This document shows positions 1-64,000 of a stretch of DNA of 64,000 nucleotides, piece after piece. Location: assembly GCA_963666735.1 (NCBI GenBank), contig OY762926.1, positions 288,001 to 352,000 of the forward strand. The letters run 5' to 3'. The DNA is from Gemmatimonadota bacterium (GTDB lineage Bacteria > Gemmatimonadota > Gemmatimonadetes > Palauibacterales > Palauibacteraceae). Position 1 is the first letter of the stretch. Every line of letters starts with the position of its first letter. The translations under genes and the position numbers were made by a program. The notes under the pieces were generated by a model. It was not told the origin of the DNA, did not search any database, and saw only the letters and a list, made by a program, of their open reading frames with translations.

Positions 1-249
1 CAACCGGGACATGCCGCGGATGTGGTCGTCGTGCCAGTGTGTTGCCACGATCAGCTTCACGGCGTCGGCCGGATTCACGCCGAGCCCGTCCAGGTATTGG
101 AGCGCCACGGGCCTTCCGTCCGCGCCGCAGCAACTGTCGACGATGATCCAGTCGCCATCGCTGAGATGGACGAGAATGCTCTCTCCGTAGCCCGGACCGA
201 TCAGCGCGACCTCGACCTCGTCCGGGCGCCGAGGAGCCGGTTCACTCAA
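1..249 (-). CDS. MBL-fold metallo-hydrolase, ComEC/Rec2-like (partial, runs off left edge)
   Basis: Not in the ORF track. Manual translation from TTG at 249 gives MSEPAPRRPDEVEVALIGPGYGESILVHLSDGDWIIVDSC...LIVATHWHDDHIRGMSRL, with GxGxGES and the THxHxDH metal motif. The start overlaps the stop of the 242..847 gene. Confidence 0.85.
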   Translation of the reverse strand, partial: MSEPAPRRPDEVEVALIGPGYGESILVHLSDGDWIIVDSCCGADGRPVALQYLDGLGVNPADAVKLIVATHWHDDHIRGMSRL

Positions 250-847
250 GGCCCCACTGCGCGCGCAGCCTGTCCGCCCACTCGCGGCCGCGCTCAAGAT
301 CTCTGTCGGTTACCGGCGGCAGGTCGAGAAAGACGATCTGCGACACGCGTCGTCGCGTGCCTCCCACGGATCTCTCGTAGCCGATCACCCAACGGAAGAT
401 CGATCCGGACTCCATATTCTGCCGGTCCTCCGCCGAGACCTCATCCAGAGGGATGACCGCATCCTCACACGCAACGGAGTCTCCGGCCGTCAGGTCCAAC
501 AGACGCGCTCCAAACTCGTCGGTCCCGATGTCGGTGACGTATCCTTCCCACTCCTGGAGGGCGTGAAGGGACGCGGTCGGAACCGGCGCGACGTACGGCG
601 GCAGGATGTTGACCCCGCCATTTCGCGGAGCACCGTTCCCTTGGCCGCCGGCATGGGTCGGATTAACAGGGGCGTTGGCGGCAAGCCCGGACTGGTCGGT
701 CGTAGACGAACCATCGGTTGTGGGCGCCCAAATGGACCGAAGGCCCTGCTTATGCACAGATCCCCCGGGGATGGCGCGCGATACGTCCGCGTCGGAGGTG
801 GGAGATCGTTCAAGCGGCTTCGCCGTCAATTCAAGACTCAAGGCCAC
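242..847 (-). CDS. Hypothetical protein, middle gene of three-gene module
   Basis: 201 aa ORF with a low-complexity N-terminus and a globular C-terminal domain (LQEWEGYVTDI...FGARLLDLT...FRWVIGY). Tightly packed between its neighbours. Confidence 0.7.
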   Translation of the reverse strand: MALSLELTAKPLERSPTSDADVSRAIPGGSVHKQGLRSIWAPTTDGSSTTDQSGLAANAPVNPTHAGGQGNGAPRNGGVNILPPYVAPVPTASLHALQEWEGYVTDIGTDEFGARLLDLTAGDSVACEDAVIPLDEVSAEDRQNMESGSIFRWVIGYERSVGGTRRRVSQIVFLDLPPVTDRDLERGREWADRLRAQWGLE

Positions 848-1392
848 TCGATCAGCCTCCCGTCTGAGCTAGGGACATGATGTGGTCGATGATGCCTTCG
901 CTACGCTCCCTGGACGGCCTGAACTCGCCCGCAAGGATCTCCATCAGGCGCGCCGCCGAATCGGCCCCTTCCTGATCCGTTACGAAATGATCGTTTACGC
1001 CCACGTAAACGCCAGTACCTCCTTCTGTTCCCACTCGAACAGACGGTTCGACGGTGACGTTGATTTGTCCCCCGCGGTGCCTTCCGTCCGGTCTGAGTTG
1101 TGCCATTCGAACGGCGGTCATGCCGCCGAACTTCCCGTCCAAATCAAGCTCCTCCCGCCACGGACCCCAAGGTTCCACCGGCGCCAACGTCGTGCCGATC
1201 ATATCCCTAGCGGCCGCATCGCGCACCAAGAAATGCACGTTTCGGTTGATTCCGCAGGCCTTCAAAGGCGTGTGGTTTAGACACTCAGAGAACACTCGGA
1301 CGACAAGATCACGCAGGCGTTCGTAGGGTGCCTGCTGGAGTTGCCCCGCTTTGACGGACACCTATCCATTGGGGTCAGCAAGGAGGTGTTCC

Positions 1393-1707
1393 ATGGCGGG
1401 CCGGAAGGGGCGGTATCCATCCGAGTACAGGGAGCGGCTGGTGGAACTGGTGAGGGGCGGGCGTAGTGCCGCGTCACTCGCCCGGAAGTTCGAGCCGTCG
1501 GAGCAGACGATCCGGAACTGGGTCCGGCAGGCGGATGTGGACGAGGGGTTCCGTAGCGACGGGCTGACAACGGAGGCGCGCAGCGAGCTGCGGCGCCTGG
1601 AGCGGGAGAACAAGCGGCTCAGGATGGAGCGCGACATCCTAAAAAAAGCCGCGGCCTGGTTCGCGAGGGAGAGCGGATCGATCCCCGGCGGGGGTATGCG
1701 TTCATGA
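1393..1707 (+). CDS. IS3 transposase OrfA (HTH)
   Basis: RBS AGGAGG then ATG at 1393. RYPSEYRERLVELV...TIRNWVRQ...LRRLERENKRLRMERDILKKAAAWF. Confidence 0.92.
   Translation: MAGRKGRYPSEYRERLVELVRGGRSAASLARKFEPSEQTIRNWVRQADVDEGFRSDGLTTEARSELRRLERENKRLRMERDILKKAAAWFARESGSIPGGGMRS
1641..1648 (+). promoter_or_regulatory. -1 programmed ribosomal frameshift site (A7G) fusing OrfA to OrfB
   Basis: AAAAAAAG at the ILKK codons. The -1 frame is open from 1641 into orfB, and orfA and orfB also overlap as ATGA at 1704-1707. Confidence 0.85.
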
Positions 1708-2552
1708 GGGCGCACCGGGCCGAGTTCCCGCTTCGGGCCATGTGCCGGGTGCTGGGTCTCTCCCCCAGCGGCTACTACGACTGGTTGAGGCGTCCTCCCT
1801 CGGACCGCGCGCGTCGGGACGCGGAACTGGAGGCCCGGATCGCGAAGATATGGACCGGCAGCGGCGAGACGTACGGCCGTCCGCGGATCCACGCGGCGCT
1901 CGGGGCCGAGGGCGAGCGGGTGGGGCAGAAGCGCGTGGGGCGGCTGATGAGGGGGCTGGAGATCGAGGGCGCGACCAGGCGGCGCTTCAAGACGGCGACG
2001 ACGAAGAGGGATGCCGAGGCCCGCCCCGCGCCGGACCTGGTGGACCGTGACTTCTCGGCCTCGGGGCCCGACGAGCTGTGGGTGGCCGACATCACCTACG
2101 TCCCCACGTGGGCTGGCTGGCTGTATCTGGCCGTCGTGCTCGACGTCTGGAGCCGCCGCGTCGTCGGCTGGGCCATGGCGACGCACATGCGGACCGAGCT
2201 CGTCGAGGCCGCGCTGGCGATGGCTCTCGCAAGGCGTCGTCCCGAGGGTCGTGTCGTGCATCATTCCGACAGGGGCTCGCAGTACACCTCGCTCGCCTTC
2301 GGGGAGCGCTGCCGCGAGTCGGGCATCGCCCAGTCCATGGGCTCGGCGGGCGACGCGTACGACAACGCCATGTGCGAGAGCTTCTTCGCGACGCTGGAGT
2401 GCGAGCTGATCTGGAAGCGCTCGTTCCGCACGGCGGACGAGGCGCGACGGGAGGTCTTCGGCTTCATCGAGGGCTTCTACAACACCCGGCGGCTGCACTC
2501 GGCACTCGGCTACGAGTCGCCGGCCGACTACGAGAGCAACCATGCGGCCTGA
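1704..2552 (+). CDS. IS3 transposase OrfB (DDE integrase core)
   Basis: WVADITY, HHSDRGSQY, DNAMCESFFATLECE and YNTRRLHSALGY motifs. Confidence 0.95.
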   Translation: MRAHRAEFPLRAMCRVLGLSPSGYYDWLRRPPSDRARRDAELEARIAKIWTGSGETYGRPRIHAALGAEGERVGQKRVGRLMRGLEIEGATRRRFKTATTKRDAEARPAPDLVDRDFSASGPDELWVADITYVPTWAGWLYLAVVLDVWSRRVVGWAMATHMRTELVEAALAMALARRRPEGRVVHHSDRGSQYTSLAFGERCRESGIAQSMGSAGDAYDNAMCESFFATLECELIWKRSFRTADEARREVFGFIEGFYNTRRLHSALGYESPADYESNHAA

Positions 2553-2942
2553 GGCGCACCCGCGGCGCGCACCGACATCCTCTCCCGAGCGCCTGAGGGA
2601 GGCTGAAAGGAGAAGAACCGGAGGCGATCAACCACAGAAACTAACCGTCCGTGAAAGCGGGACAGCTCCAGCCTGCTGAGTGCCGGCGGCAAACCGGTCA
2701 TCCGTGACCTGCAGGTGGAGCCAGTCGGCCGTGAAGTCGGTTACCTGTGGGTGAACGACTTGCACTTGAGCGTTGGTCGCGACGCTCTCGCGCAGCAGTC
2801 CGTTGTGAGCGAACCATGCCGGTGAGCAGATGGCCGGGTTGAACTGGCCCACCACCACGATCTGCATGCCGCTGATCTCGGGTTCGAGGCGCACGATTAG
2901 CGATCTCCGTGTGCTTTGGTCGTTGGAGTGGGGATCTGTTTC

Positions 2943-5308
2943 CTACTCGGCGATGCCCTTTTCGTTCAAGACCTCCCACACCCGGTCGGGGGTGATCGGG
3001 ATGTCGAGGTGCGTCACGCCGAGGTGCGCCAGCGCGTCCACCACCGCGTTGGCGATCGCCGGGGGCGCGCCCACCGTGGCCGACTCGCCGACGCCCTTGG
3101 CGCCGAGCGGGTGGTGCGGGGACGGGGTGATCGTGTGGCCGGTCTCCCACGCGGGGGTCTCCATGGAGGTTGGGACGAGGTAGTCCATGAACGAGCCGGC
3201 GAGGTTGTTGCCGTCCTCGTCGTAGGTCATCTCTTCGAACAGGGCGGGGCCGATGCCCTGCGTGAGGCCGCCGTGGATCTGGCCCTGCACGATCATGGGG
3301 TTGATGATGTTGCCGCAGTCGTCGACCGCCACGAAGCGGCGAACGGTCACCTCGCCCGTGCCGCGGTCGATGTCGACCACGCAGATGTACGTCCCGAACG
3401 GGAAGGTGAGGTTGGGCGGGTCGTAGTAGTTCGTCGCCTCCATCCCCGGCTCCATCCCCTCGGGCAGGTTCGTGTAGGCGGCGAAGGCGCAGTCCTGGAT
3501 CGTCACGGACCGGTCGGGGGCGCCCTTCACGGAGAACTTCCCGGGCTCCCACTCGAGATCTTCCTCCGCCACCTCCATCAGGTGGGCGGCGATCTTCGCG
3601 GCCTTGGCGCGGATCTGGCGGGCGGCCATCGCTCCCGCGGCCCCGGCGGTCGGGGTCGATCGGCTGGCGTAGGTGCCCAGTCCGTACGGCGCGGTGTCGG
3701 TGTCGCCCTCCTCGACCTGCACGTGGGCGGCGGGGAGTCCGAGTTCCTCGGCGATGATCTGCGCGTAGGTGGTCTCGTGGCCCTGGCCCTGCGACTTGGT
3801 GCCGAAGCGGGCGATCGCCTTCCCGGTGGGGTGAACGCGCACCTCGGCCGAGTCGAACATCTTGATGCCGAGGATGTCGAAGTCTTTCGACGGTCCCGCG
3901 CCCAGCACCTCGGTGAAGCTGCACACGCCGATCCCCATCAACTCGCCGCGCTCGCGCTTCTCGGCCTGCTCCCGGCGCAGGTCGTCGTAGCCGATCATCT
4001 CCTTCGCCTTGTCCATCGCGGCCTGGTAGTCGCCGCTGTCGTACTCCCAGCCCAGCGGGGACTGGTAGGGGAAGGCCTCCTTCGGGATGAAGTTCTCCTC
4101 GCGCAGTTGCGCCGGATCCTTCCCGATCTTGTGCGCCAGCGTGTCCACGACGCGCTCCATGCAGTGCACGGCCTCGGTCACGCGGAAGGAGCAGCGGTAG
4201 GCGACGCCGCCCGGCGGCTTGTTCGTGTACACCGCGTCCACTTCGGCGTACGCCTGCTCCATGTCGTAGGAGCCGGTGCAGATCGAGAACAGCCCGGCGG
4301 GGAACTTGGAGGGCGCGGCCTGGGCGTCCGTGTAGCCGTGGTCCGCGAGCGTCTTGATGCGCAGGCCCCGGATCTTCCCGTCGGCGTCGGCCGCGAGTTC
4401 GGCGTCCATGTGGTAGTCGCGCGCGAACGAGTCGGCCTGGAGGTTCTCCATCCGGTCCTCGATCCACTTGACGGGCTTGCCGAGCACGACGGAGGCCGCG
4501 ATCGCGATCACATAGCCGGGATAGACCGGCACCTTGCCGCCGAAGCCGCCCCCGATGTCGGGCGACACGACGCGGATCTTTTCCTCGGAGAGCCCGACGT
4601 GTCCCGCCACGAGCGCGAGCACGGTGCGGATGGCGTGCGGGGCCTGGGTCGTCATGTAGACGGTGAGGTGGCCCTCGACGGGGTTGAAGTCGGCCACGCA
4701 GCCGCACGTCTCGATCGAGGCCACGTGGATGCGCGGCACATGCATGCTCTCGCGCACGACGACGTCCGCCTCCTCGAACACCTTGTCGGTGGCGGCCTTG
4801 TCGCCGGCCTCCCAGTGCCAGATGCGGTTGTCGGTCTGGCCCTCCTTGTCGGTGCGGAGGACGGGCGCGTCATCCTCGAGCGCCTTGAAGGGGTCGATGA
4901 CGGGTTTCATCGGCTCGTAGTCGACCTCGACCGCGGCGACGCCGTCGGCCGCCGCGTAGCGCGAGGTGGCGATGACCGCCGCGACCTCCTGCGCCTGGTA
5001 CATGACGGTGTCCGTGGGGAGCACCATCTGCGTGTCCGACATCAGCGTCGGCATCCAGTGCAGGTTGTACGCCTCGAGGTCCTTGCCGGTGAGGACGGCG
5101 AGCACGCCGGGCACCTCCAGCGCCTTGCTCGAGTCGATGCCGTTGATCTTCCCGTACGCGATCGGGCTGCGGACGATGTCGAGCCACAGCATGTCCGGGA
5201 GGACGATGTCGTCGATGTAGTTGCCCTTGCCCTGCAGGAAGCGCGGATCCTCCTTGCGCTTCATGGAGTGCCCCATGCCGCAGATGTCGGCGGAAGTCTT
5301 CGGTGCCA

Positions 5309-5309
<1 letters not shown>
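2943..5309 (-). CDS. coxL: Aerobic carbon monoxide dehydrogenase large subunit, form I
   Basis: ATG at 5309 overlaps the coxS stop (MAPKTSADICGMGHSMKRKEDPRF). Active-site loop VAYRCSFR is the form I signature. Also GGGFGGK, SQGQGHET and GAKGVGES. Confidence 0.95.
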
Positions 5310-5827
<518 letters not shown>

Positions 5828-5831
5828 CGCT

Positions 5832-6764
5832 CTATCCTCCCGCTCGCGCGAGCGCTTGACGTATGGCTCTCGCCGTCAGCACGCGGGCCATGTTCCGCTT
5901 GTATTGGACCGATCCGCGCCGGTCCTCGATGGGCTCGGTGACGTCGGCGGCGGCCTGGGCGGCGGCCGCGATGACATCGTCCGCGCCGGGCGCCTTCGTG
6001 ATCGCGTCGCGGACCCGGCCGATGGCGCCCCGGAGCCCGCCCGGCGGCGCGAGGGTCGCGCCGGTGAGCGTCTCCTCGGCGGCGGTCGCCCGAAGGGGGG
6101 CGAAGCCGAGGTTCGTGAGCCCGACGCCGGCCTTCGTCACCTTCCCGTCGTCGTCCAGCGTGAGCTGTACCGCGACCCCCGCCACCGCGTAGTCGCCCAC
6201 CTTGCGCTCCAGCTTGACGTAGGCGCCGCCGCTCCCGGCGGGCGGCACGGGGATGTGGAGTTCGGTGAGGATCTCGTCTTCCCCCAGGGCCGTCATGAAC
6301 AGGCCGTGGAAGAAGTCGTCGATGCCGATCGTGCGCTCTCCGCCCGGCCCGGTGGCAACGACGTGCGCGCGCAGCGCGAGCATCGTCGCCGGATGGTCGT
6401 TCGCGGGGTCGCCGTGGGCGATGTTGCCGCACACCGTGGCGCGGTTGCGCACGAGCGGGTCCGCGATCACGCGGGCGGTGTCGAGCAGGATCGGATAGCG
6501 CTCCGCCACCGCCCGGGATTCCTCGAGTTGCGTCTCGGTCACGAGCGCCCCGATGCGCAGGCAGCCGTCCCGTTCCTCGATCGCGCCGAGTCCGGGGATG
6601 CCGCCGATGTCGATGATGTTCGCGGGAGAGGCGAGACGAAGCTTCATCATCGGGAGGAGGCTCTGGCCGCCCGACATCACCTTCGCGTCGTCCAGTTCAC
6701 CGAGGAGGCCGAGCGCCTCGTCCAGTCCGCCCGGCGCATGGTAGTCGAACTGCGGGGGAATCAT
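5832..6764 (-). CDS. coxM: CO dehydrogenase medium FAD subunit
   Basis: [24 protein letters not shown] and [18 protein letters not shown] motifs. Confidence 0.95.
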
Positions 6765-7228
6765 GCCTCTGCCTCCTTCGCCTGACCTTCAATCGCGCTG
6801 GTGAGTCTTCCGACGAACTCCTGCAGCATCCGCTTGGAGACGACCTGGGTCATGCCGCGGCCGAGCTGTGCGAGGATCCCGGAGACGGTCACGTCCGAGT
6901 CCATCGTCACCTCGGCCCCGCCATCGGGAAGCGCCACGACCCGGCTGTTCATCGTCATGTCGGCGGTGCCCATGCCGGCCTTCCCCTGGCCCCGCGCGCG
7001 GATGACCGCGGAGCGCTCGTCTTCGTTCAACAAGAAGGATACGGTGCCGGTATACGCCGCCACGAGGGGGCCCACCTTGACGGTCATGCCGCCTTCCCAG
7101 GTCGTGTCGTCGATCTGCTCCGTGATTTCCGCCCCCGGCAACAGTTCCGAGAGCTGCCGCGGGTCGGAGAGAATCGCCCACACGCCGGCGGCGGGCGCGT
7201 CGATCGTGAACCCTTCCTCGATCTTCAT
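6761..7228 (-). CDS. coxG: CoxG-like SRPBCC protein
   Basis: VWAILSDP...LLPGAE...VKVGP...SGILAQLGRG. Overlaps the coxM start by 4 bp. No C-terminal TM anchor. Confidence 0.85.
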   Translation of the reverse strand: MKIEEGFTIDAPAAGVWAILSDPRQLSELLPGAEITEQIDDTTWEGGMTVKVGPLVAAYTGTVSFLLNEDERSAVIRARGQGKAGMGTADMTMNSRVVALPDGGAEVTMDSDVTVSGILAQLGRGMTQVVSKRMLQEFVGRLTSAIEGQAKEAEA

Positions 7229-7541
7229 CCGGACTCCTCGGCTTACCTTGTCTCGGTGGCCGTATAAAGGTGGCGGTTCCCTTCTTCCTCGCCACCCCCC
7301 CTGGGACGATGACCGGTCGCCGAACGGTTCATCCGTACACTGCGCGCTGCATCGATCCCGGTCGCGAACCCCTCGGCCCGCAGCCTTACCGAGGCATCCC
7401 TTGCGACATGGATACTCACGTCCCGTTGGACAAGACTGCCACTTGACAGGCTCGTGCGGTCATTGATCTTCGTTCCCCATCGCAGGTCGCAAGGGTTTTC
7501 ATGAATCCGCTTTGCACGCTTACCCGGAGGTGGATCTGAGG

Positions 7542-7847
7542 TTGAACCGCGCGAAGGTTGGACTCGGGATGCTGCTGATCGCCCTGTTCGTCGTGTTGCC
7601 GCTATCGGCATCGGCGACGGAGGCCGAGACGACTGCACCCGGCACCACTGTCATCGACGTGGCGGTAGTAGGATGTGAGACTACCGTCGACGAAGGGGGC
7701 GAGATCGTTTCGATGTGCCCGTCCGGCATCATCGATGCGATTGTCGAAGAGGCGCGGGAAGCGTGTGACGGCGATGTCGCTGTCGAGATCGTCACGTGTT
7801 TTCATCTGAGCGGCGGGTGGTACAAGATTCGCGTGAACTTCGCGTGA
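7542..7847 (+). CDS. Small secreted 4-Cys protein
   Basis: Probable TTG start at 7542 after GGAGG/GAGG. Signal peptide MNRAKVGLGMLLIALFVVLPLSASA. The mature part has 4 Cys. Confidence 0.7.
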   Translation: MNRAKVGLGMLLIALFVVLPLSASATEAETTAPGTTVIDVAVVGCETTVDEGGEIVSMCPSGIIDAIVEEAREACDGDVAVEIVTCFHLSGGWYKIRVNFA

Positions 7848-7854
7848 ACATCGA

Positions 7855-8934
7855 GTGCGTGCGATAGCGATGCTGCGCGCATCAATGGCGCTTGTCTCCT
7901 TGGTCTGGGCGAGTTCCGCTACCGCCCAGACCAAGGAACTGCAGCTGGTTGAGGAGCTGCGGTTGGGCAGTATCGATGGATCGAAAGCCGATATGTTCGG
8001 CGACATTCATGATATGGCAGTCGATCCCGATGGTCGCATCTACGTGATCGATACGGCCATGAAGAGCGTACGGTTATTCGGCCGCGATGGACGACTCATT
8101 CGTCAGTTCGCGCCCAAAGGAGATGGGCCGGGTGAGCGGCGGCACCGGCGGATGTCGTCATTTTCTGGTCCCGCCCGCGTGACTTGGGACAAGAACCGCG
8201 GCTGGCTCTGGATCGATGATGGATATCAGTTCCAGATAATGGATTCATTGGGTGTGGAGTACAGGCGGGAGGTGCGAACCGGAACTCTGAATGAGAACCC
8301 GAATGATCCAGTCGGAAAGCTGATGGCTGTCGATACGCAGGGTCGCATCTACGAGTATCAACGTGACTACCAACCCGGAGCCTCCGGGGATTCATCATTC
8401 TCATACATCGCTCGTGGCGTGGCCACACCGGACTACGGAACGAGATATCGCGATACGCTTGTGATCGATGCGCGGCTTCTTGTGACCGAAGGTACGCAGA
8501 CCAATATGCGAACGGTTGGTAGAGTACTGGCAACCGTGGCAATGACAACCAAACGGCCGGAGCGTGCTGAACGAATATGGACGGTCTCACCCGATGGTGC
8601 GATCTGGATCGCCGATAGCCAGGAACGCCGTATCCATGAACTAGGGTTTGCGGGTGATACGATTCGTACGCTCGATGTTGGTTTTGGCATAGCTGAGCTT
8701 GACGTGTCGCCAGAAGGCTGGGTCTGGGTTCGGTACGCGACCGAAGGAGAATCGACCTGGGATCTGATCGACGACTGCGGAGTGTCGCGCGGTTCCGTTT
8801 CGGTCCCGCAACCTGTTTCCGTAACGGAGGTTGGTTCCGGCGGCACCGTTCACGTGGTGTCGGCGGACGAACTCGACATCGAGTACATCATGCGCCTGCA
8901 ACTCAAGGGCGAGGCCGTCACGCGGATCTGCTGA
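7855..8934 (+). CDS. Secreted 6-bladed beta-propeller (NHL/TolB-like) protein
   Basis: Signal peptide, then EELRLGSIDG...FGDIHDMAVDPDGRIYVID...GDGPGE. Visibly more AT-rich than flanking genes. Confidence 0.85.
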   Translation: MRAIAMLRASMALVSLVWASSATAQTKELQLVEELRLGSIDGSKADMFGDIHDMAVDPDGRIYVIDTAMKSVRLFGRDGRLIRQFAPKGDGPGERRHRRMSSFSGPARVTWDKNRGWLWIDDGYQFQIMDSLGVEYRREVRTGTLNENPNDPVGKLMAVDTQGRIYEYQRDYQPGASGDSSFSYIARGVATPDYGTRYRDTLVIDARLLVTEGTQTNMRTVGRVLATVAMTTKRPERAERIWTVSPDGAIWIADSQERRIHELGFAGDTIRTLDVGFGIAELDVSPEGWVWVRYATEGESTWDLIDDCGVSRGSVSVPQPVSVTEVGSGGTVHVVSADELDIEYIMRLQLKGEAVTRIC

Positions 8935-9105
8935 GTATTGGGCTACCCCGGCCTCTTCCAACCGAATGGCCATTTCCGGCGGAATCGCAGCGCGGGATGC
9001 TCCGGACAAGCAAGCGCCGGTCCCCCGCGCGGGGAGCTTCCGAAACCAAACGGGCCGCCCTATCGTTACTGGCCAGCAGGTGGAACTACGGCGCCGGGGG
9101 CCCGA

Positions 9106-11709
9106 ATGATCCGGATGCTGCGCGACAGGCAGGCCTGCCGCTTTCTCCGCGGCCGCCGGCTGGGCTGTGCTCTGCGCGGCCTGGTTCGGCAGGGTTTGAG
9201 CCTTACGACCGCTCTGGCGTCGAGCGCGATTGCGCTCGGTGGGCAGGCCGGCTCCTTCGGCAGTTCGATGCTGGTCCACGAGGGCCAGATTTTCATCGCC
9301 GAACCCAACCCCACCTTCCGCGCCGGCGCGGTATACATTTACGAGGAGACGACTGGCGCGGGGCGCGAGCCCTACGTATTGCGGGCACCGGACTTCGAGC
9401 GCGGGGACGGGTTCGGTACGGCCCTTGCGCGGGTCGGGAACTCGCTCTTCGTCGGACAGCGGGGTGGGCCGCTGCACGTATTCGAGCGGGGCGACGGAGG
9501 CGAGTGGATCCCGGCCGGACGGATCGAGGACGAAGGCGTGCGCGGGATCGAGCCGAGATGCAACGACTTCGGCTACTGCAATGCGGACTTCGGTCTGACG
9601 CTCGCGGGCCGGGACGGATGGCTGTTTGTGGGCGCGCCGGGTTGGGCCCCGGGCACGGGCCGGCCGAGAGAATACGCGCAAGGCGTCGTCCACATCTATC
9701 GGCGGGACGAGAACGGCCGGTGGGTTCACCGGTCGAAGCTCCAGGGGAGCGCGGGCTCGGAGCGCGACCGGTTCGGCGCCGCGGTCGCCTTCACGCCCCA
9801 TGGCGTGCTGGTCGGCTCTCCCGGAGCGGATGAGTGGGCGCTTGCGGCGCGGGGGCATGTGGCCCGGCGCCAGGAAGAACGCCAGCGGCGCCGGCGCGGG
9901 GATCCGCCGCCGCAGAGCCGCGATGATGTCGGTCTGGTCTACGAATTCCGCTTGGGCGCAGACGGATGGCGGGAGGTCGCAGTGCTCGAATCCCCTGCCG
10001 AAGCCAACGGCAGATTCGGGTCCGCCATTGCGGCCGCGAATGGACGGATCCTGGTTGGCGCGCCGGGCACCGACAACGATCGCGGCGCCGTCTACGCGTA
10101 TTCCCGGGACGAGATCGTGGACCGGTGGATTCCGGAGGACGGACGGCTGGCGGTCCCGGAAGGTGAGAGTGGCGACCTCTTCGGCGCGGCGGTGGCCTTC
10201 GCCGGAAGCGACATCTGGGTCGGGGCTCCCACGGAGCGCGGCTACGAGAACGGCGCGGTGTACGTGTACGAAGCCGGCGGCGACGGAGGCCGGTCGACAC
10301 TGCCCGGCGGCATGGAACTCCCCCATGCGGAGACAGTGCAGCGCGCTCGGTATGGCGCTCTGATCACGGCGCAAGACGACGTTGTGGCCATCGGCGCGCC
10401 CGGCCTGAACCACAGATTCGGGGCCGTGCACGTGTGGCGGCGCGGTTCGGAGGACAGTTGGGATGACGCAGGTCTGCTCATCAGCGCCCCCGACGCGATC
10501 GGCTCTCTGCTCGGCGAAGAACTCCGATGCTCCGACGGGAAGGTTGGCCCGTTCGACTGCGACCGGGTCGACCTGCTGTCGTTCTTCCCCAACTCGATGT
10601 TGAAGGCGGACGGGCGTGCCCATGGCGTACACACGAACGACATATGGGGCTGGACAGACCCCCTTGACGGACGGGAGTATGCGCTGGTCGGACGCGTTGA
10701 CGGCACCTCCTTCGTCGACGTCACGGATCCGTCGAATCCGGTGCTGGTGGGGGATCTCCCCAAACCTCCGGGCACCCCGCCGTCACAGCTTTGGCGGGAC
10801 ATCAAGACGTACCGGAACTACGCGTACATCGTGGCCGACGGGACTGCCGACTACGGAATGCAGATCTTCGACCTCACACGCCTGCGCGACGTGTCCGAGC
10901 GTGAGAGGCCCGCCCTCTTCGAGCCGGACGCCCACTATCTCGAATTCGCGGGTTCGCACAACATCGTGATCAACGAGGAGACCGGATACGCCTACGCGGT
11001 GGGGAACAGCGGCCCCCGCGAGAACTGCGGTGGCGGTCTCCACATGATCGACCTAAGCGACCCCCGTAACCCCGAGTTCCTCGGCTGCGGCCCGACTCGC
11101 CGCATCCACGATTCGCAGTGTGCGGTCTACCGGGGCCCCGACGAGCGGTACCGCGGACGCGAGCTGTGCTTGAATTCGTCAGGAGACGCCTTCGAGATAT
11201 CCGACGTGACCGACAAGATCCATCCGGTGAGCGTGGCCAGCGCTTCATCGCCGAGAGCGGCCTACATCCACCAGGGCTGGCTCACACCCGACCACCGCTA
11301 CTTCTACCAGAACGACGAACTCGACGTCCTCGACGGCAGCGCGGAGACCACGCGGACGTTGATCTGGGATGTCGCCGATGTCGAAGACCCGATTCTGGTG
11401 AACCAGTTCATGGGTTCCTTCCCTGCGAGCGCCCACAACCACTACCCGAAGGACGGTCTGTTGTACCAGGCGAACTACCGCCACGGCCTGCAGGTCCTCG
11501 ACATTGCGGACCCCGAGAATCCAGAGGAAGCGGGATTCTTCGACACTGCGCCCTACCACGACGGTCCGGGGCTGAGTGGCGCCTGGGGCGTCTATCCGTT
11601 CTTCGAAAGCGGCACGGTAATCGTGACCAGCATGCAGGAAGGGCTGTTCGTGCTCAGGAAGCGGGAAGGGCCGGGAGTGGGCGCCCGGCCCCTTGCACGG
11701 CCACGCTGA
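9106..11709 (+). CDS. Choice-of-anchor B family protein with N-terminal FG-GAP-like repeats (start uncertain)
   Basis: Repeated FGxAVA...LVGAPG...GAVYVY units. C-terminal NDIWGWTDP, WRDIKTY, SHNIVINEETG, YIHQGWLT, QNDELD, AHNHY and GAWGVYPFFESG. Confidence 0.85.
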   Translation: MIRMLRDRQACRFLRGRRLGCALRGLVRQGLSLTTALASSAIALGGQAGSFGSSMLVHEGQIFIAEPNPTFRAGAVYIYEETTGAGREPYVLRAPDFERGDGFGTALARVGNSLFVGQRGGPLHVFERGDGGEWIPAGRIEDEGVRGIEPRCNDFGYCNADFGLTLAGRDGWLFVGAPGWAPGTGRPREYAQGVVHIYRRDENGRWVHRSKLQGSAGSERDRFGAAVAFTPHGVLVGSPGADEWALAARGHVARRQEERQRRRRGDPPPQSRDDVGLVYEFRLGADGWREVAVLESPAEANGRFGSAIAAANGRILVGAPGTDNDRGAVYAYSRDEIVDRWIPEDGRLAVPEGESGDLFGAAVAFAGSDIWVGAPTERGYENGAVYVYEAGGDGGRSTLPGGMELPHAETVQRARYGALITAQDDVVAIGAPGLNHRFGAVHVWRRGSEDSWDDAGLLISAPDAIGSLLGEELRCSDGKVGPFDCDRVDLLSFFPNSMLKADGRAHGVHTNDIWGWTDPLDGREYALVGRVDGTSFVDVTDPSNPVLVGDLPKPPGTPPSQLWRDIKTYRNYAYIVADGTADYGMQIFDLTRLRDVSERERPALFEPDAHYLEFAGSHNIVINEETGYAYAVGNSGPRENCGGGLHMIDLSDPRNPEFLGCGPTRRIHDSQCAVYRGPDERYRGRELCLNSSGDAFEISDVTDKIHPVSVASASSPRAAYIHQGWLTPDHRYFYQNDELDVLDGSAETTRTLIWDVADVEDPILVNQFMGSFPASAHNHYPKDGLLYQANYRHGLQVLDIADPENPEEAGFFDTAPYHDGPGLSGAWGVYPFFESGTVIVTSMQEGLFVLRKREGPGVGARPLARPR

Positions 11710-11715
11710 CGGGCC

Positions 11716-12729
11716 TCACGATGCCCCGCCCGCGAGACGTTGCGCGAAGGTCTGGGGCGTCGCGTTGAAGCGGGTCCGGCACCCTTCGCAGCAGAAGTAG
11801 ACGGACTGGCCTTCGAATGCCGAGGAGGGAGATCCGGCCACCGGGACGGTCATCCCGCACACGGGATCGATCGCTTCCGCCTCGGTCGCCTCGGCGTCCC
11901 TCGACGTGTTACCGGACGCGTTTCCGCGTTCGACGGCTTCCGACTCCCTGGGTTGCGCCTCGAGTTGGACGATCTCGGCGAGGATGCTGACGGCGATCTC
12001 CTCGGGGCTCTCGGCTCCGATGTCGAGGCCGGCGGGGCCCCGCACGCGGGAGATCTCGCCGGCGTCGACTCCGTGCCCCGCCAGCACGCGGCGGACCTCC
12101 TCCATGCGGGTGGGGGAGGCGATCACGCCGAGATAGTTCGGCGCGGCGGTCGCCAACTCCGCGAGCGAGCGCTCGTCACGCCGCCCCATGGTGGCGACGA
12201 CCCCGTACAGCTTCCATCCGCGGGGGCGTTCGGCGTAGCGTGCCGCCGTCTCCGCGAGGTCGTCCACGACCTCATCGGCCGCCTCCGCCAGAGCCTCGTC
12301 CCCGGTGCCCTCGGCCACGGTCGCGTATCCCATCGCGCCGCCAAGGCGCACGAGCGCGAGGGCGACGGGCGAACTTCCCGCCACGATGAGGACGGGAGCC
12401 GGAAGAACCGGATTCACATGCACTTCCACCTTCCCTCCGCTGCTGCAGGACATGGGCACGGGGACGAGATCGTCGGGGCGCCCGGGACCCGAACCGAAGG
12501 CGAGAAGCCTCGGCTCGCCCTGGTCCAGGGTCTCCAGCGCGTGGCGGATCACCTCCGACCGGGTGCAGCTGCCGCCGATCCAGCCGTGCATGACTCCGTC
12601 CGCCGAGACCAGCGCCATGTTGCCCGGCTTGCCGCTCGTGGGGCGCTCGCTCCGCACCACCGTGGCGAGCGCGTACGGCCGGCGCTCGGCCGCCATCCGC
12701 CCCGCGAGATCGAGCAGGTCGCGATTCAC
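11716..12729 (-). CDS. XdhC/CoxF-family molybdoenzyme maturation factor with C-terminal YHS domain
   Basis: GTG at 12729 overlaps the mocA stop. GWIGGSC, MSCSSGG and GPAGLDIGAESPEEIAVSILAEI motifs. YHS: IDPVCGMTV...VYFCCEGC. Confidence 0.9.
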   Translation of the reverse strand: MNRDLLDLAGRMAAERRPYALATVVRSERPTSGKPGNMALVSADGVMHGWIGGSCTRSEVIRHALETLDQGEPRLLAFGSGPGRPDDLVPVPMSCSSGGKVEVHVNPVLPAPVLIVAGSSPVALALVRLGGAMGYATVAEGTGDEALAEAADEVVDDLAETAARYAERPRGWKLYGVVATMGRRDERSLAELATAAPNYLGVIASPTRMEEVRRVLAGHGVDAGEISRVRGPAGLDIGAESPEEIAVSILAEIVQLEAQPRESEAVERGNASGNTSRDAEATEAEAIDPVCGMTVPVAGSPSSAFEGQSVYFCCEGCRTRFNATPQTFAQRLAGGAS

Positions 12730-13385
12730 GGGACATCGCCGGAGCGGGAGCCGGCCCCCCGAAACGCCCGCCGCGCGGATTCGTACTCGTCGGGCCGGTC
12801 GAGGTCTCGCAGCCGGCCGGCGGGCCATTCCACGTGGACTGCCCGCTCGCGGTGGCGGCGCACGACTTCCCGCCCGCAGCCCGCCTTCATGCGCGACACC
12901 TCGCCGAAGAGGCCGCGGCCGTAGAGGATCGGCGGCGCGTTGACCTCGCCCCCGTAGCGCGATGCGACGAGCGGCGCGCCGGTCTCCGCGTGGCGCTCCA
13001 CCAGCGTGCGCACCATGCGAGCCGTGACGAACGGCATGTCGGGCAGCATCACGACGGCCGCCCCGCAAGCCGCCGGTACCGCGGCGACACCGCAGGCCAC
13101 GGAAGTCTGAATGCCGGTCGCGTGATCGGGGTTGAAGACCGGTGTGCAGGCGAGATCCTCGACCTCCCGTTCGACGGCTTTCCGGAAACGTCCCGTGACG
13201 AGGATGACGGGAGCCAGACCGGCCTCGCCCGCGAGACGGACGGCGCGGCGCACGAGCGTTTCGCCGCCGATGTCCAACAGGAGCTTGTTGCGCCGCATGC
13301 GGGTCGACGACCCGGCGGCCAGCACGATCCCCGCGATTCCGGGTTCAGCGATCCTGGGTTCAGCTATCCCGCGCTCATCGGACAT
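12726..13385 (-). CDS. mocA: Molybdenum cofactor cytidylyltransferase (MocA-like nucleotidyltransferase)
   Basis: IVLAAGSSTRMRRNKLLL, NPDHATG, LPDMPFV and DLDRPDEY motifs. Context next to xdhC/cox. Confidence 0.8.
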   Translation of the reverse strand: MSDERGIAEPRIAEPGIAGIVLAAGSSTRMRRNKLLLDIGGETLVRRAVRLAGEAGLAPVILVTGRFRKAVEREVEDLACTPVFNPDHATGIQTSVACGVAAVPAACGAAVVMLPDMPFVTARMVRTLVERHAETGAPLVASRYGGEVNAPPILYGRGLFGEVSRMKAGCGREVVRRHRERAVHVEWPAGRLRDLDRPDEYESARRAFRGAGSRSGDVP

Positions 13386-13458
13386 GGGCTCCAGAATAGA
13401 CCGGTGCCGGACACCGCCGCGAGCCCGACCGCGCTTGGGAAACGCCCTGCGGGGGCTC

Positions 13459-14391
13459 CTACGGTGCGCGACGTCGCCGGCGCCCCGCGAGGCCGCGCGC
13501 CACGGCGACACCCGACAGAATCACGGCGGCGCCCGCCAGTTGCTGCACAGTGGGTGTCTCGCCCAGCCACATCCACCCCGTGGCGAGCGCGATCACCGGG
13601 ACGAGATTCTGGTACACCGCCGTCCGGCTCTGCCCGATCGTGCGCACGCCCCGCGACCACAACAGGTAGGCGATCGCGATCCCGAAGATCCCCGTGTACG
13701 CCGTCCCGAGCCAGATCCCCACCGGGACCGCACTCCAGTCCACCCGCATAAGGTCCGGGATTCCCGCAAGGATGATGAAGGGAAGGGAGGCCCAGATCGT
13801 CCACGCCGTCACCTCCAGCGCCCCGCGCCGCTTCGTCAGACGCCGCCCGAAAACGGTGAAGGCCGCCCACGAGAGCGCGGCTCCGAGGACGAGCAAGTCC
13901 CCGAGGCCGGCCCCGCCGACCTCCTGGTTGCCGCCGGTGATGAGAATCGCCATGCCGGCCAGCGTCGCGACGACGCCGAACAGGATCGCGAAGCTGAAGC
14001 GCTCACGCCCCAGCGCGGAGGCGATGAGGAGCACCCACACGGGACTCGTGGAGAGGAGCAGCGCCGCGTTCCCGGTCAGCGTCAGGTCGATCCCGTAGAT
14101 GAAGGCGGCCTGGAAGACCACGTGTCCCACCAGGCCGAGCCCCAGCACCCGCATCCACTCGCTCCGCGGCGGGAGGACCGGGCGCCCCGTGGCCCGGAGC
14201 AGGAACAGGACCGCCACCGCCGCGAACGGGAAGCGCAGGGCGTTGAACGCGAGCGGATCGAACCAGCGCAGGATGATCTTCACGACGGAGAAGTTGATGC
14301 CCCAGATGATCGCCGTGAGCAGGAGCCCGAGATCCACCGTGAGATCGCCCGGACGCCGCCGGTCGCTCCGGCTACCCTTCGAGTTCGTCAA
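13459..14391 (-). CDS. DMT/EamA family transporter (start uncertain)
   Basis: About 10 TM segments. IIWGINFSVVK, GDLLVLGAALSWA and YQNLVPVIA...LGE motifs. Confidence 0.9.
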   Translation of the reverse strand: MTNSKGSRSDRRRPGDLTVDLGLLLTAIIWGINFSVVKIILRWFDPLAFNALRFPFAAVAVLFLLRATGRPVLPPRSEWMRVLGLGLVGHVVFQAAFIYGIDLTLTGNAALLLSTSPVWVLLIASALGRERFSFAILFGVVATLAGMAILITGGNQEVGGAGLGDLLVLGAALSWAAFTVFGRRLTKRRGALEVTAWTIWASLPFIILAGIPDLMRVDWSAVPVGIWLGTAYTGIFGIAIAYLLWSRGVRTIGQSRTAVYQNLVPVIALATGWMWLGETPTVQQLAGAAVILSGVAVARGLAGRRRRRAP

Positions 14392-15068
14392 TCCGCAAGG
14401 CCGTGGGGGTGAGGAAAAAAGTGTCCCCGGCAGGAACCCGGGACCGGGACGGAATGGAGTATATTCCGAGGAGGCTCCGGGAGTCGAACGCACACGCCCT
14501 GGCGAAACGAGCGCCGCGATGTGCTCAGCCGCACGGCGAAGTGGGGATCCTCGAAGTAGGGCTGGATCATGCCGGCCGTGTGGTTGAGGAGGTGGCGCAC
14601 CGTGAGATCGGCGTGATTGGGCACCCGCGCGAACCAGTCCTCATCGCCGAGCCAGGTCGAGACCGGCGCATCGAGATCCAGCTCCCCGTTCATCGCCAAC
14701 TGCGGGGCGGCCGCGGCGACGTAGGTCTTCCCGATGCTGCCCGAGCCCATTCGCCTGTCCGGCGTCATCGGGATGTCGTCGTCCACGTCCGACTCGCCGG
14801 TGGCGAAGCCGAACACGCGCCCGTCCGGGAGGATGAACGCGGCCGTCGCCGCAGGGAAGTTCTCGCCGGTCTCCTGCGCCTGCGCCCAGGCGGCCTCAAG
14901 CTCGGCCCGAAAGCTCTCCACCAGCATCGCGGTCGCCTCCGGAGACAGCGACGGCTCCGTGCCAACCGCGGCATCCGGAGTCGAATCCGGCGCCGGCCCA
15001 CAGGCCAGGACGAAGCAGACGCCCAGGGCGGCCAGACGCGGATCGAAGAGTCGGGCAGCGTTCATCAT
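14388..15068 (-). pseudogene. Truncated serine hydrolase (beta-lactamase-like) lipoprotein
   Basis: Lipobox VLAC, SxxK (GSIGKT) and LTVRHLLNHTAG. Homology stops near 14520; there is no YxN or HxG motif and the tail looks non-coding. Confidence 0.7.
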
Positions 15069-15098
15069 GGAAGGACCTCCCGTGTCGACGTGTCGGGT

Positions 15099-16439
15099 CT
15101 ACGGGCCGAGTGCTCCCAGCGGGATCACACTCACGCCGTCCGGACGAACATATCCGAAGCCGCGTTCGACGATAACAGCAAGGGCGGCGGGTTCACCGCA
15201 CCGGCCCGTATCCACTCGATCGGCGAACTTCAGGAGCGAGGACGCCGCCTCATCGATCCGGCCCAGGCCGAGCTTGATCTCGAAGGCCGCCCAGCGGCCG
15301 GGACCCGCGTCGACGATGGCGTCCACCTCGAGACCGGTGTGGTCCCGGTAGTGGCTTACGCTCGCGCCGAGGGCCTGGGCATAGACGCGCAAATCGCGGA
15401 TCACCATCGATTCGAAGAGGAAGCCGAACCAGGAAAAGTCGTGCAGGAGCTCTTCCGGCCCCGCGCCGAGTGCCGCTGCCGCAATGGACGGATCCACAAG
15501 GTGCCTCTTGGGGGAAGTATGAAGCCGCGAGCGTGACCTCAGGCGAGGCGCCCACGGCGGCTGGTCCTCCACAACCATCAGGCGTTCGAGGCTGGTGAGG
15601 TACGAACGCGCCGTGTGGCCCGTCATCGACGGTTGGTCCGGGCCGGAGACATCGCGGGCGATGGTTGCGAGAGAAGCGTACGTCGCGACGTTTCGAGCCA
15701 GCGACTGCATGAAGCGGTGGACTCGACCCGGGTCCCGCCGCACTCCATCAACGCGGCGCAGGTCGGCACGACAGATGTCGTCTACGTAGCCCCGATTCAC
15801 GCGCATCGACTCCGCGACCGACGATTGGAGATGCCCCGGCCAGCCACCCACGCAGACCATTTCAGCCAGGTCATGCACGGACAGGTCGGTCGACGGTTGG
15901 GAGATAGGCGCGCTCCCGAGCACGTTCGCGAGTGACACCTGGCCGGTGCTGTGCCCCAGCTCGAAGAGCGACATGGGGCGGAGGCGCAGCCGGAGGATTC
16001 GGCCGGCGCCGGTATGGCGCGTGACGTCATCGGGCGGAACGGCCGACCCGGTAAGGATGAAATGGCCCTTCCCGGAGCGCGCATCCACCGCGCGACGGAT
16101 GTGGTTCCAGATCACCGGGGCAGTCTGCCACTCATCGATTAGCCGAGGGGTGGCGCCTTCAAGCACCAGGTCGGGATTGACCAGGATCATGTCCCGGGCC
16201 GTTCGATCCACATCCAGGAAGACCTCGCTGGCCACCACGTGCCGGGCGGTCTCGGTCTTCCCGCAGGCGCGCGGACCTTCGACCAGCACTGCTCCGGCCG
16301 CGGCCAGGCACTCCCTCAATTCCCGATCGGCCACGCGATCGCGGTAGCCCCCGGCGTCGAGTCCACTCGCGCGCCCGCTCACATGCCGGAATTTGCGTTC
16401 CGCCGCCACGTCCCCTCCTTCATCAGGTCTTGACTCCAT
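15099..16439 (-). CDS. AAA_14 ATPase with DUF4143 (PD-(D/E)xK-like) C-terminus
   Basis: Walker A GPRACGKT, Walker B LIDEWQ, ILTGS, GAGRI and GGWP. C-terminal FLFES...HYRD...EVDAIV...FEIK. Start uncertain. Confidence 0.9.
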   Translation of the reverse strand: MESRPDEGGDVAAERKFRHVSGRASGLDAGGYRDRVADRELRECLAAAGAVLVEGPRACGKTETARHVVASEVFLDVDRTARDMILVNPDLVLEGATPRLIDEWQTAPVIWNHIRRAVDARSGKGHFILTGSAVPPDDVTRHTGAGRILRLRLRPMSLFELGHSTGQVSLANVLGSAPISQPSTDLSVHDLAEMVCVGGWPGHLQSSVAESMRVNRGYVDDICRADLRRVDGVRRDPGRVHRFMQSLARNVATYASLATIARDVSGPDQPSMTGHTARSYLTSLERLMVVEDQPPWAPRLRSRSRLHTSPKRHLVDPSIAAAALGAGPEELLHDFSWFGFLFESMVIRDLRVYAQALGASVSHYRDHTGLEVDAIVDAGPGRWAAFEIKLGLGRIDEAASSLLKFADRVDTGRCGEPAALAVIVERGFGYVRPDGVSVIPLGALGP

Positions 16440-16489
16440 GCCGACCGCCCCCGCAACACGCCCTGCCAGTGGTATGGAAGTAGCGGGAG

Positions 16490-16545
16490 ATAGACAGATT
16501 TTCAACGCCTACAGAAACAGATTTTCAACGCTTACATAGACAGAT
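16490..16545. repeat. AT-rich 23-bp tandem repeat (about 2.4 copies)
   Basis: ATAGACAGATTTTCAACGCCTAC / AGAAACAGATTTTCAACGCTTAC / ATAGACAGAT. Confidence 0.85.
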
Positions 16546-16717
16546 ATCCGACGAAAACGGAAACGCAATCTCAGCTCTCCCCGGTAGGCCGCCGGTTCGT
16601 GGCCCTTCGGGGGCCGCTCACGCCGTGCGCTCCGGCCCCCCTTGTATTGCGCGGGTATCTCTGTCGTGCAGTATTCCGGGCGGAAGCACGTCATCTCCCC
16701 GTCTCCGAGGCAGTACC

Positions 16718-19700
16718 ATGAAGACAGCCCGAGTTGTTGCGCTCTCCGCGGCCGGCCTCCTCTTCGGCGCCAGTATCGGCGCGTCGGCCGGCGCCGCCCA
16801 GTCCGCGCTCGAGACGGCGATCTCCCGCCTCGAGTACCGGGAGCTCGGCCCGGCCCTCATGGGGGGGCGCATCGCCGACATCGCCGTGGTCGAAGCCAAG
16901 CCGCAGATCTTCTATCTCGGCACGGCCACCGGCGGGCTGTGGAAGACGGAGAACCACGGCACCTCCTGGACCCCGCTCTTCGACGACCAGCCGACGAGTT
17001 CGATCGGGGACGTGACCCTCCACCAGGCGAACCCGAACCTCGTCTGGGTGGGGACGGGCGAGCCCCAGAACCGTCAGTCCTCCCCCTGGGGGAACGGCGT
17101 CTACAAGTCGACGGACGGCGGAAACACGTGGATGCACATGGGGCTCGAGGCGACGAAGCACATCGCCCGCATCCTCATTCACCCGCGGAACCCGGACATC
17201 GTCCATGTGGCCGCGATGGGCGACCTCTGGGGTTCGAACCCCGAGCGGGGCGTCTTCCGGACCACGGACGGCGGGGAGTCGTGGGAGAAGGTGCTCTACG
17301 TCGACGACCACACGGGCGCGATCGATCTGGCCATGGATCCCGCCGACCCGAACACGATCTTCGCGGCCATGTACCAGCGGCAGCGGACGGGCTGGGGGTT
17401 CAACGGCGGCGGCCCGGGGAGCGGCCTCTACCGGACGGTCGACGGCGGCGACAGCTGGACGGAAGTCACCGAGGGTCTCCCGGCAGGCGACAAGGGCCGC
17501 ATCGGGATCGACATCTACCGGCAGGACGGGAACCTCGTCTACGCTCTGGTCGAGGCGGATCCCCGGCGGCCGGGGCAGGGGTTCGGCGGCGGGGGCGGCG
17601 GTCCGCGCCGGGGCGGGATCTTCCGCTCCACCGACCGCGGCGAGACGTGGGAGAAGATGTCGGACACGAACCCGCGTCCGATGTACTACTCCCAGGTCCG
17701 CATCGACCCGAGCAACCCCGACCGCATCTACGTGCTCGGGACGCAGCTGGCGATCTCCGATGACGGGGGCCGGACGTTCCGGAACGACGGGGCGGTGCAG
17801 ATCCATGTCGACCATCACCAGCTCTGGATCAACCCGGAGGATCCCGACCACCTGATCCTGGGGAGCGACGGCGGGGTGGCCGCGTCGTGGGACGGGGCCG
17901 CGCACTGGCGCATGTTCGACAACATCGCGCTGGGCCAGTTCTACGCCATCGGGTTCGACATGCGCACGCCCTACGCGGTGTGCGGCGGGCTTCAGGACAA
18001 CGACGCGTGGTGCGGACCCTCGAACACGCGTTCCTTCCACGGCATCCGGAATCAGGATTGGTACGAGACGGCGTACGGCGACGGCTTCTTCACGATCGTC
18101 GACCCCACCGACTCCACGATCGTGTACTCCGAGTCGCAGGGCGGGAACATGAACCGCTACGACCTGACGACGGGGGAGAAGATCCCCATGCGTCCCATCG
18201 TCGGACCGCGCGCGGACGGGGACACGACGAAGGCTTACCGCTACAACTGGAACTCGCCGCTCCTCCTCTCGCCGCACGACCCGGCCACGGTCTACCTGGG
18301 CGCGAACTACCTGCTGCGCTCGCGGGACTACGGGATGTCGTGGGAGGAGGTCGGAGGCCTCGACCTCACGAAGCAGATCGACCGCGAGGAACTCGAGATC
18401 ATGGGCGTCCCCGGCTCCGAGCCGCAGATGTCGCTCAACGACGGGATCTCGAACTACGGGAACCTCACCGCCGTGGAGGAGTCGCCCCTCGTGCCGGGGC
18501 TCATCTACGCGGGGACGGACGACGGGAACCTGCAGGTGTCGCGCGATGACGGGGAGACGTGGGAGAACGTCGTCGACCGCATCCCGGGCTTGCCGGAACG
18601 GACCTACGTGAGCCGGGTGGAGCCGTCCAACCACGCCGAGGGCCGGGTGTACGCGACCTTCGACGGCCACCGCAACGGCGACTACGCGGCGTACGCCTAC
18701 GTGAGCGAGGACTACGGGCAGAGCTGGCGGGCGATCGCGAACGGGCTGCCGGACGGGTGGTCGGTGAACGTGATCGTCGAGCACCAGCGGGCGCCGAACC
18801 TCCTCTTCATCGGGAACGAGGTCGGCGTCTTCGTCTCCGTGGACCGCGGCGAGAGCTGGGTGCAGCTCAAGAACAACCTGCCGACCGTGCCGGTGGACGA
18901 CATCCTCGTTCATCCGCGCGAGAACGACCTCATCGTCGGGACGCATGGGCGCAGCCTCTACATCCTCGCCGACGTGGCGCCGCTCGAAGCGCTGTCGGAG
19001 GGCATGCTGGCCGAGGCGGGCGGCGTGTTCGGCGACCATTCGATCATGTGGACGGAAAAGGGGGACTGGCCCTTCTACGGCGCCACCTACAGTGCGCCGA
19101 ACCCGCCGCGCGGGGCCCGGATTCGCTACTACCTGCGCGACGCTCCCGAAGAGACCATGGCGGAGGACGACGAGGAAGACGACGGGGAGGGCGAACACGA
19201 GGACGGCGATGACGACGAGGACGGTGATGGGGACGGAGACGGAGACGGCGACGCGTTCGCGCTGAAGATCGCCGACGCCTCGGGGGTACACGTACGTACG
19301 CTGGAGGCGCCCGCGGAAGTCGGCATCAACGAGGTGATCTGGGACTGGCGTCACGACGCGCCGTACGAGCGTGAGGGCGGCGGCGGTCCGGGCGGCGGAG
19401 GCGGCTTCTTCTTCGGCGGCGCGCCGCGGGGTCCGATCGTCCTCCCGGGCACGTACACGGTGAGCATGGAGGCGGGCGGCGAGACGTTCTCGGCCGAGGT
19501 CGAAGTCGTCGCGGAACCGCGCCGGCCGATGAGCCGCGCGGACCGCATGGCGCGGCAGGACGCGCTGCTGAGCCTCCACGCCATGGCGGGCCCGATTTAC
19601 GAGGCGGGGCAGGCCCTCGACGCGCTCGAGGAGCAGTTGTCGGCAGCGGAGGAACTGATCGAGGGCGCGGATGAGGCGCCGGAGGGACTGGAAGAGGAGC

Positions 19701-19981
19701 TTGAGGCGATCGAGGAGGAGATCGAGGAGATCCGCGACGAACTGGCGGACGCGCGCCGGAACGCAGGCGTCGCGAACGCCATCCAGGGTTCCTCCACGGT
19801 TCCGACCGCGGACCACCTGTGGCAGGTGGACGAAGTCTGGAACGTGATGCCGGAGTTGCTGGACCGGCTCAACGTCCTCATCGAAGCGCGCGTGCCGGCG
19901 CTGAACGCCCAGTTGTACGCGGAAGGCGTGCGGCCGTCCGCGGGCGAACCGATCGCCCTGCCGGACCGGCCGGGCGGCTGA
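16718..19981 (+). CDS. Secreted VPS10/BNR(Asp-box)-repeat glycosyl hydrolase-like protein
   Basis: Signal peptide, RELGPALMGGRI and many SxDGGxTW Asp-boxes. Acidic linker and C-terminal helical region. Confidence 0.9.
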   Translation: MKTARVVALSAAGLLFGASIGASAGAAQSALETAISRLEYRELGPALMGGRIADIAVVEAKPQIFYLGTATGGLWKTENHGTSWTPLFDDQPTSSIGDVTLHQANPNLVWVGTGEPQNRQSSPWGNGVYKSTDGGNTWMHMGLEATKHIARILIHPRNPDIVHVAAMGDLWGSNPERGVFRTTDGGESWEKVLYVDDHTGAIDLAMDPADPNTIFAAMYQRQRTGWGFNGGGPGSGLYRTVDGGDSWTEVTEGLPAGDKGRIGIDIYRQDGNLVYALVEADPRRPGQGFGGGGGGPRRGGIFRSTDRGETWEKMSDTNPRPMYYSQVRIDPSNPDRIYVLGTQLAISDDGGRTFRNDGAVQIHVDHHQLWINPEDPDHLILGSDGGVAASWDGAAHWRMFDNIALGQFYAIGFDMRTPYAVCGGLQDNDAWCGPSNTRSFHGIRNQDWYETAYGDGFFTIVDPTDSTIVYSESQGGNMNRYDLTTGEKIPMRPIVGPRADGDTTKAYRYNWNSPLLLSPHDPATVYLGANYLLRSRDYGMSWEEVGGLDLTKQIDREELEIMGVPGSEPQMSLNDGISNYGNLTAVEESPLVPGLIYAGTDDGNLQVSRDDGETWENVVDRIPGLPERTYVSRVEPSNHAEGRVYATFDGHRNGDYAAYAYVSEDYGQSWRAIANGLPDGWSVNVIVEHQRAPNLLFIGNEVGVFVSVDRGESWVQLKNNLPTVPVDDILVHPRENDLIVGTHGRSLYILADVAPLEALSEGMLAEAGGVFGDHSIMWTEKGDWPFYGATYSAPNPPRGARIRYYLRDAPEETMAEDDEEDDGEGEHEDGDDDEDGDGDGDGDGDAFALKIADASGVHVRTLEAPAEVGINEVIWDWRHDAPYEREGGGGPGGGGGFFFGGAPRGPIVLPGTYTVSMEAGGETFSAEVEVVAEPRRPMSRADRMARQDALLSLHAMAGPIYEAGQALDALEEQLSAAEELIEGADEAPEGLEEELEAIEEEIEEIRDELADARRNAGVANAIQGSSTVPTADHLWQVDEVWNVMPELLDRLNVLIEARVPALNAQLYAEGVRPSAGEPIALPDRPGG

Positions 19982-20042
19982 CGGGCGGCCGACCCCGGCC
20001 ACCGATAGATTGCGGCTCATGCAACACATGACGAGACGAGAC

Positions 20043-21473
20043 ATGAACTCACGCATCACCGGGCTGCCCGCGCCGTTGCTCGCCCTCGGGCTGGCCGTCG
20101 TCGCACTGTCGGCGTCTGACGGACCCGTGCCGCCGGGACTCGGCGCCGTCCTCGCCCCACCCGCGCCCGCCGTGCGGTCCGCGCAGTCGGCGGCCACGGT
20201 CGTTCGGGTGCCGATCTCCGGCACGATCGAACTCGGCGTGGCCCCGTTCGTGGCGCGCGCGCTCTCGGAAGCCGCGGAATCCGGGGCGCCCGCCGTGATC
20301 ATCGAACTCGACACGCCCGGAGGCCGGGTCGACGCGGCGTGGAAGATCATCGACGACCTGCGCGACGCGGAGGTCCCGACCTACGCCTACGTGAACCGCC
20401 GCGCCCTCTCGGCCGGCGCGATGATCGCGCTCGCCACCGACCGGATCTACATGCGGCCGGGCTCCACGCTGGGCGCCGCCACTCCGGTCACGGGCGAGGG
20501 CGAGAAGGCGTCGGAGAAGATGGTGAGCGCCATGCGCTCGGAGTTCCGGGCGCTGGCCGAGGAACGGGGACTCGATCCGCTGATTGCGGAGGCGATGGTG
20601 GACGAGAGCATCGAGGTCCCCGGGGTGAGCGAAGCCGGCCGGCTGCTCACCCTCACGACGGATGAAGCCACGGCGCTCGGGGTGGCGGACGCGGAGGTCC
20701 GGGACCTCATCGAACTCCTTGAGATCACGCGGCTCCCGGCCGCCCCCGTGCGAGAAATCCAGCCCAACTGGGCGGAAGCGATCGTGCGCTTCCTGACGAA
20801 CCCGGCGGTCGCGCCACTGCTTCTCAGCCTGGGTTTCCTCGGACTCATCGTGGAGGTCCGGACGCCGAGCTTCGGCGTGGCGGGGGCGGTCGGACTCGCC
20901 TCGCTGGCCGCGTTCTTCGGCGCGCACCACCTCGTGCACCTCGCCGGGATCGAGGAGATCCTCATCTTCGGCGCCGGGGTCGCGCTCATCGGGCTCGAGG
21001 TCCTCGTCATCCCCGGGTTCGGGATTGCGGGAATACTGGGGGCGGGTGCGATCCTCGGGGCGACCGTCATGGGGATGGTGGGCCAGGTCCCGACCTTCGA
21101 CCAGGTGTTCAACGCGGCGGGTCTCGTCTCTCTCTCCATCATTCTCGTGGGGGTCGCCACGTGGGCGCTTGTGCGGCACCTCCCCCGCAGCAACCGATTC
21201 TCCGGTCTTTTCCTGCGTGCCTCGACGAGCCGCGAGACGGGCTACCTTTCGATGCCCCCGCGTGAAGATCTGATCGGCGCGCTCGGCGTCACTTCGACCG
21301 ACTTGCGGCCCACCGGGGTCGCGATCGTGAAGGATGAGCGCATTCATGTCGTAACGGAGGGTCCGTGGCTCGAGGCCGGGACCCCGATACGCGTACTCGA
21401 GGTGGCGAGCGGCCGGATTCTCGTGCGCCGCGCCAAAGAGACGCCCGAATCCGAAAACAGGAACGAGGTCTGA
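20043..21473 (+). CDS. nfeD: NfeD family membrane-bound serine protease (long form)
   Basis: [19 protein letters not shown] and EKMVSAMR motifs, a TM block, and C-terminal TDLRPTG. Start uncertain. Confidence 0.9.
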
Positions 21474-21475
21474 AT

Positions 21476-22462
21476 ATGCTGCAAGATCTTGCCGGAAGCG
21501 GCATCATCGCTCTCATTGTCGCCGCCCTCGGGCTTCTCATTCTGTCGTGGATCGTGCCGATCCGACTCTGGGTTACGGCGATCGCGTCGGGCGTTCGAGT
21601 GGGTCTCGGCAGTCTGGTGGGGATGCGCCTGAGAAAGATCCCTCCGCCGCGGATCGTTTATCCGCTCATCAGCTCGTACAAGGCGGGGCTCCCGCTCAAT
21701 ACGAACGAACTGGAATCGCACTTTCTGGCCGGCGGCGATGTCGAGCGGGTCGTGAACGCGCTCATTTCGGCGGACAAGGCGAGCATTGAGCTGCCGTTCC
21801 GGCAGGCCGCCGCGATCGACCTCGCGGGACGGGATGTGCTCGACGCGGTGCAGGTCTCCGTCAACCCGCGCGTCATCCAGACGCCGAAGGTCGCCGCGAT
21901 GGCCAAGGACGGGATCCAGCTTATCGCCACGGCGCGCGTGACGGTGCGGGCGAACATCAACCGCCTCGTCGGAGGCGCGGGGGAGGAGACGATCCTGGCC
22001 CGTGTCGGCGAGGGCATCGTGTCGACGATCGGGTCGGCCGCGTCTCACAAGGCGGTGCTCGAGAACCCGGACAACATCTCGAAAACGGTGCTTGCCAAGG
22101 GGCTCGACTCCGGGACCGCGTTCGAGATCCTCTCCATCGACATCGCCGATGTCGACGTCGGGAAGAACATCGGGGCCGAGCTGCAGACGGACCAGGCCGA
22201 GGCGGACAAGCGGATTGCGCAGGCGAAGGCCGAGGAGCGCCGGGCGATGGCGGTCGCGTCGGAGCAGGAGAACCGGGCGCTCGTCGAGCAGATGCAGGCC
22301 GAGGTCGTCAAGGCGGAGGCGGAGGTCCCCCTCGCGATGGCCGAAGCGTTCCGCGAGGGCAACCTCGGGATCATGGATTACATGAAGTACCGCAACATCC
22401 AGAGCGACACGCAGATGCGGAGGTCCATCGCGAAGCCGCCGGAGAGCGATAAGGACGGCTGA
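21476..22462 (+). CDS. floA: Flotillin-like protein FloA (YqfA)
   Basis: [44 protein letters not shown] and [15 protein letters not shown] motifs. Confidence 0.95.
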
Positions 22463-23082
22463 TGCCGGATATCGAGGGCGCGCTGCCCATCATCCTGCTG
22501 ATGATCTTCCTCTGGGTGCGGAGCATCGGCTCCGCGATGAAGAAGAATCGTCAGCGCCAGGAACAGGCGCTCGAGCGGGCCGGGGCGGAGCCCGAGCTCG
22601 AAGCGGAGTCCGGGTTCGGAGCCGAGCCGGCGCGCGTGCAGGCCACGGATCCCGCCGGGGCGGAGGCGGCGCGTCCGACGTTGCGCGAACAACTGCGCGA
22701 CATGGGTCGCCAGCTGGAGCAACAGATGCAGCAGGCGGCGGAGGAGGGACGGCCGGGGAGTCTCGTCGGGCATGTGGAGCCGGAGGAGGTTCCCGCGACT
22801 CCTCCCTTCCTGCGGCCGACCGCGGCAGTGCCGCCCCGGACCCCGTCTCCGGCGCCGGCGGCTGCCGTCCCCCGGACCGCCCGCACGCCGGGGCGGCGCA
22901 CGCCTCCCCCCATGTCGCCGATCGCCGGCGCGCAGTCCCCGAGCGCCGGCGCCGGGCGCAAAGCCCCGCTGGAGCGCCTCGAACGCTATCCCGCGCTTGC
23001 GAGGGCCGTGATCCTGTCAGAGATCCTCGGGACCCCGCCGGGCCTGACCGACCGCGAAGGACCGCCGGCGCCACGGGGGTAG
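22462..23082 (+). CDS. Hypothetical membrane-anchored protein, third gene of nfeD-floA operon
   Basis: N-terminal TM, Pro-rich linker and C-terminal LARAVILSEILGxP motif. TGATG overlap with floA. Confidence 0.75.
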   Translation: MPDIEGALPIILLMIFLWVRSIGSAMKKNRQRQEQALERAGAEPELEAESGFGAEPARVQATDPAGAEAARPTLREQLRDMGRQLEQQMQQAAEEGRPGSLVGHVEPEEVPATPPFLRPTAAVPPRTPSPAPAAAVPRTARTPGRRTPPPMSPIAGAQSPSAGAGRKAPLERLERYPALARAVILSEILGTPPGLTDREGPPAPRG

Positions 23083-23124
23083 CGGGCACCGGCGGCCGGA
23101 CGGGCGGACCCGCTACATGCCGTG

Positions 23125-23892
23125 CTACATGCTGTGCAGGGCGAATCCCGCGCCCTGCGGGTCGATCCCGTGCAGGATGTGCCCGCTCTCGCCCGGGATC
23201 TTGAGCGGCGGCGTCACGATCGTGCCCCCGAGGTCCTCGATCACCTTCACGGAGGCGTGTACGTCGGGGACGGACATGTAGAGGAACCAGCACGGGGGCG
23301 GCATGTCTTCGGTCCGCGTCATCATCCCCCCGAATTCCTTCCCCTCGCGGCCGTACATCTGGTAGATGCCGTGCTCTCCCATGTCCATCTGCGTCGTCTT
23401 CTCCCAGCCGAAGAGGTCGGAGTAGAACGACCAGGCGGCCTCCCGGTCCGCCGAGATCAGTTCGTGCCAGGAGCATTCGCCGACCGCCGGCGGGCCGTCG
23501 TGTCCGGGGGTGGCGTCGGATGGCTCATACGCCGTGAACACCGCGCCTCCGGGATCGCCCAGCACCGCGAGGCGTCCGACTTCGGGGATCTCCATCCGGT
23601 GGTGTACCGTGCCCCCGAGCCGGGCGGCCTTCTCCGCCGTCGCGTCGACATCGGGCGTCGAGATGTAGGGCAGCCAGTGGGGCGGCACCCCGCCGGCCCG
23701 GGCATCGGGGGGCAGCTCCATCACGCCGCCGATGGGAGTGCCGTCGTTGTTCCAGGTGATGTACGGCGGCCCCTCTCCCTGCCACGCGCCGGTTTCCCAG
23801 CCGACGACACCCCGGTAAAAGTCCTGCGCGCCTTCGAGGTCGGTGGTAAGAAGCTCGTACCAGCAGAATCGGCCGAGTGGTGTCTCGGACAT
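23125..23892 (-). CDS. Two-domain VOC/glyoxalase family protein
   Basis: GRFCWYELLTTD...FY...VGW...WLPYI...DPGGAVF, repeated in the second half. Confidence 0.9.
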   Translation of the reverse strand: MSETPLGRFCWYELLTTDLEGAQDFYRGVVGWETGAWQGEGPPYITWNNDGTPIGGVMELPPDARAGGVPPHWLPYISTPDVDATAEKAARLGGTVHHRMEIPEVGRLAVLGDPGGAVFTAYEPSDATPGHDGPPAVGECSWHELISADREAAWSFYSDLFGWEKTTQMDMGEHGIYQMYGREGKEFGGMMTRTEDMPPPCWFLYMSVPDVHASVKVIEDLGGTIVTPPLKIPGESGHILHGIDPQGAGFALHSM

Positions 23893-23961
23893 GTGCAGCC
23901 TCCGGAATGTTCGCGGTTTTCGAACTGCGGTTGGTCGTGACGGGTCGTGAAGCCGGGAATC

Positions 23962-24276
23962 CTATCCGTTGGCGGGGTGATCGTCGAGGAAGGGTGACTT
24001 CTTCTTCGGGGGAAGCGGAATGTCGCCGAAGGGAGATACTTGGGGAGCGTCTCCCGCTCGCCCCGCCTGGCCTGCCACCCTCGTGCCGGTACCGAGGATC
24101 GTCTGCAGTTCGCGCTCGCTGAGTTCGAAGGGGTCGTCGCCCGCGTAGAGCGGCGGGCGGGCGCGGCGGGGGGCGCGGGGGTTCCCCGGGACGGGTTCGA
24201 AGCGCCACTCGTGCTTCGAGGAGACGCGCACTGCCCAGCGCGTCCCGTCACGGTCGGCAAACTTCCGGTGGCTCAC
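23962..24276 (-). CDS. Small hypothetical protein (104 aa)
   Basis: GTG start overlaps the transporter stop: VSHRKFADRDGTRWAVRV...DPFELSERELQTIL... Confidence 0.65.
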   Translation of the reverse strand: MSHRKFADRDGTRWAVRVSSKHEWRFEPVPGNPRAPRRARPPLYAGDDPFELSERELQTILGTGTRVAGQAGRAGDAPQVSPFGDIPLPPKKKSPFLDDHPANG

Positions 24277-25865
24277 AAACTCTTGTCGGAGATGAGCCGC
24301 TTCACCCACGGAGCGGCGACCAGCCCCACGATGCCGACGGCGCCGATGATCATGGCGATGTTCTGGAAGAGCGGTGCCGGCGCAAGGTCTGCCAGCCGCC
24401 CGGCCACCAGCCCGGCGAACAGGTTGCCCAGCGCCGCACCGACGAACCACACCCCCATCATCTGACCGACCCGGTTCGCCGGCGAAAGCTTGGTGATGGC
24501 GGACAGCCCGATTGGCGAGATGCAGAGTTCGCCGACGGTGTGGAAGAAGTACGTCACCACCAGCCACGAGGGACTCACCAGGTTGTCGACGGTGGCGTTG
24601 GCCGCGCCCCAGGCCAGCACGAAGAACCCGATGGTCAGCCCGACCAGCCCCATCCCCGCCTTCATGGGAATCGACGGGTTGCGGTTGCGTCGCTCCAGCC
24701 ACACCCACAGCGCCCCGAAGACGGGCGCGAGCAGGATGATGAAGAAGGAGTTCACCGACTGCAGGAAGCCCGCCGGCATGAGCCAGCCGAGGATGTTGCG
24801 GTCGGTGTAGTCGCGGCCGAAGAGGTTGAGTGAGGATCCGGCCTGCTCGAAGCCCGACCAGAAGACGGCGATCAGCAGGAAGAGCCAGAAGATCACGCCC
24901 AGGCGCCGGTTCTCTTCCGGCGAGTGGCCTCCCATCGTCCACAGGTAGACGAAATAGGCCGCAATGATCACCGCCACCCCGTAGCCCAGAACCGTCGCGA
25001 TTCCGGTCAGGGATACGGGGATCACGCCGCTCGAGACCAGGTAACCGAAGGCCACGACCGCCAGGACCACGGCGAAGAAGCCGCCGAAGAATCTGCGCGA
25101 CCTGGCCGCGACCCGTGCCGCGCTGTCGGACGTCTTCAGGAGACCCGCGTCGCCCAGCAGGTGGGCGCGGCTTCGGTACTGGATCAAGCCCAGAGCCATG
25201 CCCACGCCGGCCGCGCCGAAGCCCCAGTGCCAGTTGTAGCTCTCTGCGAGGAAGCTCGTCACCAGCGGTCCGAGCAGCGCCCCGAGGTTGATCCCCATGT
25301 AGAAGATGGAGAAGCCCGCGTCCCGTCTCGCGCCCCCTTCGGGATAGAGGTCGCCCACGACGGTGCTGACGTTGGGCTTGAGCAGCCCCGTACCGAGGAT
25401 GACGAAGACGAGTCCCAGGAAGAAGGCGAAGGTGCTTGGAACCGCCATCGTGAAGTGGCCGAGGGCGATGATCCAGCCTCCGACCCATACCGCCTTGCGC
25501 TGCCCCCAGAGGTTGTCGGCGATCCATCCGCCGGGGAGCGCCATGATGTAGACCAGGCTCGTGTACAGCCCGTAGATCGCGGCGGCGGTCCCCACATCCA
25601 GCCCCATGCCGGGGTTGGCGACCTCGGATCCGTCGCCCCGCAGGATCACGTTCGTCGTCGCCGTCGTCATGTAGAGCGCGAGCAGCGCCCGCATCCCGTA
25701 GTACGAGAATCGCTCCCACATCTCCGTGAAGAAGAGGGTGGAGAGCCCGGCGGGATGCCCGAACCAGGACCGTTGCGCGGACGCTGCGGACGGGGAGGCG
25801 GACGGCGTCGTGGATTCGTTCAGTGGTCCGGACTCCTTGCCTGGGAACACGCTCTGGCGGCGCAC
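24273..25865 (-). CDS. POT-family proton-dependent di/tripeptide MFS transporter
   Basis: FFTEMWERFSYYGMRA, GTGLLKPN, FSIFYMGINLG and GELCISPIGLS motifs. Start uncertain. Confidence 0.95.
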   Translation of the reverse strand: MRRQSVFPGKESGPLNESTTPSASPSAASAQRSWFGHPAGLSTLFFTEMWERFSYYGMRALLALYMTTATTNVILRGDGSEVANPGMGLDVGTAAAIYGLYTSLVYIMALPGGWIADNLWGQRKAVWVGGWIIALGHFTMAVPSTFAFFLGLVFVILGTGLLKPNVSTVVGDLYPEGGARRDAGFSIFYMGINLGALLGPLVTSFLAESYNWHWGFGAAGVGMALGLIQYRSRAHLLGDAGLLKTSDSAARVAARSRRFFGGFFAVVLAVVAFGYLVSSGVIPVSLTGIATVLGYGVAVIIAAYFVYLWTMGGHSPEENRRLGVIFWLFLLIAVFWSGFEQAGSSLNLFGRDYTDRNILGWLMPAGFLQSVNSFFIILLAPVFGALWVWLERRNRNPSIPMKAGMGLVGLTIGFFVLAWGAANATVDNLVSPSWLVVTYFFHTVGELCISPIGLSAITKLSPANRVGQMMGVWFVGAALGNLFAGLVAGRLADLAPAPLFQNIAMIIGAVGIVGLVAAPWVKRLISDKSL

Positions 25866-25938
25866 GACCGGACCCGGGAACCCATGCCGAGGCGGCTCCG
25901 CACGGCGAGCCCGGCCTCATGGATCGAGCCTCGAAGGT

Positions 25939-25967
25939 AGTATAGCGCCGTACGGGTCAGCGACCAA
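25939..25967 (-). promoter_or_regulatory. Putative sigma70 promoter of the POT transporter
   Basis: Minus strand TTGGTC-17 bp-TATACT. Confidence 0.5.
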
Positions 25968-26730
25968 TCCTCGCTGCCGATGTCCTGTTCCCGTCCTTCC
26001 GAATGAGGATCGCGGTCCCTGCAAGGGCGATGATGGCGAAGGAGAACCACTGGATCGCATAGGAGAGGTGCGGTCCCGAATCCGTCTCGATCTCTCTGGC
26101 GGGGCGGAGTGCGGCGTCCGGAGGCGGATCGTCCGCCCGCAGCACGTGAGGGGAGGGATCGAGGGTGGACTCCTCCCGGATCAGGGCGAGATCGAGGCCC
26201 GCGATGGCCAGGTGCCGTGCGCCGCCGACCTCGATCTGGAGGGGCTGGCCGCCCCGCCCGTCGCGGGAGGAGACGAAGACGCCGTCGACCCGCGCCGGGG
26301 CGTCGGCATCCGCGGAGGCTGCCGGCGCGTTGGTCCAGCCGGCCGACAGGACCGGGCGCAGGCCGTCGGGCGCGGGTAGCCAGCCGCGCAGGACCATCAC
26401 GACCTGCCCGGCGTCGCCGCCGACGAGGAGCGGGGTCAGCACCTCCGCGCCGGCCCGCCCGTCCAGGGTGCGGCTCCGGATGACGACCTCGCCGGCCCGG
26501 TCCCAGCGGCCGGTGAGCCGCGCGCGGCGGCCGATGAGGCCCGCCGTGTCGGACGGCACGTCGCCGGGGCCGCTCCACTCGAGTCGCGGGGCCTCGGCGC
26601 GGACCGCGCGCCCGCGCACCCCGGCACTCCGCTCGCCATGCCGGTCCAGCTGCCAGAACCCGAGGCGCACGAAGAGCGCGCCCAGGCCGATCGCGACGAT
26701 GCAGAGCAGGATCTTGCGGGTGGAAGTCAT
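25957..26730 (-). CDS. SURF1 family protein
   Basis: LGFWQLDR, VLTPL, VLRGWLP and HLSYAIQWFSFA motifs. Confidence 0.9.
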   Translation of the reverse strand: MTSTRKILLCIVAIGLGALFVRLGFWQLDRHGERSAGVRGRAVRAEAPRLEWSGPGDVPSDTAGLIGRRARLTGRWDRAGEVVIRSRTLDGRAGAEVLTPLLVGGDAGQVVMVLRGWLPAPDGLRPVLSAGWTNAPAASADADAPARVDGVFVSSRDGRGGQPLQIEVGGARHLAIAGLDLALIREESTLDPSPHVLRADDPPPDAALRPAREIETDSGPHLSYAIQWFSFAIIALAGTAILIRKDGNRTSAARIGR

Positions 26731-26891
26731 GGAGCAACGAGTTTATGGGATCACACCGGCGGGCGCAGCCGTCCGAGGTGGCGACCGCACGCTGCAACCT
26801 TCTTGCCGCGCCGTGGCCGGTTCGCCGATCTTCCCGCTCCCGTTATGGGCGGCCAACGCCGCCCGCCCGCATCCGCCGGAAGGACGCCGCG

Positions 26892-29024
26892 ATGATCTTC
26901 CACAGCCCGCATCCCCCGATCACCGTCCCGGAGCAGTCGTTCTCCGACTATCTCCTGGGCTCTCTCGGCGATCGTCGGGACAAGCCCGCCTTCATCGAAG
27001 GGCCTACCGGACGCGTGGCCACATACGGGCAACTTCGCGACCAGGCACGCGCCGGCGCCCGGGGACTCGCGGCACGCGGACTCGGGCGCGGCGGCGTCGT
27101 CGCCATCTGCAGTCCGAACCTCCCGGAGTACGCGACGGCGTTCCTCGCGGTCGGCATGGCCGGTGGCTGCAGCACGACGCTGAACCCGCTCGGTACCGAC
27201 GACGAACTCGTCTCGCAGTTGAGCGATTCGGGCGCCCGCTGGTTCATCACCGTCCCCCCGCTCGTCGATCGCGCGCGAGCCGTCGCGGCACGGACGGGGA
27301 TCGAAGAGATCCTCGTGTTCGGAGAGGCCGGGGGCGCCACCGCCTTCGCCGACCTCATCGGAGACGGAATGGGTATGGATGCGGAATCGGCGGACATCCC
27401 CAACCCCGGAGAGGATCTCCTCACACTCCCTTATTCGAGCGGAACGACGGGTGTTTCCAAGGGAGTGATGCTCACGCACCGGAATCTCGTCGCGAACATC
27501 GAGCAGTTCAGCGCCATCGGCCTCGTGGAGGCCGACGATGTCGTACTCGCCGTCCTCCCCTTCTTCCACATCTACGGGATGGTCGTCGTCATGAGCGGCG
27601 CCCTGAAGGCGGGCGCGACGGTCGTCACCATGCCCCGCTTCGATCTCGAGGAGTTCCTGGGGGCGATTCAGCAATATCGGGCCACCTGTCTCTACCTCGT
27701 TCCGCCCATCGTGCTCGGACTCGCCAAGCACCCCGCGGTCGATCGCTTCGACCTCTCGTCCGTAAACTGGATCATGTCCGGGGCGGCCCCGCTGGGAGAG
27801 GAAACCGCCGTCGCCTGCCAGAAGCGGATCGGCTGCCGCGTGTTCCAGGGCTACGGTCTCACGGAGGCAAGTCCAGTGACTCACGTCTGTTACGGGGAGA
27901 ACGTCGATGCGGACAAGATCGGGACGATCGGTCCCGTGATCCCGAGCACCGAGATGATGATCGTCGACCTCGAGTCGGGCGCGCCGCTGGGACCCGGCGA
28001 GGAGGGAGAGGTGTGGGTCCGCGGGCCGCAGGTGATGAAAGGCTACCTCAACAATCCGGAGGCCACCGCCGACACCATCGACGCCGACGGATGGCTTCAT
28101 ACGGGGGACGTGGGGCGGGCGGACGAGGATGGCTACGTCACGATCGTCGACCGGGCCAAGGAACTCATCAAGTACAAGGGTTACCAGGTGGCGCCCGCCG
28201 AACTCGAAGACCTCCTGCTCGCGCATCCGGCGGTGGCCGATGTCGCGGTCATCCCCGTCGCGGATGAGGAGGCGGGGGAGATTCCCAAGGCGTGCGTCGT
28301 GCGATCGGGCGACGTGACGGGCGAGGACATCGTGCAGTACGTGGCCGCGCGGGTGGCGCCGCAGAAGAAGATCCGCGCCGTCGAGTTCCTGGACGAGATC
28401 CCGAAGTCCGCTTCCGGGAAGATCCTGCGTCGCTTCCTCGTGGAGCGGGAGCGGGCCCGGGCGGCGACAGAACAGGGACCGGCCGGCGGGGCGGGTGACG
28501 TGAGCGAGGCGCTTCAGGAGAGGTACGCCCCCGAGTCCATCTGCTTCGGGTGCGGCCACGCGAACCCGGAAGGGCTCCGGCTGCGCAGCTTTCCCTCCGG
28601 GGACCGTGGGGGCGCCGCAGGGGAAGATGCAGGTGAAGATGCAGGGGACGACGGAGACGCGAGCTACGAGGTGGTGGCGGAATGGACGCCCGGCCCGAAC
28701 CACCGGTCGTTCCCGGGAATCCTGAACGGCGGCATCATCGGGACGCTCCTCGACTGCCAGTGCAACTGGTGCGCGGCGCACTATTTCATGCGGACGCGCG
28801 GCGTGGATCATCCACCCGTCACGGTGACGGCCGAGTACACGGTCCGGCTCATGAAGCCGACACCCTCCGACGCGCCCGTCGAACTCCGCGCCCGGATCGC
28901 CGAAGCGGGCGAACGGAAGGTGCGCGTCGAAGCGGAGTTGCTTTCCGGAGGCGAGCGGACGGCCACGTGCACGGGGACATTCGTCGCCATTGCGGAAGGA
29001 CATCCGGCTCATGGAACGAGGTAA
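26892..29024 (+). CDS. 4-coumarate-CoA-ligase-like AMP-binding enzyme fused in frame to a PaaI/hotdog thioesterase
   Basis: LPYSSGTTGVSKG, QGYGLTE, WLHTGD and PKSASGKILR, followed by CFGCGHANPEGL...GILNGGIIGTLLD from GTG 28500 with no intervening stop. Confidence 0.85.
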   Translation: MIFHSPHPPITVPEQSFSDYLLGSLGDRRDKPAFIEGPTGRVATYGQLRDQARAGARGLAARGLGRGGVVAICSPNLPEYATAFLAVGMAGGCSTTLNPLGTDDELVSQLSDSGARWFITVPPLVDRARAVAARTGIEEILVFGEAGGATAFADLIGDGMGMDAESADIPNPGEDLLTLPYSSGTTGVSKGVMLTHRNLVANIEQFSAIGLVEADDVVLAVLPFFHIYGMVVVMSGALKAGATVVTMPRFDLEEFLGAIQQYRATCLYLVPPIVLGLAKHPAVDRFDLSSVNWIMSGAAPLGEETAVACQKRIGCRVFQGYGLTEASPVTHVCYGENVDADKIGTIGPVIPSTEMMIVDLESGAPLGPGEEGEVWVRGPQVMKGYLNNPEATADTIDADGWLHTGDVGRADEDGYVTIVDRAKELIKYKGYQVAPAELEDLLLAHPAVADVAVIPVADEEAGEIPKACVVRSGDVTGEDIVQYVAARVAPQKKIRAVEFLDEIPKSASGKILRRFLVERERARAATEQGPAGGAGDVSEALQERYAPESICFGCGHANPEGLRLRSFPSGDRGGAAGEDAGEDAGDDGDASYEVVAEWTPGPNHRSFPGILNGGIIGTLLDCQCNWCAAHYFMRTRGVDHPPVTVTAEYTVRLMKPTPSDAPVELRARIAEAGERKVRVEAELLSGGERTATCTGTFVAIAEGHPAHGTR

Positions 29025-31035
29025 CGCGCGACGCGACGGACAGGATCACGGACGAGATCACGCGAACGTGCGCCGTCGGACCGCCCCGGCCCTTCTGGTC
29101 CTCGGCCTCGGACTCGGTCCCGCCCCCGGTCACGCGGCCGGCGCGGAGTGGGTCGCGCCGCTGGTGGCCCAGGCTCCGGTCCAGGCTCCGGTCCAGACTC
29201 CGAGCCAGACTCCCCTCGAAGTGTCCGAGGCCTCGATCCCGGAACTGCAGGACGCCCTGTCGTCGGGCAGGGTTACTTCGGTTCAACTGGTGGACGCCTA
29301 TTTGGACCGCATTTCCGCCTACGACCTGGCGGGTCCCCGTCTCAACGCGATCGTGCGCGTGCACCCGGGGGCGCGGGGGCAGGCGGAGCGGCTGGACCGG
29401 GAGCGGGCGGCGGGGCAGGTGAGGGGGCCGCTGCACGGGATCCCGATCCTGCTCAAGGACAACTACGACACCTTCGACATGCCGACGACGGGGTCGACGC
29501 TCGCGCTCGCGGGATCGGTTCCGCCGGACGACGCCTTTCAGGTGCGGAAGCTGCGCGAGGCGGGGGCGATCATCCTCGCCAAGACGAACCTGCACGAACT
29601 CGCGGCCGGGATCACGAGCATCAGTTCGCTCGGGGGACAGACGCGGAACCCGTACGACCCGGCGCGGAACCCCGGCGGCTCGTCGGGCGGCACCGGGGCG
29701 GCCGTGGCCGCGAGCTTCGGGGCCGTGGGCTGGGGGTCGGACACGTGCGGGTCGATACGGATTCCCTCGTCCGTTCACAACCTCGTGGGGCTGCGGCCGA
29801 CCAAGGGGCTGTCGAGCATCGACGGGATCGTGCCGCTCTCCCACACGCAGGACACGGGCGGGCCGCTGGCGCGGTCGGTCGTGGACCTGGCGCTCGCCCT
29901 CGACGCGACGATCGGGGCGGACGCGGCGGATCCGGCGACAGCCGCGATGGAGGGCCGTCCGCCCATCGAGTTCGCGGCGTCGCTCGATGCGGGTGCGCTG
30001 GAGGGGGCCCGCATCGGCGCGCTGGAGACGTGGCTCTCCGATTCGGGCGCGGAGGCACCGGTCACGGACGCGGTTCGGGCGGCGCTGGACGCGATGGTCG
30101 CCGCGGGGGCGGAGGTCGTCGAGGTGACGATCCCGGAGATGGACTCGCTCCTGGCCCGCACCAGCGTCATCGGCCACGAGTTCGCGCCGGACCTGGTTGC
30201 CTATCTGGAGAGCGTGGGCACTACGCCGGTCGCGTCGCTGGCTGAAATCGTGGCGCTGGGACTGCACAGCGAGCAGCTGGACGGCACGTTCAGGCGGAGG
30301 AGCCAACCCGGCGGGCGCGATGAGGCCGCCTACGCCGAGGCGCTTGAGCGGCAGTCGGCGCTGCGGGAAGCGATCGTGGCCTTCATGGACGAGGAGCGGC
30401 TCGACGCGATGGCCTACCCGACGCTGAGGCGCGACCCCGCGCTCATCGGCTCGCCGCCGGTCGGGGGGACGTGCCAGCTCGCCGCGCACAGCGGGCTTCC
30501 GGCGATCAGCGCGCCCGCGGGCTTCACGCGGACCGGCATGCCGGCCGGCATCGAGCTCATCGGCCGCCCGTTCGACGATGCGCGGCTGGTCTCGCTGGCC
30601 TACGCGCTCGAACGGGCGATCGAGCCGCGCCGCGCACCGCCCCGCACGCCTCCCCTCGTGGACGGCCGTGCGCCTGCCCCGCTCCGGTTCAGCGTCGCCG
30701 GCGATGGCGGCTGGGCCGGGCGGCTCGCCGCCCCTCGCCTCCACGGCAGCTTCAGCCTCGACCTCCCGCGCGGCACCCTGCGCTACGTCATCTCCACGAC
30801 CGGCCTCGGGCCGGCGCACGTCCACGCGATCGTGCTTCAGCGCCGCGGTAGCGGGACGCGGCCCAACGCGATCGCGCGCCGCATCTCGGGCCCCGGCTTC
30901 GCGTCCGCCGAGGGTACGCTGACGCTGAGTGCCGCCGACTTGGCCGACCTGCTCGATGGGCGGATGGAACTCGCGCTCTACACGGCCGACCGTCCGCTCG
31001 GCGCGGTCCGGCTCGCCCTCACTCCGGGGGGCTGA
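29011..31035 (+). CDS. Secreted amidase-signature enzyme with C-terminal CHRD-like domain
   Basis: PLHGIPILLKDN, PGGSSGG and GSDTCGSIRIP motifs. C-terminal LRYVISTTGL...GTLTLS...LLDGRMELALYT...PLGAVR. Start uncertain. Confidence 0.9.
   Translation: MERGNARRDGQDHGRDHANVRRRTAPALLVLGLGLGPAPGHAAGAEWVAPLVAQAPVQAPVQTPSQTPLEVSEASIPELQDALSSGRVTSVQLVDAYLDRISAYDLAGPRLNAIVRVHPGARGQAERLDRERAAGQVRGPLHGIPILLKDNYDTFDMPTTGSTLALAGSVPPDDAFQVRKLREAGAIILAKTNLHELAAGITSISSLGGQTRNPYDPARNPGGSSGGTGAAVAASFGAVGWGSDTCGSIRIPSSVHNLVGLRPTKGLSSIDGIVPLSHTQDTGGPLARSVVDLALALDATIGADAADPATAAMEGRPPIEFAASLDAGALEGARIGALETWLSDSGAEAPVTDAVRAALDAMVAAGAEVVEVTIPEMDSLLARTSVIGHEFAPDLVAYLESVGTTPVASLAEIVALGLHSEQLDGTFRRRSQPGGRDEAAYAEALERQSALREAIVAFMDEERLDAMAYPTLRRDPALIGSPPVGGTCQLAAHSGLPAISAPAGFTRTGMPAGIELIGRPFDDARLVSLAYALERAIEPRRAPPRTPPLVDGRAPAPLRFSVAGDGGWAGRLAAPRLHGSFSLDLPRGTLRYVISTTGLGPAHVHAIVLQRRGSGTRPNAIARRISGPGFASAEGTLTLSAADLADLLDGRMELALYTADRPLGAVRLALTPGG
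29170..29217 (+). repeat. 12-bp in-frame tandem repeat x4 (QAPV QAPV QTPS QTPL)
   Basis: CAGGCTCCGGTC x2, CAGACTCCGAGC, CAGACTCCCCTC. Confidence 0.8.
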
Positions 31036-31057
31036 GGGCCGAGCCCCCTGTCGAGGG

Positions 31058-32395
31058 TCAGCGAACCTCGTTCGGCAGCCTCCGCACGACCACGCGCGGC
31101 ACATCGAGTTCGTCGCGCTCAATGAACGCGGCCAGTCCGTCCGGGCCGAAGGCGTCCGGCATCCCGGTCGCCCCGACGGCGTAGGTGCCGACGTACGCTC
31201 CTTCCGCCGTCAGGACATCGATGGGCCCGTCGCTTCGCGGCTCTTCACCCCGGCGCTGCACCCAGATGCGGCCCTCCCATGTGGCCGACAGGCCGCGTAA
31301 CACCGGAATCTCGTGGTAGTAGCGCTCTTCCAGGTCGAAGGCGACCTCCGGTCGAGGATTGTTCCCGTCGGCGCGACCGAGCATCATGACGCGCCTCGTC
31401 CCGCTCCCGCCGAGTGCTCTGCGGGCGGCCGTCGTCCTCTCCTCGTACGCCTCCCGGACCGCCTCCGTCACGGGCTCGGGTTCGAACGGCCGCCGGATGA
31501 CCCGGGTGACACCCCGCGCATCCGGGGGCGTGACCTTCAGCTCATACGCCGACGAATCGGAGTGAACGATGCTGCCATCGGGAAGGACGCCCACGAGGAG
31601 CGGAGGCTCGAACACGGTAGGCATGGCCATGCCGCGAAGCGCGTCTCGCAGTCCGGCGGGGGCCGATCCCGCCGCGAGGTCATCGAGGCCGGCTCGCGGA
31701 GGCAGCCATCCCTCCGCCACCGTGTCGGCGCGCGCGACCTCGCCGTCGAGTCCGACACGCAGCACCGGACGGGAAGTGGGTGGAGCCGCCGAGCCGCCCG
31801 CGCTCGTGATGAGGCCCGTGCCCCCACCGGCAATCACGGCTGCGCCGCGCGGATCCGGCTGAATGTCGTGGGCCGGGATCGATACGGCGTCGGGCCGGTC
31901 GTCCGCCCGGACCATGCGCTGGAACTCGCCGGAGGCGTCGAAGAGCTGGTAGGCGCGGTGGCCGACATCGCTCACGACCAGGGTGCCGTCCCGCAGCACC
32001 GCGAAGCCCATTGGCTGGTTGAACTCGCCCGGACCTCCGCCCGAGGAGCCGAACTCGCGCACGAAGCGCCCCGCCGCGTCGAACACGAGGACCCTCACAT
32101 CCCCGGAACGCATCAGGGTCATCCCCCCGAAGCGCGTCGAACCGGAAGTTCCGTCGAACACGTAGAGGTTCCCTTCGGCGTCGAAGGCTACCCGGCTCAC
32201 CTGGCCGAACATCTCCCAGGATTCTCCGTCCAGGACGCCGGCCCGGTAGACCTCCTCGAACTCCGCGTCGATCGGCCGGTCCCGGTCCGCGACTTCGATC
32301 ACCTCCTGGGCCGGGAGGAAGGGCACGGCCAAGAGGGAGTTGGCAAGACAGACGATGATCGCCGGAGCGAGACGGCTCAGTCGAGTTTCTTTCAT
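31058..32395 (-). CDS. Secreted 6-bladed beta-propeller protein
   Basis: Signal peptide, [19 protein letters not shown]...[11 protein letters not shown] and a C-terminal [12 protein letters not shown]. Confidence 0.85.
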
Positions 32396-32628
32396 TCCGG
32401 ATTCTCCTCACGGGTCGCGGGGCTGACGCGTCATGCGTGTGACAGCCCCAGTTTGCCGGTGGTTGCCCGCCGAGTCCCGGGTCTCCGGAGCCATCACGGG
32501 CGTGTTGGCACAGCGCTCCGCAGGGACTTCCAACAACCACCCACGGACGGGAACCGCGGGCCGCAGTCATCCATGAAGACAATACGGCCATGCGTCGAAC
32601 ATCGGCCAGCTCATAGCCGGCAACGGAG

Positions 32629-35600
32629 CTATCGGGGCGAGACCCCGGGAAGACCCTCCGGCTCGTCGTCCCACCACCAGAGCGGGGCGAGCGGCCGCTG
32701 CCGCGGATAGACCTCGTCGAGCGTGTCGGCGTCGTATAGCCGGCCGTTGAACATCACCTGCTCGATCGCGTTCGTGTGGCGCAGGTCGTCCAGCGGGTTC
32801 GCCGTCAGGATCACGAGGTCGGCGAGCTTGCCCGCCTCGATCGAGCCGAGATCCCGGTCGAGCCCGATCGCTTCGGCGCCGAAGATCGTCGCCATGCGCA
32901 GCGCGTCGTGCTCGTCCATGTCGCCGGCGGCCATCGCCCACAGCTCCCAGTGGTAGCCGAGCCCCTGCAGCTGGCCGTGGCTCCCCACGCCCGCCTTGCC
33001 GCCCGCGTCGACGAGGTTCCTGACGAACTCTCCGTGCCGCGAGAACACGTGCTGGTCCTCGCGGAACCACTGCGGCCGGCGCAGCGTGCGCGAGTCCACT
33101 TCATCGTGCGGGACGAAGCGGCGCAGCTTGAGATCGTCGTGCGGGTTCTCGCGCGAGTAGAAGTAGTTCTCCGCCCACGGCCCCCCGTACGACACGAGCA
33201 GCGTCGGCGTGTACACCCGACCCGTCTCGGCGAAGAGCCGTACGTAGTCGCCGTACACCGGGAAGATGGGGATGGAGTGCTCGAGCCCCGGATATCCGTC
33301 CACGGTCTCCGTGAGGTTCTGCCGGAGGTTCAATGAACCCTCCGTCGTCGGCATGAGCCCGAGTTCGCGGGCGGCCATGATGATGTGCTGCCGCCCCTTA
33401 CGCGCGGCGGCCACGTACATCTTGATCGTCTTCGTATCGAAGTAGCCGGAGTAGCGGGAGAGGACATCCATCGCCTCCTCCTCCGTGTCGATCCCGTCCT
33501 GCCAGAAGACGCCCGGCCCCGTCGAGTAGACCCGCGGTCCGAGAACGCTCCCGGTGCGCACCATGTCCGCGTAGGAGAGAACCTCCGTGTTCCCGGTCTG
33601 CGGGTCCCGGGTCGTCGTCACTCCGTATGCGAGGTTGGCGAGGTACGGCCACACGTCCGTCCGGTGGAGCCGGTCGCGGGCTCGCAGGTGCGCGTGGGTG
33701 TCGACGTATCCCGGGACGACGGTACGACCGCCGATGTCGAAGACGACGGCATCTTCCGGAACGGCGACGGAACCGCTCGCGCCCACCGCCTCGATCCGGT
33801 TGTTCCGGACCACGATGTCCGCGTTCTCGATGACCTCGTCACCGTTCATCGTGATCGCGCGTCCGCCGCGCAGTACCGCGACGCCCGTCGGGATGTCGCG
33901 CGGCGCCTCGATGAGGATGCGATGCTCCACCGCCCGGTAGCCCTCGTCCTCGTCCTCCTCCTCCTCCTCGTCCTCCTCCTCGGTTTCTTCCTCCTCCTCC
34001 TCCCCGGCTTCGGCCGCCTCGACGCTGTCCTCGTACGCCTGCGCCGCGTCGAGATCGTAGGAGAAGTGGGCGTTGCCGAGCGAGAAGTGCACCGTGCGCC
34101 CGTCGCCGCTCCAAGCGGGGAACTCTCCGCCGATATCGGTGACGCGGCGCGCGGGGAAGGAGGCGTTGTCCGGGTTCGAGACGTTGATCGTCGGTGTCAC
34201 GCCGACGCGGGGCACCGTTACCGTATAGATCTCGCGCTGGACCTCCGCGAGCGCCTGGTCGCCGCGCGGCGCCATCTCGATGGTCGAGGGAGACAGGCCC
34301 TGGGTCGAACCCTGAGGCGTGGGTCCGCGCACCCTCACATGCTCCTTCTCGTCCGTCCCGTCCCATCGAATCGAGACCAGGGCGTCGGGGAAGCGGAAGA
34401 GGTGGATGCGGTCGTTTTCCTCCACGAAATGGGGATTCGCCCGTCCGTCCGTGGGCGCGATCAGCGTCGCCGGCCCGCCGCCGGAGCCGTCCGGGTCCGC
34501 AGACACCCAGATGATCTCGGTGCCCGGAGCGCCGCCCTCTCCCTGCGTCTCGTAGGCTCGGACGAGTCCCCTCACGGCGACGATCCGGTCACCCGGTCCC
34601 CAGGCGGGGGCATAATACGTCGCCGCGTCGCGCGCGAGCCGCACCGGATCCCCGCCGCCGTCCGCGCGCGCCTTGTACAGGTGCCCCTCGGTCCCGTCCC
34701 ACGTCGAGTACGCGATCCACTCGCCGTCCGGCGACCAGGTCGCGAAGTGCTCCGACACGTCCGCGTCCGTGAGGCGCTCGGGGTTCGAACCGTCGGCGCC
34801 CGACACCCAGAGCCGGTCCAGCGCCGTGAAGGCGAGCCGGTCGCCGGAGGGGGAGGGCGCCGCGTCGCGGATCTGGCGCACGGTGAAGGTCGGCGTGTCC
34901 TCGATCGGATAGTCGAAGTCGACCCTTGGCCCCAGCGCGAGGTCGAACCGGACGCGGAAGGGAATCTCCTCCGCGTCCCCCCCCTCGACCGGCAGCTTCC
35001 AGATCTTTCCGCCGTAGGAGGCGACGAGGTGCCGGGAGTCCGGCGTGAACGACATGCCGGGGAGCACGTCCAGCGTGGCGCGCGATTCCTGGTCGTCGTG
35101 CTGGACGGGATAGGCGAGCCAGCGCTCGTCGCCGCTCCCGAGGTCCCGGATCATGAGCCCCGTATGCTCTTCGTGACGGGTCCCGAACACGAGCCAGCGG
35201 CCATCGGGGGAGAGCACGGGCCGGATCGCCGAGCCGTAGCGGGACGACCGCGTATAGCGTTCTCCCGATTCCCGGTCGTACGCCTCGAGCTGGTACTGCG
35301 GAAACTGCGCGTTGTAGGTCCAGTCGCCGGTGCGCCGCGCATACCAGATGTAGCGGCCGTCGGGCGAGACCGCGGCCCCGAGCATCTTCAGGTTGTCGGG
35401 CTCCGATACGAGTTCGATCCCGCTCCCGCCATCCACGTGGAACATCTTGAGCTTCGGCAGTCCGCCCCCGCGGAAGCCGCCCATGGACGCGACGACGTAG
35501 TCCCCGTCCGGCAGCCATTCGGGCGATTCGGCGCGGTTGGCGGAGCCCCGTGAAATCTGCGTCGTGTCGGAGCCATCGAGGGAGCGGATCCAGATGTTCT

Positions 35601-35991
35601 GCCCGCCGTCGTAGTCGGACGTGTAGACGATCCGTGCGCCATCGGGGGAGAAGCGGGGCTGGGCGTCGAAGGCCATCCCCGAAGTGAGCTGGGTCGCCTC
35701 CCCGCCGCCCATGGGGATCGTGAAGAGGTCCCCGAGGTAGTCGAAGACGATCGTCTCGCCGTCCGGGCTCACGTCGAGAGAAATCCAGCTCCCCTCCGTC
35801 ATGTCCATGGGGACAAGGCGATCGACGGGAAGCGGCAGATCCTTGTTCTCGGGCTCCCCGTCTCCGTTCGAGCCCTCCTGAGCGGCCGTACCGCCAGCGA
35901 TCCCGAGCAGGAGTCCGAGGCAGAGCGACGCCGCGGGAATCGCATGTGTCGAAGGTACGGGAAACGAACGCTGTTTCATGGGTAGACGCAT
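32629..35991 (-). CDS. Secreted amidohydrolase with N-terminal TolB/PD40 propeller repeats
   Basis: EGSWISLDVSPDG and several PxFSPDG repeats. Amidohydrolase domain PGYVDTHAH, LAYGVTT, GSHGQLQG and GSIEAGKLADL. Confidence 0.92.
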   Translation of the reverse strand: MRLPMKQRSFPVPSTHAIPAASLCLGLLLGIAGGTAAQEGSNGDGEPENKDLPLPVDRLVPMDMTEGSWISLDVSPDGETIVFDYLGDLFTIPMGGGEATQLTSGMAFDAQPRFSPDGARIVYTSDYDGGQNIWIRSLDGSDTTQISRGSANRAESPEWLPDGDYVVASMGGFRGGGLPKLKMFHVDGGSGIELVSEPDNLKMLGAAVSPDGRYIWYARRTGDWTYNAQFPQYQLEAYDRESGERYTRSSRYGSAIRPVLSPDGRWLVFGTRHEEHTGLMIRDLGSGDERWLAYPVQHDDQESRATLDVLPGMSFTPDSRHLVASYGGKIWKLPVEGGDAEEIPFRVRFDLALGPRVDFDYPIEDTPTFTVRQIRDAAPSPSGDRLAFTALDRLWVSGADGSNPERLTDADVSEHFATWSPDGEWIAYSTWDGTEGHLYKARADGGGDPVRLARDAATYYAPAWGPGDRIVAVRGLVRAYETQGEGGAPGTEIIWVSADPDGSGGGPATLIAPTDGRANPHFVEENDRIHLFRFPDALVSIRWDGTDEKEHVRVRGPTPQGSTQGLSPSTIEMAPRGDQALAEVQREIYTVTVPRVGVTPTINVSNPDNASFPARRVTDIGGEFPAWSGDGRTVHFSLGNAHFSYDLDAAQAYEDSVEAAEAGEEEEEETEEEDEEEEEDEDEGYRAVEHRILIEAPRDIPTGVAVLRGGRAITMNGDEVIENADIVVRNNRIEAVGASGSVAVPEDAVVFDIGGRTVVPGYVDTHAHLRARDRLHRTDVWPYLANLAYGVTTTRDPQTGNTEVLSYADMVRTGSVLGPRVYSTGPGVFWQDGIDTEEEAMDVLSRYSGYFDTKTIKMYVAAARKGRQHIIMAARELGLMPTTEGSLNLRQNLTETVDGYPGLEHSIPIFPVYGDYVRLFAETGRVYTPTLLVSYGGPWAENYFYSRENPHDDLKLRRFVPHDEVDSRTLRRPQWFREDQHVFSRHGEFVRNLVDAGGKAGVGSHGQLQGLGYHWELWAMAAGDMDEHDALRMATIFGAEAIGLDRDLGSIEAGKLADLVILTANPLDDLRHTNAIEQVMFNGRLYDADTLDEVYPRQRPLAPLWWWDDEPEGLPGVSPR

Positions 35992-36204
35992 CGGATGTCC
36001 CGCGGGTTCGGGTGGTACTGCGTGAGGCACGGTGTTGCATTCTGTGTCGCATTCTGCGTTCCATTCTGCCACGGAACGGTCCCTCCGTCACGACCGCCGC
36101 CGCTTCGGTGTGCCGCAACCTACACGTTGGTGCATCGCCGGGCGCGGAGGCGCGGAAGGGGTTGCGGTTTGCGCCAGGTGGGCGGGCGGCACAGTCTCCC
36201 GGCC

Positions 36205-36795
36205 ATGGTACGTGACACCGCCAATCCATCGGCATCTGCGCCACCGCCGCTCTCCGTGCTCGCCATCGCGGGCAGTTGCCGCCGGCGGTCGTTCAACCGG
36301 GCGCTCCTGCGATCCGCCATCGCGCGGGCGCCGGAAGGTGTCGAGACCCGGGATTTCGATCCCTCCCGGCTGCCGTTCTACGACGGGGACGTGGAGGCTG
36401 CGGGCGATCCCGGCGAGGTCGCGGAATTCAAGGCGGCCGTGCACGCCGCGGACCTGGTGCTGCTCGCGACGCCCGAGTACAACGGAGGTCTGCCGGCCGT
36501 GCTCAAGAACGCCGTGGACTGGGGATCGCGACCACCCCGCCCGCAGGCGTGGGACGCGAAGCCCGTCGCGATCATGGGGGCGACGCCCGGCCGGCTGGGG
36601 ACCGCGCTGGCGCAGCGCTCCCTGCGCGAGTCGCTCGTGGGGCTTAACGCCCACGTGATGCCGCAGCCGCGGATTCTGCTCTCGGGGGCGGGCGCCGTGT
36701 TCGATGAGGATCTCGAGTTGGCGGACGAAACGATCGCCAAGCGTCTCGACAGATTCATGGTCGCCGCCGCAGAATGGGCGCACCGGTTCCGATAG
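36205..36795 (+). CDS. NADPH-dependent FMN reductase
   Basis: IAGSCRRRSFN and TPEYNGGLPAVLKNAVDW motifs. Confidence 0.92.
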   Translation: MVRDTANPSASAPPPLSVLAIAGSCRRRSFNRALLRSAIARAPEGVETRDFDPSRLPFYDGDVEAAGDPGEVAEFKAAVHAADLVLLATPEYNGGLPAVLKNAVDWGSRPPRPQAWDAKPVAIMGATPGRLGTALAQRSLRESLVGLNAHVMPQPRILLSGAGAVFDEDLELADETIAKRLDRFMVAAAEWAHRFR

Positions 36796-36823
36796 ACCTC
36801 TAGGAAGACGGGAGCAAGGGTCC

Positions 36824-37354
36824 TTGTCCGACGCCAATGGTGCGCGCGTCATCTTCGAGAAGCTGGCGGACGGTGTCCGCGTGCCGACACGTGCGACGGA
36901 ACAGTCGGCCGGCTACGACATCCGGGCGCACCTGACGTGCGGCCCCGTACAGGTCCACCGAAGCGCGAACGGCGAGACCATCCCGGTGGACGCAACCCGC
37001 GGCGAGGCGGGTCGGCCGGGGATCATGCTCGAACCCGGCGATCGCGCGCTCGTGCCCACGGGTTTCCGCGCTCGCCTGCCGGACGGTTACGAAGCCCAGA
37101 TTCGGATGCGGTCGTCCCTCGCCTGGAAGCGGGGGCTCACCGTGCCCAACGCGCCCGGCACCGTGGACGCCGACTATCCGGACGAGTGGTTCGTCCTCGT
37201 CCTCAACTCGGCGCCGCACCCCATACGGATCGAACACGGCGAACGGATCGCGCAGGTCGTCCTCCACAAGTACCAGGTCGCGCGCTGGGAGGAGGGGCCG
37301 GTCTCGGTCTCGACGGATCGCGCCGGCGGGCTCGGCAGCACCGGCGAACGATAA
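36824..37354 (+). CDS. dut: dUTP diphosphatase
   Basis: All five motifs present: AGYDI, RSSLA, GTVDADY, ERIAQ and RAGGLGSTG. TTG start assumed. Confidence 0.9.
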   Translation: MSDANGARVIFEKLADGVRVPTRATEQSAGYDIRAHLTCGPVQVHRSANGETIPVDATRGEAGRPGIMLEPGDRALVPTGFRARLPDGYEAQIRMRSSLAWKRGLTVPNAPGTVDADYPDEWFVLVLNSAPHPIRIEHGERIAQVVLHKYQVARWEEGPVSVSTDRAGGLGSTGER

Positions 37355-37380
37355 CCGGCAAACGGTAAGGAGAAGACACG

Positions 37381-37476
37381 ATGCCCGAACTGCAGGAATG
37401 GCTGCTCGCCATCCCCGTCCTGATCACGCTGCTCGTCATCTTCCTCGTCGAAGTCACAGGCTCGTCCAGGCGCTGA
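37381..37476 (+). CDS. Putative 31-aa single-TM small protein
   Basis: Strong RBS TAAGGAG 8 nt upstream. MPELQEWLLAIPVLITLLVIFLVEVTGSSRR*, with GC3-rich codons. Confidence 0.6.
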   Translation: MPELQEWLLAIPVLITLLVIFLVEVTGSSRR

Positions 37477-37535
37477 GCGTCCGCGTCGGCGACGAAGCTG
37501 CCGCGAAACCACCGGAACGGCTCCGGATTACCGGA

Positions 37536-38195
37536 TTACCGGAAGGGCTCCGGGTGCGGGCGCTCGACCGGTTCCGTTTCCTCCATCCGGTCGACCTCGA
37601 TCGTGTCCGCGTGCGGGCAGGCGACCGAGCGCGACACCGCCCCCTCGACGATGAGGTGACCCCCGGTCGTCGCGTCTCCCAGGTCGCCGGCAAGCGTGTA
37701 GAAGTACCCGTCCCGGTCCTCGAACGTCACGCAGCCGTTCTCCTGTCCCGCGATCTCGCCCGTGCGCTGAATCCGGCCGTCCTCATCCGTGACGTGGAAC
37801 GGATCGGAGAGCCCTGTGGGTGCGAAGTTGCCGTTGAAGATGATGAAGACGACCGCGCGGTCCCACGTCGCGCCCGCCGGTACGCTCACGGTGGCTCCGA
37901 TTTCCCCGAACTCGCCCTGATCTCCGGTCCCGAGTTCCTCGAAGCCCGTGCCGATGGCTCCCAGGCCGACGACGACCCTCGCCTGCAGGGGGATGTTCTC
38001 GGTGTAGAGGCTGACCTCGGTGCCCGGCGGCCCGATGCGCGGCTCCATCATCTGGATCTGGCGCAGCGAGTCGGGCGTGGCCGGGTTCGGATGCGCCTGG
38101 GCGAATACGGCGCCGGGAGCGCAGAGCAGGATCGCCAGCCCGCCGGCGGCTGAGACGGCGCGGGCGGCAACGGGTCGCTTCGGGAAACGATTCAT
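37536..38195 (-). CDS. Secreted hypothetical protein (C-terminus resembles DUF5818-type small beta domain)
   Basis: Signal peptide ending AVFA. C-terminal GCVTF...YTLAG...IVEG...C. Confidence 0.7.
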   Translation of the reverse strand: MNRFPKRPVAARAVSAAGGLAILLCAPGAVFAQAHPNPATPDSLRQIQMMEPRIGPPGTEVSLYTENIPLQARVVVGLGAIGTGFEELGTGDQGEFGEIGATVSVPAGATWDRAVVFIIFNGNFAPTGLSDPFHVTDEDGRIQRTGEIAGQENGCVTFEDRDGYFYTLAGDLGDATTGGHLIVEGAVSRSVACPHADTIEVDRMEETEPVERPHPEPFR

Positions 38196-38313
38196 GACGG
38201 CCTCCGGGCAGAATCCTCAAGTCCATGCTGCGCCCCCAGCCGCCTCACCCGCAAGCCGAGGCGCTCTCCTGCCCCGCGTGAAGCCGAGGCGTTAGCTTTT
38301 CGTTCCACGGCGC

Positions 38314-38398
38314 GCCGGGGTGGCGAAACTGGTAGACGCATCGGACTTAAAATCCGAAGGGGTCCATCCCCGTGTGGGTTCGAATCCCACCCCCGGCA
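38314..38398 (+). tRNA. tRNA-Leu, anticodon TAA
   Basis: Acceptor GCCGGGG/CCCCGGC-A, anticodon arm TCGGA-CTTAAAA-TCCGA, long variable arm, T-loop GTTCGAATC. CCA not encoded. Confidence 0.95.
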
Positions 38399-38427
38399 CT
38401 TTGGCCCGCCAAAGGTTCACCAAAGAA

Positions 38428-38464
38428 CAGGGGGTGCGGAGGTCATGACCCTCCGCACCCCCTG
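38428..38464. terminator. Hairpin between convergent tRNA and TonB receptor
   Basis: Perfect 15-bp stem CAGGGGGTGCGGAGG / CCTCCGCACCCCCTG with a 7-nt loop. Confidence 0.8.
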
Positions 38465-38517
38465 TCTGCGGCCGGCCGGCCGGCGCGGCCGCGGCCGTCA
38501 GCCTGATCGCCGACCGG

Positions 38518-41487
38518 CTAGAACGGGCTGAAGTCCCAGCGCATCCGCGCGAGCACCACGCGGCCGATCGCCGGCGCCCCTACCATGCTCTGGTAGGCCT
38601 TGTCGAAGACGTTGGACACGTCCACCTGGAACCAGAGGTCCTCGTACCCGGGGATACGGAAGCCGAAATTCGCGTCCAGCGTGGTGATAGCGTCGAGATC
38701 ACCCACCCACGGGCCGGAGTTGAACGGAAAGCCGTTCTGCGCCCGGAACCGGAGGCCCCCGTTGACTCCTGAATCGTCGTTCCGGTACGTGAGCGACGCG
38801 GTCCCGCGCACCGTCGGCGAATTCAGCGACACCTCGCTCAGGAGTTCGCCTGCGGACTCGAAGGTGTTTCGGTTGATGAAGGAGAGGGATGTGGCCATCT
38901 CCAGTTGATCGCTGAGGAGGAAGCCGGCCCCCAATTCGCCCCCTATCACGTCGAACCCCCCGGCATCCTGGTATCCGGCCACCATCGCCGCGGCGGTGCC
39001 GCCGGCGCTTGTCGGGGTCACGGCCCCCAGCGGAATCTTCGCCGCCTCGGTCGCGATAAGCTGCGCCGTCCCCAAAGCTGCCGCCTCGTTCGGGAACACC
39101 ACGCCGACCAGCTGTTGGAACACTCCCGACAGATATGTCCCCAATTGCGGGCCGTTGAGGAAGACGTGCGGCGAGATCAGCCGGAGAGGCGCGATGTAGC
39201 TGTCGTAGCGCGTGAACCACGCGTTGGCCCCGACGGAAACGTTGTCTCCGAATACTCCCTTGTACCCGAACTCGAACGTGTTGCTGACCGTCGGCCCCAG
39301 CGCCTCGATGTCCTGGAGATTCGCGAGGTCGACGGCCTCGCAGAACGGGGGCGCCACGCAGCCCGGCGGCGGCGCGCCACCGCCGGCGACCTCCGTATCG
39401 AGCAGTAGCGCCAGGATGCCCACCTGGTCCCCCGATGGGACGGGGATCAGAGGCGCCAGCGGAGCCAGCTGCGGATAGGCGACGCCGAGAAGATTCACCG
39501 CCGTGGCCCACAACTGCGCCGTGGTCGTTGGCAGGAACTCACGGGGGCTGCCTCCCAGCAGCACGTTGAACGGCGACATGTGCATGGGGGTCCCGTTCTC
39601 CCGCATGTACGTGTAACCGTTGCCGCCCGAGCCGGTGGCCCGCAGGTCGTAGAAGAACGGCGTGCCCGTGATGGGGACCGTGCCTCCCGAGATGTCCAGG
39701 AACTGGTTCGTGGACGTGGGCGTCGAGAACGCCCGGTTGAAGGTCAGCCGGAACGAGTTCGAAGCGTCCGGCTTGAAGACCAGCGCGGCGCGCGGCGAGA
39801 AGACCGGATCCGTCAGGCTGCTGTTGTAGTCGTACCGAAAGGCACCCGTGAGATCGAGTTTCGGGCTCACCGCCCACTCCCACTGGAGGTAGCCGCCGAT
39901 CTCCGTCGTCTGGTCGTCGTTCTCGAACTGTCCGTTGATGGTCCCCTTGCTGTCCGGGTTCGTCCCGAGGTAGTCGACCCCGTAGATGAGCCGGTGCGCG
40001 GAGCCGAGCCGAGACTGGTGCTGGAGCTGTCCCACGAACAGGGAGGAGTTGTCGAAGATCGGGCGGCCCGAGCGGAGGAGGAAGGCCTCGTCGTTCGTGT
40101 TGTAGTTATAGAACGCCTGCGCGAACAGATCCTTGTGCCGGAGACGCGCCTGCCCGTAGGTGACGCCCCAGTTGGTGACGTTGGATGCACCAAGCCCGGT
40201 GAGTTCCGTCGCCTGGGCGGCGACGTTGCGCCCCGCCGCCAGAACGAGCGATGTCCCCGGCGACGGCTCGAAGTCCATGCGCGCGTCCACTCCCCAGTTC
40301 CTGTGCCCGTCGTCGCGCCCCATCGCCACGTTCCGGGCGGACTGCGCCAGCACGCTCTGATCCGCCGGATTCGTCAGGTCGAGCCCCGAGGCGAACGGCT
40401 GGCACGCGGGGGAGGCCGGATCGAATCCGGCTCCGATGCAGGCTTGTCCCGCGGCCGCCGCCCGCGCCTCGACCAGGTCGTTGAAGACGTACTCGGTCGC
40501 ATCGAAGTACTGGCCCGAGATCTTGAAGCCGAACTTGTCGCTCGGAGCCACCGCGATGCGCCCGTCGAACTGGAACAGCCCCGCGTCTCCACCCTGGATG
40601 GGACCGCTGCCGAGCCCCGCATCGTCGCCCTGCTGACGGAGGCCGCCGCCCACCGAGAAGCTGGCTCCCGGCGAGCGAATCGGCGACTTCGTGATGTAGT
40701 GGACAACGCCGCCCGCCGCGTTCGGTCCGTAGAGGGCCGATCCCGGGCCCAGCACGGTCTCGACGTGATCCGTGTCGAGGTCCGACACCGGGTTCAGGTA
40801 GAAGATGTTCACGCGGAGCGACGGCACGCGCGCGATCCGGTTGTCCGTCATGAACAGCGTGCGGCTGGAGAAGATGTTGTTGAATCCGCGCAATACGGCG
40901 GTGCGGCCGCGGATTCCCGTCCGAGCCACATCCACCCCGGGCTGGTGCTCCACGTGCTCGATCGGAGACGTCACCTGGCGTTCCTCGAGATCGCGCGTCG
41001 AGACGACCTCGACCGCCGCCGGCGCCTCCAGCACCTTCTCGTGCGTGCGGGAGGCGGTGACGGTCAGCGGGTTGAGTTCGAACGACTGTTGCGTCATGGT
41101 CGCCGACACGAACGTCAGCGCGTCGGCCGGAACGGACCGCGCCTCCGCGATCACCCTCTCCCAGCCGGGGGAGGTGAAGCGGACCGAAAACGTCCCGGCC
41201 GGCACGCCGGTGATCTCGTACTCCCCCCCAGGCCCCGTTATTGCCCCCGCCACGACCGCGCCGCCCTCGCCCAGCACTTCGACCCGCACGGCGGCCAGCG
41301 TCGCACCCGTCGCCTCGTCCGTCACCAACCCGGCGATCCGGCCCTGGGCCCACGCGGCGCCCGGGAGTGCCCCGAACGCGATGATCGCCGCCGGAAGAAG
41401 GGTTCCCCACCTGATCTTGTGACCGAAACGAACTCCGAATCCCGTCATCGCGAACGCCTCCCGCGTCTCGGTTGAACCTGCCGGCAT
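38518..41487 (-). CDS. TonB-dependent receptor
   Basis: Carboxypeptidase-regulatory-like N-domain, plug LTVTASR...ETVLGPGSALYG and barrel ending NVFDKAY...RWDFSPF. Start may be later. Confidence 0.95.
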   Translation of the reverse strand: MPAGSTETREAFAMTGFGVRFGHKIRWGTLLPAAIIAFGALPGAAWAQGRIAGLVTDEATGATLAAVRVEVLGEGGAVVAGAITGPGGEYEITGVPAGTFSVRFTSPGWERVIAEARSVPADALTFVSATMTQQSFELNPLTVTASRTHEKVLEAPAAVEVVSTRDLEERQVTSPIEHVEHQPGVDVARTGIRGRTAVLRGFNNIFSSRTLFMTDNRIARVPSLRVNIFYLNPVSDLDTDHVETVLGPGSALYGPNAAGGVVHYITKSPIRSPGASFSVGGGLRQQGDDAGLGSGPIQGGDAGLFQFDGRIAVAPSDKFGFKISGQYFDATEYVFNDLVEARAAAAGQACIGAGFDPASPACQPFASGLDLTNPADQSVLAQSARNVAMGRDDGHRNWGVDARMDFEPSPGTSLVLAAGRNVAAQATELTGLGASNVTNWGVTYGQARLRHKDLFAQAFYNYNTNDEAFLLRSGRPIFDNSSLFVGQLQHQSRLGSAHRLIYGVDYLGTNPDSKGTINGQFENDDQTTEIGGYLQWEWAVSPKLDLTGAFRYDYNSSLTDPVFSPRAALVFKPDASNSFRLTFNRAFSTPTSTNQFLDISGGTVPITGTPFFYDLRATGSGGNGYTYMRENGTPMHMSPFNVLLGGSPREFLPTTTAQLWATAVNLLGVAYPQLAPLAPLIPVPSGDQVGILALLLDTEVAGGGAPPPGCVAPPFCEAVDLANLQDIEALGPTVSNTFEFGYKGVFGDNVSVGANAWFTRYDSYIAPLRLISPHVFLNGPQLGTYLSGVFQQLVGVVFPNEAAALGTAQLIATEAAKIPLGAVTPTSAGGTAAAMVAGYQDAGGFDVIGGELGAGFLLSDQLEMATSLSFINRNTFESAGELLSEVSLNSPTVRGTASLTYRNDDSGVNGGLRFRAQNGFPFNSGPWVGDLDAITTLDANFGFRIPGYEDLWFQVDVSNVFDKAYQSMVGAPAIGRVVLARMRWDFSPF

Positions 41488-41578
41488 CCCTCGGTTACAC
41501 GTTAAGCCGAACCCCGGTTTCTGTCAGCTTGGACTCGGGCGCGCACGGGCCGCCCACCGCCTCGGAGCACCCGGCTCC

Positions 41579-43621
41579 TCAGCGCACCCGGCCGAAGCGA
41601 ACGTCGCGCGTGCGACCGTTGGCGACATAGAAGCCGATGACCTGACCGTTGCGGTCCCGCTCGAAGGCGAACGACAGGCCGCCGCCCGAGAACTGATCCT
41701 CTTCTCCGGGTTCGAGTTCCGCCCGGTCGAGCCGGCGCTGGTGCAGGACGAGGGCTCCGTCCTCCACCGCGAAGGCGTAGAAGGTCTCCAGTTCCTCGCT
41801 GAAGAAGCGGCCGGCGAAGTCGGCCAGCTCCGCGGGCTCTGGCTCCCATGCCTCGGCCTCGTCGCCCTCGAGGCGCGTCGCGTGGTTGTCCCCGTTCTGG
41901 TGCAGCGTGAGTCCTTCGACGTCCCCCTCGGCATCCCGCAGGAAGGTGACGGAAGCCTCGACCGCGAGCAGGCGGAAGGTCGAGTCGGACGTGGGGACGA
42001 TCTCGAGCCGCTGCTGGCCCGTGGCCTGCGTGTAGAAAGTGTCGTCTTCCCGCGTGAAGGCGAGGATGAAGTTCGGCGCCGCGTCGAGCGCGTACCGGCC
42101 GGCGAACTCGTCGAAGGCCTCGGGGTCGAAATCTTCCGGATCGAACTCCTCGTCTCCTCCCGCGGCGGCGTCTTCCTCCGCCTCCATCGCGTCCTTGAAG
42201 AAGGCCGCGGCGAGTTCGTACGCGACGCCGCTGTTGAACTGCGCGTGGTTGCTCTGCGTGGTGAGACCGGCGTTGATCTCGGGGAAATAGACGAACATCG
42301 AGCGGTGCGCGACATCGGCCCCCCCGTGGCTCACCCGCTTGAGCCCACGCTGCTCGTCGACCGAGAGCCCGTACCCGTACCCCGTCTCCTCCCCGTCGTT
42401 GAGCACGAAGGAGGTCGTCATCTCATCGATGCTTTCGCGCGTGCCGACGCGCGGGTTCGCGTAGTTCTCGGCCCACGTCTGCAGGTCGCCGATGGTGCTG
42501 TAGATCGCGCCCGCCCCGACCGCGCCGCCGAGGTCGCCGATCTGCCGGTATCCATCCGGGCCCGGCGTGTAGCCCTCGGACATGTTCGGGACGATGTGTC
42601 GCGTGGAGGGCCGCACCATGGTCCCGTCCATCCCCAGCGGCCCGAACACGTTCTCCCGCATGAAGACGGGGAAATCCTGCCCGGAGGTCCGCTCGACGAT
42701 CACCGCCGCGAGGCCGTACGCCGTGTTGTTGTAGTTCCACTCGGCGCCGGGCTCGTTCTGGAGGGCCGGCTGCCGCTGAACGATGTCGATGAGTTCCGAG
42801 CGGTCGATCCAGTCGCCGTGGTCGAGGCGGCGGCCCGTCATCCGCAGCAGGTTCAGAAACTCGCGCAGTCCCGACGTGTGCGTGACCAGGTGCTTCACCC
42901 GAATGGTGTGCTCGAACTCCGGAAGTTCGGGGATGTGCTCACGGATGTCGTCGTCGAGCGAGAGGAGTCCGCGCTCCGCCTGCAGCATGATCGCGAAGGC
43001 GGTGAACTGCTTCGAGGTCGAACCGATGTTCGTCCGCGTGTCCTCCTCGAAGGGGAGGCCGTAGGCGAGGTTCGCCATCCCGTAGGTCTTCGAAAAGAGC
43101 GTGCGGCCGTCGCGCCACACGCGGACCGCGCCCCCCGGAGAATGCGATCCGTCGAAGCGGGACATGACCTGGTCCGCCAGTTCCTCCGGGTCCGTCGCGA
43201 CCGGTTCGCGCCGCAACAACGTGATCTCGTAGCGCCCGCCGGCTTCCGCATCGTCTCCGCCGACGAACAGCTCCAGGGTGTGGACGCCCGCGCCGGCCGT
43301 CCGCCCGCCGAAGCGTTGGACGCCGCGCCCCAGCCCGCCGAAGCGTCCGGCCTGCGTCCCCTCCGGGTCGAGGACGCGCGCGGTCACGTCGACGGAAATC
43401 TGGTTCACCTCGCCGAGGACGAAGTCGTTCTCGTCCGTCTCGATCGTGTAGCGCGCCGTATCGCCCGCGGCCAGCGTGCCCGCCAGCGTCCGGCCGACCT
43501 CGAGTTCCGTGCTCTGAGCCGCGATCCCTCCGGCCGAGAGAAGGGCGAGAAGTCCGGTGCGGAGCGCGGAACCAACGGAACCAAGCGGGGGACGAGGGCG
43601 GCGACGGAAACGCGTGTTCAT
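41579..43621 (-). CDS. Serine hydrolase (beta-lactamase family) with PPC-like N-domain and DUF3471-like C-domains
   Basis: IGSTSKQFT (SxxK), HLVTHTSGL, WNYNNTAY and SHGG motifs. Confidence 0.92.
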   Translation of the reverse strand: MNTRFRRRPRPPLGSVGSALRTGLLALLSAGGIAAQSTELEVGRTLAGTLAAGDTARYTIETDENDFVLGEVNQISVDVTARVLDPEGTQAGRFGGLGRGVQRFGGRTAGAGVHTLELFVGGDDAEAGGRYEITLLRREPVATDPEELADQVMSRFDGSHSPGGAVRVWRDGRTLFSKTYGMANLAYGLPFEEDTRTNIGSTSKQFTAFAIMLQAERGLLSLDDDIREHIPELPEFEHTIRVKHLVTHTSGLREFLNLLRMTGRRLDHGDWIDRSELIDIVQRQPALQNEPGAEWNYNNTAYGLAAVIVERTSGQDFPVFMRENVFGPLGMDGTMVRPSTRHIVPNMSEGYTPGPDGYRQIGDLGGAVGAGAIYSTIGDLQTWAENYANPRVGTRESIDEMTTSFVLNDGEETGYGYGLSVDEQRGLKRVSHGGADVAHRSMFVYFPEINAGLTTQSNHAQFNSGVAYELAAAFFKDAMEAEEDAAAGGDEEFDPEDFDPEAFDEFAGRYALDAAPNFILAFTREDDTFYTQATGQQRLEIVPTSDSTFRLLAVEASVTFLRDAEGDVEGLTLHQNGDNHATRLEGDEAEAWEPEPAELADFAGRFFSEELETFYAFAVEDGALVLHQRRLDRAELEPGEEDQFSGGGLSFAFERDRNGQVIGFYVANGRTRDVRFGRVR

Positions 43622-43703
43622 GTGGGTAACTCCGGGGACGGGTTCGATGGAGCGCGCGACAGACGGTAAGGAAGCCGGACTCGATCGGGCAACCGCTCGA
43701 CAA

Positions 43704-43774
43704 GGCCAATACCGGGCCAATACCGGGCCAGTATCGAGCCAATACCGGGTCGATACGGCCGGCTGCCAATACCG
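43704..43774. repeat. 11-bp tandem repeat array (GGCCAATACCG), 5 tandem + 1 offset copy
   Basis: GGCCAATACCG GGCCAATACCG GGCCAGTATCG AGCCAATACCG GGTCGATACGG, then GCCAATACCG at 43765. Confidence 0.85.
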
Positions 43775-43850
43775 GTTTCGACGTCCGCGGACGTACAATC
43801 AGACGGCGTTCGCGGCTCGACCCAGTTCCGCCCCAATTGCGAAGGATCCG

Positions 43851-44018
43851 ATGAAAGTGATGCTCATCGACGAGACCGCCGGTTCCGGCGGAGACATGCT
43901 GCCGTGGATGTTCCGCAAGCTCGAGGTGGAACAGTGGCCGGCCGAGGTGATCGCGGGCGTCGACCCGCAACTGGAGAAGGCGATCGAGGTCGTGCTGGAA
44001 CAACTCGGGGGGGGTTGA
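43851..44018 (+). pseudogene. Remnant of tricorn-like S41 peptidase C-terminus with internal deletion
   Basis: KVMLIDETAGSGGDMLPWMFRKL joined directly to EVEQWPAEVIAGVDPQLEKAIEVVLEQL. The usual intervening G-R-TWGG...ENxGVxPD segment and the whole N-terminus are absent. Confidence 0.75.
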
Positions 44019-44024
44019 TCGCGA

Positions 44025-45098
44025 TCAACCTTCGTCCGCGATCGTGAACAGCCTGAGGCTCCCCGGGTACATCTGCCAGGCCGTATCGTCCAGCACGCGG
44101 CTGCTCCACGCCTCCTCGTGGAGCGGATCGCGCCACAGCACCGTGGTCCGCCCCCCCTCTTCGTAGGGCAGGAACAGGCCGTCCACCGGATCGATCGCCG
44201 GAACGAGCCACACTCCCCGCTCTCCGGCCCGCATGTCCTTGAACCCGGGCGCCCTGACGCCGGGGCGCCCCTCGACGATCCGCGCCATCTCGGCCCGCGT
44301 GCTCTCGACCAGCCACCGGGGTACCGGGATGCGGGAGATGCGGACGATCCTGGGCGGCTCGTACTCCAGCTCGATTCGCCACAGGATCGTCTCCATCGCG
44401 TCGAGGAGGACGACCTCGCCCTTCCGCCCGCCCGACACCACCAGATTAAGGGTGCCTATTCGGCTCCTCCAGGACGCCTCGTACGCCAGTTCCGCGGGAA
44501 TCGGAACCTCGCTCGGGATGTTCAGGGGCCGGTCCCCGGCCGCGTACGCCGTGAGCAGGAAGCCCGGTTCAACGCTCGGTCCGACCGGACCGAGGACATG
44601 GTCGACACCGAATCCGGCCGCGGTCGAGATCACCGGAAGCCGCACGGTCCGCGGCTCGCCCTCTCCGGGAGGGAACCGCACCAGCGCTCCACGGCCGAGG
44701 TCGCCCACCCACAACGCGCCGTCCGGTGCGAACTCGACGCGCATCGGGGATTGAAGAACGTCGGGATCCCCCGGTCCCGAGGGCCCGCCCAGGGTCGCGA
44801 TGTGCTCCCCCTCGGAGCGGAACAATTGGACCCGCCCCGCCACGCGGTCCGCGATCGCGACCGTGTCCCCGAACAGATCGAACCCTCGAGCCGTCTCCAG
44901 GAAGAGGTCGTCCGAGAGGACGCCGCCGGGCGGCAGTTCCCGCACCAGCTCCCTCACCACGACGCTCCTGCTAGAACCGGCATCGGGTCGGCCGCCGGCG
45001 CCACCCTCGCCGCATGCCCACGTCGCCCACGCCGCCGCGACGAGGCCAAGCCGGTGACGGAGGAGAGATGCACCTGCTCCCCGGGTGTCGCTCAACAT
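44025..45098 (-). CDS. Beta-propeller lipoprotein, type A copy 1
   Basis: Lipobox-like TWAC. NHL-like blades GDTVAIADRVAGRVQLF...LGGPSGPGD...PMRVEFAPDGALWVGD. The start overlaps the stop of the upstream Cys-rich gene. Confidence 0.85.
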   Translation of the reverse strand: MLSDTRGAGASLLRHRLGLVAAAWATWACGEGGAGGRPDAGSSRSVVVRELVRELPPGGVLSDDLFLETARGFDLFGDTVAIADRVAGRVQLFRSEGEHIATLGGPSGPGDPDVLQSPMRVEFAPDGALWVGDLGRGALVRFPPGEGEPRTVRLPVISTAAGFGVDHVLGPVGPSVEPGFLLTAYAAGDRPLNIPSEVPIPAELAYEASWRSRIGTLNLVVSGGRKGEVVLLDAMETILWRIELEYEPPRIVRISRIPVPRWLVESTRAEMARIVEGRPGVRAPGFKDMRAGERGVWLVPAIDPVDGLFLPYEEGGRTTVLWRDPLHEEAWSSRVLDDTAWQMYPGSLRLFTIADEG

Positions 45099-45559
45099 TC
45101 GTTCAACGTAGTACAGGGATCGGGAGCGGGACCATAAATCGTAATCGCCGAACTGCAGCCGCCGACGGTCGTAAATTCCTCGATTCGACCATCGGCCATC
45201 TCATAAGCGCAGGCACAGACCTCGCAGCTCAAGATGCCAAGGGTGTACGGCACCGGGACATCCATACAGATCCCGCCCACGCGGACGCCACTATCGGGGT
45301 TATTGGGGCCGCCCGAGAGATATGGGGGACAGCCGCCCTGAGCGGCCGCCGCTCCGAGGTCGGCCTCCTCCGCGTGGGCATGTCCGAGCGGCGCGAAGGG
45401 AGCAAGCGCGGACGTGATGGAGAGGAGGAGGGCGGTCGCCACGACTCGGCGGAGCCGCTCCGCACGCGAAGTGCGTGGCGAGATCGCCGAGACTGCAAGA
45501 ACCCCTCTGAGCGCTGCCGAGTGGAACACGACGAAGGAAAACGGCGTGAAGCGGAGCAT
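45092..45559 (-). CDS. Small secreted 8-Cys protein, type A copy 1
   Basis: RBS GGAGG. Signal peptide ending HAHA. Mature EEADLGAAAAQGGCPPY...ICMD...SCEVCAC...GGCSS...DPCTTLNEC. Confidence 0.8.
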   Translation of the reverse strand: MLRFTPFSFVVFHSAALRGVLAVSAISPRTSRAERLRRVVATALLLSITSALAPFAPLGHAHAEEADLGAAAAQGGCPPYLSGGPNNPDSGVRVGGICMDVPVPYTLGILSCEVCACAYEMADGRIEEFTTVGGCSSAITIYGPAPDPCTTLNEC

Positions 45560-45615
45560 GCTTGCCTCCCGGGTCTGAAGTGTGCGTTGCCCGGGACTCG
45601 CTCCAAAATGGCTAC

Positions 45616-45728
45616 CACATCACTCGCCGTTTCGCAACCTGTCGAGTCGTGGTGTGGTGCCACCCCGACCTGGTATCGCCCGAGCGTCATGCCCTCCGGT
45701 CCGCCGGTGTCGGCGCTAACGCTAGCCG
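45616..45728. repeat. 113-bp non-coding element X, copy 1
   Basis: Matches 47273..47385 with about 5 mismatches. Its first 22 bp also occur at 49053..49074. Confidence 0.9.
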
Positions 45729-45888
45729 AACTGCCAGATCTGTCATCGGGAGGGATCCGTGCGGCCGATGTCCCTCCTCACCTATCGCGACACGCGCCGC
45801 TGGGCGTCGCGCATGATGGAGCTGGTCTCGAAGCGGCTCATGCCCCCGTACCACCTCGACACGGGCGTCGGAATCCAAGACATCAACG
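45729..45888 (+). pseudogene. Fragment of a cytochrome c/copper-monooxygenase-family gene
   Basis: NCQICHREGSVRPMSLLTYRDTRRWA...LMPPYHLDTGVGIQDI aligns with ACVRCHRDNGVAPMPL...AMPPWYVEKDIGIQHF of the gene starting at 62828. Confidence 0.75.
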
Positions 45889-46093
45889 ATCACACTCCAT
45901 CGTGGACGCGCGTTTCCCGATACGCAACGGGCCGTATGCGGGGGGGCGGGTGTGCTGCGGCTGAGGCGGCCTTCGGGCGTTGGAGGGACGGAACCGGTCG
46001 GCTTATCCCGTCGCCGGTGGATACCGGACATCAGCCTTGCGGGCGGACCCGGCCCTCATGGAGCTGCGGGGCGGGCGGTCCGGTCGATTGCGT

Positions 46094-47170
46094 TCAGCGT
46101 TCGTCCGTGACCGTGAACCGCATGAGACTTCCCGGGAACATTAGCCAAGCCGTGTCGTCGTCCAAGATGCGGCTGCTCCACGCCTCCTGGCGCTGCGGGT
46201 CGCGCCACAGCACAGTGGCCCGGCCATCCTCCTCGTAGGGCAGGAATACCCCGTCCACCGGATCAATCGCCGGGACGAGCCACACCCCCCGCTCTCCGGC
46301 CCGCATGTCCTTGAACCCCGGCGCGCTGACACCGGGGCGGCCCGTGACGCGCCGCTCCATATCGGCGCGCGTGCTCTCGACCAGCCAATCGGGTACTGCG
46401 ATGCGGGAGATGCGAACGATCCTGGGCGGATCGTACTCCAGCTCGATTCGCCACAAGATCGTCCGCATCCCGTCGAGGAGGATCACCTCGCCCTCCCGTT
46501 CGACCGACATCACGACATGCAGGGGGCTTATTCGGACTACCGGTCCAAACGCCAACTCCTCGGGAAGCGGAACTTCGTTCGGGATGTTCAGGGGCCCGTC
46601 CGGCAACCCGTACGCCGCAAGCAGAAACCCCGGCTGTGCGCTGAGCCCGATGGCGCCGAGGACATGGTCGACCCCGAATCCAACGGCCGTCGCCATCGCC
46701 GCTCCCGGAAGCCGCGCCGTCTGCGGCTCGCCGCCTTCAGAAGGAAACCGCACGAGCGCTGCCCGCCCGGGATCGCCTACCCATAACGCGCCGTCCGGTG
46801 CAAACTCGACGCGCATCGGGGACTCAAGGATCTCGGGATCCCCCGGCCCCGGAGGGCCGCCCAGGGTCGCGATATGCTCCCCCGACGAGCGGAACAACTG
46901 GACCCGCCCCGCCAAGCGGTCCGCGATCGCGACCGTGTCCCCGAACAGATCGAACCCGTCAGCCGTCTCCAGGAAGAGGTCGTCCGAAAGGACGCCGCCG
47001 GGCGGCAGTTCCCGCACCAGCTCCCTCACCGCGACCTGCCTGCTCGAATCAACATCAAGCGGGCTGTCGGCGGCGCCGTCGCCGCACGCCCAGGTCGTCA
47101 ACGCCGCCATCCCGACGAGGCTAAGCTGTCGGCGGAGGACAGGCGCGCCTGTTCCCCGGATGTCACTCAA
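46094..47170 (-). CDS. Beta-propeller lipoprotein, divergent type B
   Basis: Intact 358 aa paralog of 44025..45098 with a conserved N-half and C-end and a divergent middle. TTG start overlaps the TGA of the upstream remnant. Confidence 0.85.
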   Translation of the reverse strand: MSDIRGTGAPVLRRQLSLVGMAALTTWACGDGAADSPLDVDSSRQVAVRELVRELPPGGVLSDDLFLETADGFDLFGDTVAIADRLAGRVQLFRSSGEHIATLGGPPGPGDPEILESPMRVEFAPDGALWVGDPGRAALVRFPSEGGEPQTARLPGAAMATAVGFGVDHVLGAIGLSAQPGFLLAAYGLPDGPLNIPNEVPLPEELAFGPVVRISPLHVVMSVEREGEVILLDGMRTILWRIELEYDPPRIVRISRIAVPDWLVESTRADMERRVTGRPGVSAPGFKDMRAGERGVWLVPAIDPVDGVFLPYEEDGRATVLWRDPQRQEAWSSRILDDDTAWLMFPGSLMRFTVTDER

Positions 47171-47268
47171 CAGGCGTTCTTCCCAGTGCAGGGACCGGGA
47201 GCGGGACCCTGAATCCTAATCGTCGAACTGCAACCGCTGCTCGTCGAAAAATACTCCGTTGTGCCGGA
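47167..47268 (-). pseudogene. Orphan C-terminal remnant of a type B Cys-rich protein
   Basis: Manual translation SGTTEYFSTSSGCSSTIRIQGPAPGPCTGKNAC* aligns with type A DGRIEEFTTVGGCSSAITIYGPAPDPCTTLNEC*. Preceded by an in-frame TAA, no start codon. Confidence 0.85.
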
Positions 47269-47272
47269 TTAA

Positions 47273-47385
47273 CACATCACTCGCCGTTTCGCAATCTGTC
47301 GAGTCGTGGCGTAGTGCCACCCCGACTTGGTATCGCCCGAGCGTCATGTCCTCCGGTCCGCCGGTGTCGGCGCTAACGCTAGCCG
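47273..47385. repeat. 113-bp non-coding element X, copy 2
   Basis: Matches 45616..45728. Confidence 0.9.
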
Positions 47386-47435
47386 GAAGTCGGCGGCTGG
47401 GGCCCTCCCGCGCCGCCATCGGGGTTTGATCGCGA

Positions 47436-48509
47436 TCAACCTTCGTCCGCGATCGTGAACAGCCTGAGGCTGGCCGGGTACATCTGCCAGGCCGTGTCGT
47501 CCAGCACGCGGCTGCCCCACGCCTCCTCGTGGAGCGGATCGCGCCACAGCACCGTGGTCCGGCCCCCCTCTTCGTAGGGCAGGAACAGGCCGTCCACCGG
47601 ATCGATCGCCGGAACGAGCCACACTCCCCGCTCTCCGGCCCGCATGTCCTTGAACCCGGGCGCCCTGACGCCGGGGCGCCCCTCGACGATCCGCGCCATC
47701 TCGGCCCGCGTGCTCTCGACCAGCCACCGGGGTACCGGGATGCGGGAGATGCGGACGATCCTGGGCGGCTCGTACTCCAGCTCGATTCGCCACAGGATCG
47801 TCTCCATCGCGTCGAGGAGGACGACCTCGCCCTTCCGCCCGCCCGACACCACCAGATTAAGGGTGCCTATTCGGCTCCTCCAGGACGCCTCGTACGCCAG
47901 TTCCGCGGGAATCGGAACCTCGCTCGGGATGTTCAGGGGCCGGTCCCCGGCCGCGTACGCCGTGAGCAGGAAGCCCGGTTCAACGCTCGGTCCGACCGGA
48001 CCGAGGACATGGTCGACACCGAATCCGGCCGCGGTCGAGATCACCGGAAGCCGCACGGTCCGCGGCTCGCCCTCTCCGGGAGGGAACCGCACCAGCGCTC
48101 CGCGGCCGAGGTCCCCCACCCACAACGCGCCGTCCGGTGCGAACTCGACGCGCATCGGGGATTGAAGAACGTCGGGATCCCCCGGTCCCGAGGGCCCGCC
48201 CAGGGTCGCGATATGCTCCCCCTCGGAGCGGAACAATTGGACCCGCCCCGCCACGCGGTCCGCGATCGCGACCGTGTCCCCGAACAGATCGAACCCTCGA
48301 GCCGTCTCCAGGAAGAGGTCGTCCGAGAGGACGCCGCCGGGCGGCAGTTCCCGCACCAGCTCCCTCACCACGACGCTCCTGCTAGAACCGGCATCGGGTC
48401 GGCCGCCGGCGCCACCCTCGCCGCATGCCCACGTCGCCCACGCCGCCGCGACGAGGCCAAGCCGGTGACGGAGGAGAGATGCACCTGCTCCCCGGGTGTC
48501 GCTCAACAT
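47436..48509 (-). CDS. Beta-propeller lipoprotein, type A copy 2
   Basis: Differs from copy 1 at two residues near the C-terminus (WGSR vs WSSR, YPAS vs YPGS). Confidence 0.85.
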   Translation of the reverse strand: MLSDTRGAGASLLRHRLGLVAAAWATWACGEGGAGGRPDAGSSRSVVVRELVRELPPGGVLSDDLFLETARGFDLFGDTVAIADRVAGRVQLFRSEGEHIATLGGPSGPGDPDVLQSPMRVEFAPDGALWVGDLGRGALVRFPPGEGEPRTVRLPVISTAAGFGVDHVLGPVGPSVEPGFLLTAYAAGDRPLNIPSEVPIPAELAYEASWRSRIGTLNLVVSGGRKGEVVLLDAMETILWRIELEYEPPRIVRISRIPVPRWLVESTRAEMARIVEGRPGVRAPGFKDMRAGERGVWLVPAIDPVDGLFLPYEEGGRTTVLWRDPLHEEAWGSRVLDDTAWQMYPASLRLFTIADEG

Positions 48510-48970
48510 TCGTTCAACGTAGTACAGGGATCGGGAGCGGGACCATAAATCGTAATCGCCGAACTGCAGCCGCCGACGGTCGTAAATTCCTCGATTCGAC
48601 CATCGGCCATCTCATAAGCGCAGGCACAGACCTCGCAGCTCAAGATGCCAAGGGTGTACGGCACCGGGACATCCATACAGATCCCGCCCACGCGGACGCC
48701 ACTATCGGGGTTATTGGGGCCGCCCGAGAGATATGGGGGACAGCCGCCCTGAGCGGCCGCCGCTCCGAGGTCGGCCTCCTCCGCGTGGGCATGTCCGAGC
48801 GGCGCGAAGGGAGCAAGCGCGGACGTGATGGAGAGGAGGAGGGCGGTCGCCACGACTCGGCGGAGCCGCTCCGCACGCGAAGTGCGTGGCGAGATCGCCG
48901 AGACTGCAAGAACCCCTCTGAGCGCTGCCGAGTGGGACGCGACGAAGGAAAACGGCGTGAAGCGGAGCAT
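48503..48970 (-). CDS. Small secreted 8-Cys protein, type A copy 2
   Basis: Identical to copy 1 except FVAS vs FVVF in the leader. Confidence 0.8.
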   Translation of the reverse strand: MLRFTPFSFVASHSAALRGVLAVSAISPRTSRAERLRRVVATALLLSITSALAPFAPLGHAHAEEADLGAAAAQGGCPPYLSGGPNNPDSGVRVGGICMDVPVPYTLGILSCEVCACAYEMADGRIEEFTTVGGCSSAITIYGPAPDPCTTLNEC

Positions 48971-49000
48971 GCTTGCCTCCCGGGTCTGAGGTGTGCGTTG

Positions 49001-49039
49001 CCCGGGACTCGCTCCCGGGACTCGCTCCCGGGACTCGCT
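49001..49039. repeat. 13-bp VNTR (CCCGGGACTCGCT x3)
   Basis: Three perfect copies here, one copy at the equivalent site 45590..45602. Confidence 0.95.
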
Positions 49040-49466
49040 CCAAAATGGCTACCACATCATTCGCCGTTTCGCAATACCGGCGAGTCGGAGTGTGGGGAGG
49101 CTTCGGAACAGTCCTCACGATCCCAGATGACGATAAGGGTGCTGGTGCACCGGTGCGCGACCGGGGCGCTCTCGTCGCGGAGACTGTCCCGAAAGCTCAA
49201 GGAGCCCGAGGCGTGGATCCTTCCTGTTGCGCGACCGGGGCATCGCGCCCTTTGCGACCCAAATGTGCGGCACCCTTCGCGCCCCTGGCCGGTCGTCTAC
49301 CTGATCGTGCTACACCCAATCTGGTGCCCGCTCGAACGCCCCGCGGTCCGTGCTGTGCCGGCTAACGGCCAGACTGCTCCCCCCGCAGGCACCCCAGCGG
49401 CAGCTGGCGGGATCGACCGTGATCGTGACTGGCTCCACGTCCGGGCACCCGTCCCCCGCCGGGGGG

Positions 49467-50180
49467 TCAGGTGCAGGTGGAGGGATCGACCGCGATGGTG
49501 ACCGCCTCGGCGGTCAGCGAGTTACGGCTCATCCGCCAGTTGATGAGCGCGTTCGCGCCCAGCCGGCGCGTCTCGGCGATGACCTTCTCGAGCGCTTCCC
49601 GGAAAGTCCCGACCCCGGCGCCGGTGATCGTCGCCTGAACCTGGCCGTGTTCCTCTTCCTTGGGGCAGCGCTCGAGTTCCTGCCAGCTGGTCTCGCAGCG
49701 GACGAGACGCGAGTTCTGCATGTTGATCTGGTTGTCGTCGGCACCGAAGCAGGCCCATATGCGGTCGTCATCGCCGCCACCGCCACCGCCGCCGACGCCG
49801 GCGAGAGAGAACACCAGGTCCAGGCGGGTGATCTCCTCGGTGAGATTGGCCGTTGTGGCGGCTCCTCCCGTGCCCATGAACGCCGGCTGAACCGAGATCT
49901 CGACGCCGAGCGGCACGTAGCACAGCGTGTAGCCGCCGTCCAGCGCCGTCTGGCCCTCCATCTGCCCTTCCTCGCCGTCCTTCTCCCAACTGGCGACGAC
50001 GGTGGCGCTGGGCAGCCCCATCTGCGTGTCCGGGTCGGAGACGAGTCCCCACAGCGCGCCGGTCATGTCCGGCGAGTCCGGACACACCTCGTTGAGTTCC
50101 TGGGCGATGGCGGCGGACCCGTGAAGGCCAGCGCCGACGCAACCCACCGCCATCCCCGAAGCGAATCTTCTCAGCGTCAT
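49467..50180 (-). CDS. Secreted protein with carboxypeptidase-regulatory-like domain
   Basis: Signal peptide ending AIA. GLVSDPDTQMGLPSATV...DGGYTLCYVP. Gly linker then a second Cys-containing domain. Confidence 0.75.
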   Translation of the reverse strand: MTLRRFASGMAVGCVGAGLHGSAAIAQELNEVCPDSPDMTGALWGLVSDPDTQMGLPSATVVASWEKDGEEGQMEGQTALDGGYTLCYVPLGVEISVQPAFMGTGGAATTANLTEEITRLDLVFSLAGVGGGGGGGDDDRIWACFGADDNQINMQNSRLVRCETSWQELERCPKEEEHGQVQATITGAGVGTFREALEKVIAETRRLGANALINWRMSRNSLTAEAVTIAVDPSTCT

Positions 50181-50232
50181 CGTCTTTCCTCTCCCGCGGC
50201 AGCTCTGAATCCGTTGCGCACTGAATTGCGCC

Positions 50233-51355
50233 TCAATTGCTCGTGTACTTCGTGAGTCCGCCCCCGGCGGCGGCCCGCGAGTTCGGTCCCTCCGCAGCAT
50301 AAACGTTCCCGTCCGCATCGACCGCAACACCCTCGCCGGCCTCGCCCTGCGGATCGTCGGATTCGTGCGGCGGGATGAAGGCCGTGACCCGGTCTTCCGA
50401 CGCGTGGCCGATCCGAACGCCCGTCAGCCAGTCCGAGTGCTGGTTGGGGTTCGACTCCGAGTCGATCGCATACACGTTGTCCCCGGCGTCGATGAAGAGC
50501 CCGCTCACGCGGCCGTACTGGTAGTGGGTGTCGAGCAGGTTCCCTTCCTGGTCGAAGATCTGGACGCGGTGGTTACCGCGATCCCGCGACGAAGAGGCGG
50601 CCCTGCGAGTCGAACTCCAGCGCGTGCGGCGTCCGGAATTCGCCCGGGCCGTCGCCGACCACGCCCCACTCCATGATGTACTCGCCGTCGGACGAGAACT
50701 TGATGATGCGGCCGGTCGAGCCCTCGGGCGGGTTCGCGTTCTGCCCGCTGTGGCCGTCCGAAACGAAGATCGATCCGTCGGGCGCCGTGATCACGTCGCA
50801 GGGTTCGTTGAAGAAGGTGCCGGGCTCGCTGCTGCGGACGCCCGCCTGCCCCAGCGTCATGAGCACCTCGCCCCCGGGCGAGAACTTCACGACGGTGTGC
50901 CCCTTGTCCTCCGTTCCCTGGGAATCGGTGATCCACACGTTGCCGTCATCGTCCACGTGGATCCCGTGCGGAAGCACGAAGAGGTCCGCCCCGAAGCTGG
51001 CCAGGATCTCGCCCGTCTCACGGTGGAACTTGAAGACGGGGTCGACGATGTTCTCGGCGCATCCGCCCGCGAGCGCGATCCCGCCGCAGCGGTCGTACGC
51101 CCAGATGTGCCCGTCGGTGGGATCGATGTCGATGCCCGCCGTGGAGCCCCACTCGCGGCCATCCGGAAGCTGGGCCCAATCCTTGATCACGTTGGGCGTG
51201 GGGTTCGGGAGACCCGCCGCCGCCGGATCCATGACCTCGGCCGAATCCACCATCTCCTCCACCGCGGCATCCTCCGCCCCGCAGGCCGCGATGCCAAGGA
51301 ACGCGGCCCCCAGTGCGGTGAGGTGCGCCAGTCCGGTTACGCGCAGGTTCTTCAT
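50233..51355 (-). pseudogene. NHL-repeat lipoprotein of the peptidyl-alpha-hydroxyglycine alpha-amidating lyase (PAL)-like family, frameshifted
   Basis: Lipobox IAAC, LPHGIHVD, SDGH and TPHAL motifs. One extra G in GCGGGATCGC (50583-50585) breaks ...LFVA-DRGNHRVQIFDQEG, which continues in frame with ORF 50233..50508. Confidence 0.85.
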
Positions 51356-51514
51356 GTTTCCTCCCAGCCGTTCAGTGTTGCGCAACCCGTACCCCGCCCC
51401 TGCGTCGCCCACATCCCGAAATGTGCCCCCGAACCGTCGATCTGGCCAGAGAATGGGCCGGGTCGCACTTTCGACCCGACGCACACGGAACGATCAACCC
51501 GGAGGCCGGCGCCG

Positions 51515-52402
51515 ATGGCGAACTTCCCGAAGAGACGCGAGCTTCGTCGCGCGAAGCGAAATTCCTGTCGCAGGAGCCGTGTCTTGAACGCCCTTCTCGC
51601 CCTGGGGGTGGGGACGGTGGCCGCCTGCGCGCCGAACGACGGCATCCCGCGAACGGCCTCGGGACATCCCGACTTCAACGGCATCTGGGCCGCGCTCGGA
51701 AACGCGTACTGGGACATCGAGCCGCACATGGCGCGTCCCGCGCTCGCCATGCGGGAAGGCCCCGTCGTGCCCGTCCCCGCCGACGAGGTCGTCGCGCTGG
51801 GCGCCGTGGGGTCCGTGCCGTCGGGGCAGGGCATCGTAGTCGGCGGGAGCATCCCCTACCTGCCGGAAGCCCTGGAGCGGCGTGACGAGAACCGCAGGCG
51901 CTGGCTCGAGCGCGACCCCGAGATCCGCTGCTACCTGCCCGGCGTCCCGCGCGCGAACTACATGCACCTCCCGTTCCAGATCTTCCAGAGCGAGTCAAAA
52001 TTCTTCATCGCCTACGAGTACGCCGGCGCCGTGCGCGACATCTATCTCGAGGATCCCGGTCCGCCACAGGTGGACTCCTGGATGGGCCAGTCGGTGGGGC
52101 GCTGGGAGGAGGACACCTTCGTCGTCACCGTGAACGGATTCAATGGCCAGACGTGGTTCGACCGGGCCGGGAACCACCACGGCTACCGGCTCACGGTCAC
52201 GGAACGGTGGACGATGCTCGGGCCCGGCCATCTCCTGTACGAGGCCACGATGGAGGACCCCGAGACGTTCTCGGAGCCGTGGACGATCCGTCTGCCGCTC
52301 TACCGGAACGTGGATCCCGACGCGCGGCTGGGGCAGTTCAAGTGCGTCCCCTTCGTGGAGGAGTTGATGTACGGACACCTCCGGAAGACCCCGATCCGGT
52401 AG
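51515..52402 (+). CDS. Uncharacterised lipoprotein, 'PRTxxGHPDxxGxW' family
   Basis: Lipobox VAAC. PRTASGHPDFNGIW, DPEIRCYLPGVPR, MGQSVGRWEEDT and EDPETFSEPW motifs. The true start may be later. Confidence 0.8.
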   Translation: MANFPKRRELRRAKRNSCRRSRVLNALLALGVGTVAACAPNDGIPRTASGHPDFNGIWAALGNAYWDIEPHMARPALAMREGPVVPVPADEVVALGAVGSVPSGQGIVVGGSIPYLPEALERRDENRRRWLERDPEIRCYLPGVPRANYMHLPFQIFQSESKFFIAYEYAGAVRDIYLEDPGPPQVDSWMGQSVGRWEEDTFVVTVNGFNGQTWFDRAGNHHGYRLTVTERWTMLGPGHLLYEATMEDPETFSEPWTIRLPLYRNVDPDARLGQFKCVPFVEELMYGHLRKTPIR

Positions 52403-52421
52403 CCGGGGCCTGCCCGGACCG

Positions 52422-53519
52422 ATGAGATTCGCGAATCGTCGACGGCGCCCGCGAGGATTTTCCGCCGTCCTGCTGCTCGGAGCCGGACTCGGGGGCGGAT
52501 TCGGAGGTGTCTTTCTTGCGGCCTGCGGCGGGACCGGCGGCGTCCCCGCCGGAGACGGGGATGGGTGGATCGTCCCGCGGACTCCGGAGGGGCATCCCGA
52601 CCTGCAGGGCGACTGGACGAACGGGACCATGACGCCGCTGGAGCGCCCCGAGGGCGAGGCGCTCGTGCTGACGGCGGAAGAGGTCGCGGTCCGCGAGGGC
52701 CGGCGCCGGGAGCACATCGACGAACGAAACGCGCCGAGCGACCCGGACCGCGAAGCCCCGCCGGTCGGAGGCGACGGGTCCACGGGCGCGGCCGGGGGCG
52801 TGGGCGGCTACAACTACTTCTGGATCGACGCGGGCGACCGGGTCGCCGTGTTCGGCGGCGAGCCCCGAAGCTCTCTCCTCACATACCCGCAAGACGGTCG
52901 CATCCCGGAACTCACCGCGGAGGGCCAGCGGCGGCGATTGCGGGCCTACGGGCGGCTGGCGGGCGAGTACGACAACCCCGAGAACCGTCCCATCGGCGAG
53001 CGCTGCATCCTCTCCTTCGGTTCCAACGCCGGCCCGCCGATGCTGCCGAACTACTTCTACAACAACAACTACACGATCGTGCAGACGCCCGATCACGTCA
53101 TGATCCTGACCGAGATGGTGCACGATGTCCGCATCATCCGGCTGGGCGAGCCGAAGCCGGCCGCCGACGGGGTGCATCCATGGTTCGGCGATTCGTGGGG
53201 CCGGTGGGCGGGCGACACGCTGGTCGTGCGGACGACGAACCTGAACCCGGACCAGATGGCGGCATACGTCTACCTGTTCGGCCCCGGCTCCGGGAACATG
53301 ACCGTGACCGAGCGCTTCACGCGCGCCGGCGAACACACGATCCACTACGAGTTCACCGTTGAGGACCCCGACACCTTCACCGACAACTGGGGCGGGGAAG
53401 TGCCCTTCACACGACTCGACGGCGAGTTGTACGAGTACGCGTGCCACGAGGGCAACTACGCCCTCTCCAACGTCCTCAGCGGCGCCCGCGCCCAGGAGCG
53501 CCAGACGGCTGGCGGATAG
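52422..53519 (+). CDS. Uncharacterised lipoprotein, 'PRTxxGHPDxxGxW' family
   Basis: Lipobox LAAC. PRTPEGHPDLQGDW, ERCI, GDSWGRWAGDTLVV and YEYACHEGNY motifs. Confidence 0.85.
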   Translation: MRFANRRRRPRGFSAVLLLGAGLGGGFGGVFLAACGGTGGVPAGDGDGWIVPRTPEGHPDLQGDWTNGTMTPLERPEGEALVLTAEEVAVREGRRREHIDERNAPSDPDREAPPVGGDGSTGAAGGVGGYNYFWIDAGDRVAVFGGEPRSSLLTYPQDGRIPELTAEGQRRRLRAYGRLAGEYDNPENRPIGERCILSFGSNAGPPMLPNYFYNNNYTIVQTPDHVMILTEMVHDVRIIRLGEPKPAADGVHPWFGDSWGRWAGDTLVVRTTNLNPDQMAAYVYLFGPGSGNMTVTERFTRAGEHTIHYEFTVEDPDTFTDNWGGEVPFTRLDGELYEYACHEGNYALSNVLSGARAQERQTAGG

Positions 53520-53538
53520 TTGGCGAATGTCGCGGATC

Positions 53539-53557
53539 GTGATTACTTTGTACCTAC
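53539..53557 (+). promoter_or_regulatory. Putative mazEF operator/promoter
   Basis: AT-rich imperfect palindrome GTGATTAC-TTT-GTACCTAC about 45 bp upstream of the antitoxin start. Confidence 0.45.
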
Positions 53558-53602
53558 GGCGACGAACTACTCGAGCCGGCAACGGTGGCGGAGCGAAGCG
53601 GA

Positions 53603-53854
53603 ATGGAAACGCGGCTCATTCAGATCGGAAACTCCCGCGGGATCCGAATCCCGAAAGCCCTGGTCGAAGCGGCCGGGCTCGATACGCCGCTGCGGCTGAA
53701 GGTTGTGGATTCGGGTCTGCTCATCGAACGCGCGGGCAACCCCAGGGATGGTTGGGCGGAGGCGGCGAAAGAGCTTCGCGACCGTGGTGAGAGCGGACTC
53801 CTGGATGACCCGTCGCCAACGGCCTTCGATGCTTCCGGCTGGGAGTGGGAGTGA
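53603..53854 (+). CDS. mazE: AbrB/MazE-family antitoxin
   Basis: METRLIQIGNSRGIRIPK...PRDGW...WEW. Confidence 0.9.
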   Translation: METRLIQIGNSRGIRIPKALVEAAGLDTPLRLKVVDSGLLIERAGNPRDGWAEAAKELRDRGESGLLDDPSPTAFDASGWEWE

Positions 53855-54177
53855 CGGAACCGCGACGCGGTGACGTGTATCTGGTTGCCCTCGACCCTAC
53901 CCTCGGCTCGGAAATCAAGAAGACCCGCCCATGCGTCATCGTCTCTCCCGATGACCTGAATCCGACGCTCGGCACCTATCTCGTGGCGCCGATGACCACG
54001 GGCGGCCGTGCCTATGCCTTTCGTATCGCTTGCCGGTTCCGGAACAGAGACGGCTTCGTCGTGGCCGATCAGTTGCGCACCGTCGGCCGCGTCCGCCTGA
54101 TCCGACGAATCGGCCGGTTATCTCACGACGCCATGACCGAGGCTCTCGACGTGCTTCAGCGCATGTTCGCCCCTTGA
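53851..54177 (+). CDS. mazF: PemK/MazF-family endoribonuclease toxin
   Basis: RGDVYLVALDPTLGSEIKKTRPCVIVSPD...VAPMTT...DQLRTV. GTGA overlap with the antitoxin. Confidence 0.92.
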   Translation: MTEPRRGDVYLVALDPTLGSEIKKTRPCVIVSPDDLNPTLGTYLVAPMTTGGRAYAFRIACRFRNRDGFVVADQLRTVGRVRLIRRIGRLSHDAMTEALDVLQRMFAP

Positions 54178-54286
54178 ACCGGGCGCGGTCGCGCAAGATC
54201 GGGCGATCCTGTTATTCTGGATGGAATCGTGGAAGAGCCGGCGTCCCGGAGCCGGGTCGTGCACGTAAGAGACAGGGGTGAGATCG

Positions 54287-54805
54287 ATGCGGAAGCTGCC
54301 TCTTTATCTCCTGGCGGGCGGGGTCGCGCTGGCGGCGGCCGCGCCGCTGATCGCGCACCACGCCTTCGGCGCCGAGTTCGACCGGAACGCCCCCATCCGG
54401 CTCCAGGGCGCCGTCGTGCGGCTCGAGTGGGTGAACCCCCACACGTGGATTCACCTCGAGGTCGAGACCGATGACGGATCGGAGGTCTGGATGGTCGAGG
54501 GCGGGACGCCCAACACGCTCCTGCGCCGCGGCCTGCAGCGGGACTGCCTCGCCCCCGGCACCGAACTCATCGTGGACGGCTACCAGGCCAAGGACCACTC
54601 GCTCAAGCGCGCCAACGGACGCGACGTCACATTCACCGACGGCAGCAAGTTCTTCATGGGCTCGTCCGGCGCCGGCGCACCTCCCGGCGGCGCGCCGAGG
54701 CCGAACGATCCCGCCTACGAAGGCAACCCCTGCCAGCCTCCACCGGGTTGGGAAGGCGAGGTCGTGGAGGTCACGAGCCACAGCATCCTCGAGGAGCGCG
54801 ATTAG
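54287..54805 (+). CDS. DUF6152-like periplasmic protein
   Basis: Signal peptide ending LIA, mature start HHAFGAEFD, WVNPHTWI and WMVEGGTPNTLLRRG. Confidence 0.8.
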   Translation: MRKLPLYLLAGGVALAAAAPLIAHHAFGAEFDRNAPIRLQGAVVRLEWVNPHTWIHLEVETDDGSEVWMVEGGTPNTLLRRGLQRDCLAPGTELIVDGYQAKDHSLKRANGRDVTFTDGSKFFMGSSGAGAPPGGAPRPNDPAYEGNPCQPPPGWEGEVVEVTSHSILEERD

Positions 54806-54847
54806 CGCACGGATCCCGTCCGCGGGCGAGGGTCGTAGGGACGCGAT

Positions 54848-55348
54848 TCAGGCCGAGAAGCCGATCCAGCGCCCTGCCGCTGCGACCGTGAACCAGAGCC
54901 CCAGCGAGATCGCGGCGACGAGCCGTGTGCGCCAGTCCGCCCGTTCCGGGGCCGCGGCGACGATCCACTTCCGGCCTCCGAAGGTGAACGACAGCGCGAC
55001 CGGCAGTGAGATCATCTTCACCCAGAAAGACGTGTTGTAGTAGCACTTCACCGCTTCCGAGAGAAACAGCGGGATTCCGGTGAGGAACATCAGCGCCACC
55101 CCGGCCACGAGCCACGGATGCGCGTGCCGGACGACGCTGGCGATCGGCTGCCGCGTGAGCCCCGTCCCCCACAGCCGGAGGTCCGCGAGGAGCAGTGCCC
55201 CGCCGAGGAGTCCCAGCCCCAGGAGGTGGATGGCCTCGATGATCGGGAACGCCCAGATCGACTCGCGCACGACCGTGCCGAGCCCCGTGTTTTCCAGTCG
55301 CTCGAAGAAGGGGAGCCACGCTTCCGGCGCGAACTGACGTCCGCCCAT
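54848..55348 (-). CDS. DUF6644-like 4-TM membrane protein
   Basis: VRESIWAFPIIEAIHLLG...DLRL...FWVKM...AGRWIGF. Confidence 0.8.
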   Translation of the reverse strand: MGGRQFAPEAWLPFFERLENTGLGTVVRESIWAFPIIEAIHLLGLGLLGGALLLADLRLWGTGLTRQPIASVVRHAHPWLVAGVALMFLTGIPLFLSEAVKCYYNTSFWVKMISLPVALSFTFGGRKWIVAAAPERADWRTRLVAAISLGLWFTVAAAGRWIGFSA

Positions 55349-55902
55349 CAGTCGCCCGCCACGGCGCAGCCCGCCGCCCAGTTGACCCAGCCCGGCTGTC
55401 CGGGGATGTCACAGTCGAACCAGTTGTAGGCGATGAGCCGGCCCGCCACGATGATGAGCGCCCACGCCGCGAGCGAGACGGCGCCCGCCGCCCGCGCCCG
55501 CCCCGGGAGGACGGGGAGGCGTTCCCACTCGACGACGCGGCGGTGGATCCCCCGGTGGAAGAGGAAAGCGTTGAGTCCGGCCGCCACGAACAGCAACACT
55601 TTCAATCGAAAGAAGATGTTGTGGTAGTAGCGGACCGGGTTGGAGTAGAAGATGAGAGACCCCGTGACGACCATGACGGTGAATCCGATCCGCGTCCACG
55701 GGAGGAGCCGGCCCGTAATCTCGGAGACGGGCACGCGACGCATCGTCCAGCCCAGCAGCCGGAGGTCGTTCATCATCACGGTGCCGAAGAAGAGGGCCAC
55801 GGCCAGGACGTGGGAGGATTCGATGAGCGGCCAGGCGAGCGTGGATTCCAGCAGAGCGACGCTCCAGGGGGTGCTCCCCAGCCACTCGAGGAATCGTTCC
55901 AT
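55348..55902 (-). CDS. DUF6644-like 4-TM membrane protein
   Basis: WPLIESSHVLA...DLRLLG...FRLKV...AGRLIAY. C-terminal extension with two Cys. Confidence 0.8.
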   Translation of the reverse strand: MERFLEWLGSTPWSVALLESTLAWPLIESSHVLAVALFFGTVMMNDLRLLGWTMRRVPVSEITGRLLPWTRIGFTVMVVTGSLIFYSNPVRYYHNIFFRLKVLLFVAAGLNAFLFHRGIHRRVVEWERLPVLPGRARAAGAVSLAAWALIIVAGRLIAYNWFDCDIPGQPGWVNWAAGCAVAGD

Positions 55903-55914
55903 GGGCCGGCGGGG

Positions 55915-56394
55915 CTAGCGCCCGCCTCCGCCGTGCGGGTCGCTTGGTCGGAGGGTCTCAATCGCGTACCGGGCATGGCAGTCGCGGCACGCGTAGTAGA
56001 CCTCCGCGCCGGCGTCGAACACCGCGCCGGCGTTGCGGCGGTCCACCGCGTCCAGCGCCAGACGGCCCGTCTCGACCATCGTTCGCGAGTGGGCCATCCA
56101 GTCGTCGCGGTCGCGCGCCCGCCCGTCCATCATCAGCAGGTTGCCGGATTCGGCGAGGACGAAGGCGGCGTTGCGGAGCGACGTCCAGTCCTCCTCGGTC
56201 AGAGGCCGAAACTGATGCACGCCTTCTTCGTCGAGGACCTCTCCCACGCCGTCCCAGTAGGTCTCGGCGGCGGGTTCGAGCACGGAAATCATCAATTCCT
56301 GCACGTCCGCGACCGGGACCGGCCGCTCCGGCGCCTCCCCGGTACACCCGGCGGCGAACCAGAGGGCGAGGAGCGGCAGCTTGGAGTTCTTCAT
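55915..56394 (-). CDS. Cytochrome c'-like (C-terminal CxxCH) lipoprotein
   Basis: Lipobox AAGC, helical body and YYACRDCHARY near the C-terminus. Confidence 0.8.
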   Translation of the reverse strand: MKNSKLPLLALWFAAGCTGEAPERPVPVADVQELMISVLEPAAETYWDGVGEVLDEEGVHQFRPLTEEDWTSLRNAAFVLAESGNLLMMDGRARDRDDWMAHSRTMVETGRLALDAVDRRNAGAVFDAGAEVYYACRDCHARYAIETLRPSDPHGGGGR

Positions 56395-56545
56395 GGCCGG
56401 GGAACCTATTCGCCCCGCTGCGGCGCGCGCTACGAACCCGGCGAGCGCCCGATGTCCGTTTTACGTTCGGAATGGTTGCGATTCCCCCGCGCACGAACCT
56501 ACGGTGCGCCACACGGGCCGTTCCCTCATTCCCGGAAGGTGGTTC

Positions 56546-57820
56546 ATGCGTACACGTTCATACGCCCTCGCGGCCGTCGCGCTTTCGCTCGGAATCCTCG
56601 CACCGGTGCTCGAGGCGCAGGAGCCCGGCGGCGAAGCGGAGGATCCGGTCGCGACTCTCGTCGGCCGGCTGACGCTCGGCGACTACAAGACGACGCTCAA
56701 GGGCTTGACGCAGTTCGGCGACCGGCGCCAGGGAACGCAGCGCAACCGGGACGCCGTCGACTGGATCGAAGCGCAACTGCAGGCGTTCGGCTGCACGAAC
56801 ACGGAGCGGGTTTTCTACACCTACCCGCCCCCGCCCCCGCCCGATGCGGCCCCCCGCGGCGCCCTGCCCCGCAGCGGCGCCCGCCAGCGTCCGCCGCCGA
56901 ACGCGGGAGATCTGACCACACCGACCGGGGGTCGCGTGGGGCGGCGCGGTCCGAGTTCGGGCGGGAGCACGATCTTCGGCTATCGCGGCCGGACGGGGGT
57001 CAATCGCGACCTCATGGCCCAGCCCGATGAGCGCATCCGCGAACTCAACCGCGAGGAGCCCGTCGACGGCGACCGGTCCCAGGTCTACTGCACGAAGGTG
57101 GGCACGACGCGCCCGGACGAGATGTACATCATCGGCGCCCACATGGATGGCCACGGCGTGAACGAAGCAGTGAACGACGACGGCTCCGGCACCGCCCTCG
57201 TCATGGAACTCGCCCGCATCTTCGGCGCGCCCGACGTCCAGACCGAGCGCTCGATCCGCTTCGTCCTGTGGAACAACGAAGAGACGGGCCTCAACGGGGC
57301 CCGCGCCTACATCGCCCAGCGCCAGGGAATGCAGGGAGTCGAGGACCCGCCCGGCTCCGGCCAATACCCCGAGCCGCGATGGCTCGGGATGATCCAGCAC
57401 GACATGATGCTGTGGGACCACGGCGCGCCGGGTCCCGATGGCCTCGTGAGCCGGGATCAACGGCCCGAGGCGGACGTGAACATCGAGTTCCAGTCCAACT
57501 CCGAGCGGGCGGGCGACTCGATGAGGCTCGCGTTTTTCTTCAAGGCCGCGAACGAAGACTACGCGACCGACTATCCGGCCGCGGTCGGTCCCCACATGAC
57601 GAACACGGATTCCACGCCGTTCATGGACATCGTGCCGGCGATCAGCCTGCGCGAGAACGAGCGGGGCGCGCAGGTCGGCGCGGGGTGGGACCCGAACTGG
57701 CACCAGCCGACGGACGTGTGGACGACCTACACCGACGACGACTTCCGGCTCGGCCTCAACGCCGCGCAGACGACCCTGGCCGCGATCGCCCAACTGACCG
57801 GCGCCGCCATCGACAACTGA
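56546..57820 (+). CDS. M28 family metallopeptidase
   Basis: IIGAHMD, NDDGSGT, WNNEETGL, QHDM and NWHQPTD motifs. Confidence 0.92.
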   Translation: MRTRSYALAAVALSLGILAPVLEAQEPGGEAEDPVATLVGRLTLGDYKTTLKGLTQFGDRRQGTQRNRDAVDWIEAQLQAFGCTNTERVFYTYPPPPPPDAAPRGALPRSGARQRPPPNAGDLTTPTGGRVGRRGPSSGGSTIFGYRGRTGVNRDLMAQPDERIRELNREEPVDGDRSQVYCTKVGTTRPDEMYIIGAHMDGHGVNEAVNDDGSGTALVMELARIFGAPDVQTERSIRFVLWNNEETGLNGARAYIAQRQGMQGVEDPPGSGQYPEPRWLGMIQHDMMLWDHGAPGPDGLVSRDQRPEADVNIEFQSNSERAGDSMRLAFFFKAANEDYATDYPAAVGPHMTNTDSTPFMDIVPAISLRENERGAQVGAGWDPNWHQPTDVWTTYTDDDFRLGLNAAQTTLAAIAQLTGAAIDN

Positions 57821-57832
57821 CCGGCCCCGTCG

Positions 57833-58435
57833 CTACTTCCGGTAAGCTCTCGTGATCCGCACCGGGGGCGTGAGTTGTTGCGCCTCGTAGGGCGCCCGGT
57901 GGATCGCGAGCGCGACGTCCATGCCGTCCGCCACGCGCCCGAAGGCCGCGAATCCCTGGCCGTCGGGGTTCCGCATGCCGCCGAAGTCGAGCGACGGCTG
58001 GTCGCCGATGCAGATGAAGAAGCTCTGGGTTGCGGTGTCGGGGCCGCCGCGCGCCATCGAAACCGTCCCGTCCTCGTGCGGGATCCCCGTCTCGGAGGTG
58101 CGTTCCAGCGGGATGGGAGGGAAGGACTCGACCTCCGAATCCGGATTCCGCCCGCCCTGGACGACCGCGATCCGGATGGAGTCGCTGGGCTGATTGTCCG
58201 CGTGCACGGTCCGGAAGAACGTGCCGCCGTCGTAGAACCCGCCGTCGACATAGCGGAGGAAGTTGGCTGCGGTGACGGGAGCCCGATCGACGTCGACTTC
58301 GAGTTCGAACGTCCCCATCTCCGTCTCGATGATGACGCGCACAGGGTCTTCGGCCACGGACGCCGTGGACCGTAAGCCGGCAGCCGCGAGACTCAGCGGG
58401 ACGAAGACCGCGGCCATCAGATATCGAGTTCGCAC
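57833..58435 (-). CDS. Cyclophilin-type peptidyl-prolyl isomerase, secreted
   Basis: APVTAANFLRYV...FYDGGTFFR...HEDGTVSMAR...ATQSFFI...FAAFGRV. Confidence 0.92.
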   Translation of the reverse strand: MRTRYLMAAVFVPLSLAAAGLRSTASVAEDPVRVIIETEMGTFELEVDVDRAPVTAANFLRYVDGGFYDGGTFFRTVHADNQPSDSIRIAVVQGGRNPDSEVESFPPIPLERTSETGIPHEDGTVSMARGGPDTATQSFFICIGDQPSLDFGGMRNPDGQGFAAFGRVADGMDVALAIHRAPYEAQQLTPPVRITRAYRK

Positions 58436-58551
58436 GCTTGACCCTCCTTTTGCTGATCCGATCGGCACAACCTTACGTTTTCAGGCCAGCCTCGGGCGAC
58501 CCTGCCCTCGAACCGACTTCGCAGGCGTGTATCCAGCATGGGTGAAGAGAG

Positions 58552-59973
58552 ATGAGTGAAGAAAAGAGAGAACCCGGCCCCGCGTCACGCGCCGACCGCA
58601 ACCGCCGGAGCTTCGTCAAGTCGGTGGCCGCCGGCTCCGTGCTCGCCGCGGGTGCGCCCTCGCTCCTGGCCGGAGCCGAATCCGGCCGCCGGGGCGGTGC
58701 CGCCGTCCGCCACGCACTCCCGCGACGACCGGAACCCCGTCGGGCGGCGTCTTCCGACAACATCGGCTTGGCCGTGATCGGCGCGGGCGGGATGGGCATG
58801 GCGGACGTCCAGACCGCGCTCCGCATCCCGGGCGTGAACCTGGCGGCTGCCTGCGATGTGTTCGACGGACGCCTCGAGGCCGCCCGCGAGCGCCACGGGG
58901 ACATCTTCACGACCCGCGACTACCGCGAACTTCTCGTCCGTGACGATGTGGACGCGGTCATCGTCGGGACCCCCGACCACTGGCATCAGCCCATCTCCGT
59001 CGACGCGCTGCGCGCCGGGAAGGCCGTCTACTGCGAGAAGCCGATGGTCCACCGGATCGAGGAGGGGCACGACCTGATCCGGGCCGAGCGGGAGTCCGGG
59101 TCGGTCTTCCAGGTCGGAAGCCAGGGGATGAGTTCGCTCGGCAACGAGAAGGCGAAGGAGCTGTACGAGGAAGGGGCGATCGGGGAACTCAACTACGCCG
59201 AGGGCTTCTGGGCCCGCAACGACCCCATCGGGGCGTGGCAGTATCCGATTCCGGCGGAGGCCTCCGAGGAGACCGTCGACTGGAAGGGCTTTCTCGGCCC
59301 CGCCCCCGACCGGCCGTACGACCCGCTGCGGATCTTCCGCTGGCGCAACTATCGCGACTACGGGACTGGCGTGGCCGGCGATCTCTTCGTCCACCTCTTC
59401 TCCAGCCTCCATTTCGTCGTGAGTTCGCGGGGGCCCACGCGCATCCAGGCCGCGGGAGGGCTCCGCTACTGGAAGGACGGGCGCGAGGTGCCGGATGTGC
59501 TGCTCGGTGTGTTCGATTATCCGGAGACGGAGACGCACCCGGGCTTCAATCTCTCTTTGCGCGTTAACTTCGTGGACGGGACCTCGGGCAGCACCTTCTT
59601 GAGGCTGGTCGGAAGCGAGGGCGCGATGGACGTGACGTGGACCGAGGTCAGCCTGCGCAAGAACGTCGCCGTGGACCCGATGGACGCCTTCTCCCAGGAG
59701 AAGATGGCGGAAGCCGCGTCGTCGGCGGACGGGCTCCCGCCGAGGGTTCGGATGCTGCCCCCGGCCGAAGCGCGGTACGAGGTGGAGCGCGGGTATCGCG
59801 GGGCCCATGTCGATCACTTCCACAACTTCTTCCAGGCGGTGAGGGGCGGCCCGCCCGTGCGGGAGGACGCGACCTTCGGGCTCCGCGCGGCCGCTCCGGC
59901 GCTCGCCTGCAACCTCTCCTACTTCGAGGACCGCATCGTGCGCTGGGATCCCGACGCCATGAGGCTCGTCTGA
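58552..59973 (+). CDS. Tat-exported Gfo/Idh/MocA oxidoreductase
   Basis: NRRSFVK Tat motif, IGAGGMG, TPDHWH, YCEKP, QVGSQ and GDLFVH. Confidence 0.92.
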   Translation: MSEEKREPGPASRADRNRRSFVKSVAAGSVLAAGAPSLLAGAESGRRGGAAVRHALPRRPEPRRAASSDNIGLAVIGAGGMGMADVQTALRIPGVNLAAACDVFDGRLEAARERHGDIFTTRDYRELLVRDDVDAVIVGTPDHWHQPISVDALRAGKAVYCEKPMVHRIEEGHDLIRAERESGSVFQVGSQGMSSLGNEKAKELYEEGAIGELNYAEGFWARNDPIGAWQYPIPAEASEETVDWKGFLGPAPDRPYDPLRIFRWRNYRDYGTGVAGDLFVHLFSSLHFVVSSRGPTRIQAAGGLRYWKDGREVPDVLLGVFDYPETETHPGFNLSLRVNFVDGTSGSTFLRLVGSEGAMDVTWTEVSLRKNVAVDPMDAFSQEKMAEAASSADGLPPRVRMLPPAEARYEVERGYRGAHVDHFHNFFQAVRGGPPVREDATFGLRAAAPALACNLSYFEDRIVRWDPDAMRLV

Positions 59974-61367
59974 TGCGCGTCCCGCGACGGCTCCGGCTCC
60001 GCATGCGGCTCCCCCTCCGTCTGCAATTCCTGCCCGCGCTCGCGGCGGGGTTCGCCCTCGGCTGCGCCCCGGTCCCCGAGACTCCGCCGGATATGGGGGA
60101 GACGGACGCGGCCGAGACGCCGCCCAACACGCTGACGGAAGCCGAGCGCGAGGCTGGCTGGCGCCTCCTCTTCGACGGGGAGACGACGGCGGGCTGGCGC
60201 GGCTACAACCGGGCGGCTTTCCCCGACACCGGCTGGGCGGTGATCGATGGCGCCCTGGTCGTGGGCGCGACCGCCACCGACCCCGACGTGGCCATCGGCG
60301 GGGACATCGTGACGACCGAGACCTTCTCCGATTTCGATCTCAAGTTCGAGTTCATGCTCTCCGAGGTCGCGAACAGCGGCGTCCTCTACCGCGTGATCGA
60401 AGAGGAGGGCGCCGCGATCTGGTTCAACGCGCCCGAGTACCAGGTGCTCGACGACACGGCGTACATCGAGATGGGCACGATGGACATGCGCACGCACCTG
60501 ACCGGGGACAACTACGACCTCCACGCCTCGGGCGAGAAGACGCTGAGGGGGCCCGGCGAGTGGAACGAGGGCCGGATCCGGATCCAGAACAACCTCGTCG
60601 AGCACTGGCTGAACGGGACGAAGACGGTCGAGTACGAACTCGGCTCTCCCGAGTGGGAGGCGCTTGTCGCGGCGAGCAAGTTTGCTCCGTATCCCCGGTA
60701 TGGGCGGGCCGAGTCCGGACCGGTCGGCCTCCAGGACCACGGGCGGAACGTCTGGTACCGCAGCATCAAGATCCTTCCTCTGGAACCCGTCTCGCTCTTC
60801 AACGGCGAGAACCTCGACGGCTGGCGCGTGCACGGGACCGAGCGCTGGTACGTGGAGGAGGGGGAAGAGGGCGGGCAAGTCGTGTGCGAGAGCGGCCCTG
60901 ATGCGGAGTACGGTTATCTCGTCACCGAGGAGACGTATCGCGACTTCGACCTGACCGTCGACTTCAAGCAGGAGGCGGACGGAAACAGCGGCGTCTTCCT
61001 GCGTTCCAGCGTGGAGGGGACGACCGTCAGCGGCTGGCAGGCCGAGGTCGCGCCGCCGGGCCTGTTCACCGGCGGCATCTACGAGTCGTACGGCCGCGGC
61101 TGGCTCGTGCGGCCCGACCCGGAACTCGACGGCGCGCTCCGCATGGGCGAGTGGAACACGATGCGGATCCGCGCGGACGGCGACCGGGTCGCGACCTGGC
61201 TCAACGGCACGAGGATGGTGGACTTCGAGGACGAGGCGATCGGCGCGGCCGAGGGTTCGATCGCGCTCCAGATTCACGACGGCGGCGGCATCCGGGTCCG
61301 CTGGCGCAACCTGCGCATCGTGGATCTGGCGTCCTTCGTCGACTCAACTCGGGCGATGGATTCATGA
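59973..61367 (+). CDS. Tandem DUF1080 (3-keto-disaccharide hydrolase-like) lipoprotein
   Basis: Two domains: LLFDGETTAGW...NSGV...EYQ...LQDHG and LFNGENLDGW...NSGV...LQIH. TGATG overlap with the oxidoreductase. Confidence 0.9.
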   Translation: MRVPRRLRLRMRLPLRLQFLPALAAGFALGCAPVPETPPDMGETDAAETPPNTLTEAEREAGWRLLFDGETTAGWRGYNRAAFPDTGWAVIDGALVVGATATDPDVAIGGDIVTTETFSDFDLKFEFMLSEVANSGVLYRVIEEEGAAIWFNAPEYQVLDDTAYIEMGTMDMRTHLTGDNYDLHASGEKTLRGPGEWNEGRIRIQNNLVEHWLNGTKTVEYELGSPEWEALVAASKFAPYPRYGRAESGPVGLQDHGRNVWYRSIKILPLEPVSLFNGENLDGWRVHGTERWYVEEGEEGGQVVCESGPDAEYGYLVTEETYRDFDLTVDFKQEADGNSGVFLRSSVEGTTVSGWQAEVAPPGLFTGGIYESYGRGWLVRPDPELDGALRMGEWNTMRIRADGDRVATWLNGTRMVDFEDEAIGAAEGSIALQIHDGGGIRVRWRNLRIVDLASFVDSTRAMDS

Positions 61368-62755
61368 GATTTCGTTACGGTGTGTGGGTCGCGCTGCTGG
61401 CGGCTTGCGGCGGCGAAACCGGGATCGGGTCCGCGCCGCCGCCGAGCGGAGACCGTCCGCTCGAAGCCGACTTCGTGGACGTGTACCGGATCGGCGGGAT
61501 CGCGGCGGAGGGTTGGGACGCGTTCACGGAGATCGCGGACCTGGATTTCGACGGGGCCGGCCGGCTCTACATCCGCGACGAAACCGGGTCCTCCACCCGA
61601 ATCGTGGTCGTGGACGGAGTGGGCGATCCGGTGGCCGAGTTCGGGCGCATGGGCGACGGCCCGGGCGAGCTTCGCAATGTGACGCACATGATGGCCCGGC
61701 CCGAGGGAGGGGTCGTGATCGTCGACGCCGGCCACCGCGCCTATCTGCTGTTCGGCCCGGATGGATCGTTCGAGCGCGCGATCCGCTTCGAGACCCAGGG
61801 CGCTTCCGAGACCGCTCCCCCGGAGACCGTGCGCTCCGCTCGGGAGGGGGAAGCGCTGTTTCTGACCCGAGGCCCGGCCGCGCGCTTCGGCAGCGGGGAA
61901 ATGTCCGTCGAGACGGGTGACCGCACCATCTACCGCATGACGCTCGCCGGGGTGGAAGAGGCCGCCGCGGCGCCGTTCGCGGAAGGCTGGGAGGCGCGCC
62001 CGGCGCGGGAGGTCAGAATGGAGACTGCGGATCTATCGGACATGTTCGGCGCCCTTGTCGACGAGTTCACGCACTTCGTGCCCGGCCTCGTGTTCGATGT
62101 TCTCCCCGGCGGTGGAGTGGCGTACTCGGATTCCTCTGCCTACGCAGTCAAGATCCAGCCGGCCTCCGGCGCTCCGGCGCGCGTCGTGGGCCGCCCCCTC
62201 CGCCCCGAGCCCGTCACGGAGCCGCTGCGCGAGCGCGTCCGGGATCGAGTGCTGGAAGGTCTGGAAGCATCGGCTACGGGAGAGGTCAACGGCCAGTCGC
62301 CGGGCGATCTTCCGCCGGCCGCCCGCGCGCAGCTGGCGGCCATGATGGAGGAGATGCTGACGGGTATGCGCGACGCCGTGGCGAATGCGGGTTTCATGGC
62401 GGAAGTGCCCATCGTGCGGGACCTCCGGACGACCTGGGAAGGGGCGATCTGGGTCCAACGCTGGGGGAGCGATCCCCTGGCGCAGATCGATGCGCAGACC
62501 GCTGGCGCGGGCGAAGACCCGGAGGGGGAGGAGGCGGCCGGCTGGATCGATGTCCTCTCGCCCGGGGGCGAGTATGTAGGCACGCTGTCGCTGGAGGAGA
62601 CGCCCATGCCCGACGCGTTCGGGCCGGGCGGCCTCGCCGCCTTCGTCGAGATGGACGAATTCGATGTCCCGACGATCATCCTGAAGCGGCTGCCGGAGAC
62701 TATCCGCCTGGAACTGGGGTCGCGGGCTCCGGGCGATGCGGGCGGCGGGCGTTAG
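61364..62755 (+). CDS. 6-bladed beta-propeller lipoprotein
   Basis: Lipobox LAAC, FDGAGRLYI...GRMGDGPGEL. Paralog of 31058..32395 (HSDSSAY/YSDSSAY, MPDAFGP). Confidence 0.85.
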   Translation: MRFRYGVWVALLAACGGETGIGSAPPPSGDRPLEADFVDVYRIGGIAAEGWDAFTEIADLDFDGAGRLYIRDETGSSTRIVVVDGVGDPVAEFGRMGDGPGELRNVTHMMARPEGGVVIVDAGHRAYLLFGPDGSFERAIRFETQGASETAPPETVRSAREGEALFLTRGPAARFGSGEMSVETGDRTIYRMTLAGVEEAAAAPFAEGWEARPAREVRMETADLSDMFGALVDEFTHFVPGLVFDVLPGGGVAYSDSSAYAVKIQPASGAPARVVGRPLRPEPVTEPLRERVRDRVLEGLEASATGEVNGQSPGDLPPAARAQLAAMMEEMLTGMRDAVANAGFMAEVPIVRDLRTTWEGAIWVQRWGSDPLAQIDAQTAGAGEDPEGEEAAGWIDVLSPGGEYVGTLSLEETPMPDAFGPGGLAAFVEMDEFDVPTIILKRLPETIRLELGSRAPGDAGGGR

Positions 62756-62827
62756 CGGGGCGTTTGACCCGGCCTTCGCCCGTCGCGTACCCTTTTGCGA
62801 GAGAGCCCTCCCGCAAGGAGCCATGTG

Positions 62828-64000
62828 ATGCCGCACACGACGCGGGCCTTGTCTATCGTTCGGAGACCGTCCGTCCTGCCGGCCCTCGTGCTGCTCTCCG
62901 CCGGCGGCTTGGCGGCGCAGAACGGTGGGCCGGCCGCGACGGCGCGTCACGTCGCAACGGATGAGCGGGGCGCCGAGGCGGCCGATGTGACGTTCAGCCG
63001 GGACATCGCGCCGATCCTGCAGCGGGCCTGCGTCCGCTGCCACCGCGACAACGGCGTCGCCCCGATGCCGCTCGTCGCGCACGAAGACGTCCAGCCCTAC
63101 GCGAGCATGATTGCCCGCCGGACCCAGATTCGGGACCGGGCCGGCGCCATGCCGCCGTGGTACGTCGAGAAAGACATCGGGATCCAGCATTTCAAGGACG
63201 ACATGTCGCTCGACGAACGGGAGATCGAGGCGCTCGACGCGTGGCGACGCGCCGGCGCCCCCGAGGGCGACCCCGCCGACCTGCCTCCGCCGCTCGAGTT
63301 CAACGACGACGTGATGTGGGCCGCGGGCGAGCCGGACCTCATCGTCCGCCTGCCCGAGGTGGTCGTGAAGGGCGACGCTCCAGACTGGTGGGGGGACATC
63401 GAGAGCGTGCCCACGGGTCTCACCGAGGACCGCTACGTGAAGTCCGTCGAGATCCGCGAGGTGAACGACGTGCCCCAGCGCAGGGACGGGGAACACGGCG
63501 GGCGTCACACGGTGGGCGGACGTTTCGTCGTCCACCACATGATTTGGAGCACGCGCGTGCTCGAGGGCCAGGAGACGGGTCCCGGCTCGCGGCGCGCCTC
63601 CAGCGACACCGGCTGGCCGGTGCACGAAGTCGGCCGCGAACCCGACCTCTTCGACGACGACGCGGGCCGCCTGCTCAGAGCGGGCTCCTCGGTGGTGTCG
63701 AACTCCGTCCACCTCCACTCCAACGGCCGCGACACGCGCGCCCACCTCGAGATCGGCTTCCGCTTCCATCCGGAGGACTACGAGCCGAAATACCGGCGGA
63801 CCATCCTCGGCCTCGGCAACGGAAGCGACATCGACATCCGCCCGGGCGTGGCGGGGCAGGAACTTCACGCCTACAAGGTGCTGAACCAGCACACCAAGAT
63901 CGTCACCTTCGAGCCGCACCTGCACGCGCCCGGCATGCGCATGTGCCTCGAGGCGATCTGGGGCTTCAACGTCGAGACGCTGAACTGCGTCGGCTACGAT
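62828..64000 (+). CDS. Secreted cytochrome c + copper type II (PHM/DBH-like) monooxygenase fusion, partial
   Basis: Not in the ORF track (no stop in window). RBS AAGGAG, signal peptide, CVRCH...MPPW heme domain, then VVHHM, SVHLH and EPHLHAPG His motifs. Confidence 0.85.
   Translation, partial: MPHTTRALSIVRRPSVLPALVLLSAGGLAAQNGGPAATARHVATDERGAEAADVTFSRDIAPILQRACVRCHRDNGVAPMPLVAHEDVQPYASMIARRTQIRDRAGAMPPWYVEKDIGIQHFKDDMSLDEREIEALDAWRRAGAPEGDPADLPPPLEFNDDVMWAAGEPDLIVRLPEVVVKGDAPDWWGDIESVPTGLTEDRYVKSVEIREVNDVPQRRDGEHGGRHTVGGRFVVHHMIWSTRVLEGQETGPGSRRASSDTGWPVHEVGREPDLFDDDAGRLLRAGSSVVSNSVHLHSNGRDTRAHLEIGFRFHPEDYEPKYRRTILGLGNGSDIDIRPGVAGQELHAYKVLNQHTKIVTFEPHLHAPGMRMCLEAIWGFNVETLNCVGYD

Follow-up and report, generated by a model that had tools for sequence, protein, structure and literature searches.

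The window, a stretch of 64,000 nucleotides, carries on its minus strand an array in the order pepA1, propA1, pepB stub, propB, pepA2, and propA2, and these coordinates bear out the cassette order given in the initial annotation. The first gene, pepA1 (48503..48970, minus strand), encodes a 155 aa protein with a long signal peptide, a short acidic linker, and an 8-Cys beta-hairpin domain. Its upstream region (48971..49095, minus strand) contains tandem copies of a 13-bp repeat and forms the left end of a duplicated segment. It is followed by propA1 (47436..48509, minus strand), encoding an NHL-type beta-propeller lipoprotein of 357 aa whose lipobox, at Cys29, is non-canonical; the start of this gene overlaps the pepA1 stop. 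A 116-bp promoter-side piece (47270..47385, minus strand; 95% identical to 45613-45728) is fused directly to the pepB stub (47167..47268, minus strand), after which lies propB (46094..47170, minus strand), an intact orphan gene for a B-type propeller lipoprotein of 358 aa. The pepB remnant noticed earlier is thus present, reduced to the final 33 codons, 3 of them for Cys, of a peptide gene of the B type, with neither start codon nor signal peptide. Then come a piece from a second chromosomal site, its downstream flank (45884..46093), which represents the upstream region of a PQQ-dehydrogenase-type gene and is 93% identical to G013, a 170-bp internal gene fragment from the other side of that site (45724..45893, plus strand; weak cytochrome c match), and another copy of the 116-bp piece with the pepA2 upstream region (45560..45728, minus strand). 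The products of pepA2 (45092..45559, minus strand) and propA2 (44025..45098, minus strand) each differ by 2 residues from the first copies, both differences in the peptide lying in the signal peptide. Outside the module, the flank contains a tricorn (S41) protease gene reduced to its 3' stub (43853..44010, plus strand); the gene is whole at the same site in G008. The reported overlap of propeller start and peptide stop, TGTTGAG, was seen at all three array junctions; among 11 distinct 8-Cys junctions compared, nine had TGTTGAG and two TGCTGAG.

The two A cassettes differed at only 12 of 1575 bases (99.2% identical DNA) and their mature peptides were identical; therefore, they represent a duplication, not a set of three diverged cassettes. 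Of the polymorphic array described initially, the array itself and the divergence of propA from propB (73-74% identity) are real, and the A pair is a near-identical duplicate. The two spacers, previously treated as equivalents, are not: the 116-bp piece is common to both, and in the second it is accompanied by flanking DNA of another chromosomal site, approximately 370 bp in length. The promoter role of the piece was read by eye; a scan with sigma-70 and terminator consensus sequences returned no sites. The 45724..45893 fragment joins the 45884..46093 flank at a microhomology of 7-10 bp. An assembly artefact was ruled out because single contigs cross both seams: the one at 45884-45893 was bridged in runs of six studies and that at 47269 in runs of three (one of these may be the source sample). 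Located between the A copies, propB and the pepB stub were brought in from the second chromosomal site. Most simply, a circle from that site was integrated by a single crossover into a resident A pair. The propB product grouped with propellers of G002, G007, G016, G023, and G043.

The eight cysteines ascribed to the peptide were located at positions 77, 98, 112, 115, 117, 135, 149, and 155 of pepA. The long signal peptide has an invariant RR at 37-38 and is likely cut after residue 63, a site judged by eye. From Cys77, the 8-Cys beta-hairpin domain comprises 79 aa with 9 acidic and 2 basic residues, and the net charge of the mature protein is -7. The hairpin itself was 19-21 residues long in the eight members of this form measured, with four Cys inside it. 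The GG before the first Cys (in the AAAAQGG/C segment, initially described as acidic and pro-like) was not conserved across the family; this and the hydrophobic signal peptide ruled out a GG-leader RiPP or double-glycine bacteriocin. No peptidase-containing ABC exporter or tailoring enzymes were conserved among the neighbours, as assessed by eye and by clustering. The structure model of pepA reached a pLDDT of 67.5. In a fold search with this model against 48,161 chains, the best Z was 5.0, not above background, and the absence of aerolysin-type chains from the list does not count against such a fold; several of the weak matches were cystatin-type inhibitors (Z 4.1-4.8, background level). ESM Atlas gave no usable match for pepA.

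Judged by sequence, pepA is a disulfide-rich branch of an undescribed family of Gemmatimonadota found in 31 of the 401 genomes searched. Its members (65-184 aa, plus one 345-aa fused read) are built from a small head, containing two invariant Cys, together with a single variable beta-hairpin; the folds of both hairpin and propeller are predicted. Among the genomes searched, the 8-Cys form occurred only in the source genus. Hairpin length varied from 8 to 44 residues family-wide, and two members had hairpins of just 8-10 residues, too short for membrane crossing. In the 2-Cys relatives, the hairpin consisted of 45% Gly/Ser/Thr and showed a polar/hydrophobic alternation of 1.27 vs. 0.75 ± 0.05 in shuffled sequences, with none of 1000 shuffles as high. 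Its length was a multiple of four in 34 of 45 cluster-length events (9 of 16 under the strictest clustering). In the longest hairpins, hydrophobicity was mainly close to the tip, and many 2-Cys members had aromatic C-terminal residues. Two-faced and lengthening by four residues, the 2-Cys hairpin appears to resemble the stem of a beta-barrel.

The earlier remark that no named family was recognised for the peptide was supported by profile, fold, and literature searches. None of 40 family members matched a Pfam or NCBIfam profile, including PF14055 and those of aerolysin / ETX-MTX2, and no PDB chain was found under E 1 in a sequence search; one match to a prolactin receptor, at E 1, was regarded as chance. 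Four giant proteins among 49 profile matches carried Calx-beta or cadherin repeats and were discarded, their similarity being compositional. One 2-Cys member was assigned by ESM Atlas to two unnamed clusters at 0.77-0.78. PADLOC (five proteins), a phage search with one 2-Cys member, and two metagenome scans gave no matches. The family was not described in the literature searched, which comprised sources other than subscription journals and supplements, and the relevant terms were absent from a paper on Palauibacterales (PMC10469786).

The propeller fold of the partner is suggested by sequence matches to NHL and Pizza proteins, eukaryotic NHL domains among them, by a model with a pLDDT of 65 (N-terminal third poor), and by weak Pfam matches of relatives. 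PF17170 matched none of 28 close propellers and four of eight partners of 2-Cys relatives, at E 6e-5 to 5e-3, all below the cut-off. A Cys after the N-terminal hydrophobic stretch was retained in 17 of 17 real partner families; apart from Asp, Arg, Gly, and Pro positions of the repeat type, these families shared no candidate catalytic set. The proposed central clustering of propeller differences was confirmed in 10 propellers, where nonsynonymous variation peaked at residues 196-215 (pN 0.256 vs. 0.035-0.175 in the other 14 windows of the protein). The source genome contained 80 propeller-like ORFs, and approximately 15 other propellers followed Cys-rich proteins of other kinds, as judged by eye. 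Complex prediction for mature pepA with propA gave a score of 0.01, which is no answer and counts neither way.

Peptide and propeller genes were strongly coupled. A propeller lipoprotein gene lay directly 3' of 54 of 62 family genes, and the remaining eight were directly 3' of one. In the genus, close propellers (E 1e-25 cut) were present in 13 of 36 genomes. The 15 loci comprised 11 with an intact peptide gene upstream, three with the peptide broken or missing, and one with both genes broken; an intact peptide with a lost propeller was found at none, though these are very small numbers. Orphan propellers were retained in G000, G013, and G014. The pair is thus conserved, as initially proposed, and close propellers without the peptide are the minority. 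In G042, an intact 2-Cys peptide gene precedes a deleted propeller gene, and an intact propeller gene is situated just upstream. The 8-Cys module occurred in about a third of genus genomes, at several unrelated sites, and was decayed in the closest relative, G017. A gyrB-adjacent copy was present in most genus genomes fetched, and the locus was also found in sponge metagenomes. No RNA dataset was listed as containing it, which says nothing about whether it is expressed.

The peptide is under purifying selection. Of the three refuting conditions set out initially, two failed to refute. The mature peptide diverges more quickly than the propeller (dN/dS of 0.20/0.43 vs. 0.12/0.37). The positive selection sought on the propeller was not detected, dN/dS exceeding 1 in no region. 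Pair distances were unrelated to gyrB (rho -0.10 and -0.17). Co-divergence had been taken as a sign of cognate toxin/immunity pairing. However, distances of the cleaved leader followed those of the propeller as well as distances of the mature peptide did (rho 0.86 vs. 0.84), so co-divergence and tree congruence are no evidence of cognate binding. For the joint travel of the pairs independent of gyrB, linkage alone suffices as an explanation.

Our interpretation shifted from a ligand and receptor towards a membrane-active oligomer because the peptide belongs to the wider 2-Cys long-hairpin family. We tentatively favour, at somewhat less than an even chance, the reading that the peptide is secreted and attacks membranes and that the lipoprotein provides cognate immunity. 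A small protein would be exported via Sec or Tat and oxidized in the periplasm, and its beta-hairpin would bind or insert into competitors' membranes. The hairpins would oligomerize into a beta-barrel, a step best supported for the 2-Cys relatives; the 8-Cys form, with its short, Cys-stapled hairpin and hydrophobic tip, may first have to be unfolded or reduced, or may require a partner. The propeller lipoprotein would shield the producer by capturing the hairpin protein, probably with specificity around residues 196-215, and the orphan propB would be kept for immunity to the B-type peptides that related strains produce. This reading is favoured by the gene order and the retained N-terminal Cys, by a patchy, mobile module with pair distances independent of gyrB, by the faster evolution of the peptide and the single hypervariable propeller segment, and by the three loci where the propeller outlasted the peptide. 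The two-faced, Gly/Ser/Thr-rich hairpin of the 2-Cys relatives with lengths in fours and the precedents of BcdI and aerolysin-type toxins also argue for it. It is weakened by the short 8-Cys hairpin with four Cys and the two 8-10 residue hairpins, by the acidic mature peptide, unlike cationic antimicrobial peptides, by the eight intact peptides without their own propeller and the deletion in G042, and by the small numbers behind the 3:0 asymmetry. The dN/dS values below 1 everywhere and the congruence explained by linkage also speak against it, and four-residue steps would be expected of any two-faced hairpin, including that of a soluble sheet or filament. With approximately 15 propellers following other Cys-rich proteins, such pairing does not depend on pore formation. 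Finally, immunity proteins known up to 2012 included no beta-propellers (PMC3482391).

Since a register-preserving, two-faced hairpin suits any barrel or sheet, the peptide could instead be a building block of the cell's own envelope, an oligomeric outer-membrane beta-barrel or surface filament, with the propeller as a dedicated chaperone, assembly factor, or cap. The stop/start overlap, suggesting a fixed product ratio, the acidic protein, the aromatic ends of many 2-Cys members, and the gyrB-adjacent copy agree with this. We nevertheless consider it unlikely: the 8-Cys module is patchy, site-shifting, and decayed in G017, orphan propellers are retained without a substrate, and hairpin lengths are widely spread. 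Less probable still, the peptide could act as a signal or identity tag released by the cell, with the propeller as its surface or periplasmic receptor, in quorum-type signalling or kin recognition. Such a role would suit the allelic types seen for both genes, the single variable propeller segment, and the occurrence of related propellers after many dissimilar Cys-rich proteins within a single genome; signals from other strains could be sensed by an orphan receptor. But by-eye inspection of 32 neighbourhoods, each 12-15 kb long, showed no kinase, regulator, or transporter conserved next to the module, and a ligand needs no long Gly/Ser/Thr hairpin in strict register.

The confinement of the 8-Cys form to the source genus among the genomes searched, the sponge metagenomes, and the eukaryotic NHL domains among the propeller matches brought up a host-directed effector or adhesin, its extra disulfides suited to the sponge matrix and the propeller serving as a carrier or display scaffold. 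It appears improbable, given that the pair also occurs in four other families of the phylum (their habitat being left out of account), that only about a third of genus genomes have the 8-Cys module, and that the NHL similarity is a fold effect. Most improbable is an enzymatic propeller that the hairpin protein would inhibit or regulate by placing its hairpin in the active site. EatA is a mycobacterial five-bladed propeller glycosidase with catalytic Asp residues, and the EatI hairpin blocking this toxin is a precedent (PMC13444075), to which the cystatin-type fold matches might be added. These matches are at background level, however; the partner families lack a conserved candidate catalytic set, and the gene lost is the peptide, not the propeller.

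If the membrane-attack reading is true, the module is a candidate competition system for Gemmatimonadota, and its peptides would be very small beta-barrel pore formers with natural four-residue stem steps, useful for studies of how barrels assemble. The many six-bladed propeller lipoproteins encoded after small Cys-rich proteins would then also have a first assigned function. A broader proposal, which we regard as rather unlikely, is that minimal beta-pore formers of a new class are at work, in which a disulfide-closed head of 65-90 residues bears one register-conserved hairpin that oligomerizes into a barrel of tunable length, and the six-bladed propeller lipoprotein restraining it acts as an immunity scaffold of general use, re-targetable to many exported but unrelated mini-proteins of Gemmatimonadota. 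Should the toxin role prove wrong, the pair is still a compact module, hitherto undescribed, that lends itself to direct testing, its natural A and B alleles allowing cognate and non-cognate pairs to be compared. On sequence evidence, the peptide-propeller module duplicated here recurs across the phylum and fits no described family.

Small NVEALA proteins (PF14055) of Bacteroidota adjoin six-bladed DUF5128 propellers (PF17170), and a small exported Cys protein ahead of a six-bladed propeller lipoprotein is likewise predicted here. The link made earlier is only an analogy. PF14055 was unmatched; searching the literature for NVEALA or DUF5128 terms retrieved no paper. Polymorphic toxin systems include orphan toxin-tip/immunity cassettes. 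The array shares with them the partner gene directly downstream, allelic types, and inter-locus recombination (PMC3482391), as well as the retention of orphan partners and a C-terminal stub beside an intact partner gene. Unlike polymorphic toxins, the 155 aa peptide is a single small domain, not a large multidomain protein with trafficking repeats and a swappable C-terminal toxin domain. The pore element of aerolysin-type toxins is an amphipathic hairpin with Ser/Thr-rich flanks, according to PMC4179158; such a hairpin is predicted in the 2-Cys relatives, and in the 8-Cys form of the window it is short and Cys-stapled. In contrast to aerolysin / ETX-MTX2 proteins, the family appears to have no room for a beta-sandwich core or receptor domain and has a disulfide-closed mini-head and a dedicated partner lipoprotein. 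EatA-EatI also combines a propeller protein with a hairpin-bearing partner, in roles that would be reversed here (PMC13444075). The CDCLs of Bacteroidota are large two-component toxins of the CDC fold, whereas the peptide of the window, known here from sequence, has approximately 80 mature residues; its size and the profile scans excluded CDC-like toxin domains, and the word "propeller" is absent from PMC11169675. According to that paper, BcdI is an operon-encoded surface lipoprotein blocking an antibacterial beta-barrel pore former, and the CDCL/BcdI system resembles the present module in having a secreted protein with a hairpin/barrel element, a lipoprotein in the same operon, mobility, and a propeptide-like segment (PMC11169675).

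The genes of the array lie on the minus strand and begin with pepA1 (48970–48503), which encodes the 8-Cys peptide, followed by its partner propeller lipoprotein gene propA1 (48509–47436). A 116-bp piece separates propA1 from a 33-codon stub of the second allelic type, pepB (47268–47167), and its propeller gene propB (47170–46094). After a spacer of about 530 bp, the A type recurs as pepA2 (45559–45092) and propA2 (45098–44025). The eight Cys residues claimed in the initial annotation are present in the peptide, and every propeller gene overlaps, at its start, the stop of the gene before it. The two A copies are identical except at 12 of 1575 bases, with 2 + 2 residue changes in the proteins and none in the mature peptide; propB is 73–74% identical to propA. 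The array is real, since single contigs span both seams in sequencing runs of several studies: 45884–45893 in X1, X4, X5, X10, X6, X11, and X12 (six studies) and 47269 in X1, X4, X5, and X6 (three studies); one of these runs may be the source sample. Several runs holding the locus are labelled sponge metagenome, and the named homologues belong to Candidatus Palauibacter (Gemmatimonadota).

Two compared genomes, G008 and G017, carry the module at the same site, flanked by a serine-hydrolase/tricorn region and a YbjQ-like gene. At a second site (G013, G014, G020, and G051), it stands in front of a PQQ-dehydrogenase-type gene, with a gene weakly matching cytochrome c on the other side in all of these except G013. 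This second site is empty in the genome of the window, with no module. The propB–pepA2 spacer contains both second-site flanks in permuted order, joined at 7–10 bp of microhomology. In the simplest history, a circle or tandem unit off the second site, carrying an A pair and an orphan B propeller, would have recombined into a resident A pair. The local array, initially taken for a polymorphic array of cassettes, is an ordinary recombination product.

Downstream of the array, the tricorn protease gene, whole in G008, is reduced to a 3′ stub (43853–44010, plus strand). The adjoining genes for a TonB-dependent receptor and a beta-lactamase-fold serine hydrolase (38518–43798, minus strand) are syntenic in G008 and G017 and missing at the other sites of the module. 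A 13-bp repeat occurs in a few copies upstream of pepA1 (49001–49041); ahead of the G051 peptide it has expanded to about 30 copies in tandem (L076:6690–7107). The 89 bp at 49117–49204, with 74% identity to nine further places in the genome, are probably a worn insertion sequence end. Two short genes at 53543–54177 (plus strand) resemble a MazEF/PemIK-type toxin-antitoxin pair.

A single-sequence search yielded 16 relatives of the peptide (48–100% identity); all share M1, RR37–38, C77, and C98, and another five Cys are nearly invariant. When 1.84 billion representatives were searched with a profile, 49 matched; 45 of these were small proteins, mostly with just two Cys, and four were giant repeat proteins, which were left out of the family. 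The common layout is a signal peptide, a Cys-x-x-Tyr-Ile-Ser-Gly-Gly head, a variable insert, Gly-x-Tyr-x-Met-x-Asp-Gly, and Cys. That the 8-Cys branch is homologous to the 2-Cys forms holds on independent evidence: the hhalign probability is 96.5–96.7, and all 11 of the 8-Cys sequences score 11.8–26 bits, against at most 6.4 for 220 shuffles. Family members P0075, P0080, and L119, with intermediate Cys numbers (3, 4, and 6), show that the hairpin is stapled step by step; in the 3-Cys forms, one Cys is unpaired and could link subunits. Among 401 genomes from the phylum, the family occurs in 31, chiefly in taxa f1 (15/30) and f6 (11/70), with weak matches in f3 and f4. No Pfam or NCBIfam model matched more than one of 40 members scanned. 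Among eight close genomes (28 non-independent pairs), dN and dS were 0.20 and 0.43 for the mature peptide, which is therefore encoded by a real gene under purifying selection, and 0.12 and 0.37 for the propeller; the peptide evolves faster.

A gene matching the propeller profile lies directly 3′ of 54 of the 62 peptide genes in 52 fetched stretches and the window region, 16 loci outside the genus included. The other eight are second peptides directly behind a propeller; two of these sit at the end of a contig. Those downstream genes served as seeds for the profile, so the independent support is that the close family has NHL/Pizza sequence matches, five of eight distant partners have PF17170 or NHL matches below the cut-off, and the structure model is an all-beta repeat. 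The lipoprotein Cys is kept in 17 of 17 real partner families (an eighteenth table row, a wrong frame, was left out), and no conserved catalytic set was found across them. In 36 genus genomes there are 15 close propeller loci. The peptide is intact at 11 of them, and three are orphans, namely propB of the window, G013 (internal stop in the peptide), and G014 (no peptide trace); in G017 both genes are broken. G042, of the 2-Cys branch, is a counter-example to the orphan-propeller pattern.

The genome of the window contains 80 propeller-like ORFs, about 15 of them, judged by eye, behind other small Cys-rich proteins. In the window itself, a further propeller-like ORF at 7837–8934 (plus strand) lies downstream of a small exported protein of another kind, with 3 Cys. 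At G000:C1:3512351–3515044 (L126), gyrB and a glycerol-kinase-type gene flank a 2-Cys long-hairpin member and the two propellers behind it; most of the fetched genus genomes have this site occupied, frequently in the order peptide-propeller-peptide, which hints at two-component action. At G000:C1:2571674–2575167 (L127), a 2-Cys member with a signal peptide seemingly shortened relative to family protein P0062 precedes two near-identical propellers, likely a further orphan case. At G000:C1:2671575–2673920, a distant hairpin protein with multiple Cys is accompanied by a propeller and a presumably YIP1-like multi-pass membrane gene, and a similar membrane gene lies 3′ of the propeller at 2866453.

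Peptide and propeller move as a unit, because their distances correlate with each other (rho 0.84 for the mature peptide, 11 pairs) while neither tracks the single marker gyrB (rho −0.10 and −0.17). The congruence proposed for testing at the outset is seen in the distances; it is no evidence of binding, and binding-driven coevolution is not demonstrated by this test because the leader correlates equally well (rho 0.86, 11 pairs). Positive selection on the propeller, also proposed for testing, appeared in no region. Propeller variation peaks at residues 196–215 (pN 0.256, pS 0.313), partly helix in the propeller model.

In the AlphaFold2 model of the peptide (85-residue construct, pLDDT 67.5), the insert forms a hairpin (strands 20–32 and 41–51) followed by two shorter strands; the best match in a structure search with it was at background level (Z 5.0). 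Across 68 distinct inserts of at least 16 residues from 2- and 3-Cys members, hydrophobic/polar alternation in the flanking 8 residues was 1.27 vs. 0.75 ± 0.05 in shuffles, and 0 of 1000 shuffles reached it. These inserts are 45% Gly, Ser, and Thr, and their lengths (16–44) cluster at multiples of four: 0 mod 4 in 34 and 0 or 3 mod 4 in 41 of 45 events at 60% clustering, and 9 and 12 of 16 events, respectively, at 45%. Alternation and length steps of four mean that both hairpin faces matter. The longest inserts have their hydrophobic face chiefly close to the tip; the 8-Cys forms fall in the short class (19–21 residues, four Cys at the base, hydrophobic tip), and two family members have a hairpin of only 8–10 residues.

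We tentatively favor, at somewhat less than even confidence, a module in which the small exported protein would attack membranes and the propeller lipoprotein would serve as its cognate immunity partner, because gene order, coupling, mobility, faster effector evolution, orphan partners, and the barrel-like hairpin fit this reading. The hairpin fits a barrel stem on a polar stalk, of the kind described for aerolysin-type hairpins with Ser/Thr flanks (PMC4179158), but it also fits a soluble sheet or filament. BcdI, a lipoprotein described in PMC11169675 as blocking a bacterial beta-barrel pore, provides a precedent. Against the attacker/immunity reading stand the short, stapled hairpin of the window's own peptide, the acidity of the protein, some peptides without their own propeller, the lack of positive selection in any region, and a 2012 survey (PMC3482391) that found no propellers among immunity proteins.

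A barrel or filament of the cell's own envelope with the propeller as chaperone is unlikely. That the pair comprises a signal and its receptor is distinctly unlikely, and a host-directed effector very unlikely. An enzyme with its inhibitor, by analogy with EatA-EatI (PMC13444075), would be highly improbable.

The family and the module are real and undescribed; their function we infer. The PF14055/PF17170 gene neighbourhood and the orphan-cassette concept serve as background to the comparison. No published description of the family was found in the main texts of openly accessible journals, and a term search of PMC10469786 found the family not described there. By the features testable here, the module is no member of the aerolysin, CDCL, polymorphic-toxin, NVEALA, or GG-leader families, and in its way of working it would be closest to effector/immunity pairs.
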